The notes below the pieces were generated by a model that had not been told where the DNA came from, ran no database searches, and saw only the letters and a list, made by a program, of their open reading frames with translations. A stretch of DNA of 64,000 nt, from NCBI GenBank assembly GCA_023920165.1, contig CP089274.1, positions 5,456,001 through 5,520,000 of the forward strand, given 5' to 3'. The DNA comes from Curvularia clavata. Taxonomy: Eukaryota. The position numbers and the translations under genes are program-made. Shown here piece by piece: positions 1-64,000 of this stretch (its first letter is position 1; the number at the start of each line of letters is the position of its first letter).

Positions 1-3000
1 TGCTGGTCGACCTACTTGCTTCCAAGAAGATCACTGAGACTCTTTTCACGCCTACCCTTTTCTCTGCTGTTCTTGCACGACATCAGGCGCTGAGCACTCG
101 GTTACCGAACTTAAAGACGGTGTGGCTCAACGGCGAAGTAGTGACGACCGATCTTGCACGCCGTGGTATTAAGGCCCTGCCCAACACTCGCTTGCTCAAT
201 GTCTACAGTGCATGTGAGACACACGAGATAGCCTGTGGCGACATCAAGGACATGCTTGATAAGATTGACCAGAATGCTGCATATTGCCCAGTAGGGCCGC
301 CGCTCATTGACAGGAAGTACATTTACATTTTGGATGAAAGCGGCCAGAAAGTAGAAGACGGCGAAAATGGCGAGCTCTGCGTCGGTGGACATCTGCTTGC
401 TCGAGGATACCTTAATCTTCCAGAAACTACAGAAAAAGCCTTCATCAAGAACCCGTACAGCTCCAAGGTCGGTGCTAGAATGTACAGGACTGGTGACAAA
501 GCGCGTATGCTTCCCAATGGCCTACTCGAAATCACCGGACGTGTCGGCGCTATGATTAAGATCCGTGGATACTCGGTGGTTCCAGGCAAAGTTGAGAATG
601 CAATCCTTAGCCATTTGGCCGTCAGCCATTGTGCTGTGATCGCTTATGGGGAAGGCATCGACCGACAATTGGTGGCATATATTGTACGAGACAAGAACAC
701 ATCAGCAGAACGCCCAGAAGTCGAGATCGACAGAACTGGACGCAGCGCGACTGCCAGGCGCATGCTTATGGCATATCTTGCTCATTACATGATACCTGCC
801 TTGTGGGTGGAAATGGACGAGCTACCAACAAGCGATGTTTCTGGAAAGGTCAACCTCAAGGCTTTACCCCCTCCAAGACCCGCCTCACCTTCAGGAAGCG
901 CACGTAAGTATGAGCAGAGTCCGATCACTATCGAGCAGATAACCCAGATCTGGGCATCGATTTTGAATGTCAGCACGAGCTCCATCACTCCTGAATACAA
1001 CTTCTTCGACCTCGGCGGCCATTCACTTCTACTTGCCGACCTGGCGGCGCGTCTGTCGAACACTTTCGGTTTTCGGGTGCCCGTCGCCCGTCTCGCTCAA
1101 CCTGCAACACTGAATGGACACCTGGACACGGTTCGAGCTATACGAGATGGTCACACTGCCGAGGTGCAAGAGAATCTCCCAGCCGTATTGCGTGCAGACT
1201 CCGTCTTGGACAAGGAGATCCAGCCACAAAGCGCCAAAATATGTGCACTCAAAGATGCGAAGACTGTGCTTCTTACAGGTGTTACTGGTTTCTTGGGTGC
1301 TTTCCTTCTGCGCGACTTGCTGGAAAGCACATCTGCTCAAATCGTCTGTATGGTTCGATTTTCTGATTCTTCGCAAGATGACATTCCAGCCGGTATTGCC
1401 CGAATACGTAGGAATTTACTCGACTTTGGCCTCTGGAGCGACAGCATCATGGAACGTGTAGAGATTCTTCCAGGAAACTTGTCTCGCAAGCGCTTCGGTC
1501 TCGCACCAGACACATTCAAGGAGTTGGCTGAGCGCATCGATGTTATCGTTCACGCTGCCGCTACTGTCAACTTGGTGTACCCTTATGCTGCATTGCAAAA
1601 GCCCAACGTTGGCGGTACTCGGGAAGTTCTACGTCTTGCAGCTCAGGGCGGTGCGACGGTACAACACATCTCTACGAACGGAGTGCTATTGCCCGCAAAG
1701 AGCCGGGAGGGATGGCCAGAAGATGCAATGCTTGGTGTTGACGACGTTGTTAAGCTTGCCGATGGTTACGGACAAACCAAATGGGTCGCGGAACAACTTG
1801 TTTTGGAGGCTGGCCGGAGGGGTATTCCCGTCAAAATTCATCGTCTGGGTACTATCAGCGGTCACAGCGAGACAGGTGCTGCCAATGCCTGGGATCTGCT
1901 AACAGCTTTGATTGTCGAGTCTATTAGGATTGGCCATTACCCGGACGTTGAAGGTTGGCGTGCAGAAATGACACCAGTCGACTTTGTTAGCAAAGCTATT
2001 ATCCACCTTAGCAACCAGACTGAAACTGAGCAAAGCGTCTTCCATATCGGCGACCCTAACCCGGTAGATGTTAGCCAGGTCTTTGAGGATCTCAATGAAC
2101 TAGGCTATCCCACCAAGCCTATGGAGTTTACAAAATGGGTTCAGCTCTGGGATGAAAAGCGAGGCTCTGCCAAGGGAGGTGACGGTGCTTTCACTGTCGA
2201 TATCCTTCGCAGCGGTATGCCCAGCATTGAATTCCTGAGGGATGTTGTCGTGCTGGATAACTCGAAGACACGACCTCTTCGACTCGCTGTGGAGCGCCCG
2301 AAGGTTGACCGAGTACTTCTTGAGACATACACACGTCACTGGTACGCTCGAGGCTGGCTTCCAAAGCCTCCTGTCCTTCAGGATGCCACAGGTGGTTCGG
2401 CAAGGCTTCCTCGAAGGGGCCCGTTATTCGGCAAGGTCGTTGTCGTCATGGGCGCTTCGTCTGGAATTGGTGCCGCTACCGCTACTGCTCTTGCACGAGA
2501 AGGTTGCCATGTTGCGCTTGCAGCACGTCGCCTTGAAGCGCTCGAAGATCTGAAGAAGCGCATAGTGGTTCGCGAAGGCAAGATCATTACCCAAAAAACC
2601 GACGTTACGGACAAGAGCCAAGTTGAAGCACTCGTAGCAGCAGCAGAGAAGCAGCTTGGACCAGTCGACATCTTTGTCAATGTCTCAGGAGTTATGTACT
2701 TCACCATGATGGCCAACGCGTATACCGACCAATGGAATCAGACCGTTGACGTGAACTGCAAGGGACTTTTGAACGTCATCTCATCCATCGTACCCTCGAT
2801 GCTCAAGCGCGGAAAGGGCCACCTTCTCGCCATCTCCTCAGATGCTGGGCGCAAGGTCTTCCCTGGATTGGGCGTCTACTCTGCTTCCAAGTTCTTCGTG
2901 GAGGCTACACTGCAGAGTCTCAGGCTTGAGACTGCTGGTACAGGGCTGAAGGTCACGTCTATACAGCCGGGCAATGTCTCGACTGACCTGCTAGGCATGA

Positions 3001-3158
3001 GTACGGATCCCGAGGCATTGAAGAAGTACGGCGAGCCTAGTGGAGCCAAGGTCCTTGATGCAGAGGATGTTGCCGAGAGCATCGTGTATGCGCTTAAGCA
3101 GCCGGATCATGTCAGTGTCAACGAGGTCCTTATTGAGCCTAGGGACGAGCCGATCTAG
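1..3158 (+). CDS. NRPS-like A-T-R-R reductase (glycine betaine reductase ATRR type); 5' end lies outside the window
   Basis: Frame is open from base 3 (LVDLLASKKITETLFTPT...WLNGE). A-domain motifs YRTGD and GRxxxMIKIRG; T-domain FFDLGGHSL; thioester reductase TGVTGFLG...YGQTK; second C-terminal SDR GASSGIG...YSASK; stop at 3158. Confidence 0.9.
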   Translation, partial: LVDLLASKKITETLFTPTLFSAVLARHQALSTRLPNLKTVWLNGEVVTTDLARRGIKALPNTRLLNVYSACETHEIACGDIKDMLDKIDQNAAYCPVGPPLIDRKYIYILDESGQKVEDGENGELCVGGHLLARGYLNLPETTEKAFIKNPYSSKVGARMYRTGDKARMLPNGLLEITGRVGAMIKIRGYSVVPGKVENAILSHLAVSHCAVIAYGEGIDRQLVAYIVRDKNTSAERPEVEIDRTGRSATARRMLMAYLAHYMIPALWVEMDELPTSDVSGKVNLKALPPPRPASPSGSARKYEQSPITIEQITQIWASILNVSTSSITPEYNFFDLGGHSLLLADLAARLSNTFGFRVPVARLAQPATLNGHLDTVRAIRDGHTAEVQENLPAVLRADSVLDKEIQPQSAKICALKDAKTVLLTGVTGFLGAFLLRDLLESTSAQIVCMVRFSDSSQDDIPAGIARIRRNLLDFGLWSDSIMERVEILPGNLSRKRFGLAPDTFKELAERIDVIVHAAATVNLVYPYAALQKPNVGGTREVLRLAAQGGATVQHISTNGVLLPAKSREGWPEDAMLGVDDVVKLADGYGQTKWVAEQLVLEAGRRGIPVKIHRLGTISGHSETGAANAWDLLTALIVESIRIGHYPDVEGWRAEMTPVDFVSKAIIHLSNQTETEQSVFHIGDPNPVDVSQVFEDLNELGYPTKPMEFTKWVQLWDEKRGSAKGGDGAFTVDILRSGMPSIEFLRDVVVLDNSKTRPLRLAVERPKVDRVLLETYTRHWYARGWLPKPPVLQDATGGSARLPRRGPLFGKVVVVMGASSGIGAATATALAREGCHVALAARRLEALEDLKKRIVVREGKIITQKTDVTDKSQVEALVAAAEKQLGPVDIFVNVSGVMYFTMMANAYTDQWNQTVDVNCKGLLNVISSIVPSMLKRGKGHLLAISSDAGRKVFPGLGVYSASKFFVEATLQSLRLETAGTGLKVTSIQPGNVSTDLLGMSTDPEALKKYGEPSGAKVLDAEDVAESIVYALKQPDHVSVNEVLIEPRDEPI

Positions 3159-3670
3159 AGACGGTCAAATGGATCAAGCTTTCGATGATCCTATGATCGG
3201 AGGCCTTTCTGAAAATGTTTTATTGTACATCAGTAGAGAAATGTAGACTTAGCTGGGTAGATAATGAACTTTCTATGACAACATGCAGTTTTACTGATTC
3301 TGGTATTCAGTATATGAGGCCAATAATCTACAAGCGACCTTGGAGTATCTTGGATCTCGCCTTTTTTGTTTGTTTTGAGTTCGAGTTCTATACACCAATG
3401 CTAGAAGAAAGGTTGTCGTTACTGTGGTGATGAGGGATCAGAGGTCTGCTACATGAGAACTCAAGTTTACAAATTCGATTATCAGACTTATGTCTTCTTT
3501 CAACGTCAGGTCTGACGATAACTAGCTGACTGGATGACAACAAGTTGAGGTTCATTGGACGTCCACCAAAACTCGGGGTTATGCAGTAGAAATCGCGCTA
3601 GTGTCTTGGCAGTCGTCAATGCAACATTTCGCGGAACATCTGCTACACTTCAACAGTACACTCCAACAAC

Positions 3671-4633
3671 ATGACAGACACATCCAAAGTAGACGAAGAG
3701 GTGCCTGCCGCTATTACGTCTGGGAAAATGGAAGAAGGATCCTCTATCACTACTGCGCCGGCGCAAACTAAAGCAGACGAAGCAACATCCTCGACCACTG
3801 CGAATACCAACGAAACATCAACGGAAATCGCACCAACAGACCAAGAATCTACCCCGAAAGAAGATGTAGTTTCTACTTCGGAAACACCATCTGATCCCAA
3901 AGCCGCTTTCGCCGCGCGAATGGCACGTTTCAAGGCGCTCCAGGCGCAAAAAGCCAGTGGTCGAAAGGCCACAGAACGCGAAGTCCGCGACGCCGAAGAT
4001 CGCAGTGCGCGTCTTGCACAGATTTCCAAGCTCAGCGCTGCGCATGACAAAGCCTCGTACAAGCTGCTCAAATCCGAAGACCCTGATTTCGAGCGCAAGA
4101 GAAACTGGGACTACACAATCGAAGAGAGCGAGAGTTGGGACAAGCGGTTGAAGAAGAAGGCGAAGAACAGGGAGGGCGTTGCATTCGCCGACTACAGAAA
4201 TGAGGCGAACAAGGTGTACAAGCGCCAAATTGGGCAGATGAATAAAGTGGACATGGAGGCATACGCAGAGGAAAAAGCGCGAAAGTTACAGTCACAGGTT
4301 TCCTCTGGTTTGCTCCAGTTGGTGGAGACCGATGCGGGGGAGATCTACACAGTGGACAGTCAAGGGCGGATAAACACTCCAGTCGAGGAAGCGTATAGCC
4401 ACGACCACAAGCCCAGCAAGGAAGCAGTGGATAGGCTGGTCGAGGACCTGGAGAAGAGCGAGCGCGCACGAATGAAGGCGCGTGCGGCGAGAGGAATACG
4501 CGACGAGCAAGATATGGGTGATGTCACGTACATCAACCAGAAGAACAAGCAGTTCAACGACAAGCTCGCTCGTTTCTACAATAGGTATACGACGGAGATA
4601 CGGGAGAGCTTCGAGCGGGGAACAGCTATATAA
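3671..4633 (+). CDS. SYF2: Pre-mRNA splicing factor Syf2 (NineTeen complex)
   Basis: 320-aa ORF with WDYTIEESESWDKR and DVTYINQKNKQFNDKLARFYNRYTTEIRESFERGTAI, the characteristic SYF2 C-terminus. Confidence 0.92.
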   Translation: MTDTSKVDEEVPAAITSGKMEEGSSITTAPAQTKADEATSSTTANTNETSTEIAPTDQESTPKEDVVSTSETPSDPKAAFAARMARFKALQAQKASGRKATEREVRDAEDRSARLAQISKLSAAHDKASYKLLKSEDPDFERKRNWDYTIEESESWDKRLKKKAKNREGVAFADYRNEANKVYKRQIGQMNKVDMEAYAEEKARKLQSQVSSGLLQLVETDAGEIYTVDSQGRINTPVEEAYSHDHKPSKEAVDRLVEDLEKSERARMKARAARGIRDEQDMGDVTYINQKNKQFNDKLARFYNRYTTEIRESFERGTAI

Positions 4634-4841
4634 CGGGGAAAGAGATGAAAGAAATAGTTTTTATACCCTAACATGTTACATTCGAGAGCTGGCGTTATCT
4701 GGACATGAGCGCATTAGGGATTTGGCGTCACTCTTTTTCTTCATGGTAAATAGATGGATCCCGATACTCCTCACTAATCTATGCTGATGGTTTGGGATAT
4801 CAATTATTGCTGCTTTCTGACTGGATATCACATGTCCCCGT

Positions 4842-5855
4842 TTACATCATACTACTCAGCACCCTGTTCACGTCCTGTCCTGGCTCAGGCTTCTTCATAG
4901 CCTTACTTGTAGCCGTGTGTTGCGAGAACTCCAGCCTGCCCTTTCTCCTCTTGGGCTTGTCTGCCGCTTCCGGTGCCACGTCAGCTACCTCAGCACCAGT
5001 TTCGCCGCCATCTACATCCTCTCCTCGCTTCCTTCGTGTAGCCTCGATTCCACTGACCATCTTCCCGCGCTCCACATTTTCCAAGAACGCCTTGTTCTCC
5101 TTCTTGCCCTGCGCAATTTCAAATCTGAGTCTTGCTGCGCGCTCCGCATTTTCGTTCTGGATCTGCTCGACAAGATTGTGCCACTTAACTCCGCTCAGGT
5201 ACCGGATATTCCACACTTCGTCATGCCACCTGCCCCTCTTCTTGCCACCCATGGTCTGCGCATTGAGGTTCTCCGCTACGAATTTGGCGTCGCGCTTGTG
5301 TATGAATTCTACCCAGCCGTCAAGGAAGAGTTTGCGACGTGTGCCGCCATTGCGCAACCGTTGTGTACGGGATGTTGATGATTCTGGCGTGAGGAAAATG
5401 CGGCCGACGGCTCCATAGGGCTGTAATAGCGAACGAAGAACGGCAGGTTTCATGAAGGGGGGAACACGCGAGAGGTAAATTACACCCGACTTGTCTTTCT
5501 TGAGGGAGGACTGGGGTAGCACTTTGCCGAGTTTTGTGGTCTGCAGTTTCAGTTCGGAGGGGAGCGATGCGGCGAGTTTTTCGAGGTGAGCCAGTTCTGC
5601 GCTCTTGGAAGCAAAGTGTTTGGGCTCGTCGTCGTCGTCTTCGTCGTCTTCTGCGTTCTTGCCATCATCGCTATGGGATTCAAAGTCCTCGTCTCCGTCC
5701 TCGTGATCGTTTTCTGCTTCTGAATCATGGTCTGTTTTTTGGCGCTTTGATGCTGGAAGCATGCGCGCTCTGCTCTCTTCTTCCGAATCATAGCCCCTCT
5801 CGTCGTCTTCACTCTCTTCCACGTCGAGGTACTCATTTCGTTTGCGCGTCGCCAT
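4842..5855 (-). CDS. ESF2: Pre-rRNA processing protein Esf2 (ABT1 family, RRM)
   Basis: GVIYLSRVPPFMKP, GWVEF, LNAQTMGGKK..WHDEVWNIRYL motifs; acidic N-terminus; first true ATG (MATRKR) at 5855. Confidence 0.92.
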   Translation of the reverse strand: MATRKRNEYLDVEESEDDERGYDSEEESRARMLPASKRQKTDHDSEAENDHEDGDEDFESHSDDGKNAEDDEDDDDEPKHFASKSAELAHLEKLAASLPSELKLQTTKLGKVLPQSSLKKDKSGVIYLSRVPPFMKPAVLRSLLQPYGAVGRIFLTPESSTSRTQRLRNGGTRRKLFLDGWVEFIHKRDAKFVAENLNAQTMGGKKRGRWHDEVWNIRYLSGVKWHNLVEQIQNENAERAARLRFEIAQGKKENKAFLENVERGKMVSGIEATRRKRGEDVDGGETGAEVADVAPEAADKPKRRKGRLEFSQHTATSKAMKKPEPGQDVNRVLSSMM

Positions 5856-6177
5856 TGCTATCCGTGTTTGAGCTGTTCGAGACTTCCAGAATCTTGTGAC
5901 GATTATTGATTGCAATCAACACTGTTGTAAGCAGATATGATGCGATGTATCAACCAATCTCAAGACACTCAGTTGAATCTTTTGCGGAGAACTCGCGGAG
6001 GTGAACTTTTGAGTGGGGCCTGGCTTAGCGCGTCTTGGCACCCTGCCACCCATCATTGTCCAACTTCTATCATCCTTTCATCTACAATCACCTACAGCCT
6101 CCCACAAATACATATAAAGAACCGTAAACCAGACCAAACCCAATACACCACGCGCGCTTCATACACCCACCGCAGTC

Positions 6178-7293
6178 ATGGGTGGCGATCTCAACCTAAA
6201 AAAGTCATGGCACCCACATCTTCGCAAGAATCAGGAACGGGTGTGGAAGGAAGAGAAGGCAGCACTCGAGGAGCGCAAGCTGATCGACAAGCTTCGAAGA
6301 GAACGAGAGGAAGAAGCTGCGCTTGAAGAGCTCCAAAAACTACAAGCAGAGTCTGGCGGCAAGGTCGTACAACGAAGGGTTGATTGGATGTACGCAGGCC
6401 CTAGTGGCGATGCTGGCATCACAGAAGAGCGCGAAGGCTACCTTCTGGGCAAGCGCCGGATCGACAATCTACTCAAATCCAACGAAACGCAAAGTCTCCA
6501 AAAAGGTGCAGCAGTCGGGATCGGTGCTATTGGCGAATCTACTTCCACCGTAAACAATACTCGCGATACCCAAAAGAAAGTCCTCCAAGATCCTCTTCTC
6601 ATGATACAGAAGCAGAAGATGGAGATGCAGCTCAAAGCGATGAAGGACGCCCAAAAGGAAGCCAAGTACGCTGAAAAGCGTGAGAAGGAGAAGGAACGCG
6701 AGAGAAGGCATCGGCATAGGGACAGAGATGGCAGCAGGGATCGGGACCACAAGCATCGTAGCCGGCACAATCGGTCGCGCTCGCCGCGTAGAAGCGAGGA
6801 TCGTGGGCATCGTCGCGAACATCACAGTCACAGGAGGCGGTCGAGGTCGCGATCCCGATCACGTTCGCCATATCACAGGCATAGCAGCCGTAGAGACCGT
6901 ACGCGTTCACCCAGGAGAGATGACCGAAGGGATGATCGTAGAGACGACCGCAGAGATGACCGAAGAGATGACCGCAGGGACATTCGCGATCGCAACCGAA
7001 GGCGCGATCGCACACCTCCCAGGAAACAACTGGATGATTCTGAAGCCCGCCAAAGTGCAGCCGATCGTCTAGCTAGTATGCAAGCAGAGGCAGCATCATT
7101 GGAGGAACAGCGGGCTGAGCGAGTCCGGCAACAAGAGATCAAAGATGCCGAGGAGGAGGAGGAGAAGCACAAGCAGAACATGGATGGGGGGCGACGTTTC
7201 ATATCCAATGTTCGTGGCCAAGCCTCGAATATGGATTTGGGCGATGCTATTGCGCGCGGACGTCATAATTTGAGGGCAGAGGTTGATGCTTAA
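6178..7293 (+). CDS. CWC25: Pre-mRNA splicing factor Cwc25
   Basis: N-terminal [13 protein letters not shown] (CIR_N), [17 protein letters not shown] motifs, followed by an RS/RD-rich tail. Confidence 0.93.
6915..6985 (+). repeat. Coding 12-nt tandem repeat encoding (RRDD)n in CWC25
   Basis: About five degenerate copies of CGNAGRGAYGAY translating to RRDD. Confidence 0.8.
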
Positions 7294-7594
7294 GATTATT
7301 AGGAGGATAGAAGGTTCGTGATCATATTTTCGTGAATAAACTGAAAGTAAATTGATACCCCAGTGAGATATCTTCGCTAGCATTATAATAAATTTGATGT
7401 TGGAAGTAGTTTACAAGTCGAGGAACAGCAGCCTCGAAGCTACAAAAATCTGTTCTTGTGCCGTCTAATTCCTGACACACGACCAGTATGATTTTTTACT
7501 GTTAATTGGAAAATAAGAGGAGGCCTGCCCCCAACTGCTCTCTCAATCAGCGTACATACCACCAATAGCACCCGGATCTTGAATACACGGGGAA

Positions 7595-8789
7595 CTAGCG
7601 ACTTTCGTTCCAGCCAAGGTTTGGTCCAAATAGCTCGTCCATGCTGTCGCTGTTTTCTTTCCCTCTTTTCGCATCCCGAACACTGTACGATCGAGTCACC
7701 GCGATTTGATGGTGCGCCTTGTTGACCTGTCTACTTGCCCCTTGCTCCGGGTCTGTGTTATGCAGCTCCAATCTCTGCCCGGCGTTTCGCAACTTTAACA
7801 TCTTGAGCTTTCCAACTCCAGAGCTACTTCCGCTTCCATTCCTGCTCGAGAAAGACAGTATGCATGGCATGTGCTTTTGGATAAAAGGCTTCAAGAGCGC
7901 TGTACATACGCAGATGACACCGCCATTGAGTTCAATCGTGGAGAAGATGCATGCTTTGGCTACATTGTAGGTTGAATCGGGATCGCTGATCATACTGTAG
8001 ACGTAGATGATACGAACCATTGAGATGACGACCACGCTGGCCAAGTCAGCATAGAACCATGCATAGACGATGAGTGCGCAAGTTCACTTACCCGGATCCG
8101 ACCCCAAAGACCATTCCTAACAAGACTTTTTGTTTCATCGGAAGCTGCAGGGCGCGTAACATTGGTAACGGCAGACATAAGATCAGAAAGTCTGTGATGA
8201 TGTTGATGCATGCCATGAAGAGATTGAGATCCGTGAGACATTTTTGGTCCTTATGATGTTGCGGGTTGCACGGGCCGGCGGCGACAATGGTGATCGCAAG
8301 TGAGTATCCAAATACCAGGCCGGCTAATGCGTAGATACAGGTACGAGCTTTATAATCTGGGTTGAGGCGATGATAGAGTGCCAGCAACGAGAGCTTTGCT
8401 AGTGCTGGTGTCCAGACGTACACTACCATTATTGCAACCAGCATTTTAGTCCAGACCATGAGTTGTTCCATGGAGACGTTCCATATGTGCTGACCGAGGC
8501 CGTACTGAAACGCTTGAGGTCTGTTAGTTGAAATCTGCGAATGAGTGCCATAGACAATACATTGAAGACACAGTACCATCCATGCCACACAACCTAACCA
8601 ACTGAGAGCGACCAGCACATCATCCAGTCCCGTCAAACGACGAATGAATATGCGAGTATAAAGTCGTAATCCGAGAACCATGGTGGAAATAGCCGTCATG
8701 ACCGAATACACCACGATCATTCTGCTTTGGAGTTCAGTCCTCCCATGAGATACTGGCGGGATGCCCGCTCCTGTTGTGTCGGAACTCAT
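7595..8789 (-). CDS. PTH11-like/rhodopsin-domain 7TM integral membrane protein (no CFEM domain)
   Basis: LRLYTR..GLDD, GLGQHIW, AKLSLLALYHRL, NIITDFLILCLPLP.L..LQLP..QK, IELNGGVICVC motifs. Introns about 8513-8560 and 8037-8091 (GT...AG on minus strand). Confidence 0.85.
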
Positions 8790-9985
8790 CACACCAAAAC
8801 GGATTTTGAGGATTGTGAGAAAAAGACGAGTGTTCGAAGAGGTGAATCATGAAAGAGTCGAGTCGTACCCCGGATCTGCGGCGGACTTATCTTTGCGAGG
8901 AGTTTGGGTGACCGGACCAGGGATATGGGCACTGTGGAACAAAGAGGAGCATATCTCATGCAACACTGCATACTCAACAGTGGAACCATAAGCCGCAGCG
9001 CTTCTCAAGCCGGTTACGGGTGGGCGCCCCTTCTACCATTTTTTCCCTTCAAGAACTTCGCAAGGCACTAGACAATCTCTCCACGGAAAAGCAAGAAAAA
9101 AACACGAAGTGCACATCATGCGCACTTGGCTCTGCCTGGTCCCCGCACACTTGTGCGCCTTGTGGCTGAACGCCGCGGATACCTGCGTTTGTGCTTAGAG
9201 AGGCTAAGCGTTGGATAAGCTGTAGGGATACCAAAGGGATGCCTAAGATGGGGCAACGGCTAGTTTATCGAGATTACATATCATGGGCTGAAGCAAGCGT
9301 CCAGCTGCTCCACCCTGCCATGCTGTCCAATAACACGATTTTCGGACATTCGGTATTACAGGAGGACGAGACGAGTTTGGGACCGCTAGAAAATCTCGCG
9401 ATTATCGACAAGTTGCGAGTCTGGCCAAAATGGGCCTCGCATCAAGTCGCTAGGGTATTCTACGTGATGTTGTGTGATAGTGTACGACGAAATGCGGCAA
9501 TACATCGCTTGTAGCGATTACCTATGTGGGTCGGCGGCAACGCAGAGGTATATGGAAATATGCCTGTTATGGAAAACACTAACACCACCATGCGGACTAA
9601 CGAGCAAACAGCCTAGCAGTATGGCTTGGATCCCGGCTCGACTGTCGGGAAGCCCGACTAACGTCTTATATACAAGCTGCCTCCATGTGCGACTCTTGTT
9701 TGCGGAGCAAATAGGTTACATCTTCTCCTCTCCCACGTTTCGTACAACCGACCACCGTCCTGGATCTGTTCAGCGGCGGATTCTGAATTTATCCACGGGT
9801 AATTTTGTCTGTGCTCATGAAATTGCAACACGCTAATCGTACCTGAGCGGAGTGAGGGGCCCCAAGTTACAGAAGGGGGTGGCTTCAGATCTTCGCCTTG
9901 CTTTTTCGCGGTCGTCACTGCATCGCTCAATCCACCTTGAGATCATCAGTGCCGCGGGCGACTGGAAGTCCTTGCACAAAAGACG

Positions 9986-11665
9986 ATGGACTCCATACCT
10001 CCTTTAGTTTTCGTGTTTGCACCGCTGTCGGCTGTTATCCTGCACGAGTATGTCCTGCGACGAGTAGAGGTTGACCATCTGGCCCTACCAATAATTGGCT
10101 CAGCGCTTGCTACCTACTGCATTCTTATATACTACACGGGTTGCATCGCGGCAACACTAGCGACGAGCCTATTTTGGGTACCGTTATGGCTGTACATAGG
10201 TGCATATCGTGCATTCTTCCATCCCTTGAAAGACTACCCTGGGCCGTTTGGGGCGAAGCTCTCGCGATGGTGGACGATTAAACAGATATGGGATAGTGAT
10301 CTGCATTACTACAGGTTACTGCAACGGTTGCAAGCTGAATACGGGGACTATGTGAGGACTGGTCAGTCAACAATTGGTACATTGTTCAACTGGAATGCTG
10401 ATCAAGTGTAGGGCCACGCGAACTCACTATATTCGATGCCGATGCGATCCAGCCTATCCTCGGAGCTCAGTCAAAAACCACTAAAGGGCCATTTTTTGAC
10501 GTCATGGAGAAGTCTCTGCATCTGAATCGTGATAAGGCTTTTCATCGCCAGAGACGCCGAGTCTGGGATACTGCGTTCAAGGTATCCCTCTCCACATACG
10601 CCCCAAAGGTTGAACACTTTACAGATCAATTTCTCGAAAGACTTCGTAAGGAGGAAGGAAACCCTATCACTCTGCTACAATATACAGCATACTACAGCTA
10701 TGATACAATGGCAGCACTGGCTTTTGGTAAGCCCATGGGCTTTATCAAGGGCGAGCAGAGTGACGTAGCCGCCAGCATCCTTGCCACGTTTACGAATAGT
10801 GTACAAGCCCTGGGTTACATGTACCACATGCCATGGCTCATGAATACGATTGGCGTTCTCACCTCCTTTGCTGGACCCATGAAGGAATGGAGAGACTGGA
10901 GCGTCAGCCAGATGCGCGAACGCATGAAAGTAAGTACTTTTCCAACGATGATCTTCAGACCCATCCCTTACATTCTCATAGGTTCAAGACGCAAAACCCG
11001 ACTTGATTTCTCATTTGATGGCCTCTACTCCCAAAAATGCAGAAGGCCGTGAACTACTTTTCGGTGAATCACGCCTCATCATTTCCGCCGGCAGCGAAAC
11101 AACATCGAGCGCCTTGACCTTTATCTTCATGCGCCTTGCCACACGCCCGCACTACATGGCTGCCGTGCGCGCCGAGTTTCTCGCCAACATACACAACTAC
11201 GACTGCCAGCGCCCTCTGCCACTGCTCGAAGCCGTCATCCTAGAGTCACTGCGGATATCGCCCTCTGTCTTTTTTGGCTCTCAGCGCGTCACACCACCCG
11301 AAGGCATGGAAATCAATGGAAATTTCATCCCAGGAAACATGCTTGTGCAGATTCCTCTTTTCCCACTGTTCCATGATCCACGTAACTTTGTTTCGCCGAA
11401 TGAGTTTATCCCAGAGCGTTGGACTACTAGGCCGGAGCTCGTACTCAACAGACACGCATTCATTCCTTTCTCTACTGGTCCATATAACTGTGCGGGTAAG
11501 GCGCTAGCGATGATGGAGCTAAGAAGTGTGGTAGGCAGGGTGATCGCGGAGTTTGACGTAGTGCTGGACGAGGGGACTGACGTAAACGCTTACTGGGAGG
11601 GTATCAAGGATCATTTTACGGCAGGGCCACCGAAAATGATGGCAAGATTTATCAAGGCGAGTTAA
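9986..11665 (+). CDS. Cytochrome P450 monooxygenase
   Basis: N-terminal TM segments then HPLKDYPGP; I-helix AGSETT; ESLR; PERW; heme motif FSTGPYNCAG. Introns 10362-10411 and 10930-10981 join three ORF pieces in frame. Confidence 0.92.
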
Positions 11666-11864
11666 CAGAAGGGTATGAGAGTATCGGTTCTAATGCGATA
11701 ATGAAGTTATGAGGCTGGGAATGCGGCGAACAGGTAGACTATTTTACTGGATAATGAAGGACGTATTCGCGGTCAGACTATTCAAGTTATTACAAGATAT
11801 ATTCGCTAATAACACATACACGCCGAATTACTTCAAACATACTCTGCGCCTTCGTCCAATTGTC

Positions 11865-12827
11865 TTAAAAATCGAGCAGACTCTTCCCGGGAGTAAGTGA
11901 GCCAACGACCGGCGTCGGCAAACCCTCCTCTTCTTTAGGCCCGGGGCTAGGCACACTGAACCCATACTCTGCCTCCCAATCATCTTCATAATCGCTGTCA
12001 TCCTCTGAATCCCAATCGCTGTCCTCGCTTTCGTATTCGTAGTCGTCATCGTCACTCCACTCTTCACCCTCATCCTCCTGATCTCCACCGTCCTCTATCC
12101 AATCCGCATCCCCTTCTGTATCTCCATCGTCTTCAAAATCGCGCGTAGTAACATCAACAGCAGTGACATCCGGTATGTTGAGCAAATGGTGGGCGCTCAA
12201 TCCCGCCAAGTCGCCAGTGAGCAGACCATTTTCCCAGATATATTTGCTCACGTTGGTGCCATCCTCGCCACCCCCACCTTCGCGACGGAGGTTGAGTTCT
12301 ATGATGCGCTCCTCGCCCCAGACATTGATGTGGTCAAACCGCACAACCTGTAATGTCTTCCACAGCGGCATCTCTTCAGCCATTAGACGATCGATGATCG
12401 TATTAGGGCGGTTCAATCTACCATGCGATGAAAAGAGCGTTTCCAGTCCACTTAATGCTTTAAACATGGTCGTAAGATCACGGTTGTCCAAGTACTTGTT
12501 CTGTCCACGAGCTGACAATTCTTCCTGGCTAGGCTCGCTCAGCTTGAAATATTTGACGCTGGACGCGTATGTGGGGTTTTCCTGGACAGTGCGCAGGAAT
12601 AAATCCCAGCGTACGGTTGCGTGCGTCAGGCTCACGTTTGTCGCAATATGGGTGGAGGATATGCGGCTCAGAGAGTGTGCAGTCAATGAGAAGCTGATTA
12701 TTGGGCGGTAGAGTGTGGGCGACTGGCCATTTTCAGGATCGTTAACGCTGGGACGGTCTGGCGTGAGATAGACGCATATCAAATGTAGAACGGGATCGGG
12801 GAGCGAAGATAGAGTGACTGAGGTCAT
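11865..12827 (-). CDS. Hypothetical protein with F-box-like N-terminus and acidic C-terminal tract
   Basis: 320-aa ORF beginning LSSLPDPVLHLICVYL; long D/E/W/Y-rich tail. Confidence 0.6.
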   Translation of the reverse strand: MTSVTLSSLPDPVLHLICVYLTPDRPSVNDPENGQSPTLYRPIISFSLTAHSLSRISSTHIATNVSLTHATVRWDLFLRTVQENPTYASSVKYFKLSEPSQEELSARGQNKYLDNRDLTTMFKALSGLETLFSSHGRLNRPNTIIDRLMAEEMPLWKTLQVVRFDHINVWGEERIIELNLRREGGGGEDGTNVSKYIWENGLLTGDLAGLSAHHLLNIPDVTAVDVTTRDFEDDGDTEGDADWIEDGGDQEDEGEEWSDDDDYEYESEDSDWDSEDDSDYEDDWEAEYGFSVPSPGPKEEEGLPTPVVGSLTPGKSLLDF

Positions 12828-13325
12828 GGCTGTGGTGGGCGAAATTAAAAAAAATCTTTCTTAAAATGAAACAAAAGAGATCGAAAGAAGAGTATCGGAG
12901 TTCAAATGAGTGATTGTCAAGGGACAGAGTTTCGCGGTAGGACCGCGTTTCGATGATGTAGACGCGTCGCGCTTACGCTAGGCTGGATTTAGTGCGGTAA
13001 TTGCCTTTAAAGTAGTCAGAGCACCAAACAGCCGTCATTCTGTCCTGTTAAGTAGTATTAAATCCAACCCTCGGTCTGGGACTGGTTTGAGTCATTCACA
13101 AGATGAAGTAAAGAAGACAGACATATTTTGAGCAATTTGCAATCTGCAAATGATATTCATTTCCGCCTAGCAGTAGATATGAATTTGTGTGAAGCTCGTA
13201 AATCCAGTAATAGCCCATGTCGCTGCCGTAGCTCAAGTTCATAATGCCAGTCCCTGGTACTGTAAATAATTCCAAAGCCTCAAACGCCGCGCTATGCTAA
13301 ATAAAATCGACGTATTGCTCCATCC

Positions 13326-14204
13326 CTACAATTTGACTTTCTTGACAGGCTTCTGCTCTGGCGCATCGTCCTTCTTTCGTTTGAAAATGCTTTGACTCTT
13401 CATTTGTCCAAGGCCAGCCTTATTCGCGGGCGCGGCCTTTGCCTTTAGACCAAAGCTCAACTTGACTGGTGCTGCATCAGTTTTGGTTTCTTCCTCATCC
13501 TTCTTTTCCTCCCCTTGCTTCTGTTCGTCTGTCGGTGACTCAGGTTTCTTGTCTTGTGTCAGCGACGCTTCCTCTGCAGGTGGAGTAACCTGTTGTTGTA
13601 TCGCTGCCTGAGCTGCTGCTCGTTTCGCTTCCATAGCTTTCTTGGCCTCAGCTTCTTCCTGGGCGCGTTTCGCCATCTTCTTCAGCATCTTGTCTTCGCC
13701 AGCTCCACTCCGTGCCTCAGCAGCCTCTAGTTCCGCAATCTCGTTGCGTCTTGCTACCGCTGCAGCGCTGGTGTCTCGCCATGCAATCATCAAACCATCC
13801 TTCTCGTCTTCCTTGACATGGCAAATGCCTTCCCGCCCAAGATGTTTTGTGAATTCTGTAAGCGAGCTCCACTTTGTTGCGTTCATATGGACATGCTCTT
13901 TGTCCCTGATGTATTCGTTGTAGAACTTGTTCGCGGATATCCACTTTTCATTATGCGCCGTCCGTAACAGGTTGACAAAATCCCGCTGAAAGTCGTTGCT
14001 GAATTGATTGATGTATTTCTTTGGATCTTCGCCGACGATTTGAAGATTCCTGACATGACTCTCGCTCTGCACATGGCACTTGAATCCGTTGGCGTCGCGA
14101 CATTGCTTCTGGCAGGGCTCACACCACCAGCGCAGCCGCTGAAGCCCCTTGGACTTCATCTTGTTTGCGACCCATTTTGTGCTTCCGGCTTCCGCTTTAC
14201 CCAT
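13326..14204 (-). CDS. RTS2: KIN17/Rts2 zinc-finger DNA/RNA-binding protein
   Basis: MGKAE...KSKGLQRLRWWCEPCQKQCRDANGFKCHVQSESH and YNEYI.DKEHVHMNATKW (Kin17_mid); ATG at 14204. Confidence 0.92.
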   Translation of the reverse strand: MGKAEAGSTKWVANKMKSKGLQRLRWWCEPCQKQCRDANGFKCHVQSESHVRNLQIVGEDPKKYINQFSNDFQRDFVNLLRTAHNEKWISANKFYNEYIRDKEHVHMNATKWSSLTEFTKHLGREGICHVKEDEKDGLMIAWRDTSAAAVARRNEIAELEAAEARSGAGEDKMLKKMAKRAQEEAEAKKAMEAKRAAAQAAIQQQVTPPAEEASLTQDKKPESPTDEQKQGEEKKDEEETKTDAAPVKLSFGLKAKAAPANKAGLGQMKSQSIFKRKKDDAPEQKPVKKVKL

Positions 14205-15381
14205 GCTGAGCGGATGTATGTGTGTGCGTGTACGTTGGGTGTGGCGCGCGTGTCGTGGTAGAGTGAGAGTTGGATTAAGAATCCAAAGCCATAGGGCCGA
14301 CGAACTTAGAGATCGCCACTCCCTTCGCACTAACCGAATAGAGCTTAGCATCGCAATCAGGGTTCCTCTCAATGTACCCACCGCCACGTACTAAGACAGT
14401 TGGATAATACCGCCCTCACTAGACATGTTTATATCTACCTCGTATCGCCAAGAGCTGGGAAGTGCGCATTATTAGATTTTGCGAATGCAGTTTTACCTAC
14501 GACTACTTCGGTAACTGAGAGCTTCCACATGCCGGTCACGTGCCGTCTTATTTGAATACAGCTGTTCTGACAGAAGATCCTTAGTATAAACAAACATGAT
14601 TCTTGACTCTGAAAAGTAGAAAGAAAGATTCAACTGGTCTTCGTCGAGGCTCCAGGATCTTCCCACCATTATTACCCTGGGCAATCATCAACCTCATATC
14701 ATTCATCATTACATATCTAGCTCATGTAAACATAAGGGAAAAAAGACTAGAGAACTAACAGTATGCGGTTTTCAACTTTGTATATATACTGGAGGTCTAG
14801 CCTACTATGCCAGCTGAGGGTTTCGAAATTCCTATTTTATTGACTAAAAGAAGAGCATAGTGAGCTTGAAAGGGAGTATTGCTCATACTGATTGAAATCA
14901 GCCAATTAAGAGTAACTATATAAACTAGGAAGATCTAGAGAGCAATGCTGACATGTGACACTGAGGGACTGGATATGAGCTAAAAGATATGTCCCAGAAA
15001 TTTAAATAATTATATACTTTTCTAATAAAAAGCTCATTCACTAACTGTATCGCTTGGGTCCATGGCAAAATGAGTCTGATTACCTCCTTGCCAGTGTATC
15101 CATAAGAATGTGCTTTACATGCTACTAATCGGCCACTCCTCCAACTTCAGCCTGCATAACTCACGTAAACGACATCCAATCTCCGGTCGCCCTAACACAA
15201 GAAGGCATATTCATGGCAGTTCGCAAATCCCTTCTATCATATATTCTTCATTCCCCGCTCTACTTCTCTACTCAAAATACTACCTACGACACAGTATCTA
15301 CCATTACGGTCTAGGCAAAACTCAAGCCATACGATAGAAACCGTTTCTGTCCTTTCCTCAAACTCCGAAACACCCTCTCAC

Positions 15382-17421
15382 CTACGTCAACCTCAAACTC
15401 TTATCCACCACACCCTGCCACTCCTCCTTCCCAAATGGCACATACCTCTCACTTCCCGGCGGCAACCAGTACAACCTATCATCACCCGTGACCTTCTCCG
15501 GATCTACGCCCTCCTTCTTCAGCCTCCCCTTCTGAATCTTCATCGTACCCGTATACTCCAGCGCAGGCGTCACTCTCAGAAAAAGCGGAACAGCGTAGCC
15601 GGGCAACGTGGCCCTAGCATGTGCTGCCAGTGCTGCAAAGTCGAATGTTGATCCCGTGACCCCGTCCGCCATGACGATTGAGGCGGCACCAGCTCGGCCA
15701 TCGTGGCCAGGCACAAGGACACCGTAGACGCTTGTCTCGACTATCTGAGGGAACTTGCCAATCATATCTGCGACTTCATTGGTAGAGACGTTTTCGGATT
15801 TCCAGCGGAAAGTGTCGCCGAGACGGTCGACGAAGTAGACGCGGCCTGAGGCATCTTGTCGCATCATGTCGCCTGATCTGAACCACCTGTGCTTTTCATC
15901 AGTATCTTGCGTGGGTAATTTGGAAGGATAGAAGCCTACAAGTCTCCTTTCTTAAACACATCTCTGATTTGCCTATTCTTGGTCGCCTTCTCGTTGTTGT
16001 AATACGTCGGTGCGGCAGCCACCGTTTCGGGAGTGAGGCGATGGAGCACCTGGCCCGGCTCATTGACATCACACCGTATGGCAAAGCCATTCTTGTCTCT
16101 CATGATCTCCTCAGTATCGATGTCCATCTTGACAATCACTTCCCGGTTTCCCATCAGAAGTTTCCAGATTGATCCTCTTAGACCAATGCAGTGCGCAGTA
16201 AAGGGACCAGCGTTGGGGTTAAACATGGACCCTAGTCCATCTGATGCTGCGTAAAGTTCGTGGATAATGGGTATATTGAAGCGCTGGCGGAAAGGCTCCC
16301 ATACATCTGGACGCATGCCGTTGCCCCACGCCGTCTGCACTTTGTGTGCTCGCTCATACGGGTTCTTTGGGCCATTCAAAAGGTATCGGCATAGCTCGCC
16401 AACATATTGGATGATGCTTGCTTCCGAGGCCGCTACCTCGCGCCAAAATGTCTTGTGTGAGAATTTCCTGCCGAGTGCGATAGTGGCCCCCGCATGAATA
16501 ACTGGTGTTACACAGAGAGCATGTGCAGCACCGTGATATAGTGGCATACACGTAAACATGGTAACCTTGGGCGTGAGTTTCAATTGCTTTGCAACTAAGT
16601 GGCCAGTTGTAAGCTCTCGGGCGGCGGAAATTCCCACGGCTTTGGGTAGCCCCGTAGTGCCTGATGTGTATAACAATGTTCGAAATGACTCCAATGTGAT
16701 GTTTTCGTAGCGACTACTAGGTATTGGCTTGCTGTTAGACAGCGATGTGAACATAGATGGGTCATAGTATCGAATCTTGATGCCTATCTCCTCAAGTTCA
16801 GCACGGCTCGGCTCAACGTTTACTTTGACATCAACATCTGCAATGAGAAATCGAGAATTGCATATCTAACAGGTTCGTTAGTTGTATGATTGAATCGTTG
16901 CAAGGCTCAGAGACACACCTTCACGCAATGCACCAATCCAGCTCCTGCCAGGTTCCAATTCATAAGACTTGTAGCCGCGCCGACTGCTTCCAGGGCAAGC
17001 CAAAGCATCAAATGCTCCGGACTGTTACCGCCATCGATGGCGACCATCTCATTCGGCTGCACGCCCAAGTCATCAATCAGCCAATTTGCCACTCTTATGA
17101 TGGCTTCAAAAAACTGCTTGTACGACCATGTCTTTCCCTCGAAGATGAGGAAAGGATGGTCGGGTTGCTTTCGAACCTGGTCTTCAAAAACATGATATGT
17201 GAGGGGACGCTTTTGGGCGACACGAGTGTTCATTAACTTCGTAACCTTGCGCAACTGAACAAGCATATAACCTGTGTTGCTGATGTCGTAGACTATATGG
17301 TGTTTTGCGTTGAGATAGGCTGTAAGAGCTGCGGTGCCGGCAGCACCGGCGATGATAGGTACTAAGGTAGGGTCAGCTTTCAGGTATTCCTTGGATAATT
17401 GCTAGGAAGCATACAAGCCAT
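15382..17421 (-). CDS. FAT1: Very-long-chain acyl-CoA synthetase / fatty acid transport protein (FATP family)
   Basis: YTSGTTGLPK, QYVGELCRYL, GNGMRPDVW, DRLGDTFRWKSENVST motifs. Introns about 17362-17414, 16866-16918 and 15887-15939 give MALPIIAGAAG...SLRLT. Confidence 0.88.
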
Positions 17422-18182
17422 GGTGGGTTTGTTATTCACTCTGGCTATGATTGCAAGGGGAGTGAACGTTCCTCTCCTATTAATCCGCAACCAAGCCCCA
17501 GACCGTCAAATAATGTTTCACAGCTGCACAGATTGGCCCCATATCTTCTGGCGGGCCTTTAAGATGACAGTTGGGCCTAGCAGGATTGCACCGAGGTTGT
17601 TGTCAAGGCATAGTGTCCCATTAGGTTCGCGGCTTCCCCGCATCAAAGAGGAGCAACTTTAGCCACCTGATACGTCCATTCGTCGACACCCTTGCTGGTG
17701 TACATGTGTGTAAGATCTTACAATTACGCCTTGCAATTAGGCGCTAAAAAACTTGGCATGTTGCCACGGTGCAGTTGGCAACGCGACGAGGTTTCCAATC
17801 AATAGCACTGCCTGCTTCATTTTTAGAGATTACCAACACAAGTCGAGAGGAAGGTTGTTAAAAAGCCAAATCGATAGTGCCTTGGAGCCAGAGATTGAGG
17901 TGCTGTCTCGAAGATGAGAAAAATAAAAGAGCTTATCCTGCACTTGTTTCCCCCACTCCCGTTATCTCCTTTGCTCCATCTCGATTTCCGTTGATTGGAC
18001 ATGTCTTGCCCCATCTTTTTCACTAGTACACCGACATGTATTATAGAGGAAGGAAGGGAATACTGTGGCGAAGTTCCATCGCCATACACCTGTGTCTACA
18101 GGGTGGCCTAAAAAGGGTTTCTCTCGTTCAGACAATGCTATTCTTATTCTGCCTTTTCCAAGTATCCATCGAGCTTCTTTGT

Positions 18183-19463
18183 TTACCACCTTTTCCCATC
18201 ATCACCATTGAAATCGCGTCCTTGCCTCTCCCTCTCCATCCTAGCATCAAACTCTTGCTGTGCGCGCTCCCGCTCCCTGCTCCTCTCCTCATCACCTTCT
18301 ACAAAGGTATACGAGTCGCCCACAGTCGAACCTTCTGCTTGCTCTCTGTGTTTCGGCTCTGCTCTTCGTGGTGGTTGCCGTTGTGGCTTCTGTAGTGGTA
18401 TCGGTTGACCACCACGCCTGAGACGGTCCCAGGATGACTCCCCCGATTGAGATTGTGTTTGAGATTGCGATTCAGAGGTTTTTACTTCATCTTGGAAGAG
18501 CCCACCAGTAGGTGATGCGTCGTCGTCAAATGGGAAAGATGACGACTGCCTAGGCTGACGCTGGGGTGGTAGCTGGCGATTCCATGTGCTGGAAGGCTGT
18601 TGCTTTGGTTGAGTCACTTGTGATGACTCGTTGGAAAAGCTCTCCCAAGTCTCGGTTCTGGTGGATTCAGAGCCCCATGCTTCATTCCCAGCGGTTGGAC
18701 TCATATCATCGACCGCATCATCATGTTGTGGTGGGGTCTGTTTGCCCCATCTGGCTTGTGGTGATGGGCCACCACCTGTGCGATTCCTCACCTGCTCTTG
18801 GAATTCTCGTCGCCTCTCTTCAATTTCACGTCCTTGCTGTGCATTCCTCTGCCCCTCAGCATGTGACGAAGCCTTCAACTCAACGCCGAATTGCTCTAGC
18901 TTGGGATCATTGGCTGTATTGACTGCCGCAAGGGGCTGCGCGATCAGCTGGCCAATTATGCTACCCATTTGTCCTGCGACAACAACGTATAGCGAAAATC
19001 GCCATGCGTGTCGCGCAAATTGAGCCATTGGCCCACGAACTGGCCCGAATTTATTCTTGTCAATATCCTCCACTTTGGGCTGATAAAACGGATATTTCAT
19101 CTTGTCCCATGTACGATACCATTGCCACGTTCCAGCCGCAGCACCGGTAGCGGCAAAATAGCTCTTTGTTTGCTCAAGCTTGTAAATGTGGAATGCAAGT
19201 GCCTGCGCTTCTTCTGGGTTGAGTTGCCGGCCCACCTTGCGCTCCGCAAACTTGAGTGTTGTTTCAGTTTTGAAGCGGACGGCGCGTTCAGAAAAGCCCA
19301 TGAACGTGCCTATGACAGGCAATGGGCGTGGGAGGTTGCTCGCGTCGAAGCGAGTGCCTTCGGGAAAGCGTGCTGGTGAAGATGCGTATGGATCATTCGA
19401 TGACGGGTAAGGATCGTCCGTGAAGCCTTCAGGCGCAGTGTTATTGGCGTCTTCAAGTACCAT
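18183..19463 (-). CDS. Fungal hypothetical protein with two hydrophobic segments and a disordered C-terminus
   Basis: Long intronless ORF (ATG MVLEDA at 19463); hydrophobic YFAATGAAAG and FSLYVVVAGQMGSIIG segments; SSWDRLR and AQQEFDARMERER near the C-terminus. Confidence 0.75.
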   Translation of the reverse strand: MVLEDANNTAPEGFTDDPYPSSNDPYASSPARFPEGTRFDASNLPRPLPVIGTFMGFSERAVRFKTETTLKFAERKVGRQLNPEEAQALAFHIYKLEQTKSYFAATGAAAGTWQWYRTWDKMKYPFYQPKVEDIDKNKFGPVRGPMAQFARHAWRFSLYVVVAGQMGSIIGQLIAQPLAAVNTANDPKLEQFGVELKASSHAEGQRNAQQGREIEERRREFQEQVRNRTGGGPSPQARWGKQTPPQHDDAVDDMSPTAGNEAWGSESTRTETWESFSNESSQVTQPKQQPSSTWNRQLPPQRQPRQSSSFPFDDDASPTGGLFQDEVKTSESQSQTQSQSGESSWDRLRRGGQPIPLQKPQRQPPRRAEPKHREQAEGSTVGDSYTFVEGDEERSRERERAQQEFDARMERERQGRDFNGDDGKRW

Positions 19464-20097
19464 CTTCGGTTGCGTGTGTTCGAATTGTGAGGTTGGTAGC
19501 TTGCGAAGGGAAGTAGGTGGCACCGCTGAGAGAGATTGGGGTTTGCGCTTAACCTATGACGGCATCGAAGGCTGTCGGGATCATCAGGGTCCATTTCCGC
19601 CGTCCGGTCTCATGATGCAATCCACTACACAAGTCCATCCGGGATTCCGCCATGTCACGCAGTGAAGGGAGGTGTGGATATTGAAGTATAATCTATTCCA
19701 AGGAGTCTTTCCGGCCTAATGACGATGCTCCTCACTAAAAGGTGCGTACTTATATACTACAATAAGTCAAACCAGCTACAAGACCAGCGGGGATTATTAG
19801 GAAACCTGCATATGCACAAGAGGAAAAGAAAGGAAACAAGAGTACGTTGAGTCGAAAAAGAAAAGCCCGCCCTCTCTCTGCAACGCCACGCCGCGACCGT
19901 TCTCAACGGCCAACTATGAGAAGTATGATAACTGCAAAAGAGAGTCCAAAGGAACTAGTTCCAAGGATTGATTCCAATGGTTGAAAGGGGTTCTTTTCTG
20001 TCGCTCTTGACGCTTCCTGTGTGTACTTTTGACAGCCGCTAAAGGCGTCGTTGCAAGGACATAGTCTGATCAGAAGACCCGCATAACCAAGGATACT

Positions 20098-21157
20098 TTA
20101 TAAGATGACACAACGGCAGGTGGCTGTGGGTTCGTCGTCACTCTCTCTTCGGTTGCCAGACTTTCCAGTCTTGGCGTTTTCTTCTTCATCAACCACCTCT
20201 TGTGGCTTGACGGTCATGTGAACAACATTCGGGGTATCTGTTTGGAACCGGCATTCTATCGCTTGTTAGTGAAATTTCTGACAGGAACCCCAGGAAATGT
20301 TTTACGCAAGCTGCGCATTGGGATCGGTGCGGCCAATTGGTGCAGAGCCGAGGAATTGCACAAGCTATGCTAAGGGAGCAGGCACCATCTGGACATGAGG
20401 TACTTACCTTTGAGTGGCGACTTGTCGTCGAGCATGCGACCGAAGTGAATGAGCCTTATTGATCCTGGCGATGTAGGTCGGGCCTCCCATTCTGCGTAAC
20501 TCGGGTTAGCATTCTCATACAAACGTCTAAATGATGCAATGTGAACCGCAATTTGCTTCCCAGTACTATCTGGAGAAGGCCATGTACAGTTCTGGTGCAG
20601 ATTGTGGAAAAATGAGCATGCATACCTTCCCGCCAGTCTCGCCATATCAGCTCCTTGAGCGTGTAGACACTAATGTTGTATGGGTCCATGTTCTCTACCT
20701 TGACGCTGCGCTTCTTCAGGTACTTTTCGTCAATCTTGTATGGGTGCCTAGCCCCGCTGGTGAGAAGCAGCATTATCACTAGCACAGGGCCGTTGGTGTT
20801 ATCTGGGTTCGCAGCTGGAGTGTCTGTCGACGGGCCGATGGCTTCGCTCTCTGCGCGATTTAATGCCGAAGGGGGCGCTGCCTTCGCAGGCGATGAAGGA
20901 GCACCTGGCGCATCTTCTGAGGTAGCGGGCTCAACGGTTTGCGCGGCTGGCGTCGCTATCGGAGCTGCAGCAGGTGCGTCGGTCGTGTGCGTGGTGGTGG
21001 CTGCGGGAACGGGACCTGCGCCAGCTGCTTCGAGGGTGCTCATCTCTACCGGGCTGGCCGACCGAGGGTCACTGCTGCTTTGCGGTCGCGATGCTGAAGC
21101 GGCTGGGTGTGGAGTACTTTGTGGTGCCGTGGAGGCTTGATCCGCTGGGGACGACAT
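20098..21157 (-). CDS. UBL3/MUB-type membrane-anchored ubiquitin-fold protein with CAAX box
   Basis: Exons about 21157-20626, 20491-20408 and 20255-20098 give ...TLKELIWRDWREEWEARPTSPGSIRLIHFGRMLDDK...PNVVHMTVKP...TATCRCVIL*. Confidence 0.85.
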
Positions 21158-22056
21158 GGTTGGTTGGCCGACTTGAATCGGGGTGTGAAGCGGCGACGGG
21201 GGCGATTTCGGGCAAACGAAGCGAATGGAAGACGAAGGGATGAGCTGGGAGCGACTCGCAGATCAGCCTCGACGTCGCAGCAAGAGAAGGGCAGCGAAAA
21301 CCAGTCGTAGTGTCGAGACGACTCGAGGCTCAAGCGTGGATGGTGGAAGAGAGGCCGGCCGTGCGCGACTGGGAAGTTGCCCTCGCGGCCATGTCTCCCT
21401 TCTCCGCAATCCCAATCCGCAAACGCGGCAAGAGCGACCCGCCGTTCTCCACTAACTGCCCAGCCCGCTACTGGGCACCGCCGCAGCCTCTGGTGCCACA
21501 CAGCCGTATACCCAGACATGCGCGCCGGCGTCCACTATTGCAACAGCACGGCGGGCTGTGTTCCTGACCGAGCCTTGTGCTTATGCCACCGTCTTTCGTC
21601 CAGCAATTCGAACCCGTAGCGTGCCATGTCTGGGTCCGTCTGCAAGGCGTTTGCCCCTGCATCGTCGGCTTCTTCCTCATGATTGGTCATTTACACTAAG
21701 TACTCATCGCGTTAATGCGCTCACTCTGCGCCACTCCTACACAAGTGCGAACAGGTGTAGGCCTGGTTATCCGCGGCACCATCTTCAAGCTGACAGGAGC
21801 CAATCGTTGGTCGGCCGCTTGGCCTGGCCAGTGGCTGGTGAGCACGAGTACCCATCATCTTCAAGCACCTCTCGAGAATACCACAACCGTCGCTTCATCA
21901 ATTCGTTTCTTGACATTAATGCTGAGCAGACCCTATTTCCATGTGATCCGCCAAGATCCTTTGCTGCAAAAACCCCGCTTGGGCGGTCCTACCATCCATC
22001 ATTGTAGTTTATGTAGTTGACAGACCAACTCTACTCGCTGAACAGACAGCACGCCT

Positions 22057-22584
22057 CTACCAGTTCATCTTCATCTTCTTCTCAATCTCCGTGTGGAAGT
22101 CTGGCACCTCCCGCAGCTCGTTACCCGTGAACACATCTTCCCAGCCAATCTCACAATCCCGTCCCTGCAGGATGTCCCGGTGAACACCGCTGCTTCCACC
22201 AAGCGCTAATGGCCTCCACTCTCCAGCTTCAGCAATCTTGAGTTCCATTCCCCTACGCACAGGCTCGGCAATGCCAAACTGCCGCCTCAACATCTCCATC
22301 TTCAGACGGTCTTGAGTTTCGCGCCATTGTACGAGACGGGCCTCAAGGGGGTGAGCAGACTGTAGAACCACTGGTGTTGTCGATGACGACGACGTGGCGG
22401 ATACTGCAGACGTGTGGCCAAGGCGAGATCGCAGGGTATCGTGAACACCCGGCGCCGAAGGGGCAGAGGTCTCGAGGGTAGTCTGGGCGGGATGCGCCTT
22501 GCTGGGCACGAAGCGGAGAGACTGACCATGTGTGAGTATTCGAAGCGTACATGTACTGAATGCCGTCCTTTGAGAGCCTACCAT
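22057..22584 (-). CDS. UMP1: Proteasome maturation factor Ump1
   Basis: HPLEARL..W, LRRQFGIAEPVRRGME, VHRDILQGRDCEIGWEDVF, FHTEIEKK; ATG-only first exon with intron 22522-22581. Confidence 0.92.
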   Translation of the reverse strand: MVGSQRTAFSTCTLRILTHGQSLRFVPSKAHPAQTTLETSAPSAPGVHDTLRSRLGHTSAVSATSSSSTTPVVLQSAHPLEARLVQWRETQDRLKMEMLRRQFGIAEPVRRGMELKIAEAGEWRPLALGGSSGVHRDILQGRDCEIGWEDVFTGNELREVPDFHTEIEKKMKMNW

Positions 22585-22872
22585 TCTGAGTCGAGGTTGT
22601 GTCTGAGGTTTTAATGAGTGGTATATGGATTACCAACGTATCAAGCTCGTCTCAGTTGCTTGATCGAGTCGATGGACAGGTTGAGAGTGCAGCGGTGATG
22701 TCCAAAACGGGTTGTAAGGCAGTTGCTATCCACGAAGCTCAAGCTACGGACCCCCACTAGCGTCTTGGCGTATTCTGCGGCGACACTCGGTCTCGATTGC
22801 TACTCACGCACATGAGGCGCAATCTAAACTATGTATATAGCAGCGAACTTGCTTACTTCCTGAACTCATAGC

Positions 22873-24031
22873 TTATACAGCCCTGGCAACCATCATTGCT
22901 CCTAAACTCACCAAGCCAGCCATAAGTATGTTCACGGCATTGTTGTCCAGCAGGTCATTTCCAACCTCGATCCTTCTGCTTTCATGCTGCTCATCGGCGA
23001 CCGCATTTCCACTTGCTCCAGCCTTCAACATTTGCTCCGAAGCCTTGATGGATGCTGCTGCGTCCGTGCCGCTGGTGTTAGCCGTTTCGCCCTTGCCTTC
23101 CGTTCGACTACTGACAATACTGTGTGCTTGACCCGTCTTGGAAAGGTGAAGAGCATGGCTGCTTTTTACAAGAACTTTCCTGCCTCCTTCACCCTCTACG
23201 ACTTTGCCTGAGTGTATGTCAACTACGCTGGCCTGGAAGAGGGCACCAAGAAGCGAGTCGAGAAGCGTTCCGCTGAAGCCAGCTGCAGTCAGTGCAAGAG
23301 TATACTTGGTCTTTTCGACAAGGCCCCAATCTTTGCAGAATGGCAAGAGCATTGTAGAAGTGAAAGAGAGTATGAATGCGCCGAGTAGCCCCGCACCAAG
23401 ACCAGTGCTTGTTACCCCTCCATTAGTACCAGGCGGGACGACACGCCATGGAGCGGTTATAAGACGTGGTTTTGACTTGGATAGGATTCCGAGTTCAGAC
23501 GAAAAGGTGTCTGCGGCGACTGCGGCGTAGTTGCTAATGCATGTCAATACCCTGTCATGTGGGCCAAGAACGGGTGCCATACGCTACAATACCTGTTACC
23601 AACACATCGTCCCTCCCGCTCCAACAAAGATCCTTGTCTTCGTACCGTCCTTCCTTCACCAGCTGCCAGAGGTGGAGCAAAATTAACACCGAAGCTACGC
23701 CGGAGTTTGCAATTACTTGAATATGGTTGCGGGGCCCTTCTCCCCCAGAAGCGCCTGTCGCAGACTGGGTAAGCTTTGCTTTGACGTCATGTTTGACCTA
23801 CATTGTGTTAGTAACTACGAGACATGAAGAACGCAAATGGCGTACTTTGGTAACGGCCGTCCCAGCTAAGAAAAAGACTGCGAGCAGGGAGAAGCAAACA
23901 CTCCAAGGGTGCAAGGCATGAATGACGGCTGTCACGAACGCTGTGACAATACCCACTGGAGTTAGTGACTTCCGCGAGTACGCCCTGTAAACCAGCGCAG
24001 CAACTGCGGGAACGGCTATTATGGGTTTCAT
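22873..24031 (-). CDS. DUF92/TMEM19 integral membrane protein
   Basis: RKSLTPVG, GGEGPRNHIQVIANSG, AAVAADTFSSELG, PPGTNGGVT, LLDSLLGALFQ, LLDNNAVN; introns 23798-23845 and 23534-23582. Confidence 0.9.
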
Positions 24032-24166
24032 GATTTGCGCCTGGTTATGCTGAATAGCGACACGGAGATGTGGCTCAAAGAACGTGAGCTTCCGAAGCAG
24101 CTGGTGTGGGGTTGCGTCATGTCATGGCCCCATTTTGGTCTTGGCATAATAGGTGCCCTCGAGAAC

Positions 24167-24385
24167 ATGAACTCTGAATCTTGAGCTCCCTTCTGACATC
24201 CTCGACAGGATACGAAGGGATTTCGAAGATGAGGTTTTTAAATTCACTAAAACGTCCTGGATTGTGCTATAGAGATGATCCAGTCATCACCAAGTCGCTT
24301 TTATCAATTCGACTTCGCAGCGTAATCTAAACTGAATCTACCTATCATGTGTTCGGATTTTCACACATCTCTATCCTATCTGCCC
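24167..24385 (+). pseudogene. Probable F-box gene relic
   Basis: Frame-broken pieces LNLELPSDILDRI..., then KSLLSIRL... and TYHVFGFSHISI, with stops and frameshifts. Confidence 0.35.
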
Positions 24386-25248
24386 AAAGAAAAAAAATTC
24401 TCTCCCAGCTTCCTGTAGTTGTCGTCCGCTCATAGATTTGCGTTACAAAAGCACTGGATCCTTTTCCCTATTGCAGACTTAGGTCAGGGCCCTTTGAGGT
24501 CAAGAAAACTATGAGCTAGATCAGCGTGCTCGCACAAATCTTGGAATCGAGTCTCATGAAAGAGAGGCATGAGTCTGGTGCTGGAAGCAAGGTGAACACA
24601 ACTTATCTTGTATTCCAACGTCTGCATGCCTGACTCAATCAAATATGTCTAACGGATGCCTTATAGCCACCGATACCTAATCTGTCGATAGCCTGATTCC
24701 GATTCCTATCTGTATCGCTCAAGCCGAAGGCGCAAGATACATATCCATGGCGCCTTGGGCCTGCGCAATGCTTAAACGAGCTGGGCATTGCTTGAACATG
24801 CTTAAGTGCGCTTTGGTTTTCATGTAGAGATAAGATCTACACGTCTGCCTATGGCCTTCACCAATCGCAATTGAACATGTCTTGACTGGTGGAGGCACAG
24901 ACAGTGCAAATGAGATGCGATTGGCTCGCCCAGTTCGCCCAACTAGGTATAGTCAGAACTGAGCCGTAATACGAGCAATGCGAATGGAGCAAAACACTCA
25001 AACTCAGCCTCTCGGTAAATACGAACTTTTGAGATTGGTTGAATTGGTCTCGTGGCTTGAGCGAGTATATTCGTCACAGCCACAATGGCCCCTCTTATGC
25101 GAGTCAACATGATCAGGCAAACAGCCCACATATTCAGGCAGACTGGAGAATATTAAACAATACAATATCCGCAGACGTACAAGGACATCATAGCCAGGCC
25201 CATTCATCTCTACATTTCTTTTCTGTTCGTTCTTACTGGGGATTCGCT

Positions 25249-27320
25249 ATGGCATTCCTCCTATACAAATATATTCGAGGAAAACTACAGGAGCGCGAAG
25301 CACAAAAAGCTATTCCTACCGCCAATGATTCCCACTTAGCGCCCGAGCATACATCAGTACATGAGCTCCGCGAAGACTTGAACAACCAGAATCATGTACC
25401 TGCCAGAGACTCTGCAGGAAGCCATACCAACCTCCTCACCCCGGAAGAAGCAGCCCAACAAAAGGCTGAAGCCCGACGAAACAACATTCGACAATGGAAA
25501 CTCTTGTTAGGACTCGTATTACCCAACTTCCTAGCTGCCATGGACGTTACAATTGTCGCTCCAGCTATTCCCCTTATATCCTCTCATTTCAGTACGCCAG
25601 ACCTTGAAAAACGCCTTCACAATTTTCCAAGTAGCTAATCCACCCATCCAGATCAGCTTTCTGGCAGTTTCAACTGGATCGTTGCTGCCTATACGCTGAC
25701 ATTTACAACATTCATTCCGGTATCTGGTCAGTTGGCTGATATCTACGGTCGACATTTTGCTCTGCAGTTTGAGATGTTTTGGATCATGATCGGTAGCGTG
25801 CTCTGTGCTGCAGCTCAGTCGTGGAGTATGCTGCTTGTAGGCAGGGCACTACAGGGCTTAGGAGCTGCGGGTATCATGAGTTTGAGCCGCATCATCTTGT
25901 CGGATGGGGCGTCACTGGCTAACAACTCGAGGAGCAACTCCCTTTTGTCGTTGATCAGTGGGTGCAGGTAGGTTTTCTGAATCTTCATACTCAAGCAGTA
26001 TTAGCTGATACAGAGAACAGTTACGCTGTGGGCCCTGTAGTCGGCGGATACCTCGCAGATGCAGGATGGCGCTACATCTTTGTTCTTCCCATTGGTGTTG
26101 CCGTACTCGCCATGGTCCTCATTGTCCTCCTCATGCGCAATGAACTTGTCCAGGGTCGCGCCAACGTCAGGTCACAACCCTCGCGCCGCCTAGGCTACAT
26201 CTCCGGTCTTGCAATTATCGACTGGCCGGGCGTTGTCATGTTCATTCTCGGAGTCGGCTGCATCATCCTCGCCATGCAATGGGGTGGAAACCAGTACGCA
26301 TGGTCATCCCCAGCCGTCGTGGTTCCGTTCGTCGTCGGCGGCATACTGTGTGTCCTCTTCTTCATCTACGAATATCTCCTTGGACCAGGCCGAGCCGTAG
26401 CTAGGCTCTTCCCTCGTCAAATTGCCATGATCCCTTCTACTCTCTTCCGCAAAAAGGATACCTCTCTACTCATGATCACGAATTTCTCCTCCGGCATCAG
26501 CCTGGTCTGCGCTTTCTACTTCATCTCGTACTACTGGCAGCTTGCCGAGGGATATTCACCCAGCCAAGCCGGTATACAGCTGTTGTACTACACACCCGGT
26601 CTAGGAGTTGGCGTCTACTCGGCCTCGATAATGTGCAATATCTGGCCAGGCCAAACCTTCTTACCAATCCTCATTGGCTCTATAGTCGAAGCTGTCGGTC
26701 TCGCTGTCCTCACATACTCCATCTCCATCCGCCACACTATAATGGTCTCCGTCTTCCTCGCTGTAGCGGGCGCAGGCACTGGCTTACGATTTATGCCTCT
26801 AGTTCTGCACGCAGCGGGAATATGGTCGACGCGCGTGCCCAGTATGCAATCGCTGCTTTCTTTCATGCTGCCACTGGGTGAGACGGTCGGTATAGCCATG
26901 ATGGGCAGTGTGTTTTCAAATAAACTCACTGATTCTATATCGCGGATAAGCCATTCTGCAAATGGGACTGCGCTTCCTTTCTCTGGACCGCCTAGTCTGG
27001 ATATGCTAAACAGCTTGCCTCCATCAGTCAAGACAGCAGTGCAGGATGCAGCTGCAAAGGCGGTCATGTGGGCACTGATTTCTGTGCTGCCGTTCATGGG
27101 CCTTGCGATTGTGGCGTCGATTTTCCTAGGTAACGTGTGGATTGGCAAGGCGGAGAAAGAGGCAAAGGGGAAGAAAATGGGACGCAAAGCACAAAAGAGC
27201 CAGGTCCTGTATGGAGTCTACTTGTTGGCTTTGTTTACCGGGAGGGTCAAAGAGTGTAAACAAGATCTTGATGTGGATGTAGAGCGTGAGGAAGAGAAGA
27301 CGGCGGAGGGCGCAAAGTAA
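25249..27320 (+). CDS. MFS transporter (DHA2-like drug/metabolite efflux)
   Basis: FLAAMDVTIVAPA, WIVAAY, GQLADIYGR, GRALQGLG, GPVVGG, IDWPG motifs; introns 25592-25651 and 25968-26020. Confidence 0.88.
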
Positions 27321-27629
27321 GATATCAGATTATGAGCATTGTGGTGTGCATTCGAACTAGATTTCATTGAAGACACACATTAATGTATTACTCGAGTTTG
27401 AAGTTTTCATGTTCAAGTGTCTGAATCCCTATCATAATACTGAGCACAACGTTATCATGTCTCGTATTGACTTACTGCATGACAGTCGAAGCTCATTCCA
27501 TCCGGAAGATCTGATGTAACAATCAATAACAAGACCCCCAAAATCTGCTAGCATATCCATCTAAAGCACCGATTCTATGAGTTTAAACTCTTCCGGTTCA
27601 GTTACTATAGCCAGGTATGCTCGCCTCAC

Positions 27630-30017
27630 TTAGCAATTACGCTCTTCCGGCTCCCTCCACGGCACACCCAGGATTTCAAAGATGCGCTTCTCACTCCTGC
27701 TCTCCACCAACACACCTTGATTGAGCTTCCCGGCGTGCTTTCCCCTCTTTACATCCTTGTATAACCCCTTCTGATTGAGGCACATGCCCTTCTTTCGGGC
27801 CAGCAGCCTCATGCTTCTGTTGAATATATCGCTGCCAGTAAAATAAAGCAACGCAGCACCCATCTCCTGTTCTGGGACGAGCAAAAAGTCTATTCTACGC
27901 CAAACAGTAGACGTGGGGAGGCAGGAGGCGCCATGCCATTTCGACCCACTGGAGTCGTTGGACCGCGACATGGTGAGCGAAGCTTTGAGGATACCAGTCT
28001 TGTAGAGATGCGGGATGAGGACATCGAATATGGTAGTGCGCATGGTTGCTAATGAGGTGTTGGGTCGAGAAAAGATCATGTCAATGTCGCCCGAGTCTTT
28101 TGCTCCGCGACGATAACTGCCCATGATGGTAGCGCTGAATTGCGGGTCGATCTGCTTGAGTGCAGCGTTCACAATGGCACCGTGTGCCTCGACTTCAGCA
28201 CGTGGTATTCTGGCGTTGAAATCATCATAGTGTTCGACACCGATTTTCTGGCTTTCAGTGAGTTTAGCTTTAGTCTTAAGGTCCTCCAGTGTACGGTAGC
28301 CAGCTTGAACCCATTTGTGGGCTTGCATGAGGCCAGCGCCATAGACGCCGAGAAACAGACGTAAGGCTACATCCAGGTGATCGTCGCGCGTGCTCTCAAG
28401 TCGGCGAAGACGGTCTGTTATAACAATCTCCTCAATCTTGGTAGCAAGGCGCGGGCCCACAAAACGTAACTTTGCTGCCTGCTCTGCAGTGGTGATCTTG
28501 ACGGTTTGTTGCTTCAGCGTGGCAATGCATTTGCGGTAGCTTAGGGTTCGCCACTGGTCTTGCATCTGTTCGTAGTGCCTGCACATCTCATCTAGTATCT
28601 GGATGGTTCGGGCGTTTGGATTCTGCGAAGTATGACCACTGGGGTTCGGGTTCATACATTGGAAGTTGCTCATGCTAAGGGATTTTTTGTCGCGTAAAGC
28701 CGAAGCTTTTGAGACAATACCCAACTTCCTGAGGCGCTCAGGGCCCATATCCAGAGGTTCCTCGTCTGTACCTGAATTCTCGGCATCTACATCACTTTCT
28801 CTAACCGATTCTACTTCTTCCTCTTCATCGAGTGGTAGATGCATAAGGGCCTTGGCTTCTTGAATGGCTTGTGAAAGGGTATCGCCGAATTGGTCTACAG
28901 GTTTTGGTGCAGGCTCGCCAGATGTCTCTGAGGGCATCACGAAGCTGTCTTCCACCGTCTCTTCGAAAAGGCCAGAAGACACCGTGTCTAGGGTAGGGTG
29001 AGTGAAGGAGATGCTTTCTTCTGAGGTATACGAATCCGTCTTCTGTGACCCTCGAGTAACCATTTGTCTTTTTGAAGCCTTTACCTTTAATGAGCTCTGC
29101 GACGTAGTTGACTCGTGTGAGGGCTCTGGTGTTTGGCCAAGCACTGCCACCCCTTCTGCACCTTTTACAGCGAAGAAGGAAGCGGTAGGAGCAAAAAGCT
29201 CGCCCCGGTCAATACACCGGGGTATGTATGGGTCAAATTTGACGACCACAACGTTCTGCCTGTTCGTCAGTTTAAGAGATCTTAGGGTTGAACATTTACG
29301 TACCGAGGGTATTGGCCTGTCTAGATGCCGCATTAGCTGGGCATATGTATATGTATCGTCATCTACAATGATATGTGTAATGTCATCGCTCCAATCTTTA
29401 ACCCATGCAGCACCCAGCTCTATCGTTTTATGTATACGTCGTCGCCGAGCCATAGAAATATCGTCGTTTGGATAGAAGTAGACAATTTTTCCTTTGAGAA
29501 GCTGCTTGTGTTCGGGTGCCAGCTTGATATTGGTGGCAGGCTTCACGTTCTTCCCACTCTTCAGCTCACGGGGAATGGCACCCACCCGTCTGTAAAAATG
29601 TATAGATTCTTTTTCAAGTAGCTGGGAGACAGATATGGTCCTCTTGAGACGGCTCTTGCTGCTAACTGCACTCCCCGCAACACTGTTTCGTGACGGAGCG
29701 GTTCGGGAGCTCTTATTTGCCTCTGGTTGTGGAGCAGTACATGATCGAGTCAGCCTCTGATTCACTTGTCGACCAGATGCGCGCTGTTGCATTGCGTGCT
29801 CCTCGAACTGTGCTTGCATCTCTCGTGGTGTCGGCCCAAGGAAACTACTTGTCTTTTTCGGCAGCGAGAGGGGTTTTATAGACTTCGACTCTGCTAGAGC
29901 GCGCTCCAGATTAAGCAGGCTTTCGTTCGGAGTATAAACATCATCATCATCCGACAAATCTAAAAGAGACTGTTCTTGGAAGTAAGCCTCTTTAGCTAGG
30001 CGGTCAAAATCCGACAT
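27630..30017 (-). CDS. POL4: DNA polymerase family X (Pol lambda/Pol4) with BRCT domain
   Basis: BRCT-like LLKGKIVYF...ITHIIVD; lyase region WRTLSYRK; GSYRRG..DSGDIDM; RRIDFL; LLYFTGS..FNRSMR; EPEERN. Probable 48-nt intron 29256-29303. Confidence 0.9.
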   Translation of the reverse strand: MSDFDRLAKEAYFQEQSLLDLSDDDDVYTPNESLLNLERALAESKSIKPLSLPKKTSSFLGPTPREMQAQFEEHAMQQRASGRQVNQRLTRSCTAPQPEANKSSRTAPSRNSVAGSAVSSKSRLKRTISVSQLLEKESIHFYRRVGAIPRELKSGKNVKPATNIKLAPEHKQLLKGKIVYFYPNDDISMARRRRIHKTIELGAAWVKDWSDDITHIIVDDDTYTYAQLMRHLDRPIPSVRKCSTLRSLKLTNRQNVVVVKFDPYIPRCIDRGELFAPTASFFAVKGAEGVAVLGQTPEPSHESTTSQSSLKVKASKRQMVTRGSQKTDSYTSEESISFTHPTLDTVSSGLFEETVEDSFVMPSETSGEPAPKPVDQFGDTLSQAIQEAKALMHLPLDEEEEVESVRESDVDAENSGTDEEPLDMGPERLRKLGIVSKASALRDKKSLSMSNFQCMNPNPSGHTSQNPNARTIQILDEMCRHYEQMQDQWRTLSYRKCIATLKQQTVKITTAEQAAKLRFVGPRLATKIEEIVITDRLRRLESTRDDHLDVALRLFLGVYGAGLMQAHKWVQAGYRTLEDLKTKAKLTESQKIGVEHYDDFNARIPRAEVEAHGAIVNAALKQIDPQFSATIMGSYRRGAKDSGDIDMIFSRPNTSLATMRTTIFDVLIPHLYKTGILKASLTMSRSNDSSGSKWHGASCLPTSTVWRRIDFLLVPEQEMGAALLYFTGSDIFNRSMRLLARKKGMCLNQKGLYKDVKRGKHAGKLNQGVLVESRSEKRIFEILGVPWREPEERNC

Positions 30018-30418
30018 CTTAGGCTAAATCGATGGCGAAGTGAAAGTTGAGTATATGGGAATTGAAAGTGTTGTTTCCAAGGATATAGTGATGACTTTGA
30101 GCCCAAGATCCAAGATCCAAGACCAGGCCTCAATCGTTGATTAGTCGTAAGAGTAGAAAGTAGAATGGACTGAGAGTTAAGCACCGTGGGTTCGATGATT
30201 TCATAACTACTCATATTATGCTGGGACTGCTGGTGAAAGGCGGACAATGAAAGTGAATGGTGAAAGAGATCCCCGCACGTCGACCAGGCAGTTGGCGCGT
30301 CCAGGCTTGCTGGCTGACGCGAAAGCACGTGACACTCTGACCGCTTTCGCACTAGGTCAAAGCTCACTTTCCTCATTTCTTAGGTCTGGTGGGGAGTAAG
30401 ATTTACTCCGCATTCATA

Positions 30419-31369
30419 ATGTTACAACCACGGATAGCAGCACCGCTGCGCCGCATATCCATTTATAGGCCTTCACTATGTTTGAGATGTCACACGCGCC
30501 TGGTAGCCGGGTCAATTGTGCAACAATCATTTGCTCGCACCTTCACTTCCGCCCAAAGTCTCCGCCGACCAGGGACGGACCCAAAGGCTACCGAGCCTGT
30601 ACCCACTCCCGACCCGAAAGATGAAGATATATTCATCCCCAAGCCACTCGGCCGACCCATTGGCTTCAAGTCTCCCCCAAACCCAGGTGAAAATGCTAGC
30701 ATACCCAAATCCAAAAAAGACTACTCTGGCATGACAATGTCACAGCGCAACCTCGAGAAGCGCAAAGATCTGGTAGAGAAATGGGGTACAAACTATTTCC
30801 GCGACTTCAAAAACATTCGCAAGTACAGGTCGGGAAAGACGTTCATGGCAAACCCCAGAATCTTCAAGAAGGAGGCAGCACTGTACTTTCCAAACTTCCA
30901 TGGAGATACGCTAGAGGGAAAGGATAAAGATACAACCAACGTGCTGGCGGGCAAGGTCAGCGTGGTGAACGTGTATAGTTCGCAGTGGGGTCTGAGTCAA
31001 GTGGAGACATTCACTGGAACCAAAGCGAACGCCAATTTGCACAATATGCTCTCGCAGAGTCCGCAGGTGGCACAGATGGTTGACATCAACATTGAGGAGA
31101 ATACCATGAAGGCCTGGATCATTGCGCTTTTCCAGTGGCGGTTGAAGGCCTCGAAACCAAAAGAGGACTGGGGCAAGTACTTCGTTGTCAGGAAGGGTGT
31201 CAGTGAGAGGATACGAGAGACAATCGGCTTGTTGAACGGCAGGGTCGGATATGTCTATCTTGTGGATCAAGATTGCAAGATTCGATGGGCAGGCAGTGGA
31301 GACGCAGAAGGCACGGAGATGGAGGACATGAACAGAGGATTCGCCAAGTTGATTGCCGAAGCGCAATAA
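30419..31369 (+). CDS. ATP10: Mitochondrial ATP synthase Fo assembly factor Atp10
   Basis: Arg-rich presequence; ALYFPNFHG, NIEENTMKAW, N.RVGYVYLVD..CKIRWAGSG motifs. Confidence 0.92.
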   Translation: MLQPRIAAPLRRISIYRPSLCLRCHTRLVAGSIVQQSFARTFTSAQSLRRPGTDPKATEPVPTPDPKDEDIFIPKPLGRPIGFKSPPNPGENASIPKSKKDYSGMTMSQRNLEKRKDLVEKWGTNYFRDFKNIRKYRSGKTFMANPRIFKKEAALYFPNFHGDTLEGKDKDTTNVLAGKVSVVNVYSSQWGLSQVETFTGTKANANLHNMLSQSPQVAQMVDINIEENTMKAWIIALFQWRLKASKPKEDWGKYFVVRKGVSERIRETIGLLNGRVGYVYLVDQDCKIRWAGSGDAEGTEMEDMNRGFAKLIAEAQ

Positions 31370-31516
31370 CGCTCTGGCTGGAAAAAGCATTGTAACATAC
31401 TTGTACATCATAACGACCCAGTCGCCTTGTATGACATAGAACCCAACAAGGTCATGAGGATATCCCACCCGCTCGAACGCCATGTATGGATACACTTGTA
31501 TCAAAAACCGAAACCA

Positions 31517-32261
31517 CTACCTGAACCATAAAAGCATCAGGAAACAAAATGCAATGAAGCTCGCGAGTATAATACCGTCCCTTCTCTTCTTGGATCCAAT
31601 CCTTCCCATCAAGCTGTTGATTCCAGGTACCTGACTTGCAGCACCTACGATTCTCCTGTTGATGTTCGCTAGCGTCTCCCTCTGCAAAGCGAAGTTCTCC
31701 TGTACTGCGTACGCTTGACTAAGGACTGAGTCGGTTACGTTATGTGAGTTCTCAATGCGGTTCCGTTCGTCGAGCATGTAGTCGGCTTCGGTCTGGTTGG
31801 CTGAACGATAGGCGTCGATGTCCGATCGTACGTTCGAGAGGAGGTTGGCTCTGTTGCGGGCATCGTTCAAGGAGGATTTGAGACGTGCAAGTTCACGGCG
31901 ATGATCCGAAAGGACCTCGCGATGTCTGGCGAGGTTGTTTTGCTTTACGGCGGAGGAGCCATGGGTAGATTCAGAGTCGAGTAGCCGCGACAGCTGAGCA
32001 ACAAGCCCGTCCCGCTGCTCGAGGATTTCTTGCAGCCGTGATTCCACCCTTGTCTCTTCTTCTGATGGTTTCGCGGGAATGTTTGGCGTCGAGCCGAACT
32101 GTGAATATGTATGGAAGAGCGTCTCTGTCTGCCATGCGTCGTTAGCTAGGTGCCTATGAAAGCCGGGTGCACTCCGGTAGTGGGCAAGTAAAACCTACTT
32201 GTTGTTCTAGAGTGCGCGCTTGCTGGCGTAGCTGCGCCCAACCTCCCCCAGTAGCAGACAT
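31517..32261 (-). CDS. GOS1: Golgi SNARE Gos1
   Basis: MSATGGGWAQLRQQARTLE / TETLFHTYSQF across intron 32129-32198; LARHREVL, PGINSLM..I..KKRRD and a C-terminal TM anchor. Confidence 0.92.
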
Positions 32262-32497
32262 GTCGAATATTGCGTGCGCTCCCCAGGCAGATACAGTGCA
32301 CTCAGTCTTGTTCTGGCATCATGAGGGTCCGAACTGCTGCACAGGATACGCAATGCCAAGGCGCCGAGACGCTAGTGCGTTGGTGTGCTAGCGCATCACT
32401 CGGCTAATTGGATTTGTCTCCGCCCACACATTGTGTCGATATCGACGACACGCGAGACTCCATCCAAATCACACGGTCCTACTAACACACAGTAAAA

Positions 32498-33210
32498 ATG
32501 GTACGTTCATGATCTCAATGTTACGCTCAGAAGAGAGATTATGCTGCGCTGGCCTGCAGTGGTGGGGTCAGGCAGTCACAGCCTCTGCCGGTGTTGCTGC
32601 GCAAAATTCGAAATTGCATATTGAACAGAACGAATGCTAACAGTATGCCTACAGTCTGCCCCCAAGGTCGTACGTCAACCCTCGCTCGCGCAAACTACTG
32701 CCTTCGAACCCGTACTCACAACCGTTGCAGAAGACCGCCCAGCTGTGGAACAAGTCCAAGGATGAGCTCGCGTCTCAGCTCGCCGACCTCAAGTCGTACG
32801 TCGCCCAAAAACCGGAATTAAAAAAAAGAGGAATTGGAATGCTGACGGAAGTAAAGGGAGCTGATCCAGCTCAGGACCGCCAAGGTCACCGGAGGCTCCA
32901 ACACCAAGCTTACCCGCATTCACGACGTCCGCAAGGGTATCGCCAAGGTCCTTACCGTCATCAACGCCAACCAGAGGGCTCAGCTCAGGCTTTTCTACAA
33001 GGGCAAGAAGTGCGTTTAGACCAGAAAAAAAAAGAATTGTGTCCAGGGCTCGTAGCTAACATGGTTAGGTACACTCCTCTTGACCTCCGCCCCAAGCAGA
33101 CCCGCGCCATCCGCCGAAGGCTCACCAAGCACGAGGCTTCTCTCGTCACCGAGAAGCAGAAGAAGAAGCAAACACACTTCCCCCAGCGAAAGTACGCCGT
33201 CAAGGCATAA
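32498..33210 (+). CDS. RPL35: 60S ribosomal protein L35 (uL29)
   Basis: Five exons (32498-32500, 32655-32669, 32731-32795, 32857-33009, 33069-33210) splice to [14 protein letters not shown]...[13 protein letters not shown]...[16 protein letters not shown]...[10 protein letters not shown]. Confidence 0.93.
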
Positions 33211-33708
33211 GCGTGCTTTTACGAAGGTGTTTCTCTTTTCTTCCTTTGTCTCATGAAGCATTGAATTGCCGGGGCTTTTCCAGCTAGCAACCCACGCGTG
33301 TACTCGTAGTACCATACTCCAGAGGAGCGAGGAAGGTGGCGTAGCCAATGGGAGTGGACGGACAGGGCAATCTTTAACGGAAATGGGTTGGCGTCCATGT
33401 CAAGATCTATGAATAAAAAGTTCAGACAAGCTCGGAAATGATACCTCATGATTTGTGAAAGGAGTGCTGTTGTTTTACCAAAGTTTCGATGCGTTGAGGT
33501 TGTGTTTCAGTCAAAGGGCTGTTGTGGACATATAACACGTTCACAGCCTAGAGACGAATTCCGCACATGGAAAAACTTATTTGGATTTTATATGCAAGAT
33601 TGACTAGCATTGCGATACGGCCTACATTTTTTTACGCTAACACTGAATCAGGAAATAACAAAGACTCTTTTCTTTATCCAACTTGAACATGATTGTAAGG
33701 ACACAATC

Positions 33709-35561
33709 TTAACGTGCCTCCTCCCATCCCTTGTACAGACTAAGGTCTTCAGCTTTCACGCCTACCATTTCCTCCCTTACGCCTATGACGCCCACCTTAC
33801 CAGTTGCCTCTGGGTCCTTGTACTGTGCCAGCGAAGACTTGAGTGCTTGGACAATCACATCCTTGTCTTCTACAAGAAGGACAATGGCATCGAACCCACC
33901 GGCACCAGGGACAACGCCGCCGACGACACCGTTGAGATTTGAGCAGTAGTCTAGAAGACGAGTTTGCTGTGGCGGCTCGATCGGGACACCGGACTTCTCA
34001 CCCATGGAGCGGATCAAAGCACGGTTTTGAGCAATGATCTTACGCAGGGTGTCGTATTTGGAGAAATCGGCGCCTTGGTCGTCGGTAGCTAGACGGGTGA
34101 GTTCTGCAGCCAAGGCCTCGTTTCCTGCCTGCAGCTCGTTCCAAATGGCATTTGCTTCGTCGGGCTTATCTGCTCGCCATGCAAGAACCTTTTTGACCAT
34201 GCCTGGTGTCTCGCTGCCGCAGTCGACGTCGCACATGACGAGGCGAAGGCCCTTAGGCATCTTGATGGCGGCTTTTTTTATCTCCGTGTCCCATGCTGGG
34301 CCCTCGACGAGCGAGTGGAGCTTCGTTGCGAAGCCGGGACTGCCGGGTTGAGGAAGGTTGCTGAGAAGTGAGGGTGAGAAGCGCTTGTACAGACAGGATC
34401 CGAAGACGGCACTGGCAATGTCGAAGCCGGAGCCTACTTTGCCTTGGGCATATGAATGACTTGCCTGGGCGAGGTTATGCAGAACCATCTGGCCTTTTTC
34501 GGTGTTGATGTCGAAAAGGTCTTTTGGTAGGTAGAATTTTAGAACTGCAGCTGTGAAACTGGTGACTAGGGCGGCACTGCTGCCCAGTCCTGTCTTGTGG
34601 GCTTGTCGGAGAGTGACATTGAAGTCTTGGAAGCGCGAGACTTTGTTGGGTTCTGCGGCGATGTTTGCATTGCGAGGGGTGCCGGGGTTGGAGTAGTAGG
34701 CTTGGTCTGCTAGAATGCGGATGTTGGAGGGTTGGATGAGGGTATCAGGGAGAAGGGAGTGTATGTAGGTCAGGGCATAGGTGAGAGCAGTTTCTACAAA
34801 GGGGTTGCGGGACTGAGCGATAGATTGTTCGTGGCCGCTGGTAGATGTCAGTCAACTCTGTGGGAGAAGATAGCGAAGACGATTGTACAGTTGGCTTTTG
34901 AAGTCCGATTCCAGACTACAGCGTGAAGAAGATGATGACCATCATGAGGACTGTAGTATGCTCAACCCAACGCATCAATCATGTGACCGTGAGCAAGAGG
35001 CTGGCAGCATAGGGTAAACCCGGAACCCAGATGGACGCCTGAAACGACCTCGCTGAGGCAGCACAGTTTTGCTATATCACATGCAGATGCTCAAGATTCA
35101 CCGCTACCTCTCGTCGCTCTTGATCAAAAGCATGATTGGGCGATCCCAATGAGTGCATTACCCGATTGAGCAAAATAGATGAGCAGAGGCTTGGACTTGG
35201 ACGCAAAAGAAAAAAGAAAAGAAATCATTGATAGACAGGGTGCAGAATGCAAGACAGAAGCCAACAGGACAGACATGCAGGATACTTACATGCTGAGTTG
35301 GGTTATTGCCATGCCACCATCGTCCCCCTGCAGCCTATAGCCATACTCCCAAATGGCGCCACGAAACTGAGGGCTCGTTACGAGAATACCGTTGATGGAG
35401 ACGCCGGACCTAGTCTTGACAGGCTCGACCAGGGTGTGGATTCTGGCATCCAAGCCGAATACCAGGCCTGTGTAGTCGCGGTCGAGCACGAGGTAGCCAC
35501 CGGCGACTAGCACTTTGGCCGGACAAGAGACGGCTGTCGGGTTCAACGGCGCGTCCGACAT
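33709..35561 (-). CDS. ERG8: Phosphomevalonate kinase (GHMP kinase)
   Basis: SCPAKVLVAGGYLVL, NPFVETAL, HKTGLGSSAAL, AQGKVGSGFD, VPIEP, VPGAGGFDA; single intron 34838-35289. Confidence 0.93.
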
Positions 35562-36730
35562 GGCTGGGAAGTGGAGCAGTAGGAATGGATGACAGGGAAA
35601 GTAGCGGCAAAATGGGACAGTCGGACTTGGAAGAGTGCCGGGCTCGGGCAATGATGTTCGCGCAAGTGACTTTAGAGGGGGCTTGAGGCGGGCTGGCAGG
35701 CTGGCGAGCTTGCGGGGTGTGCAGGCTGATCTAGTAGTGCTAGAGGCAAAGGGACTGCAAGCGCGGTGGGTCTCGAATGCCACGACGCTCTTGCAGATGG
35801 TGTCGACACAGGTTGTCTTTTTTTTTCTTTTCGCAGTCTCCCTGCATGCGGCTACCGGGTGCGCGTTGTCAAGATCAGTGTCACGTGCGCCGGCGCAACG
35901 GCGATATTCGCCTCTGGACACGGGCGCTGGGATCGGAGCAGCGCACAGAGGCAGGCAAGCAATCACCTGCAGGTCACATTCTGGGGTGCAGCCGTCTTGT
36001 TCTCGTCGCTTGCCGTTCAGCTTGACTCATCCAGAGATCCAGAGAAGGCCATGGACAGCGGCGGTGCCAGAGACTGCCCGGAGACCGACATGGTGACCCC
36101 AGCACAGCCCAGGGCGCCTCTGCGCCATTGGCCCGGAAACCTTGTGCCCTCCCCGGCGCGAATTTTTCGGAAATGCTAGCGTCTTTAATGACGCTGACGA
36201 CCTCTGCACTCGAATCTTCCCTCGCAATTCCGCTAGCCTACTTGCCTTCGTGGCTGAACAATATCTTTCTCCAGGCCACAGCGTGCCGCATACTCCATCA
36301 ATCGCCCTTATCCATCTCTTCCTCACTCCAGCGTGACCCTGTCTCTGGAGCATTGGCCCAAGGTGCAACCATAGCCGGTTCACTCAGACACCTGCGTTTC
36401 CCCACATCTACCGCACGTACTCCTTACACCCGAAAAGCGCGTTTGTTTGACGGTCATCGTCAAATGAACCTGCACCGTCGCGTAGGGATCTCGAGAATAG
36501 TACGTAGCCACTTCTGATTTCGTCCTTCTGCCGCGACCGGCATTCGTGCGAGTTGCGCACCAAGACCATAATTCTGTTGCCTAAACACACAAAAAATCCG
36601 TCGCGAATCCGCACCCGCCTAACTCCGAGTCGCCGAAGCAACTTCGTCTTCAGACTCAAAGTCCTAGACTTCTCGTACTGACCACCCTCAGTCTCACCCT
36701 TTCTATCTGAAGGGCTCGTCAAATTCCTAA

Positions 36731-39700
36731 ATGGTCTTTAAGAGCTTCCACCTCGCGCGCCAGAGTCTTGCCAAAGGCTTCACTCACGGTTATGCTCAAT
36801 CAGTAGTTGCTGGTGTCAGCCAGAACAACCCCCTTGCTTCTCTCCAACACGACCGCTTCCGCAAAGGCCTCAAAAATCAACATGCTTTCACATCAACATC
36901 GTCGACCTCGAGTACCCTCAAGGCACTCACGGCTGCACAACCCGACCCACAAGACTCAGGTCTAGCCGCATACTACACTGCCTGGCAAAAGCACCAACGA
37001 ACCGAGGACAAGGAATGGTCGCAGTTCCAGTTCCGCAAGCTCATCGAATGGGACCCTTCCAGTGCCAAAAATGTGGCTGAGATCAAGGAAAGCAGCGTTG
37101 CGATCGAGGAGACGGCAGAGCCAGTTCCGGCTCCTGCTCGTAGTTCCGTCAACCGCGCATACAGCACCAGCCAGGTAGAGGATTTCAGGAAGGCTGTCGG
37201 GGGTGAAGAGGCGCAGGAGATTGCATTGGCCCAAGTAGACGAGGCAATCGCACAAGAGGTGGCAAAGCACAAGGCAGAGAACGAATCTGTACAAGCCGTC
37301 GAAGAGGTTTCTGCTGTTGAAGAGGTCCGCTCGCAATCCCCTGGAACCGTCGCGGATACTCTGGTAGAATCACCAACCTTCAGCCACACCGAATCAACCA
37401 TCGCCGCCAGCCCGATTGAAGCACACGATGAGTACACGGTACAACTCCAGAAGCTGGCCATCAACCGCAACTATGCCGAAGTCCCAGCCGTTTTCGAGGC
37501 TATGCTTCATTCGGACATCAAGCCATCAGTCACTGCGTACAATGCCTTGCTGTCCGCAGCGATACACCTTCCCCGTGCTCAGCATCAAGTTGTTCCCAAG
37601 GCTCTTGATGTTTACTCGGACATGCTTCGTCGCCGGGTCGTTCCCGACACCACTACATACACCACTCTCCTCGAGCTCCTTTCCGTCAGATCATTGGAAG
37701 TCATCTCTCTGAAGCAGAGCTTTGAAGACAGGCGACTTCGATATGGCGGAATGGAAGAAGAAGGAAGGTTTATGCTTCAGTCACACGAGACTGACTACGC
37801 CATCTTGGCCGAGGACGGGTCGCTGTCAATCGCTGTGAGGCTTTTCGATGCTGCTGTCAGCAGCGAATCTAGCCGTACCTTCTCGGAAAAGACTTACCGA
37901 TTGCTTGTTACTGCATGTGCGGAGAGCGACCGCGTAGAGGACATGGTGCGAATCTATTCGCACATGGAATCTCGTGGCGTAACTCCAGCTGCCGACATGT
38001 TCGTCCCCATGATCCACGCTTTCGGCAAGTCTGGTGACTTGAGGAGCGCGGTTGAGTGCTACGACGAATACAAGGCTCTCGCCATCTCGAACGACAATGG
38101 TGAGATTGACATGACCAGGAAAGACAATGACGTATACGCCGCCCTGGTCAAAGCGTACACGGTTTGCGACCGCCTAGAGGGTGCTCAAAAGTTTGTAGCG
38201 AAGATTGAAAGCGGACTCACTGCGCCCGAGGACGTCACTTCAGTTCGCGATATCGTAGGTCTCAAGGCTTTCCTTCCGGAGTGGTTGAAAAACGGCTCCT
38301 TCGAGGCTGCCTACGTACACGCTACCGAGTACCTCAGCCCACAAGCTCGTCAGATCGCCATGGCTGCCATTTGCATCAAGGCTGCCGACCGCGACGCTGT
38401 TGAGGTTGCTACTCAGGCTTTCGATGACCTGCCGGCCGAGGTTGACCTCTCTCGACCGGCTATGGCCATGGGAGCCATGCATATCCGCACTGGAAACATT
38501 GAAGCAGCCGAGATCTTTTGGAGGATGCTCGAGCTGTCACCCACGAAGCCCGACTTCATTGAGCCTACTGCCATGCACAGCATTGCGCTGATCGGCAGTG
38601 GTCAAGCGGAGCGCGGCCTTCGTCAGGGTCGTCAGATGTTTGCTCGCATACGGGACTCTCAGTCTGGCTCTACTCAGGCCAAGATGGAGATCGTAGAGCA
38701 CATTGACGAAGCTATCGAGGTTATGGGTCAGTTCATGATGAAGCGTGGCATCTTCCTTCCGCCGCGGGCTAGCATGGAACTGATGTGGACGATGATTGAA
38801 AACGGCGGCCTAGTCACCCCAGTTGCTCACCACCTACTTGCTGGAATGGGACCTGAGGCCGTTGTTCAACTCAACTTCGACGACATCACGCTCCTGATGC
38901 AGGTCCAATCCGGCATCCTCCTTCAGGAGGCCGAAGTTGATGTTGCTCACGCTGCACGGTTCGCCCATCTCCTCGAAGTCATCACTGCCACTGGCTCGCC
39001 AGTCAACAAGACGACATCCGGTCTGGTTGAACAGGTCCTCGCCAAGCTTGACAGAGGTGATCTTCAGCATCGTTGGTACGCTTACAAGCACTCTTCCCCA
39101 GAGGCTCTGTACTCTCCAGCACCGTTTGCTGGCTACCCTGTCCAAACGCCAACCACTCCCGCAGTCCCTACCTTTGAGGACCAGCACGATCCGTATGCTG
39201 CGTCCACTGATAACAAGGGATCAGTTGCTATCACCGAACTGCTGGAAAAGACCCACGGACGATCATCTACTCACCTCAATGAGGCTTTGATGAAGTTCAG
39301 GAACATGCGCCGGGCTGGCCGACACCCTCGCTTCTTCACTTATGCGAAGCTCATCACTGCTGCTGCGAAGGAAGACCGCTTGACCCTGGCCCACGACATC
39401 CTCAACTTTGCCAAGCAGGATGTTCCCCTCCTACCTCAGTACCGCATTGTCCGATACGGATGGGTCACTATTCTGGATGCCATGGTCGCTGCCTGCCTCA
39501 CTTGCAACCAGCGTGAGCTCGCCGGAAGGTATCACCAGGACCTGCTTGAGATGGGCGCTGCTCCTACTGCCAACACCTTTGGTCTTTACATCACTACCCT
39601 CAAGGAGTCTACCAAGACCTTTGATGAGGCTACCGAAGCCGTCAAGATCTTCCTCCGCGCAAAGGCTGAGGGTGTTGAGCCTTCATCGTTCCTTTACAAC

Positions 39701-40603
39701 GCTCTCATTGGCAAGCTCGGAAAGGCCCGTCGCATTGACGACTGCCTTTTCTACTTCTCTGAGATGCGCAACCTTGGTATCCGTCCTACTTCTGTCACTT
39801 ACGGCACCATTGTCAACGCTCTTTGCCGTGTGAGTGACGAGAAGTTTGCCGAGGAGCTGTTCGAGGAGATGGAGAGCATGCCTAACTACAAGCCTCGTCC
39901 TGCTCCTTACCACAGCATGATGCAGTTCTTCCTGACTACCAAGCGCGACCGCAGCAAGGTTCTCAGCTACTATGAACGTATGCGTGCGAAGCGCATCGAG
40001 CCTACTACGCATACGTACAAGCTACTGATTGACACGTACGCTACGCTTGAGCCTGTCGATATGGAGGCTGCTGAGAAGGTCCTTGAGCAAGTCCGCGCTG
40101 CCGGTGCTGTTCCGGAAGCTGTCCACTACTCGTCCTTGATTCACGCCAAGGGCTGTGTGATGCACGACATGGAGGGTGCTCGTCAGCTTTTCGACACTGT
40201 TCTTAGCGACAGCCGCACGCGTCCCCAGGCCTGCCTCTACCAGGCGCTGTTCGAAGCCATGGTTGCCAACCACCAGATTGCGGACACGGAGCCTGTGTTG
40301 GTTGACATGCGCGCTCGTGGTGTTGAGATGACTCCCTACATTGCCAACTCATTGATTCACGGCTGGGCGCTCGCTCACAACATTGAGAAGGCAAAGGCCA
40401 TTTACGACTCGGTTCCCGAAAGCAAGCGTGAGCCCAGCACCTACGAGGCCATGACGCGTGCCTACATGGCTGTCGAGGACCGCTCGGCTGCCATGACTGT
40501 CGTCAACGAGGGACTGTCTCGCGGCTACCCTGCCGCTGTCGCTGGCAAGATTCTCGAGCTTGTCGGTGGTGGTCGCGCCCCCGTACCCGAGGTCACTGTC
40601 TAG
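36731..40603 (+). CDS. Large mitochondrial pentatricopeptide-repeat protein (Ppr5-like)
   Basis: 1290-aa ORF with many 35-aa PPR units (PSVTAYNALL, PDTTTYTTLL, PSSFLYNALIGKLGK, PTSVTYGTIVNALC, PTTHTYKLLI); basic N-terminal presequence-like segment. Confidence 0.88.
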   Translation: MVFKSFHLARQSLAKGFTHGYAQSVVAGVSQNNPLASLQHDRFRKGLKNQHAFTSTSSTSSTLKALTAAQPDPQDSGLAAYYTAWQKHQRTEDKEWSQFQFRKLIEWDPSSAKNVAEIKESSVAIEETAEPVPAPARSSVNRAYSTSQVEDFRKAVGGEEAQEIALAQVDEAIAQEVAKHKAENESVQAVEEVSAVEEVRSQSPGTVADTLVESPTFSHTESTIAASPIEAHDEYTVQLQKLAINRNYAEVPAVFEAMLHSDIKPSVTAYNALLSAAIHLPRAQHQVVPKALDVYSDMLRRRVVPDTTTYTTLLELLSVRSLEVISLKQSFEDRRLRYGGMEEEGRFMLQSHETDYAILAEDGSLSIAVRLFDAAVSSESSRTFSEKTYRLLVTACAESDRVEDMVRIYSHMESRGVTPAADMFVPMIHAFGKSGDLRSAVECYDEYKALAISNDNGEIDMTRKDNDVYAALVKAYTVCDRLEGAQKFVAKIESGLTAPEDVTSVRDIVGLKAFLPEWLKNGSFEAAYVHATEYLSPQARQIAMAAICIKAADRDAVEVATQAFDDLPAEVDLSRPAMAMGAMHIRTGNIEAAEIFWRMLELSPTKPDFIEPTAMHSIALIGSGQAERGLRQGRQMFARIRDSQSGSTQAKMEIVEHIDEAIEVMGQFMMKRGIFLPPRASMELMWTMIENGGLVTPVAHHLLAGMGPEAVVQLNFDDITLLMQVQSGILLQEAEVDVAHAARFAHLLEVITATGSPVNKTTSGLVEQVLAKLDRGDLQHRWYAYKHSSPEALYSPAPFAGYPVQTPTTPAVPTFEDQHDPYAASTDNKGSVAITELLEKTHGRSSTHLNEALMKFRNMRRAGRHPRFFTYAKLITAAAKEDRLTLAHDILNFAKQDVPLLPQYRIVRYGWVTILDAMVAACLTCNQRELAGRYHQDLLEMGAAPTANTFGLYITTLKESTKTFDEATEAVKIFLRAKAEGVEPSSFLYNALIGKLGKARRIDDCLFYFSEMRNLGIRPTSVTYGTIVNALCRVSDEKFAEELFEEMESMPNYKPRPAPYHSMMQFFLTTKRDRSKVLSYYERMRAKRIEPTTHTYKLLIDTYATLEPVDMEAAEKVLEQVRAAGAVPEAVHYSSLIHAKGCVMHDMEGARQLFDTVLSDSRTRPQACLYQALFEAMVANHQIADTEPVLVDMRARGVEMTPYIANSLIHGWALAHNIEKAKAIYDSVPESKREPSTYEAMTRAYMAVEDRSAAMTVVNEGLSRGYPAAVAGKILELVGGGRAPVPEVTV

Positions 40604-41690
40604 TCGGCTCTCTGGTCTCACCTTTATGTCTTCTTTGATTCACCGCCTTGTGGCGTTTCAATCATACACTTTTTTTTACTCGATTTTTCCTTTAGACGGC
40701 CGAACGAACCCAAAAAGAATTTTTCAAAACAGCCCCCGCATTGCTGTAGAGCGGTCTTTTTTTTCGCTCCGGCAGCGCGGCTGGGCTACCAATACCTCAA
40801 TGTTTTTCTGCAATGTCGCTTCTCTTGTGTTCTAGCGACGGCGTTTTTCATCTCCCCGGTTCTCGGTTTTTGTACCTTTTTTCCAGTTTCTGTCTGTTGT
40901 TTCTTTTTTTCTTCAGATCCGAAGCGAAACGATATCCCCGCAATTCAGCAATGGGAGCTGGTGGGTCGGTTAGGTTATTTTTTTCTGGCGTCCTGTGTGT
41001 AAACAATGGGACGGGTAAAAGGGAGAGAAGGGCCTGGTTGGCTGACCTGATTCTAGTAACAGGGCTGGGTTATAGGAATGGGAGATGTCATGTAATGTAA
41101 GAACCACCATTAGCATACGTTGTTATGTTTTTTTTTTACTTGGAGCATGGGCAGCATGATGGTGTTTTTTTCCTGGTGGGAATTTGTAACAATACCCTTT
41201 GGATGTATACCATCTCTCCTCTCTAGAGTTATACAAGGTGGTGGTTGGTTGGTTGGGTAGATAGTATATGTCTTTCTTGCCTGTAAAAGGTATGAAAGAC
41301 GTGTCTGATGAACGAAAATGAAAAATACATATAACAAAGTCTTGATCTTCTAGTGGTTAAAGATATAAATTAACTCTGTGCGTGTTCAGTAGAACAAAAG
41401 CATGGTGTGTCGAAGGAAGTGTAGCACAACACCCTTTCCCCTTCGTTTTAGTAAATCAGTCGATGATTACAAAAAAGGGTGTAAAATTAGTATCATCAAT
41501 CGTAAAGAATCTATGGGTTCCCCAAATGCCTTCGCCGTAAATGCAACTATATACACATATCTGGCTGTAGGCCGCCTATCACTCACTCATCTCCACTTCT
41601 CTTGTATCTCAAGGTATCATCCAACTCCTCCGTTTACTCCCGTCGCTGAATACACAGCCCGCGCTTCCCGCGATACCATGTCATTCCGGC

Positions 41691-42102
41691 CTAGTTGTAA
41701 TTCCTCGTCTCCGTCGCTTGATCCGCTTCGCGCGCAAGGCGGTTCTCGTTAGCAGCTTGTTGCAGCGTTTGATTATTGGTCTGGCGTTTCTGCGCATCGA
41801 GTTTCTTCTGGAGGTCACCGGACGAGGATTTATTTGCGCGGGCCTGAGTTGTGTTGTGTTAGCTCTTTATATCAGCGTAGCCATTTGCTATCGCAAAAAC
41901 GTACCTCGGCAGCGGCGGCGGCAGCGGCTTTGGGGTCGCTCTCTCTGTTGCTGTCGCCTAGCGTGCGCGGTGGCCCTCCGACCTTTGGTTTTGCTGCATT
42001 GCTTGGTACGGAGGCCCTTGTGGCGGGCTCAGGCGCAGATCCGAGTGTGCGGCCTTGTCCTTCGAAGTTGTCTTTGGACTGTTTACCACAGAGGTTGCCC
42101 AT
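41691..42102 (-). CDS. Small probably myristoylated protein with SHP and VIM-like motifs (SVIP-like)
   Basis: Exons 42102-41905 and 41843-41691 (GTACGT...CTAAC...CAG) give 116 aa: MGNLCGKQSKDNFEGQGRTLG...DPKAAAAAAAEARANK...ETRNYN*. Confidence 0.8.
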
Positions 42103-42889
42103 GTGGAATGTAAGCCGTAGGGCAGGACTTTGGTGGCAATGGTAGGCGGGCGAGAGGAAGAAGGTAAGTAAAGAGAGAGGATATCAGGGCGACGTATGAC
42201 GATATCGTAAACCAGTTGTGGCTGTGCTACTCGAAGCTGGTGGAAGAAAGGGTCCAGCAAAGGTCAGCCTCGTCGGCGCGCGGGGGAAGGGCAAGGTCCA
42301 GTGCACTGATAGTTGGAGACGCGTGAGATTGGCGCCAAGTACCCGTCTCTTGGACTCCCATTTCCAGCGATGCCGCTTTTCCCTGCCGCCAACCCGTCCA
42401 TTTCTCTCCATTGGCTTCCAACAACGGGCTCGTCAGCGGGCCGGCGTGAATGATGCATATGGCAGCACTCAGTGCCATTTCACGTGAGTGGGTACGCTAG
42501 AATCGTAGTGCACACTGACATGCCGTGCCAGTTGCTACAACGGAGACAAGGCGGTGGCTCGCATGATACGGCCGTGTGAATATCATCGCCGTAGAGAGGG
42601 CTGCGAAGCGGTAGTCGAGGCTTCTTGCTCGGTGAAGAGCTTCACATTTCTTTTTCTAATGAGAGCGAGGCAACGTGCAGGCACACGACAGGCGATACGT
42701 CAATTCTGGAGCTGAAGAGATGGGCCAATGACGACAGATACAACTAAAGCCTTGAGCCCCCACGTGATTGGTGCGCGGGCTGCTCGCGAGACGCTAATCC
42801 ACATGCATCTTCTTTCCCTCGAGCGCTATGCATCCACCTAAGTTTTCAAATCTCTCTGATTGTAGAAACAAGTCGAAGAGGCTTGTCCA

Positions 42890-45333
42890 ATGAAGAGATC
42901 GCGTTCACGTACGTCAACCAAATCTTCCTTTCACGTCACCGCTGCTCCAAACCATGCAAATTCGAAGGTCCAGCTTGAGTACCGAGATGGCCTGCCCTGT
43001 AACACTTCGATAATGCTGGCCAACGAGCCAGTGACTCTGCCCCTCCAGCACAAGAACTCAAAGACGCTCAAAATGATTAACAGCTGTGCAGATTGCGACC
43101 GCGATTCAGCCTTTGGCGACGACGACGACAATTACCTCCGGGTTACAGAATCAATGTTTCCCACGCCTGTCGTCGCGGGCACAAAGCGGGATGCTACTGC
43201 GCTGCGAGATGACGCCCCCAAATCCACCCAGACAACGGGCCCGAGCTCACAAGAGTACCCTCTTGATCCCCAGCTGTGTTGCAAGAGGTGCCCGGAAAAC
43301 TGCCCAGAGGCTCCCGACGTGCGCCCGGCCAAACGCAAAGCTTCGGCTCACAAAGTTGGTGAATTTCACCATGTCACCAAAGACTCGTACCACGCTACCG
43401 AGCCAGAGGGCCAGTTTCCAGATGATTGCTTCGAAGCATTTTGCCAGGAGTGCAATCTAGAGTCGTCTTCCCATCTAGATTGCTCACTGCAGTGTCCTGC
43501 CGACGACTGTGCCGAGGACGACGCCTGCTTTGATCCCCGATGCACTCAGGAGAACGAACACTGTACGGACAACTGCATCGACCCGGACTGCACCAAGGTG
43601 GCTTGTCCAGACCAACCATGCTTCTGTCAGAAGTGCAACGCTCCACCTTGTCCCATGGGTGATCCCAACAACGAATGTCACTTCGCGCACACAGCTCCTA
43701 CACCCGTCGGTACTGTATATTGTTACGACGATGCGCCATGTCACTTTCAGCAAGGGCTTCATTGTGACCAAGGCAGTCTTTCATCCTTTGAGGCATATCC
43801 TTGCTTCTCCCAGAACCACGGCTACAATCCCGTCGACGATGTCACGACAGCCTCAAGCGCCCCGACCCCAGCCCTGTCGAACAGCAATTACACTTCGCTT
43901 GAGAGTGCATTCACAGCTGAACACTCACCAGCACCTGGCAAGACAGCCTTTGCACCACACTGTTTTCTGAACGTTTCTGGAGACCATTGTCACATTGACA
44001 ACTCGTGCTGCCACGGTCCCCGTCGAGCATGTGGCGACGCTCCTTCTGCATCCCAACAGCAATTGGATATGTGGAACGCATCCGTGGCACAGGGAAACGG
44101 GCTCGCTAACAACTTCATGAACTTTGGGTTCAATCCTAGTCTGCCTACTAGCCCGTTGTCAGTTGGCCAGAACTCCATACATTCAGCGAACCCTTTTAGC
44201 ATCGAAGATCCTGTCCTGGGCTTCCATGATCAGTCGTGGATGCTGACGGAATCCGCATTTCCGAATGCTTATCAGCCAGCGAGCTCGTTTGCTGGCATGA
44301 ACAAGCTTGATTTTCTTGCTTCTGCTGTCCAAAACGATATTCTGCGCCCAAATACCACAACTTCCTCCGGCTCAAGTACCCTGCCTGGTGCTGCTACTCC
44401 TGCTATTACCGGAGATACGCAAGCATGCGTTTGTAAATGGTAAGTTGAACTCGAGTATCTTGCGTTGCGGCCTAGCGATTACCTGGTTTTGTCAGACGAC
44501 TCTGGAACCTCCTTGCTATCTACAGTAATACAACATGTATACTAACCTTCATTTAGGCAACATGGTCCTGGCATCCTTTGTTTGGCCGTCTTCGACACCC
44601 CTGAGGCGCTTCACAAACACATTAAGACGGCACATGTGGACAACTGTGCGCACTGCTTCTGCCAGTGGGAAGGCTGCGATGCCTCAGCCAAAGACTTCAA
44701 GCAGCGCTCCAAGCTTTCTCGTCACCTCCTTGGCCATGCTGGCTACCGTCCATACGCATGCAGCTACGAAGGCTGCAACAAGACGTTTGCCACTAACCAG
44801 GCTAAAGACAATCACGAGAGGACGCACACGGGCGAACGTCCCTATGTATGCGATCGCTGCGGATATACAACAACCACGCATACACAGTTGCAAACCCATA
44901 TTAGCGCCCTGCACGAGGGCAAGAAGCCGCATAAATGCCGCTTCTGTGAGTTTACCTGCGCGGATTCAAGCAACTTGAGCAAACACGAAAGAACACATCA
45001 GGTAAGCCTTACACTCTTTCTCATTTCCATGCCCCTTTCTGCTTTCCCTGCTTCTCCCTTCAATGTCTGAAACTTACTAACAAACAAAAACAGACTCTCC
45101 GCCCTTACCGCTGTCCCCATACAAACTGCACCTTCAAGCCCGACTGCCGATGGGAAAATCTAAAGCGTCATCTCCGCCGCTCGGGTCACTGTCCGCAACT
45201 GCTCGTCGAGACCAGCAACGAGTACAAGTTATACCGCGAGAGTGTCCGCCATGAGATTGACGAGTGGCACAAGCGGAACGAGGACGGGCTGGGCAAGATG
45301 GGAAGGAGGAAGGGTGGGAGGACTGCCAAGTAG
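42890..45333 (+). CDS. C2H2 zinc-finger transcription factor (six fingers) with Cys-rich N-terminal region
   Basis: Introns 44440-44556 and 45002-45093; fingers CKW..C..H..H, CQWEGC, CSYEGC..HTGERPY, CDRC, CRFC, CPHTNC; stop at 45333. Confidence 0.88.
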
Positions 45334-46966
45334 GCAAAAGGAAACTGAGTCTCCGTGGATGCACGTTTGTGGGATATACCCATTGATGCGGATGACCATA
45401 ATGGGTTCGATTTTCCTATCAAAGGTTGGCGTTGGACATACCAGAAGCGAGTGGAAAGTCGAGGATAAAGGTCGAGGATAAAGCGAGCATTGTTTTTGCC
45501 TGGAAGTTACACACCTACATGATGCTTTGGGATGCATCGATTGTGTTACAGCATAAGCGTGGTGCAGATGAGAATGGGGACGAAAGACGATATTGCATTG
45601 ATGATGAAAGCACAGATAAATATGAATTAATGGATCATTTTGTAACACACACACCTCTTTATCTCACTATCAAAGTTATGCTGGCAAACAGGTATGTTGA
45701 ATACGGGTTTTACAGTGTCAGCGCAGCATAGCAAAAAGGAGTTGCAACTTATTAAGAACATCCAGTCGTGAACTTCTTCGAAGGGATGTAGAACAACGAC
45801 ATCACGATACAAGCAGAAGGGAAGAACAGAAGAAGCCAGATAGTGCCAATATTTCCCATAAAGTCTATTCGACCCCTTCACGCCCCGGCCATTTCCAAAA
45901 GACGCAATGCAAAACCATCAACAATCTCCGCACACGCACGCTCTATCCCTCATGTGTCTCCCTCCCCTCACCACTTTTCTTTGCTTGCATGTCCCCCAAA
46001 CGTCAAGAAGAACAAAAACAATAAGGGGCCAAAAAAAAAAACTCGCACTACAACTACATCAACAAGCCGCTTTTCTCCACCCAAAGGTATTCAAAACAAG
46101 TGTAATATATCATAGATATATCTCTATATATATGTATATCAGAAGAGAAGAGGCAAACAAACATTAGCCCATTTCCACGTAGCGCAGAGAGAGACATCCT
46201 GAAAGCAAACAAGGTCTGTATGTACAATCAGTTTGCTTCCGAGTGCGATACTACTCTCCGCGACAACAGCCCATCAGAAGCGAAAAGGAGAAGAAGAAAT
46301 TGAAAAAAGGTCATCGCATGGGTAGTCCAAGCGATGGGGGTATAGAACGGACAGAGAAGATGTAAATCGACCGGAGAAAATAGTCGTCGCGAGTTGCTGG
46401 ATGGCGTGATTTACAGATATGGATGGTGGTGGTATTGGGCGGTGGTAGTCAAAGCGGTCGAGCGAAATGCGTGGTTACGTCATGTGAAGCTTTGCTTTGC
46501 GGATTAAAGAGCGAATTAGACACTAGGCGCACAGGCAGTCTTCTATCTCTCTTGGCCAGAACCATTCGAGAAAAAAAAGCAAGCGGGAAAAGTATTGGCC
46601 GCGGGCTGGGGTCATGTGGCGTCATGGGACCGGGAGACGCCAAAATGCCAGCGCACAAGAGGGAACATCCTAGCCGGATGAGGGGGGCCGATGACTAGAG
46701 GATCATGGATTGAGATGCGGAAACAGAAACAGCGCGTGAACAGACATAATCGTGGCGGCATTACGGTTTGTGGACAAGGCCAGTGGGCGTGCTGGAACCT
46801 AGAGAGAGTGAAAATCCGGCGTCCCTGCGAGTAAGGGTCGTGTCACAGAACATAGCGGTGCGGACACGACACGGGTCTCGCCCTTGCAGAGTCGTTTGTA
46901 GGGTGGAGACTGCCATGGAGTAGACGAAACTAGGAAGGATTAGCAGACCAGACACAAAGACCATCA

Positions 46967-48912
46967 TTAAGGGCTTGGAGGTGCTCGATCACCTCGACTG
47001 CGGTGCCCTCCAAGGGCAGCGCTGTCGCCCTCAATGGTCTTTCGCCAGTGCTGCGGCAAGCAGACGCAGACCAAGGGGAAGGCCTTGATCTCGCTGTCCT
47101 CGATTGGCAGTCGTCCACTTCCGTTGCTCACACCCGAGTCGCGCTGTTCGGCTTTTCGTGCCTCCCATTGCTCTGCTGTCTCGGATAGCCTGACACCTGT
47201 GGCCCAACCATCATCCCAGATGCCCACGACCTTGAGCATGTCACCTCTTTCAAGCTCAAACTCATCTCCGGCGCGAGGCTGGTAGGCCCAAAGCGTGGCA
47301 ACAGTGTCGTTGGGGTGAATATCGTCTTGGGAGTAGTAGTCCTTGAAGAATTGTAGCTGTTCGGACTGGGCGGAAGTGAGGCCGTCTGGGCTAGACAAGC
47401 TGCGGGACTGGCCAGAACCGGAAAAGGGCGAGGAGTTTGTTCCTAGAGCCGATTGACTTGAAAGGGAACCCTGGCGCTTTGGAAGTCCAGCAGCCAGCGC
47501 ACCACGGATCGATTCTGGTGAGTCGTAGGCACCGATCTGAGAGCCACCGTACGCAGTCAGACGGGCCTCCCTATCGGTATGGTCGGCCAACGACGCCGAT
47601 TCCTCCAAGGCTGACATTCGCTGGACTCGGGCACCTGGGAGCATGGTGGCCGAGTGATTGCCGTCACCACCAAATGCCATGGGAGGGGGAATGTTGCCTT
47701 TGGAAGAGTGATGTCGTGATGGTGATGGGGTATTGAAAACACTGCCGGCCTGGCTGTACTTCTTTCGACGCATTCGCATACAGAGGAAGATGACGGCGGC
47801 GATTATCAAGGCAGCACCGATGAGGGACCCAATCACAATACCAGCAATAGCACCCCCTGAAAGACCCTTTCCTGAATTTTGGCCACCGGATGATCCTCCA
47901 GCTGTAGAGCTTGGTGAGACAGAGGAGGTACCTGTTGGAAAAACAGGTGGCATAGATACGGTGGTGGGAAGGTGGACGTTTTGGCAGCGGGCTTCGACGT
48001 TGGCATTGACGCAGCAAGTGTCGGTCGAGTTGGTAGTGCTCTTGGAGCAAAAGAGGCAAAGTCCCTCGAGGTTGTTTTGGAAACCGCATTCGGTGGGCTC
48101 ATTTTTTACAGCTTCGATGCAACTGTTGCTGAGCGCGTCTGCAGGGTTGGAACAGCGGGTAAAGTCTGAGCGGATCTGAGGAATCGCGTTGTTGCCCGGG
48201 GTGCCACACAGGTCCGGACTTGATATTATCACCTGTTCACTGATGGCAAAGTCGGCCTGGATATATGGTCAGCTCTGCGGTCCAGTGTGATTGTGCAATT
48301 CACGTACGCATGCATCAGCGCACAGTGGTGTTGCGGCCTGGTCGCTGAGGCCACACGACTGCTTGGATGACTGGACAATGGCATTACACAAGACTGTTGT
48401 TGTAAAGCGAGCATAGAGATTGGTGGTGTTGGTCAGGTTGACTCTTGAGCAGCCTAGGATGTCTTCGTATCTGAAGAGAGGTTAGTTTTGTCAACAGTGT
48501 GTAGGGGTAGAGGACTGACTGTCGCTGCGCGTAACCGGTCTCTATGTAGTTTTGCAGGCCCTGGTCGAATGACTGGGTGTTTGACACAAACTTGAGGAAG
48601 GGACTGGTAGTGGTTAATGTCTGTTCTGGTAGGGCAAAGCGGAGGGGGCTTGACGTACAAGTTGCCAGTCAGGTTGGTGTTGATCGAGGCCGAGGCAAAG
48701 GCTGGGCAGGTGGTTGAGCCCTGGAGTGACACGCAGCCCTGCTGTGCCATTGTCGAAGGCAGTGAAGCGGCAAAGACAGTCAGAAGAGCCGTGGCGGCGG
48801 CTTTTGTGCCCAGACGTAGTTGCTTCTGGCGACGGGCGGAGCTAGATGATCGACAGCAATGTCCGGAGCAGCGTGGATGGCGAGCATCATGGCCGGGCGG
48901 GCATGGGGACAT
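46967..48912 (-). CDS. Single-pass membrane protein: Cys-rich ectodomain, TM and cytoplasmic SH3
   Basis: Introns 48604-48658, 48471-48519 and 48257-48307; hydrophobic ALLTVFAASLPSTMA; TM LSGGAIAGIVIG...RMRRKK; SH3 LWAYQPRAGDEFELERGDMLKVVGIWDDGWATG...AFPLVCV. Confidence 0.85.
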
Positions 48913-49257
48913 TGCTCTGGAGTCACAGTCTGTGCCGTGGTCGGGAGAAGATGGACAGCAAGGGCGGGGACCGTGGAAGTATTGACGTGGAGACGCGCAG
49001 GTTGACTAGGCCATGCGCGGCATGGAGGTTTGGGACGGGACCGGTGGTAGCTTTGTTTGTTTGTAGAGGACGATGCACGCAGCGGGAAGGCACGACGGAG
49101 CGAAGACAGAGGCACAGGCGGGGGAGGGAAAGGGCGGCCGGGCTCGCGACATGCAAAAATGAGCGTAGCGGGTAGGGAAGCTGCGAGGGCCGCACACGTA
49201 GTAGAAGAAGGAAGGCACGATCGATTGGGGGAAGCTGCGACACGCGCGCGAGGAAGG

Positions 49258-49365
49258 AGCGGTGCAGGCGCAGGCGCAGGCACAGGTGCAGGTGCAGGTG
49301 CATCGCCTAACCCAAGCTCGCCAGGGCCAGCGCCGGCGCCGGCGCCAGGGCCAGGGCCCGACCCC
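49258..49365. repeat. GC-rich hexamer microsatellites (GCAGGY)n and (GCCRGN)n upstream of the SH3 gene
   Basis: ggtgcaggcgcaggcgcaggcacaggtgcaggtgcaggtgca followed by gccagggccagcgccggcgccggcgccagggccagggcc. Confidence 0.7.
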
Positions 49366-50668
49366 AAGGCGCCGTTATGCCTGGGCGTGATTGGGCCCGT
49401 CCCTGCCACGGGAAATGAGGTTCCTGGCCTAAAATTATCCCGCTTGCTGTCTCATCGTGCTCTTTGCTGCCATACTATTATCATCGCTGCTGCTGGGGTG
49501 CTTCATCTTGACCTTCGCCACACGACACCGCCCGCTGCTCTCGCCCTGTCTGCCCCCGGCCCAGGTGGAGAAGAGACCCTGTCTTGTACACGCGACTTTT
49601 CATCCCGTCCTGTTGCGTTGTCCTGCACCCCGCCCAATCCGGCATGGCGCCATTTCGGCCTGCAAACGTCAGCCGTCTCTTGTTCTGGTCGGCGCAACCA
49701 CGCTCCATAACTTGGCCTGCCTGGTCTTCCGTCCACGGTTGCAGCGCATATTGTCGAGCCATCACCGCTTCGTCTCAATGCCTCAAAGCACTCCCCGCAA
49801 TTGCTCGTCGCCTGCACCACGCGGTGGAGCCTGCGGACCTCCAAACCCGATCCTTGGCCTGGCTCCTCTAGCCATCTCCCACCCTTTATGCAACGCCCGC
49901 GCCTTCATCTCCTCTAATCGCCCTCTCCTCTCTCCTGGCCACCTGCACAGCCATGGCTAATCCATGTGCCCCTCGTCCTAAATGCCATGCCATATCATCG
50001 CAATCTCAATCGCCAGACTGACTGCCGAAAGCAACAAGTACCGCTAACCCATGCTCCGTGCTCTCCAACCAGACTAGTCGACACGGCCCGCTCCCACGCC
50101 TCTGTGTCGCGGCGATCTTCTTCTTGCTTCTGATCCACAGCCCCATCCCAAGCTTGAGTACATGTTCAGTCGACAATTTGTCATGGACGCGACGATGCCT
50201 CATGTTTTGCGCCACCACAGGCCACACTTGCGCTACACCTGCCAGGAACAGAACCAGTACTCCTCTGAGGTTACACTGCCCTTCCAACCATTGGTCAGAA
50301 CAACACCACGCCTAGTGTCATCTTTGTCGTACAAAGTGTCGCAGACCCCATCTCCAAGACAATCGTGACGATGCTAGCCTCTAGTCTATAGGAAAACCAA
50401 ATCCCCTCCTCTACTACGGCTAATCTGCCCCCCACTGACCCTTCCACTTGCCAAGCTTCACCTTTGCAATGCTTGGACATCTTGCCTTGCTCGTCACCAA
50501 TCAACTTTTGCCCTAACCTAGTATCCGTCACGAGTCCCCAAAAAGCTCGTTTCAACACCATTCACAGCGCTATACATCAGTGCCCAAACCCCTCTTCTCG
50601 GCCGCTATACCATACCCCCCAGATTTGTAATTGCTGAACAAGAGAGGAAACTCACTCTCATCTGCCTC

Positions 50669-50687
50669 CTCTCTCTCTCTCTCTCTC
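50669..50687. repeat. (CT)n microsatellite
   Basis: ctctctctctctctctctc. Confidence 0.8.
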
Positions 50688-51339
50688 CTTCCCGACCGTG
50701 GATCTTCCGACAATGTCCGTTTGAACACTGTCCCTTATCTAGGTACCCCACGTTGAGATCTCCGTAGTCAATGCAAGGTACACCAATCGGGCCTCGGACA
50801 AACTGAACTTGTTCACTTTTCTTCCGGCGGAAGTGTTTTCTTTTCTCCCCACTACACACTAAGATCTGACGCATTGCCATACTCGATACGGCCGCGTCTT
50901 GGCGACTGCACCGGAGAATTTCTAAGGGCCTGTTTGGTTCTTCGGCCTTGGCATGCTCATCTGATGTGGATGGTTGTTTCTTCTTCTTTATAGAAAGGTG
51001 TTGAATAAGGTTCAAGACGGCTAAGATGGCGAGTTGTGCTTGTTTAATTCCCCGGCGAATAGAGTAGGTAGGTGTATATCCGACGAGATGGTGCTTACTT
51101 TCCATCTATGCTATTAGCGCCGCACTGGCCTTGTATTGCGTGGAACAATGGTTGGGTATAGCAGGATCCCCATGATGATGCCAACTCGGTGGAACAGAAT
51201 CCCATGGTTCACTCCAAGTCATCAAGGCTCCCCACCTCAAGACAGCTCCCATCCAATATGACATGCAAATCCATTCATTTGTTTGGGTATCATTCGTATC
51301 CGCCTTTCCCTCCCCTCACACACTCCGTTCCTTCCCACC

Positions 51340-51975
51340 TCAGAAAAACTTCACACCCTCTCCTTCCCCTCCACTCCCAAACACCTGCGCCTTCCCCCTC
51401 TTAACACAAACCGCCAAACTCTTCTGCAACAACTCCAAATCCATACCATAAAACTCCTCCTTGGTCGACGCGTCCCCCTCCACAATCTCATACAGCGTCA
51501 GCACCGTTCCCTTCTGCGCCGTGCGCTCCACCCACTCTTCCAGCGCCGCAGCCCACTCCTCCGGCCTGCGCCAATACACCCATACTTTTGCACCTTCCGT
51601 GTCGTCGCCCGCTTTCCCGCTCTTCTTGCTGCCAGATGTGATAAACTCTGCCCGGTTGCCGCCTTCGGGTGACGCCATGTAGCTCAAAATGGCCTTTGCA
51701 TCGCGCAGTGAGAGGCTACGGCGAAGCGAGGCGTTGGTGAAGAGTGGGGTGTTGAGCGCGTCGATAAGGGTCAGTGTGAAGATGCGGTTGTGTCGGCAGT
51801 AGGATTGGATGAGGGTCGACCATGAGGCGAGCTGCGAGCTACGTGTACTGGCGACAGGTTGTAGCGTGAAGAAGGGCGGGAAGGAGTAGTGTGGGGGGAA
51901 GGTAAAGGTCGAATTGGGGGTGCTCGAGGACGTGGGTACGGCGACGGGCGCCGAATAGGAAGACGTTGCAGCCAT
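51340..51975 (-). CDS. VPS25: ESCRT-II subunit Vps25
   Basis: FPPHYSFPPFFTLQP, W..LI.SYC, VWVYWRRPEEWA, VLTLYEI..GD, C-terminal GVKFF. Confidence 0.94.
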   Translation of the reverse strand: MAATSSYSAPVAVPTSSSTPNSTFTFPPHYSFPPFFTLQPVASTRSSQLASWSTLIQSYCRHNRIFTLTLIDALNTPLFTNASLRRSLSLRDAKAILSYMASPEGGNRAEFITSGSKKSGKAGDDTEGAKVWVYWRRPEEWAAALEEWVERTAQKGTVLTLYEIVEGDASTKEEFYGMDLELLQKSLAVCVKRGKAQVFGSGGEGEGVKFF

Positions 51976-53074
51976 GTCTGGATGCAAGCAAGGCCAAGAC
52001 CGGTCTTGTTCTGGGAGTGTATTAACGAGTGCGATTACACGTGTGGAGGTTAGCTGTGGATGCGATGCGGCGTCGATGCTGGTGGAGGTCTGCGGGGACT
52101 TTGCGACGTCATTGGTTCCCTTGGCCACAGGGGTCGAGACCATTATCCCTCCACGTCGTCACCTCTCATCCCTTTTCTAAATACAACTCTTCTCTACCAT
52201 TTTACTTATTGTGGCCTGGAATCTATCTGGGGTATAGGTGCTTTTCCAAATCTTTTAAATCGCGATTCTCTGAAAAGCACACTTGCTCCAGAGGTGCAAG
52301 CTGATTAACGGCTTACTGCACCGATATACTAACATTACGACATTTCTAGGCAAGCCCTAAGATTCCAATGCTACGGTACTAATAGATTCATGCTATATAG
52401 CCATCTCTCTTCTTCTTTCACAGCCCCCTATTTTTACTTCAAGCATGACATGTGCTCAAATTAGATAAAGTTCAAGCCATGCAGGTGGGATTATAGCCAT
52501 GGTTACCTATATATGCATGTGAATTCATGCACGCAATACTTATATTAGCTCACAATACATACCGCAATATGGATGCTAAATGCAGTCCTGGAAGGCTGTC
52601 AATATTAGTAGATCTGTCGATGGGTAATGCACAACTCGATGCTTGTTGGTTTATGTTGTGAATCGTGAGATAAATGTTTTTCCTATCGAACACTACCGTA
52701 ACCCTACAGAATCATATATCGTGCATATCTCCTAGCAGCCCTCATCCAGAACAAAGCGACAGCTACTCAAGGCATAGATCATCCGTGTCTTCGCGAACAC
52801 CAAGCCGCGCTTCTGTCGCATCCAGTGCTAGCAATTCAGCTCCTAACACCCTGCGGATTTCTAAAACTACCGCAACAAGATTAAAAGCATCGAGGGCTTA
52901 AGGATCGATGCAGGTCATAGTACTGCTAGCAGAAGCAAACGGTTATATGAAGGAAGCAAGCAATATTGCTAATAGGAGTAAGAAGTACATGTTAGTGTCG
53001 ATGATGATGAAATAGAGAGCCAAGCTGCAGTTGCGCAACCCAATGTCCCTTCTTACTGCGAGAGGAGATTTTCA

Positions 53075-53764
53075 TCATCCATCTATACAGTGATGCGAAT
53101 GCAGTAAGACAATCTGAACATTAGAATATACACGATAACTGCTATCCTTCCATGTGTCTCGAGTCGTGTTCAGTAGCCTCGAACTACGATCATTCAACTC
53201 TTCTCCGCTGAGAACGCAGTTTTTGAGAAATTTGAGAACTGACACGAATATCCACCAAATTCTTCCAAAACGGACACTCCGGTGACTCCTCCGAGCAGCG
53301 ATTTCATTTTGCAACTGGCGGAAGTTGAGATATCATATTCACTCACATTTTCCGTCCTCTGTCCGACCCCATGAAGGTGTCTCAGTCGCAACAACATTCT
53401 TCTGCCCCACATTCTCTGGGCAATGGTGGTATGTAGTATCTTGCTCCATGACTCTAAGATGCTCATGGAAGACTTCGGCAAGTTCCCCCAGGCCAACACC
53501 GTTGTTCGCGTGGAGTGTCAAGTCATTCCTAGAAAGGTACGCCCGCCAGGTTCTGCAAACTCGCTGGCATCGTAGCACCAAGACTGGAGTTGGCTTAAAA
53601 ATATCTAGTCCTCGGCGTCCACCTGAACACACAAGCCGTGCGGCGCCTACTGGAAGTAGTCACAAACCAAAGCGTCGTGGATATGACTTACGATCGTAGA
53701 AATCTAGATTTTGGAATACCATCTGCAGGATCTTAGGCGGGATGTATGTCATCTCTAGAACCAT
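53075..53764 (-). pseudogene. Degenerate, internally deleted duplicate of the adjacent F-box gene
   Basis: MVLEMTYIPPKILQMVFQNLDFYD|intron|..RCQRVCRTWRAYL matches the 55.1 kb gene with the same intron position, then jumps to GVGLGELAEVF (C-terminal homologous part); downstream frames are broken. Confidence 0.7.
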
Positions 53765-54285
53765 AGTGGTCTCTAGTTGTGTATAGGTATATTGGTGAGT
53801 TTACGTTATTGGAGAAGTAGAGTTGAGGCAAATACAAGGTTGTGCCACTGCGCTAGTCATTTTTGCCTACAATATGACAACGAGGGTTAAAGTGGCAGTG
53901 AAACGACCTGACCACATAAGAACCAGAGTTTACTTTATCATTGGTCAGCAGCTGTCTCTGGAGCAAACTGCCTTCGGTGACGATTTCGGGAGCCATGTAT
54001 CTACCCCACATCAAATACTTTGGTTAAAAATACTAACACGAGGGATTCACATTGTTCATTTATACCACAAGAAGATCTCGGCGTTAAAACATATTGAAGT
54101 GTTGTTTCTTTGAGTCTCTCTTGAATTGTCGCTCGTTGTATACGTATGCATGCCTAGTTGTCTTCAATTCCTATTCAGTGATCGTAAATTAGCTCAAGTC
54201 AAGACTACGCTGTTCTCTTTTCCGCTCCGCTCATCGCCTTGCATTTTCAATTTGTCCATCCTGTTCTTCAGCCTATATCTCGATC

Positions 54286-55145
54286 TCAAATGCAGTAGCA
54301 GTCCCCCTCGCCACAACGAATGCAGCATAACTGTACCTCGAAACGATGGAACTTAATTTGTTCCTCCATGCACATCAATTCCTTCCGAAAGATATCGGCG
54401 AACTGACCCAGGGTTACGCCACCTTCATCTCTTGCGCGCAGCTCGTACATTTCCGTGTTTTGCTCATGTGGGCCATGAATGAAATGGATGTAAGCCACTG
54501 AAAGAGGCGGGACACATAAAAGCATGTCCTTCCATGAACCTTCCTCTTGTTCTGTCTCATCTTCAAGCTTCCGAATCATCATGCGGACTTCGTCCAACGT
54601 CTCGAAATCGAACCAAGATGTCGGTTCGCCAGATTCATCTGTGAAAAAAGATTTGCTGATGAGATGCATGTTTCCTTCCAGACTTCTGAGTATGGGATGG
54701 AATGCATCACGGCCATAGTCCGAAAACATCCCACTCACCATATCCCAACGCAGGTCGAGTTTCGTGCGGAATGATAATTTGGGAAGAGAATCCGAGTTTC
54801 GAACTATTTCGGCAGTCGTCCTTATTCCAATAAAGAACTCCGAATTAACGATAACGCTGTCATCATCCCTGATCTCACCATTGTCGGCCTCAGGATAATT
54901 TGCAAACAATCGACGACAGAGCGCTCGGTTATTGCCTGGAAGATATGCGCGCCAAGTTTTGCAGACCTGCTGGCAGCGCAAGACTAAGACTGGAGTTAGC
55001 ATAAAACACCCTAACTGAAGCCTTGTGGGTATGACTTACGATCATAGAAATCCAGCTTGTGGAAGATCATCTGTAGGATCTCGGGCGGGATATGTGGCAT
55101 CTCCGGATTCATGATGTTTCCAGTTTTATTTACGGCTGCTTGCAT
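54286..55145 (-). CDS. F-box domain protein
   Basis: Exon 1 (MQAAVNKTGNI)MNPEMPHIPPEILQMIFHKLDFYD, GTAAGT intron with GCTAAC branch site, exon 2 L(LVL)RCQQVCKTWRAYL...SWKDMLLCVPP...GGVTLGQF. Confidence 0.8.
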
Positions 55146-55965
55146 TGTGTCCACTAGATGTGTTATGGGTGGAGTTGTATTATAGAATAGAACGCCCGAG
55201 ACAGATACAGCTACCTGTAGGTCGCTGTGCTGGAAAATATGTGCCTAGAATGTGGTGAAGGTGAAAGAGGCAAAGGAGAATGTAGGAAAGCAGAAAGTGA
55301 CGTGACCATGTACTATCTACCCTATCTGGGCAGCAAACGGCCTTCACGGACTAGCGGTACCGGCCCTCAAGTTTCGTTTGCTACCTAGCCTATCTCATTG
55401 GGTACAAACACACGTATAATCCCCATATCATCATCGAGCAATCCTTTCCTCCGTGATCGGGTGAGCTCCTAGTCGGGGCACTGAGTGGGTACTACACCAA
55501 AATTAGACTGCTAACGGGTTTACACAAAATCAATCATAACCCACTCAGTGTCCCATACAAAACAATATGGGTTGCTAAGCTAGGAGGGTAGCCGCTCGAA
55601 TTTGGACGATTGCTGGAGCAACAAAAGCGGAGGAGAGAATTGCTTGATATTTTGCTCTTTTTTTTTGGCCAGTGAAAGCGACAAATGAACAAGGCATCTG
55701 TAGCATACTGTAAGAGCTTCGTTAATGTATCATTACTCATTAATCCATACGTGCTCAAAAATCACTAGCCATCCCAGACAGCACCTCCAGCCAGCCATGT
55801 TCCCCGATCATCGCGATCAACCTTTTAAGAAAGAAAACTTTCATGCGCCGTAAAAAGATATAGACGAGCCCAACACTGGTGCCCCAAGACATGTACATCT
55901 CATATCCAACGGAATCATCAGTCTTATATTTTTGCCAACAATCCATCCTTTCCCACACTCTCCTT

Positions 55966-56538
55966 TCATCGCCAACCCTTCCTCTTCTGCTGCTGGCCCG
56001 CCTTAAACCGTATCTGGTCCTCCTTTTGCTGCTGAAACATCTTGACCTCATCACTGTACCTCTCATACTCGCCCATCCAATACTCAATCAAGCCACTCAC
56101 ATCATCGACAAACCCTTCTGGGCCCCGATTCCACAACCACAAGCCGACAACCAAGATGCCGCCCCAGAAGACGAGGCGAATGGCGAGATTGATCCAGAAG
56201 AGCACGGCGCGGTACATCATGTCGAGGATCTTGAGGGAGATGAAGAAGATGAAGACGAGGGCGACGATGGAGGCAACATCGGGCTGCGTGATGAGCTTGT
56301 TGAGGAGGGGAGAGAGGTGTGTGGAGAGTGTGCGCGAGACGCCGAGGAAGGTGGTGACGACGTGGAGGAGAGGGTTGGCAAACGAGGGAGGTAGCAGGCG
56401 CGGGAGAAGAGCAGCGTAGTCTGTTTGCGCTTGGGGTTAGCTATTGTTGCGATTTGGTATTACAAGAGTTGCGCTCGCCACGCGCAAATGCATGCGCTGT
56501 GGAAAGCGGGAGTAAGTTTTACCTTGTATGAAATCCAT
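55966..56538 (-). CDS. APQ12: Apq12-family nuclear envelope/NPC assembly protein
   Basis: MDFIQ|intron 56421-56522|DYAALLP...PDVASIVALVFIFFISLKILDMMYRAVLFWINLAIRLVFWGGILVVGLWLWNRG; two TM segments linked by an amphipathic helix. Confidence 0.7.
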
Positions 56539-58302
56539 GTTGGGTTGTTTGCGATAGGCTTTCTGGCGTTCAGACGGTGAAGTTGTATGTCGTGTGCCGG
56601 ACGCGATGAGGGAGACGCGTTGCGTGTTTTTTGTTGTAGTATGCGGGGATGGGAAAAGCGAAAGTGGAGTAGATAACAGAAGGACGAAAGAGCTTCTGTC
56701 TCGGCTTCTAGAAGAACAACGGATTGCTTGGCGCGTGGGTCGTTGGAAACTAAGGATCGCAGGCAGGGGTGGATAGGGGTAAGTACAAAGAAAATAAAAT
56801 AAATTCAAGATGGTAATTATCTTTCTGTTTTCACATGTGTTCGCGGCGGTGACAGATGTCCACGTTGTTTTTCGTCCATATAGGGTTTAGCCACAAACCG
56901 CCAACGGCCTTTCTTCACGTGCTTCTTTGCCTCAACGAGCAACATGTACACTCAATTGCGCTCAAAGGAGCCATCACGCATTGTACCTTACTAGCTTAGT
57001 CATCTGAATTTCTCTGCAGAAACGATGGACTGGGCGACAAGACAAAAAACATGAGAAAATGGAATAAGCAGCAAAAAAATCAAAGAGTGAGGTGATCATC
57101 CCGAGACCCCTAAAGTCCACACAGCATCGATGTCTCGTATCCACCACCCTGCGTCTTGCATCAGAGCAAAGGGAGATACCTCCATCTTTGTACCCACCAT
57201 GCATATTTATGCTGCGTTCGGCGAGGATATACCTAGTTTTATGTCGAGCCCAATACGTTACGAAGTCGCCCATGCTACAAAAAAATATCACATTACATAA
57301 CCAGATTTAATTAAACTACCACCCCTTCTTTCTTCCCACCGGCACTTCCTTGTGCGCTTGTGCGCGAATCGTGGGTCTGCCGTCCGATCTGGTGATTACT
57401 CTCTTCGGCAGTGGCCGTCGAGAAAAAAAAAGGTTCTAGTAGGGAGGGAGCAGAAGTAAAAGTGGGGGCTCTGAGTGGTCAGAGTTTTAAATTTGGCCTA
57501 TGAGGACGAGGGATGTTCCTGGATCGAATACTAGCCATATGAGATTGTGGCAAACAGGCGGTGTACAGATATATTCCGACTTGCAATGAGTGGCGTCATA
57601 TGGATCAATTGAAGGGATGTGCTCCGTTCGGAGAGGTGGGATTCCATGTCAATGCGGGTGGAGCCGAGGCGCTTGTTCGTGTGTCGGATATCGTAGGAAA
57701 AAAAAGGCAGTGTTTCCTTGCAGGACTGCAGAAGGCAGAGTCACGCAATCGAATGATGAGGGTGTCAAGATGATGGATGCTAATGTGTATTGATTGTTAT
57801 GCCTATCTGAATGCGAGAGGGATTGCCTCTCGCTGTGCAATAACTGCACACCTGATACTCAGGTACATGTTTGCCTATCCTACAACGCTGTTCTCCTGTA
57901 CCAAAGGCGTGCTTCGGTAATGAGCAGCTATCTGTCCTGACAAAGAAAAAGAAAGAGGCTCTTAGCCTATGTAGATGACGCAAAGGTCTGGTATCATGAT
58001 CAAAAGCGCCGCCGAACTCCAAGAAAAAAAAGGAAATCATGGGTTGTCGTAAAGTATGTATAGGTGCGAAGCCATAGTCGCAGAAGTGAATGATGGCATG
58101 TGCTGGTCGGTGACCGTTTCGGGGCGGTTGTGTATCCAGACACGGTGTATGGTAGCACACGTAACTGGCGATCCAATGTGCCACTCTGTTTGAGTGTATC
58201 GAATAAGCAACGGCTCATACAATCGGCCGGTTGCAAAAGTTGCTGGTGGCGGAGGGTGGCTGAATATGATTACAATAAATGGTTGAGTCGAGGTGATGGA
58301 TA

Positions 58303-58887
58303 TCATATCCAGCTTTTGGCCTCCTTTGGTTCGTTGTCGAAATTAAAGCGGAATGCAGAAGCCTCAGATACGGAAGGGTAGTGGATAAAAGGCTGTGATC
58401 GACGAGAAGACACTGAGCCACGGTTGAATTCTCCGCTGGGTGATGAAGGAGAGTAGGGAGTTGGTGGTCGATCAGCAAGCGACGAAGCAACACTGGACTT
58501 TCTTCGTGCTCGCTCCGGTTTCCGTATGGAACTCGAGGGCGACTTTATCGAAGCCGCGTCTGTTAATGATGGTGTTCGTGGAGGGAATTCATATGTGCTG
58601 AGCTCCTTCTCGAACATGGATGGGGACCTGGGGGATATGCGGTCTCGCAAGACAGCTTTGTGGGTTGGTCGAATGCCATACTCATCCAGCTGTTGGTTGG
58701 GCTGGCTGGGTCGTCGCCATGATTCGAATTCAGCATCGTCCAGCGGGGTGACGGCTCGTAGTGAGAAACCTCGCATCCTTCTGCGAGATCGGGTCCAGAG
58801 GAAAAGAATGGCAACTGTGAGGGCGGATACGACAAGGGTGCCGGCGACGGCACCGAGGATGATGTAGACTTTGGTTTCCTGCTCCAT
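58303..58887 (-). CDS. Small single-pass membrane protein with Ser/Pro-rich cytoplasmic tail
   Basis: N-terminal TM (YIILGAVAGTLVVSALTVAILFLW) followed by RSRRR; RAVTPLDDAEFESWR; many SP/TP motifs. Confidence 0.75.
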   Translation of the reverse strand: MEQETKVYIILGAVAGTLVVSALTVAILFLWTRSRRRMRGFSLRAVTPLDDAEFESWRRPSQPNQQLDEYGIRPTHKAVLRDRISPRSPSMFEKELSTYEFPPRTPSLTDAASIKSPSSSIRKPERARRKSSVASSLADRPPTPYSPSSPSGEFNRGSVSSRRSQPFIHYPSVSEASAFRFNFDNEPKEAKSWI

Positions 58888-61800
58888 GATGGGCGATTGA
58901 GATGTGGAGAGGAGATGTGGATGGTCAACAGAGGTGTCGTGAAGAAGAAGAAGCCAATGTGAAAGTGTGAAGGAGTGACGTCTATGGGATGATGCTCATG
59001 CTTGCTGCGGTTGACGCGGTTGCAATTGTGGACAGAGGCGGTCGACGAAACGACAGCGGTAGATGAGAGAGTCCACTTCTGTTTGATATGGACCCGGGAG
59101 GGCGATACGGGTAAAGTAGTGCGGGACAAGTGGAAGGGGTAAGCGGGCGGAGACGTAGGTCATGCGTGCCCTCGATCCACCGTACAGTGGCAAACTTGAA
59201 TGGCACGAAGCTAGCGGGACGAAACAAGGCAAGAGGCAGAAGGGCGTTGCTAGCAGTAGTAGTAGCAGCACAGGCAGCGCACCGAGACTGAGGAGTGTTG
59301 CGGGTTATAGCGGCCGGGCTGGCTTGGCTTGAGGCGACATGCAGGTACAAGCAGCGCGGCTAGTGGTGGGCAGCGAAGTTTGTCAGTAGGGCAAAGGGCC
59401 TTGGAAATATCGGTGAGTTGTGCACTAACAGGCCTTGCATGGTGGGCTAATATGGACTTGGTCCCGCCGTCAAGATGGCGCAAGTACCGGGATAGGCAGT
59501 TGGACCGCTGCTGCTGCAAGGGGCGTGCTGCTCCCGTCCAGTGGGTACACTGACAGAGCCATGGAGTGGGCGAGTGTGGCGTCGTCAAGGTCAGCACGAC
59601 GAGGTGCTTTGCCAACGCATGCAATTGTAGCAGCGAATCCAGGGGCAGAGGATGCCTTCAGCCTCGACAACTGACACTCGGGGCTTTGATGGCGTAAGCA
59701 GCAGGCGGCCAACACACGAGTTTGCGAGCATCCAGAGGCCGTCCGCTGGGAGGTGCAGCTACGTGTGTACCTGCGAGTCGTTATTTGGTTCAGCTCCCGT
59801 CTAGAGCACCCGCCCGCATGGTTTGGAAGGGAGGTTTGTGTGTGTGTTGGTGCGTAGGTGTGAGTGTGGATGGGTGTGGATGGGTGGGTAAGAGAGTGGG
59901 GTCGGACGCTTCGCTTAGAAGCAGGCAGCGACGATCCATGGCAACCCTCAGCAGCTCGATGCAGCATCGCTCCCTCGCAGGCACTGGCCAATCCCGTAAC
60001 GGACCTTAGGTGCGTCCCGCGATAGCTTCCTTGGACGGCCCCAGCGTTCTTTGTCTGAGCCGACGAGCGGGGCGGAGCGCATCCAGATTCTGGTCAGAGG
60101 CGTTCGCCCGGGGTGCGCAGAAAGAGAGGGACATGGACATGCAAACCGCACGAGGCGCAGTAGTCGCACGCACAAAGACAACGACGTCCTGGTCCATATC
60201 ACCCGTGGGCTATAGGCTAGTAGCCGAGTGTTCCTGGCCACTACGCTCAATATAGCCCAGGCCCACCGATATGTTCCATGGCACGAACGGTCGCTTGGTC
60301 GTCAGCTATGCCAGGTCATAGATTGCTTAATGATCCTGAAGCTTCCTCCGAGAGCCCCATTTCCTGTACCACCAATAGTACTCGGTATGCTTCACCCGCG
60401 GCCAGATGAAACACGTCAAATCTGCCATTCCTCCTAGCACAATGAGCTCAACGTTGCGTTGCGTTGCGCTGCGCTGCATGCTGCACGATGCAGCAGTATG
60501 GAGCTGGAGCGGCCTGGGGTTGCGACTACTTACTCACTAACGCCATCGCCCACTTGTAGTTCAGAGGGTAGCGCATCGTCTGGACGGCCTAAAGCGACTT
60601 GTCCATCTAGCTAGCTGCATGTGTCCAAAAATCCTCCGAAACTGGCAAACACCTTTCGCTGTGGCCGCTGATTGCATTTGCAGTGGCTGAACTAAAGCCT
60701 CTGCTTACTACCGTTGTAATGTGTGCCCAGGAGCTTCAGGCCCACGGCGGCCACAGACACCTTTCCATTGCCGTGTCTCAAACCCCTCTCAATTTGACCT
60801 ATTACTACACACAACTCATCCAGAGCCATGATGAGCAACGGTCCGACTCGTCACTCTGCCACCATCAGGATCTTCGCACGTCTCTCATAACCGAAATGAA
60901 ACTTCCATTCGCCATAGGCCATAGCTGCATCCTCTCTTCTGCCAGCATACAGCTTGCTGCCTCGCAAACACGCTACCCTTGCCTTCAACGCATCTGGTAA
61001 TAACCAAACCCCCCCAACGAAAACCATAGCTTGCTGTTTTTTTTTCTTTCTTCTCCAACAAAAGCGCAGCCACGGCACATTTGGGTCAGGGGTACCTAGA
61101 CAATGTCGGATTGGTAGACGCGCCTTTGCCGCCATGCCGAGCATGGCCGTATAGTATTACTAGTGAGACGGGCAGTTCGACCATGGCGCTGTCCTTCAGC
61201 CCGCTAACATGTCAATTTTGCACGTGGACATCGATCGCCGCCAATTTAGCTTGCGACGCCCCAGGTTCATTTCTTTACTTCAGGGCGAAGAGATTCTACG
61301 ACTGAAAATTGCGGCAGAATGGCGACTATCTACCTATCGTTTTTGAGATTATGCATGCCTGTGCTGTGCAATTCCGATTTTCTTACTTTTTCCGGTCCCC
61401 TGGCAGCCTGTGGAGAAACACGGGGCTTTTGTCCGAACCATTGGTGGAACAAAAGCAGAAGGTGCCAAGAACTCGGCCTTGCACAGAACCCTGCATCAAC
61501 CATTTCCAGCTCCAGCCAATGACAGCTCCAAACACCTAGGCGTTCCCTCCCCAGCGCCCTAGCTCTACACATACACAACTCCATGACTATCATCGTGACC
61601 TGACTCCTGACCATTGCAGAAAACGTCTTCTCGCCATCTTTATCCTATTCTCGATTAGGCCCCGACACCGACAGGTGCTGTATCCGTCATGACGCATGGA
61701 GATGAGGATAATCAAGCCATCATCTCTCAAATGAGGGGAACGCTTGACGCCAGATGTCCGACTGGCCTCAGTCTCCTCTCCTGCAGACTCTGTTCTCGAA

Positions 61801-64000
61801 AACAAGGCGGCTAAGATTACCATCTTCGTTGGATCAACGTCGGAATACAGGCCATCCGGATCATCTTCTGTATAATCGGAAATACCCATGATAATACAGC
61901 ACCCCAAGCCATGCTCGCTCAACGGCCATACAGGCACCCCGGCCTTTGATCCCTCCCGCTATCGCACCACCATGTTACCGCCCATGTGTCCTTTCAATAG
62001 CGGCGAAAACTTTCCCAGGCCCATGTTGTAAAACGTCATGACACGGAATTTTCGGTAATAACAAATGCAAGGTCTTCTCGATTAGTCGACAATACAGACC
62101 CGCTCGTCGTTCGCATATCATGAACGGTGCGCTTACTTACACGTGCTGTTGTACATGGTCTCCTGATACATCCGTTTCTGCTACAGGTCCGGCAAAGCCC
62201 TGCGCATTGGAACAGTCTGTGAGTCGTCCGAAGTCAGCTCCACTGGTTCCTGAGTCAGAAAATAAATATTCCTTCATTTCCATACATCCTTCTCCTCATG
62301 GCTCTAGCCGCCAAACTTGCTTCATGGATCCGCATATATTTATTCGTGACGCGCACATATATTAGCATCTTTACGACGACTCTTAGAAGGCATCCCGCGC
62401 CGCCACTCTTTTCCGGATGCCTCGTGGGGGGCGACGGCCCGGCGATGCTGCATATGGTATATTGAGCGCTTTTTGCCTTGTGCATACGCGCCCGGCGATG
62501 CTTGCATGGAATGAATGTAGTTGAATGCAACATAGCTTCTATCTGCGGAACAAGAAGCCGTAAGTATGATACAACTAGGTATAATGCCCTTGCTAGTAGA
62601 GTACGCAGCAACCACGATCCCTCTTCACTCCCGCCCATTTAGAATCGGAGGGTGTGCTAACAAGTAGATCAGATCGTGGTGGGTGAGCGGCAGAGTCGAT
62701 GATTCGAGCATTGCGGTTCGTATCTGTACGCCACAATTACGATTTGAATGATTAGACTGCTAGCATGATAGTACCAGCGACACAACTTTCACATGCACAT
62801 CTTTTGACCGTCGCAAACTAGACTCAAATCCAAGTTTGAATTGTACAAGCAGAACACCCATCGGTCAAACTGCTGCCGTTGTCATCATCCTCATCTCGTT
62901 AGCTTGGATGCCGGATTCTCCCAACAGCAGCATACTACTCTTCCCCATCCGGCATCACCATGTATCTTCTCGTTCACATGACTCTGCGTGTTCAGTCTCT
63001 ACAACTATCATCCTCGTATTCAATCTAGTAAAAATAGGCGCGTGTATGCTCAAAAAAAGAATATGCAAAGCATTTGTCATTCTTCAGCCACTGAGGCCAG
63101 CCACTTCCCACGATATTGCTCACACGGGAAGGGTGTTTTAAACTTTCGCGCTATGTTGCGCACCAACGTACAAAATATACCAGCCCATCCCAGGAACCAC
63201 CCGCCCATTGCTTCCCACTCGCCTTCACGACGGGCAGCAGAGAGATCTGATCAACCTCAGAGCCTGGATAATCGCAGTATGGTTACGGGGCTTGCCGCAC
63301 TTTTTATTTGCATCTTCTTCGTCATTCCGATCTCAATGCTTGTCAAGGCTTTTAGACCAAACACCCGTCTCTGTGCACTTGCCGTGTGGGCACGTCTCCA
63401 CGGCTGCACCCGAGCGCCGCAAAGCTGAACACCTGGATCTTCCCTCTTTTTCCGTCTTTCTATCTCTTCATCATTACGACCCTCTTTTTCTTAGACAATA
63501 AATGCGGGGTGAAGAGACGAACGCGAAATACCCGTCGCTACACACTCGTCATAGTGAAACTCTATCGAGCCCCTTTCATTTCTGTCTTTCCCATCCCCAC
63601 AAGATCCGCTGATTAGCGCTTCTCCCAGTGATAAGGAACGTTTGTGGTTTCGTTTGTCCCACACCCACATCTAACCCACACATGTACCTTTTCTTTTTGA
63701 TCCAAACCAAAGAAAAGCCAAAGTGGACGCGCAAACTGACTGAATTGGTTACTTGCGTCGCCTTTGCTTTTTCGTCATCTCTCTTGTCCCTTTCGCTTCT
63801 CCAAGCGAGGTCAAACAAGGTTTACATGCTAGGTAAGAATCGACAGGTTCGATGTCCCGAGCCGCGCACGCATACACAGATACGCAGATTGCCCGATCAC
63901 CAAACTTTCGCACAGCAACTCTGCCGAAGCCCGCACAAAGCCCAGACCCAGTTCGAAGTCGTCTGTAGAGCGAGTGGGGGAAAATTTCCCCCAATCTCCC

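What the first reader, a model, noticed from the sequence alone, without database searches (positions are those of the whole stretch)
41691..42102. Lipid-anchored microprotein carrying two Cdc48/p97-binding motifs (SHP box and VIM)
Seen: the spliced 116-aa protein starts MGNLCGKQS, contains FEGQGRTLG plus a degenerate second copy GGPPRTLG, and contains K-AAAAA-AA-EA-R, which is completed only across the exon junction (the ORF track misses it). Established: Gly2 with a nearby Cys is a myristoylation/palmitoylation signature; FxGxGxxLG is the SHP box; R/K-x5-AA-x2-R is the VIM; SHP and VIM bind different sites on the p97 N-domain; animal SVIP is a small myristoylated VIM protein. Inference: this is a minimal membrane tether that binds Cdc48 bivalently, a potentially uncharacterised fungal adaptor.
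Basis: partly seen in the sequence, partly recalled or inferred. Interest (0 to 1): 0.7.

Follow-up and report, generated by a model that had tools for sequence, protein, structure and literature searches.

The report
Fungal SVIP with extra Cdc48-binding boxes
This small fungal gene belongs to a known family of lipid-anchored partners of the protein-unfolding machine Cdc48/p97, but it carries extra docking motifs that the human member lacks, which may let it grip Cdc48 at two sites at once.

Summary
The minus-strand gene has a 61-nt intron, skipped in assembled contigs of 3 of 4 runs laid. The 116-aa product equals a database protein that passes the Pfam SVIP cut-off (PF15811, 28.5 bits against 27). 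It is therefore a filamentous-ascomycete member of the known SVIP family, not a new adaptor class. What differs from human SVIP is the N-terminal half, which holds two G-R-x-L-G boxes. Box 1 is a textbook SHP box here. Alone, without the VIM, it was modelled onto the SHP site of this fungus's Cdc48 N domain (0.72, best control 0.01; like complexes are solved). Two qualifications: only 20 of 75 diverse relatives keep the strict FxGxGxxL pattern (64 keep F-x3-G-R-x-L), and this VIM starts with Lys where 60 of 75 have Arg. SHP-plus-VIM binding is already shown for Wss1. No binding or acylation was measured, and my literature searches found no study of a fungal member. Verdict: a new variant of a known kind, modest interest.

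The parts
41905..42102 (-). Exon 1 (residues 1-66): acylation signal, boxes 1 and 2, most of the VIM
41844..41904 (-). 61-nt phase-0 GT..AG intron inside the VIM, with a GCTAAC branch site
   Evidence: sequence; skipped in contigs of 3 of 4 runs; position looks conserved: of 111 read-through relatives that lack the downstream helix, 102 have Val (a GT donor read in frame) right after the AAxAAE stretch
41691..41843 (-). Exon 2 (residues 67-116 and stop): last Arg of the VIM, H4-like helix, C-terminal helix
   Evidence: (Pfam SVIP positions 37-65)
42088..42102 (-). N-terminal Gly2 / Cys5 signal, predicted myristoylation plus palmitoylation
   Evidence: Gly2 75 of 75 and a Cys at positions 3-6 in 75 of 75 representatives (the set was chosen for matching from residue 1, so partly circular); the modification itself is inferred
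42040..42066 (-). Box 1, residues 13-21: SHP box (FxGxGxxLG)
   Evidence: pattern and shuffles; conservation F13 61, G15 23, G17 69, R18 70, L20 60 of 75; modelled on the SHP site of Cdc48
41956..41982 (-). Box 2, residues 41-49: SHP-like repeat with Val in place of Phe; this copy has Pro where most relatives have the second Gly
   Evidence: G43 50, R46 63, L48 65, G49 68 of 75; position 45 is Gly in 49 and Pro in 15; binding not modelled
41838..41931 (-). VIM, residues 58-68 (K-x5-AA-x2-R), split by the intron
   Evidence: position 58 Arg 60, Lys 11; A64 74, A65 73, R68 73 of 75; helix 57-69 in the AlphaFold2 model
41784..41819 (-). Post-VIM helix, residues 75-86 (G-x-L-x3-L-x2-Q), counterpart of the H4-like helix of SVIP
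   Evidence: G75 71, L77 72, L81 72, Q84 67 of 75; helix 76-86; inside the Pfam SVIP match 49-98; equivalence to H4 is inferred from bioRxiv 10.1101/2023.05.15.540864
41697..41777 (-). C-terminal helix, residues 89-115; less conserved (L93, R104), shorter in Pezizomycetes
41353..41690 (-). 3' untranslated region as far as the assembled contigs reach
   Evidence: contigs end at 41369 (X1) and 41353 (X5)

Best explanation
This is the single SVIP-family gene of a Pleosporales mould. The protein has no folded domain and no substrate- or ubiquitin-binding module. Steps: (1) Gly2 is myristoylated and Cys5 palmitoylated, fixing the protein to the cytosolic face of a membrane, by analogy plasma membrane or vacuole/endosome (inferred). 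(2) Box 1 docks as an SHP box on the Nc lobe of a Cdc48 N domain (modelled, not measured). It starts eight residues from Cys5, so it would hold that N domain close to the bilayer (inferred). (3) The VIM helix fills the Nn-Nc cleft of the same or a neighbouring N domain; the 37-residue coil between them allows either (inferred from family data). (4) Box 2 may give a weaker second SHP contact, and the post-VIM helix an H4-like contact (inferred). The result is a multivalent grip that brings Cdc48 to membranes and occupies both N-domain docking sites, so it should compete with Ufd1-Npl4 and Shp1 on the protomers it binds.
For: Spliced in 3 of 4 runs. Pfam SVIP 28.5 bits, cut-off 27; 102 of 105 relatives hit SVIP. 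One locus in the genome. Mean top-residue conservation in 75 representatives: box 1 0.66, box 2 0.68, VIM 0.74, H4-like 0.65, against 0.40, 0.29 and 0.31 for the linkers. F-x3-G-[RHQK]-x-[LIV] occurs in 64 of 75 against 0.2 in shuffles. Residues 5-36 alone against the genome's own Cdc48 N domain scored 0.72 in three runs, best of 3 controls 0.01; the mark was reached by 51 of 78 solved complexes and 2 of 108 mismatched pairs; runs agree in at least 86% of contacts, partner pLDDT at least 54. The model's contacts include the counterparts of 6 of the 7 CDC48A residues named for the PUX5 SHP crystal structure (PMC13078151; my mapping by offset). A family profile searched against all PDB sequences returned 3 sequences, all on SHP-type boxes of p47 and PUX5, at non-significant E 0.4-2.3. 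Animal SVIP is myristoylated at Gly2, binds VCP through its VIM and recruits it to lysosomes and plasma membrane (PMC7820495; PMC3164199).
Against: Nothing was measured. The complex model can pass from memory of solved SHP complexes, and the tool is uncalibrated for peptides and disordered chains. The strict SHP pattern is in only 20 of 75 representatives, and in 0 of 15 Pezizomycetes, 0 of 20 Sordariomycetes and 0 of 5 Leotiomycetes picked; only 5 of the 15 Pezizomycetes keep the Phe pattern. The review consensus calls both glycines invariant (PMC5389986). Box 2 lacks the aromatic residue and here also the second Gly. The VIM has Lys for the first Arg. The Pfam score is only 1.5 bits above the cut-off. 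VIM binding, box 2 binding and simultaneous binding were not modelled.
Confidence: 0.6

Rival explanations
1. It binds Cdc48 only as animal SVIP does, through the VIM and the H4-like helix. The two G-R-x-L-G boxes bind some other partner, and the SHP match in this lineage is incidental.
For: Across the family the conserved core is P-G-R-x-L-G in both boxes, not FxGxG: G15 is kept in 23 of 75 and P16 in 55 of 75. 10 of 15 Pezizomycetes lack the Phe pattern. Box 2 has no aromatic residue.
Against: F13 is kept in 61 of 75. A Wss1-like gene of this genome has a box of the same relaxed form (F-x-S-x-G-Q-x-L-G) just before a VIM (L085), so the relaxed form occurs in a family whose yeast member binds Cdc48 by an SHP box. 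The model places box 1 on the SHP site.
Confidence: 0.2
2. In this lineage the roles have shifted: the Lys-type VIM is weak and the strict SHP box carries most of the affinity, so binding is SHP-led and not evenly bipartite.
For: A strict box 1 occurs in 7 of 11 representatives with Lys58 against 10 of 60 with Arg58 (Fisher p = 0.003). UBXD1's VIM lacks an Arg and is described among its weak contacts.
Against: The two traits may simply mark one clade; the test ignores relatedness. The pivotal last Arg (PMC5389986) is kept.
Confidence: 0.12
3. It is an acylated membrane microprotein whose main job is not Cdc48 binding; the Ala-rich VIM-like helix serves something else.
For: The VIM pattern arises in 3.5% of shuffles. 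The Pfam score is marginal. No fungal experiment was found.
Against: 102 of 105 relatives hit SVIP, best E 2e-13. The AA and Arg positions are nearly invariant. The two best-conserved motif classes both point to the Cdc48 N domain.
Confidence: 0.05

Closest known systems
[quoted passage not shown]
   Same: Small, Gly2 acylation site, VIM, helix after the VIM, no catalytic or substrate-binding domain. The protein passes the family cut-off.
   Different: 116 against 77 residues. Two SHP-type boxes lie between the anchor and the VIM, outside most of the Pfam match (49-98). [quoted passage not shown] The VIM begins with Lys here.
Yeast Wss1 metalloprotease (WLM family, PF08325)
   Same: SHP box followed by a VIM, both contributing to Cdc48 binding (PMC4559962). 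14 of 105 relatives give weak WLM hits (best E 7.7e-05, below the cut-off); in the 3 such proteins whose match was shown, it covers WLM positions about 123-189.
   Different: Wss1 is a protease with SUMO-binding motifs. This protein has no protease domain and has an acylation signal.
p47/Shp1, Ufd1 and plant PUX5 SHP boxes
   Same: Box 1 fits their FxGxGxxL consensus. Ufd1 and Shp1 each carry two SHP boxes (PMC10641518). The family profile's only PDB hits were p47 and PUX5 boxes.
   Different: Those proteins pair SHP with a UBX or UBX-like domain and with substrate-binding domains; here the partner motif is a VIM and there is no substrate-binding domain.
UBXD1/UBXN6 VIM-H4 module
   Same: VIM followed by a short helix; multivalent, substrate-free p97 binding.
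   Different: UBXD1 is 441 residues with PUB, UBX and lariat domains; no direct sequence test against it was run.
S. cerevisiae Ygl108c
   Same: Recalled, from no call, as the budding-yeast PF15811 member. A table lists it in a palmitoylation test set with Cys4 annotated 'by similarity' (PMC3929663).
   Different: Orthology was not tested here; no Saccharomycotina sequence was retrieved.

Membership tests
SVIP (PF15811) | Profile score at or above the Pfam gathering cut-off | tested here: met
   28.5 bits against 27, residues 49-98; 6 of 7 proteins in that call passed; each exon alone scores about 17 bits
SVIP (PF15811) | Small size with N-terminal Gly2 for myristoylation | tested here: met
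   116 aa, Gly2; 75 of 75 representatives. Sequence feature only
SVIP (PF15811) | Actual N-myristoylation and membrane location | not testable with these tools
   needs labelling or imaging
SVIP (PF15811) | VIM, R-x5-AA-x2-R helix | tested here: inconclusive
   This copy has Lys at the first position, so the Arg form is not matched; 58 of 75 representatives match it; helix predicted
SVIP (PF15811) | H4-like helix after the VIM | tested here: met
   Conserved helix 76-86 inside the Pfam match; equivalence to H4 is inferred
SVIP (PF15811) | Binds p97/Cdc48 through the VIM | not tested
SHP box (box 1) | [FW]-x(0,1)-G-x-G-x2-L consensus | tested here: met
   Residues 13-21 of this protein. Family-wide only 18 of 75
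SHP box (box 1) | Docks on the Nc lobe of the Cdc48 N domain, away from the cleft | tested here: inconclusive
   Model score 0.72, best control 0.01, at the expected site; like complexes are solved, so the pass may be from memory; not a measurement
SHP box (box 2) | [FW]-x(0,1)-G-x-G-x2-L consensus | tested here: not met
   Val for Phe and Pro for the second Gly in this copy
Wss1/WLM proteases | WLM metalloprotease domain | tested here: not met
   No WLM hit for this protein; WLM genes lie elsewhere in the genome

The most novel reading that the evidence does not exclude
SVIPs of filamentous ascomycetes are membrane-anchored, four-contact clamps for Cdc48 (two SHP-type boxes, VIM, H4-like helix) that shut both N-domain cofactor sites and damp ATPase activity at a chosen membrane. 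Their boxes would define a relaxed SHP consensus, F-x3-G-R-x-L-G, without the first 'invariant' glycine. This box-bearing form may be the older one, trimmed in animals: the N-terminal 55 residues alone drew SVIP clusters of Basidiomycota, a Debaryomyces-named yeast cluster and diatoms in a feature search (scores 0.77-0.82, lead only).
Probability: 0.25. Interest if true: 0.6.

Novelty: new variant of a known kind. Interest (0 to 1): 0.36.

Why it matters
Animal SVIP controls where p97 acts (lysosome stability, autophagy, ERAD inhibition), but how so small a protein does this is only partly understood. A single-copy fungal member gives a genetically tractable model. If the boxes bind as modelled, the family uses a Cdc48 site that human SVIP is not known to use, and the relaxed box form would widen searches for Cdc48/p97 cofactors that strict-consensus scans miss. 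The family, both motif types and their pairing are each known, so a specialist would find this a useful annotation and not a surprise.

Tried and rejected
Other splice choices: an enumeration of GT/AG pairs gave many alternatives; only 41904-41844 appears in the laid contigs. Run listing: no RNA holder listed on record among 24 runs; raw-read run X21 laid no reads, so strand, start sites and expression level are untested. Genome search with PF15811 found nothing, not even this gene, because the intron splits the match; uninformative. The protein search found only this locus. Reaching yeasts, Basidiomycota, plants or animals by sequence: the three homologue searches listed 87, 120 of 435 and 120 of 631 hits, and every source-named row was a Pezizomycotina fungus; the representative search listed 150 of 578 unnamed hits. 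The distribution of the boxes outside Pezizomycotina is therefore open. Atlas feature hits for residues 1-55 scored below 0.9 and are leads only. The AlphaFold2 monomer has pTM 0.29, so no fold search was run. Reading as a Wss1 fragment rejected: no protease domain, and WLM genes exist elsewhere. Literature: SVIP+Cdc48+yeast 38 papers, 25 listed; YGL108C 4; SHP box+VIM+Cdc48 23, 22 listed; Ygl108+Cdc48 0; SVIP+SHP 16, 15 listed; SVIP+fungi+VCP-interacting motif 0; Cdc48+cofactor+Aspergillus+myristoylated 0. No listed title concerns a fungal SVIP. Searches were too loose to inform. The paper that defined the VIM family (Stapf et al. 2011, PMC3207395) is not held; it may already name a yeast SVIP homologue. 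Earlier scan findings: none.

Full report
Gene structure. The finding lies on the minus strand of a fungal genome (32.4 Mb, 8 contigs). Exon 1 runs 42102-41905, a 61-nt phase-0 intron 41904-41844, and exon 2 41843-41691. The intron has a GTACGT donor, a GCTAAC branch site and a CAG acceptor. Contigs of 3 of the 4 runs laid skip exactly these 61 bases; the fourth laid no reads. The three runs are only guessed to be RNA, but their contigs also skip an intron of the next gene, which argues for cDNA. The spliced product has 116 residues and is identical to P0004, which its source names as an uncharacterised protein of Curvularia clavata. A protein search of the genome found only this locus.

Motifs and chance. 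In 200,000 shuffles the strict SHP pattern appeared 5 times, the VIM pattern 7,045 times and both together never. The VIM pattern is thus cheap in an Ala-rich protein, and it begins with Lys, whereas the published consensus begins with Arg and names the last Arg as pivotal (PMC5389986, passages).

Family. Each exon alone hits Pfam SVIP weakly (about 17 bits). The whole protein scores 28.5 bits against a cut-off of 27 over residues 49-98. Of 105 aligned relatives, 102 hit SVIP at E<=0.01. A feature search of the ESM Atlas also returned SVIP clusters first (0.94, 220 of 256 features shared). Named relatives are Pezizomycotina; by my own knowledge of the genera they cover Dothideomycetes, Sordariomycetes, Leotiomycetes, Pezizomycetes and several lichen-associated or early-branching classes. 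So the protein is a member of a catalogued family.

Conservation. From the 150 listed hits of a profile search (578 in all) I kept the 75 that match from residue 1 to profile position 105 or beyond; the other 75 were dropped as read-through, fused or partial. All 75 have Gly2 and a Cys at positions 3-6 (partly circular through the selection). At the VIM, position 58 is Arg in 60 and Lys in 11; A64, A65 and R68 are kept in 74, 73 and 73. Box 1 keeps F13 in 61, G17 in 69, R18 in 70 and L20 in 60, but G15 in only 23. The strict pattern is therefore found in 20 of 75 and the relaxed F-x3-G-[RHQK]-x-[LIV] in 64 of 75, against 0.2 in shuffles. Among 39 close full-length hits, this protein included, 32 have the strict box. 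Among named hits I picked, the strict box is in 0 of 15 Pezizomycetes, 0 of 20 Sordariomycetes, 0 of 5 Leotiomycetes and 2 of 6 others. Box 2 is as conserved as box 1 (0.68 against 0.66; linkers 0.29-0.40) but has Val, Ile or Thr in place of Phe. The AlphaFold2 model shows coil for 1-56 and helices 57-69, 76-86 and 89-115, with no tertiary fold (pTM 0.29).

Does box 1 bind Cdc48? The genome has a Cdc48 gene whose N domain is split over two exons; an intron-free locus, L007, is identical to it over 168 of 168 residues. I folded that N domain with residues 5-36 only, leaving the VIM out so that any pass would belong to box 1. The score was 0.72 in three runs, best of 3 controls 0.01; the mark was reached by 51 of 78 solved complexes and 2 of 108 mismatched pairs (on eukaryotes 71 of 105 solved and 2 of 126 unrelated pairs); the runs agree in at least 86% of contacts and the partner's pLDDT is at least 54. 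The contacting partner residues are 12-15 and 17-21. With an offset of 25 residues (my mapping), the Cdc48 contacts include the counterparts of 6 of the 7 residues named for the PUX5 SHP crystal structure (PMC13078151, passages). Like complexes are solved, so this shows likeness to SHP complexes and not that this copy binds; the tool is untested on peptides. A profile search of PDB sequences gave 3 hits, all on SHP-type boxes of p47 and PUX5, none significant (E 0.42-2.3). A Wss1-like gene of this genome has the relaxed box form just before a VIM (L085), which suggests, without proving, that the first glycine can be lost.

Mechanism. Shown here: the splice, the family match, the conservation pattern. 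Modelled: box 1 on the SHP site. Inferred from animal SVIP: Gly2 acylation, VIM binding and recruitment of p97 to lysosomes and plasma membrane (PMC7820495, passages; PMC3164199, abstract and introduction). SHP and VIM sites are distinct on the N domain (PMC5389986; PMC10767929, passages). Human SVIP has a VIM and an H4-like helix and inhibits p97 ATPase with an IC50 near 72 nM (bioRxiv 10.1101/2023.05.15.540864, passages), and is listed as incompatible with p47 and Ufd1 (PMC3791797, passages). The most likely reading is a lipid-anchored, substrate-free cofactor that grips Cdc48 by box 1 and the VIM, perhaps also by box 2 and the H4-like helix, draws it to a membrane and crowds out other N-domain cofactors (confidence 0.6). 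Rivals are VIM-H4-only binding with the boxes serving another partner (0.2), SHP-led binding that offsets a weak Lys-type VIM (0.12; 7 of 11 Lys-type against 10 of 60 Arg-type have the strict box, relatedness not controlled), and no Cdc48 role (0.05).

Comparison and novelty. It is an SVIP by profile, Gly2 and post-VIM helix; its VIM is off-consensus at one position. SHP-plus-VIM binding is established for Wss1 (PMC4559962, passages), and twin SHP boxes for Ufd1 and Shp1 (PMC10641518, passages). I recall, from no call, that yeast Ygl108c is the budding-yeast family member; I saw only a palmitoylation table entry for it (PMC3929663, passages) and did not test orthology. PMC7403338 (passages) does not mention SVIP. 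Seven informative searches listed no study of a fungal SVIP or of SHP boxes in the family; I read only listings for most hits, the library lacks most subscription papers, the defining VIM paper was not held, and no supplements were read, though motif alignments in them could bear on this. The extra boxes are the new element. Their range outside Pezizomycotina is open; Atlas feature hits to Basidiomycota, yeast and diatom SVIP clusters are leads only. Verdict: real gene, known family, new variant; interest 0.36.

Noticed in passing
window 42484-42531 (+) and 42102-42841: In runs X1 and X5 one contig joins this gene's transcript to sequence reaching 42794-42841 and skips a 48-nt plus-strand GT..AG intron. 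The 5' ends of this gene and its divergent neighbour probably overlap or abut; the contig cannot show two transcripts apart.
   Followed up: partly
window 42890-45001 and beyond (+): Divergent neighbour: a Cys/His-rich protein with several C2H2 zinc fingers and a weak Zap1 finger hit (E 0.003), possibly a Zap1/ZafA-like zinc-responsive regulator (name recalled). Introns at 44440-44556 and from 45002; an in-frame 183-nt intron at 42909-43091 was skipped in X1 only. Its leader holds several short upstream ORFs, one of 19-22 codons completed only across the 48-nt intron.
   Followed up: partly
window 36731-40603 (+): Convergent neighbour: a 1,290-aa intron-free pentatricopeptide-repeat protein. 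Its contigs run to 41263-41338, close to this gene's 3' end at 41353-41369.
   Followed up: no
L085 (G000 contig C3, about 1,543,400-1,543,800): A Wss1-like gene with a relaxed SHP-type box followed by two VIM patterns; another WLM gene (L084) has a VIM pattern near the end of its open frame.
   Followed up: partly
P0346: A 127-aa SVIP-family protein of Microdochium nivale is named 'DNA-dependent metalloprotease WSS1' by its source, probably a mislabel caused by the shared SHP and VIM motifs.
   Followed up: no
P0262, P0233, P0250, P0181, P0198, P0221 and relatives: Pezizomycetes members have a shorter C-terminal helix ending in a conserved L-V-W-D, and often lack the Phe of box 1.
   Followed up: partly
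window 46967-47953 (-): Exon of a single-pass membrane protein with a cytosolic SH3 domain (weak Pfam hits below cut-off).
   Followed up: no
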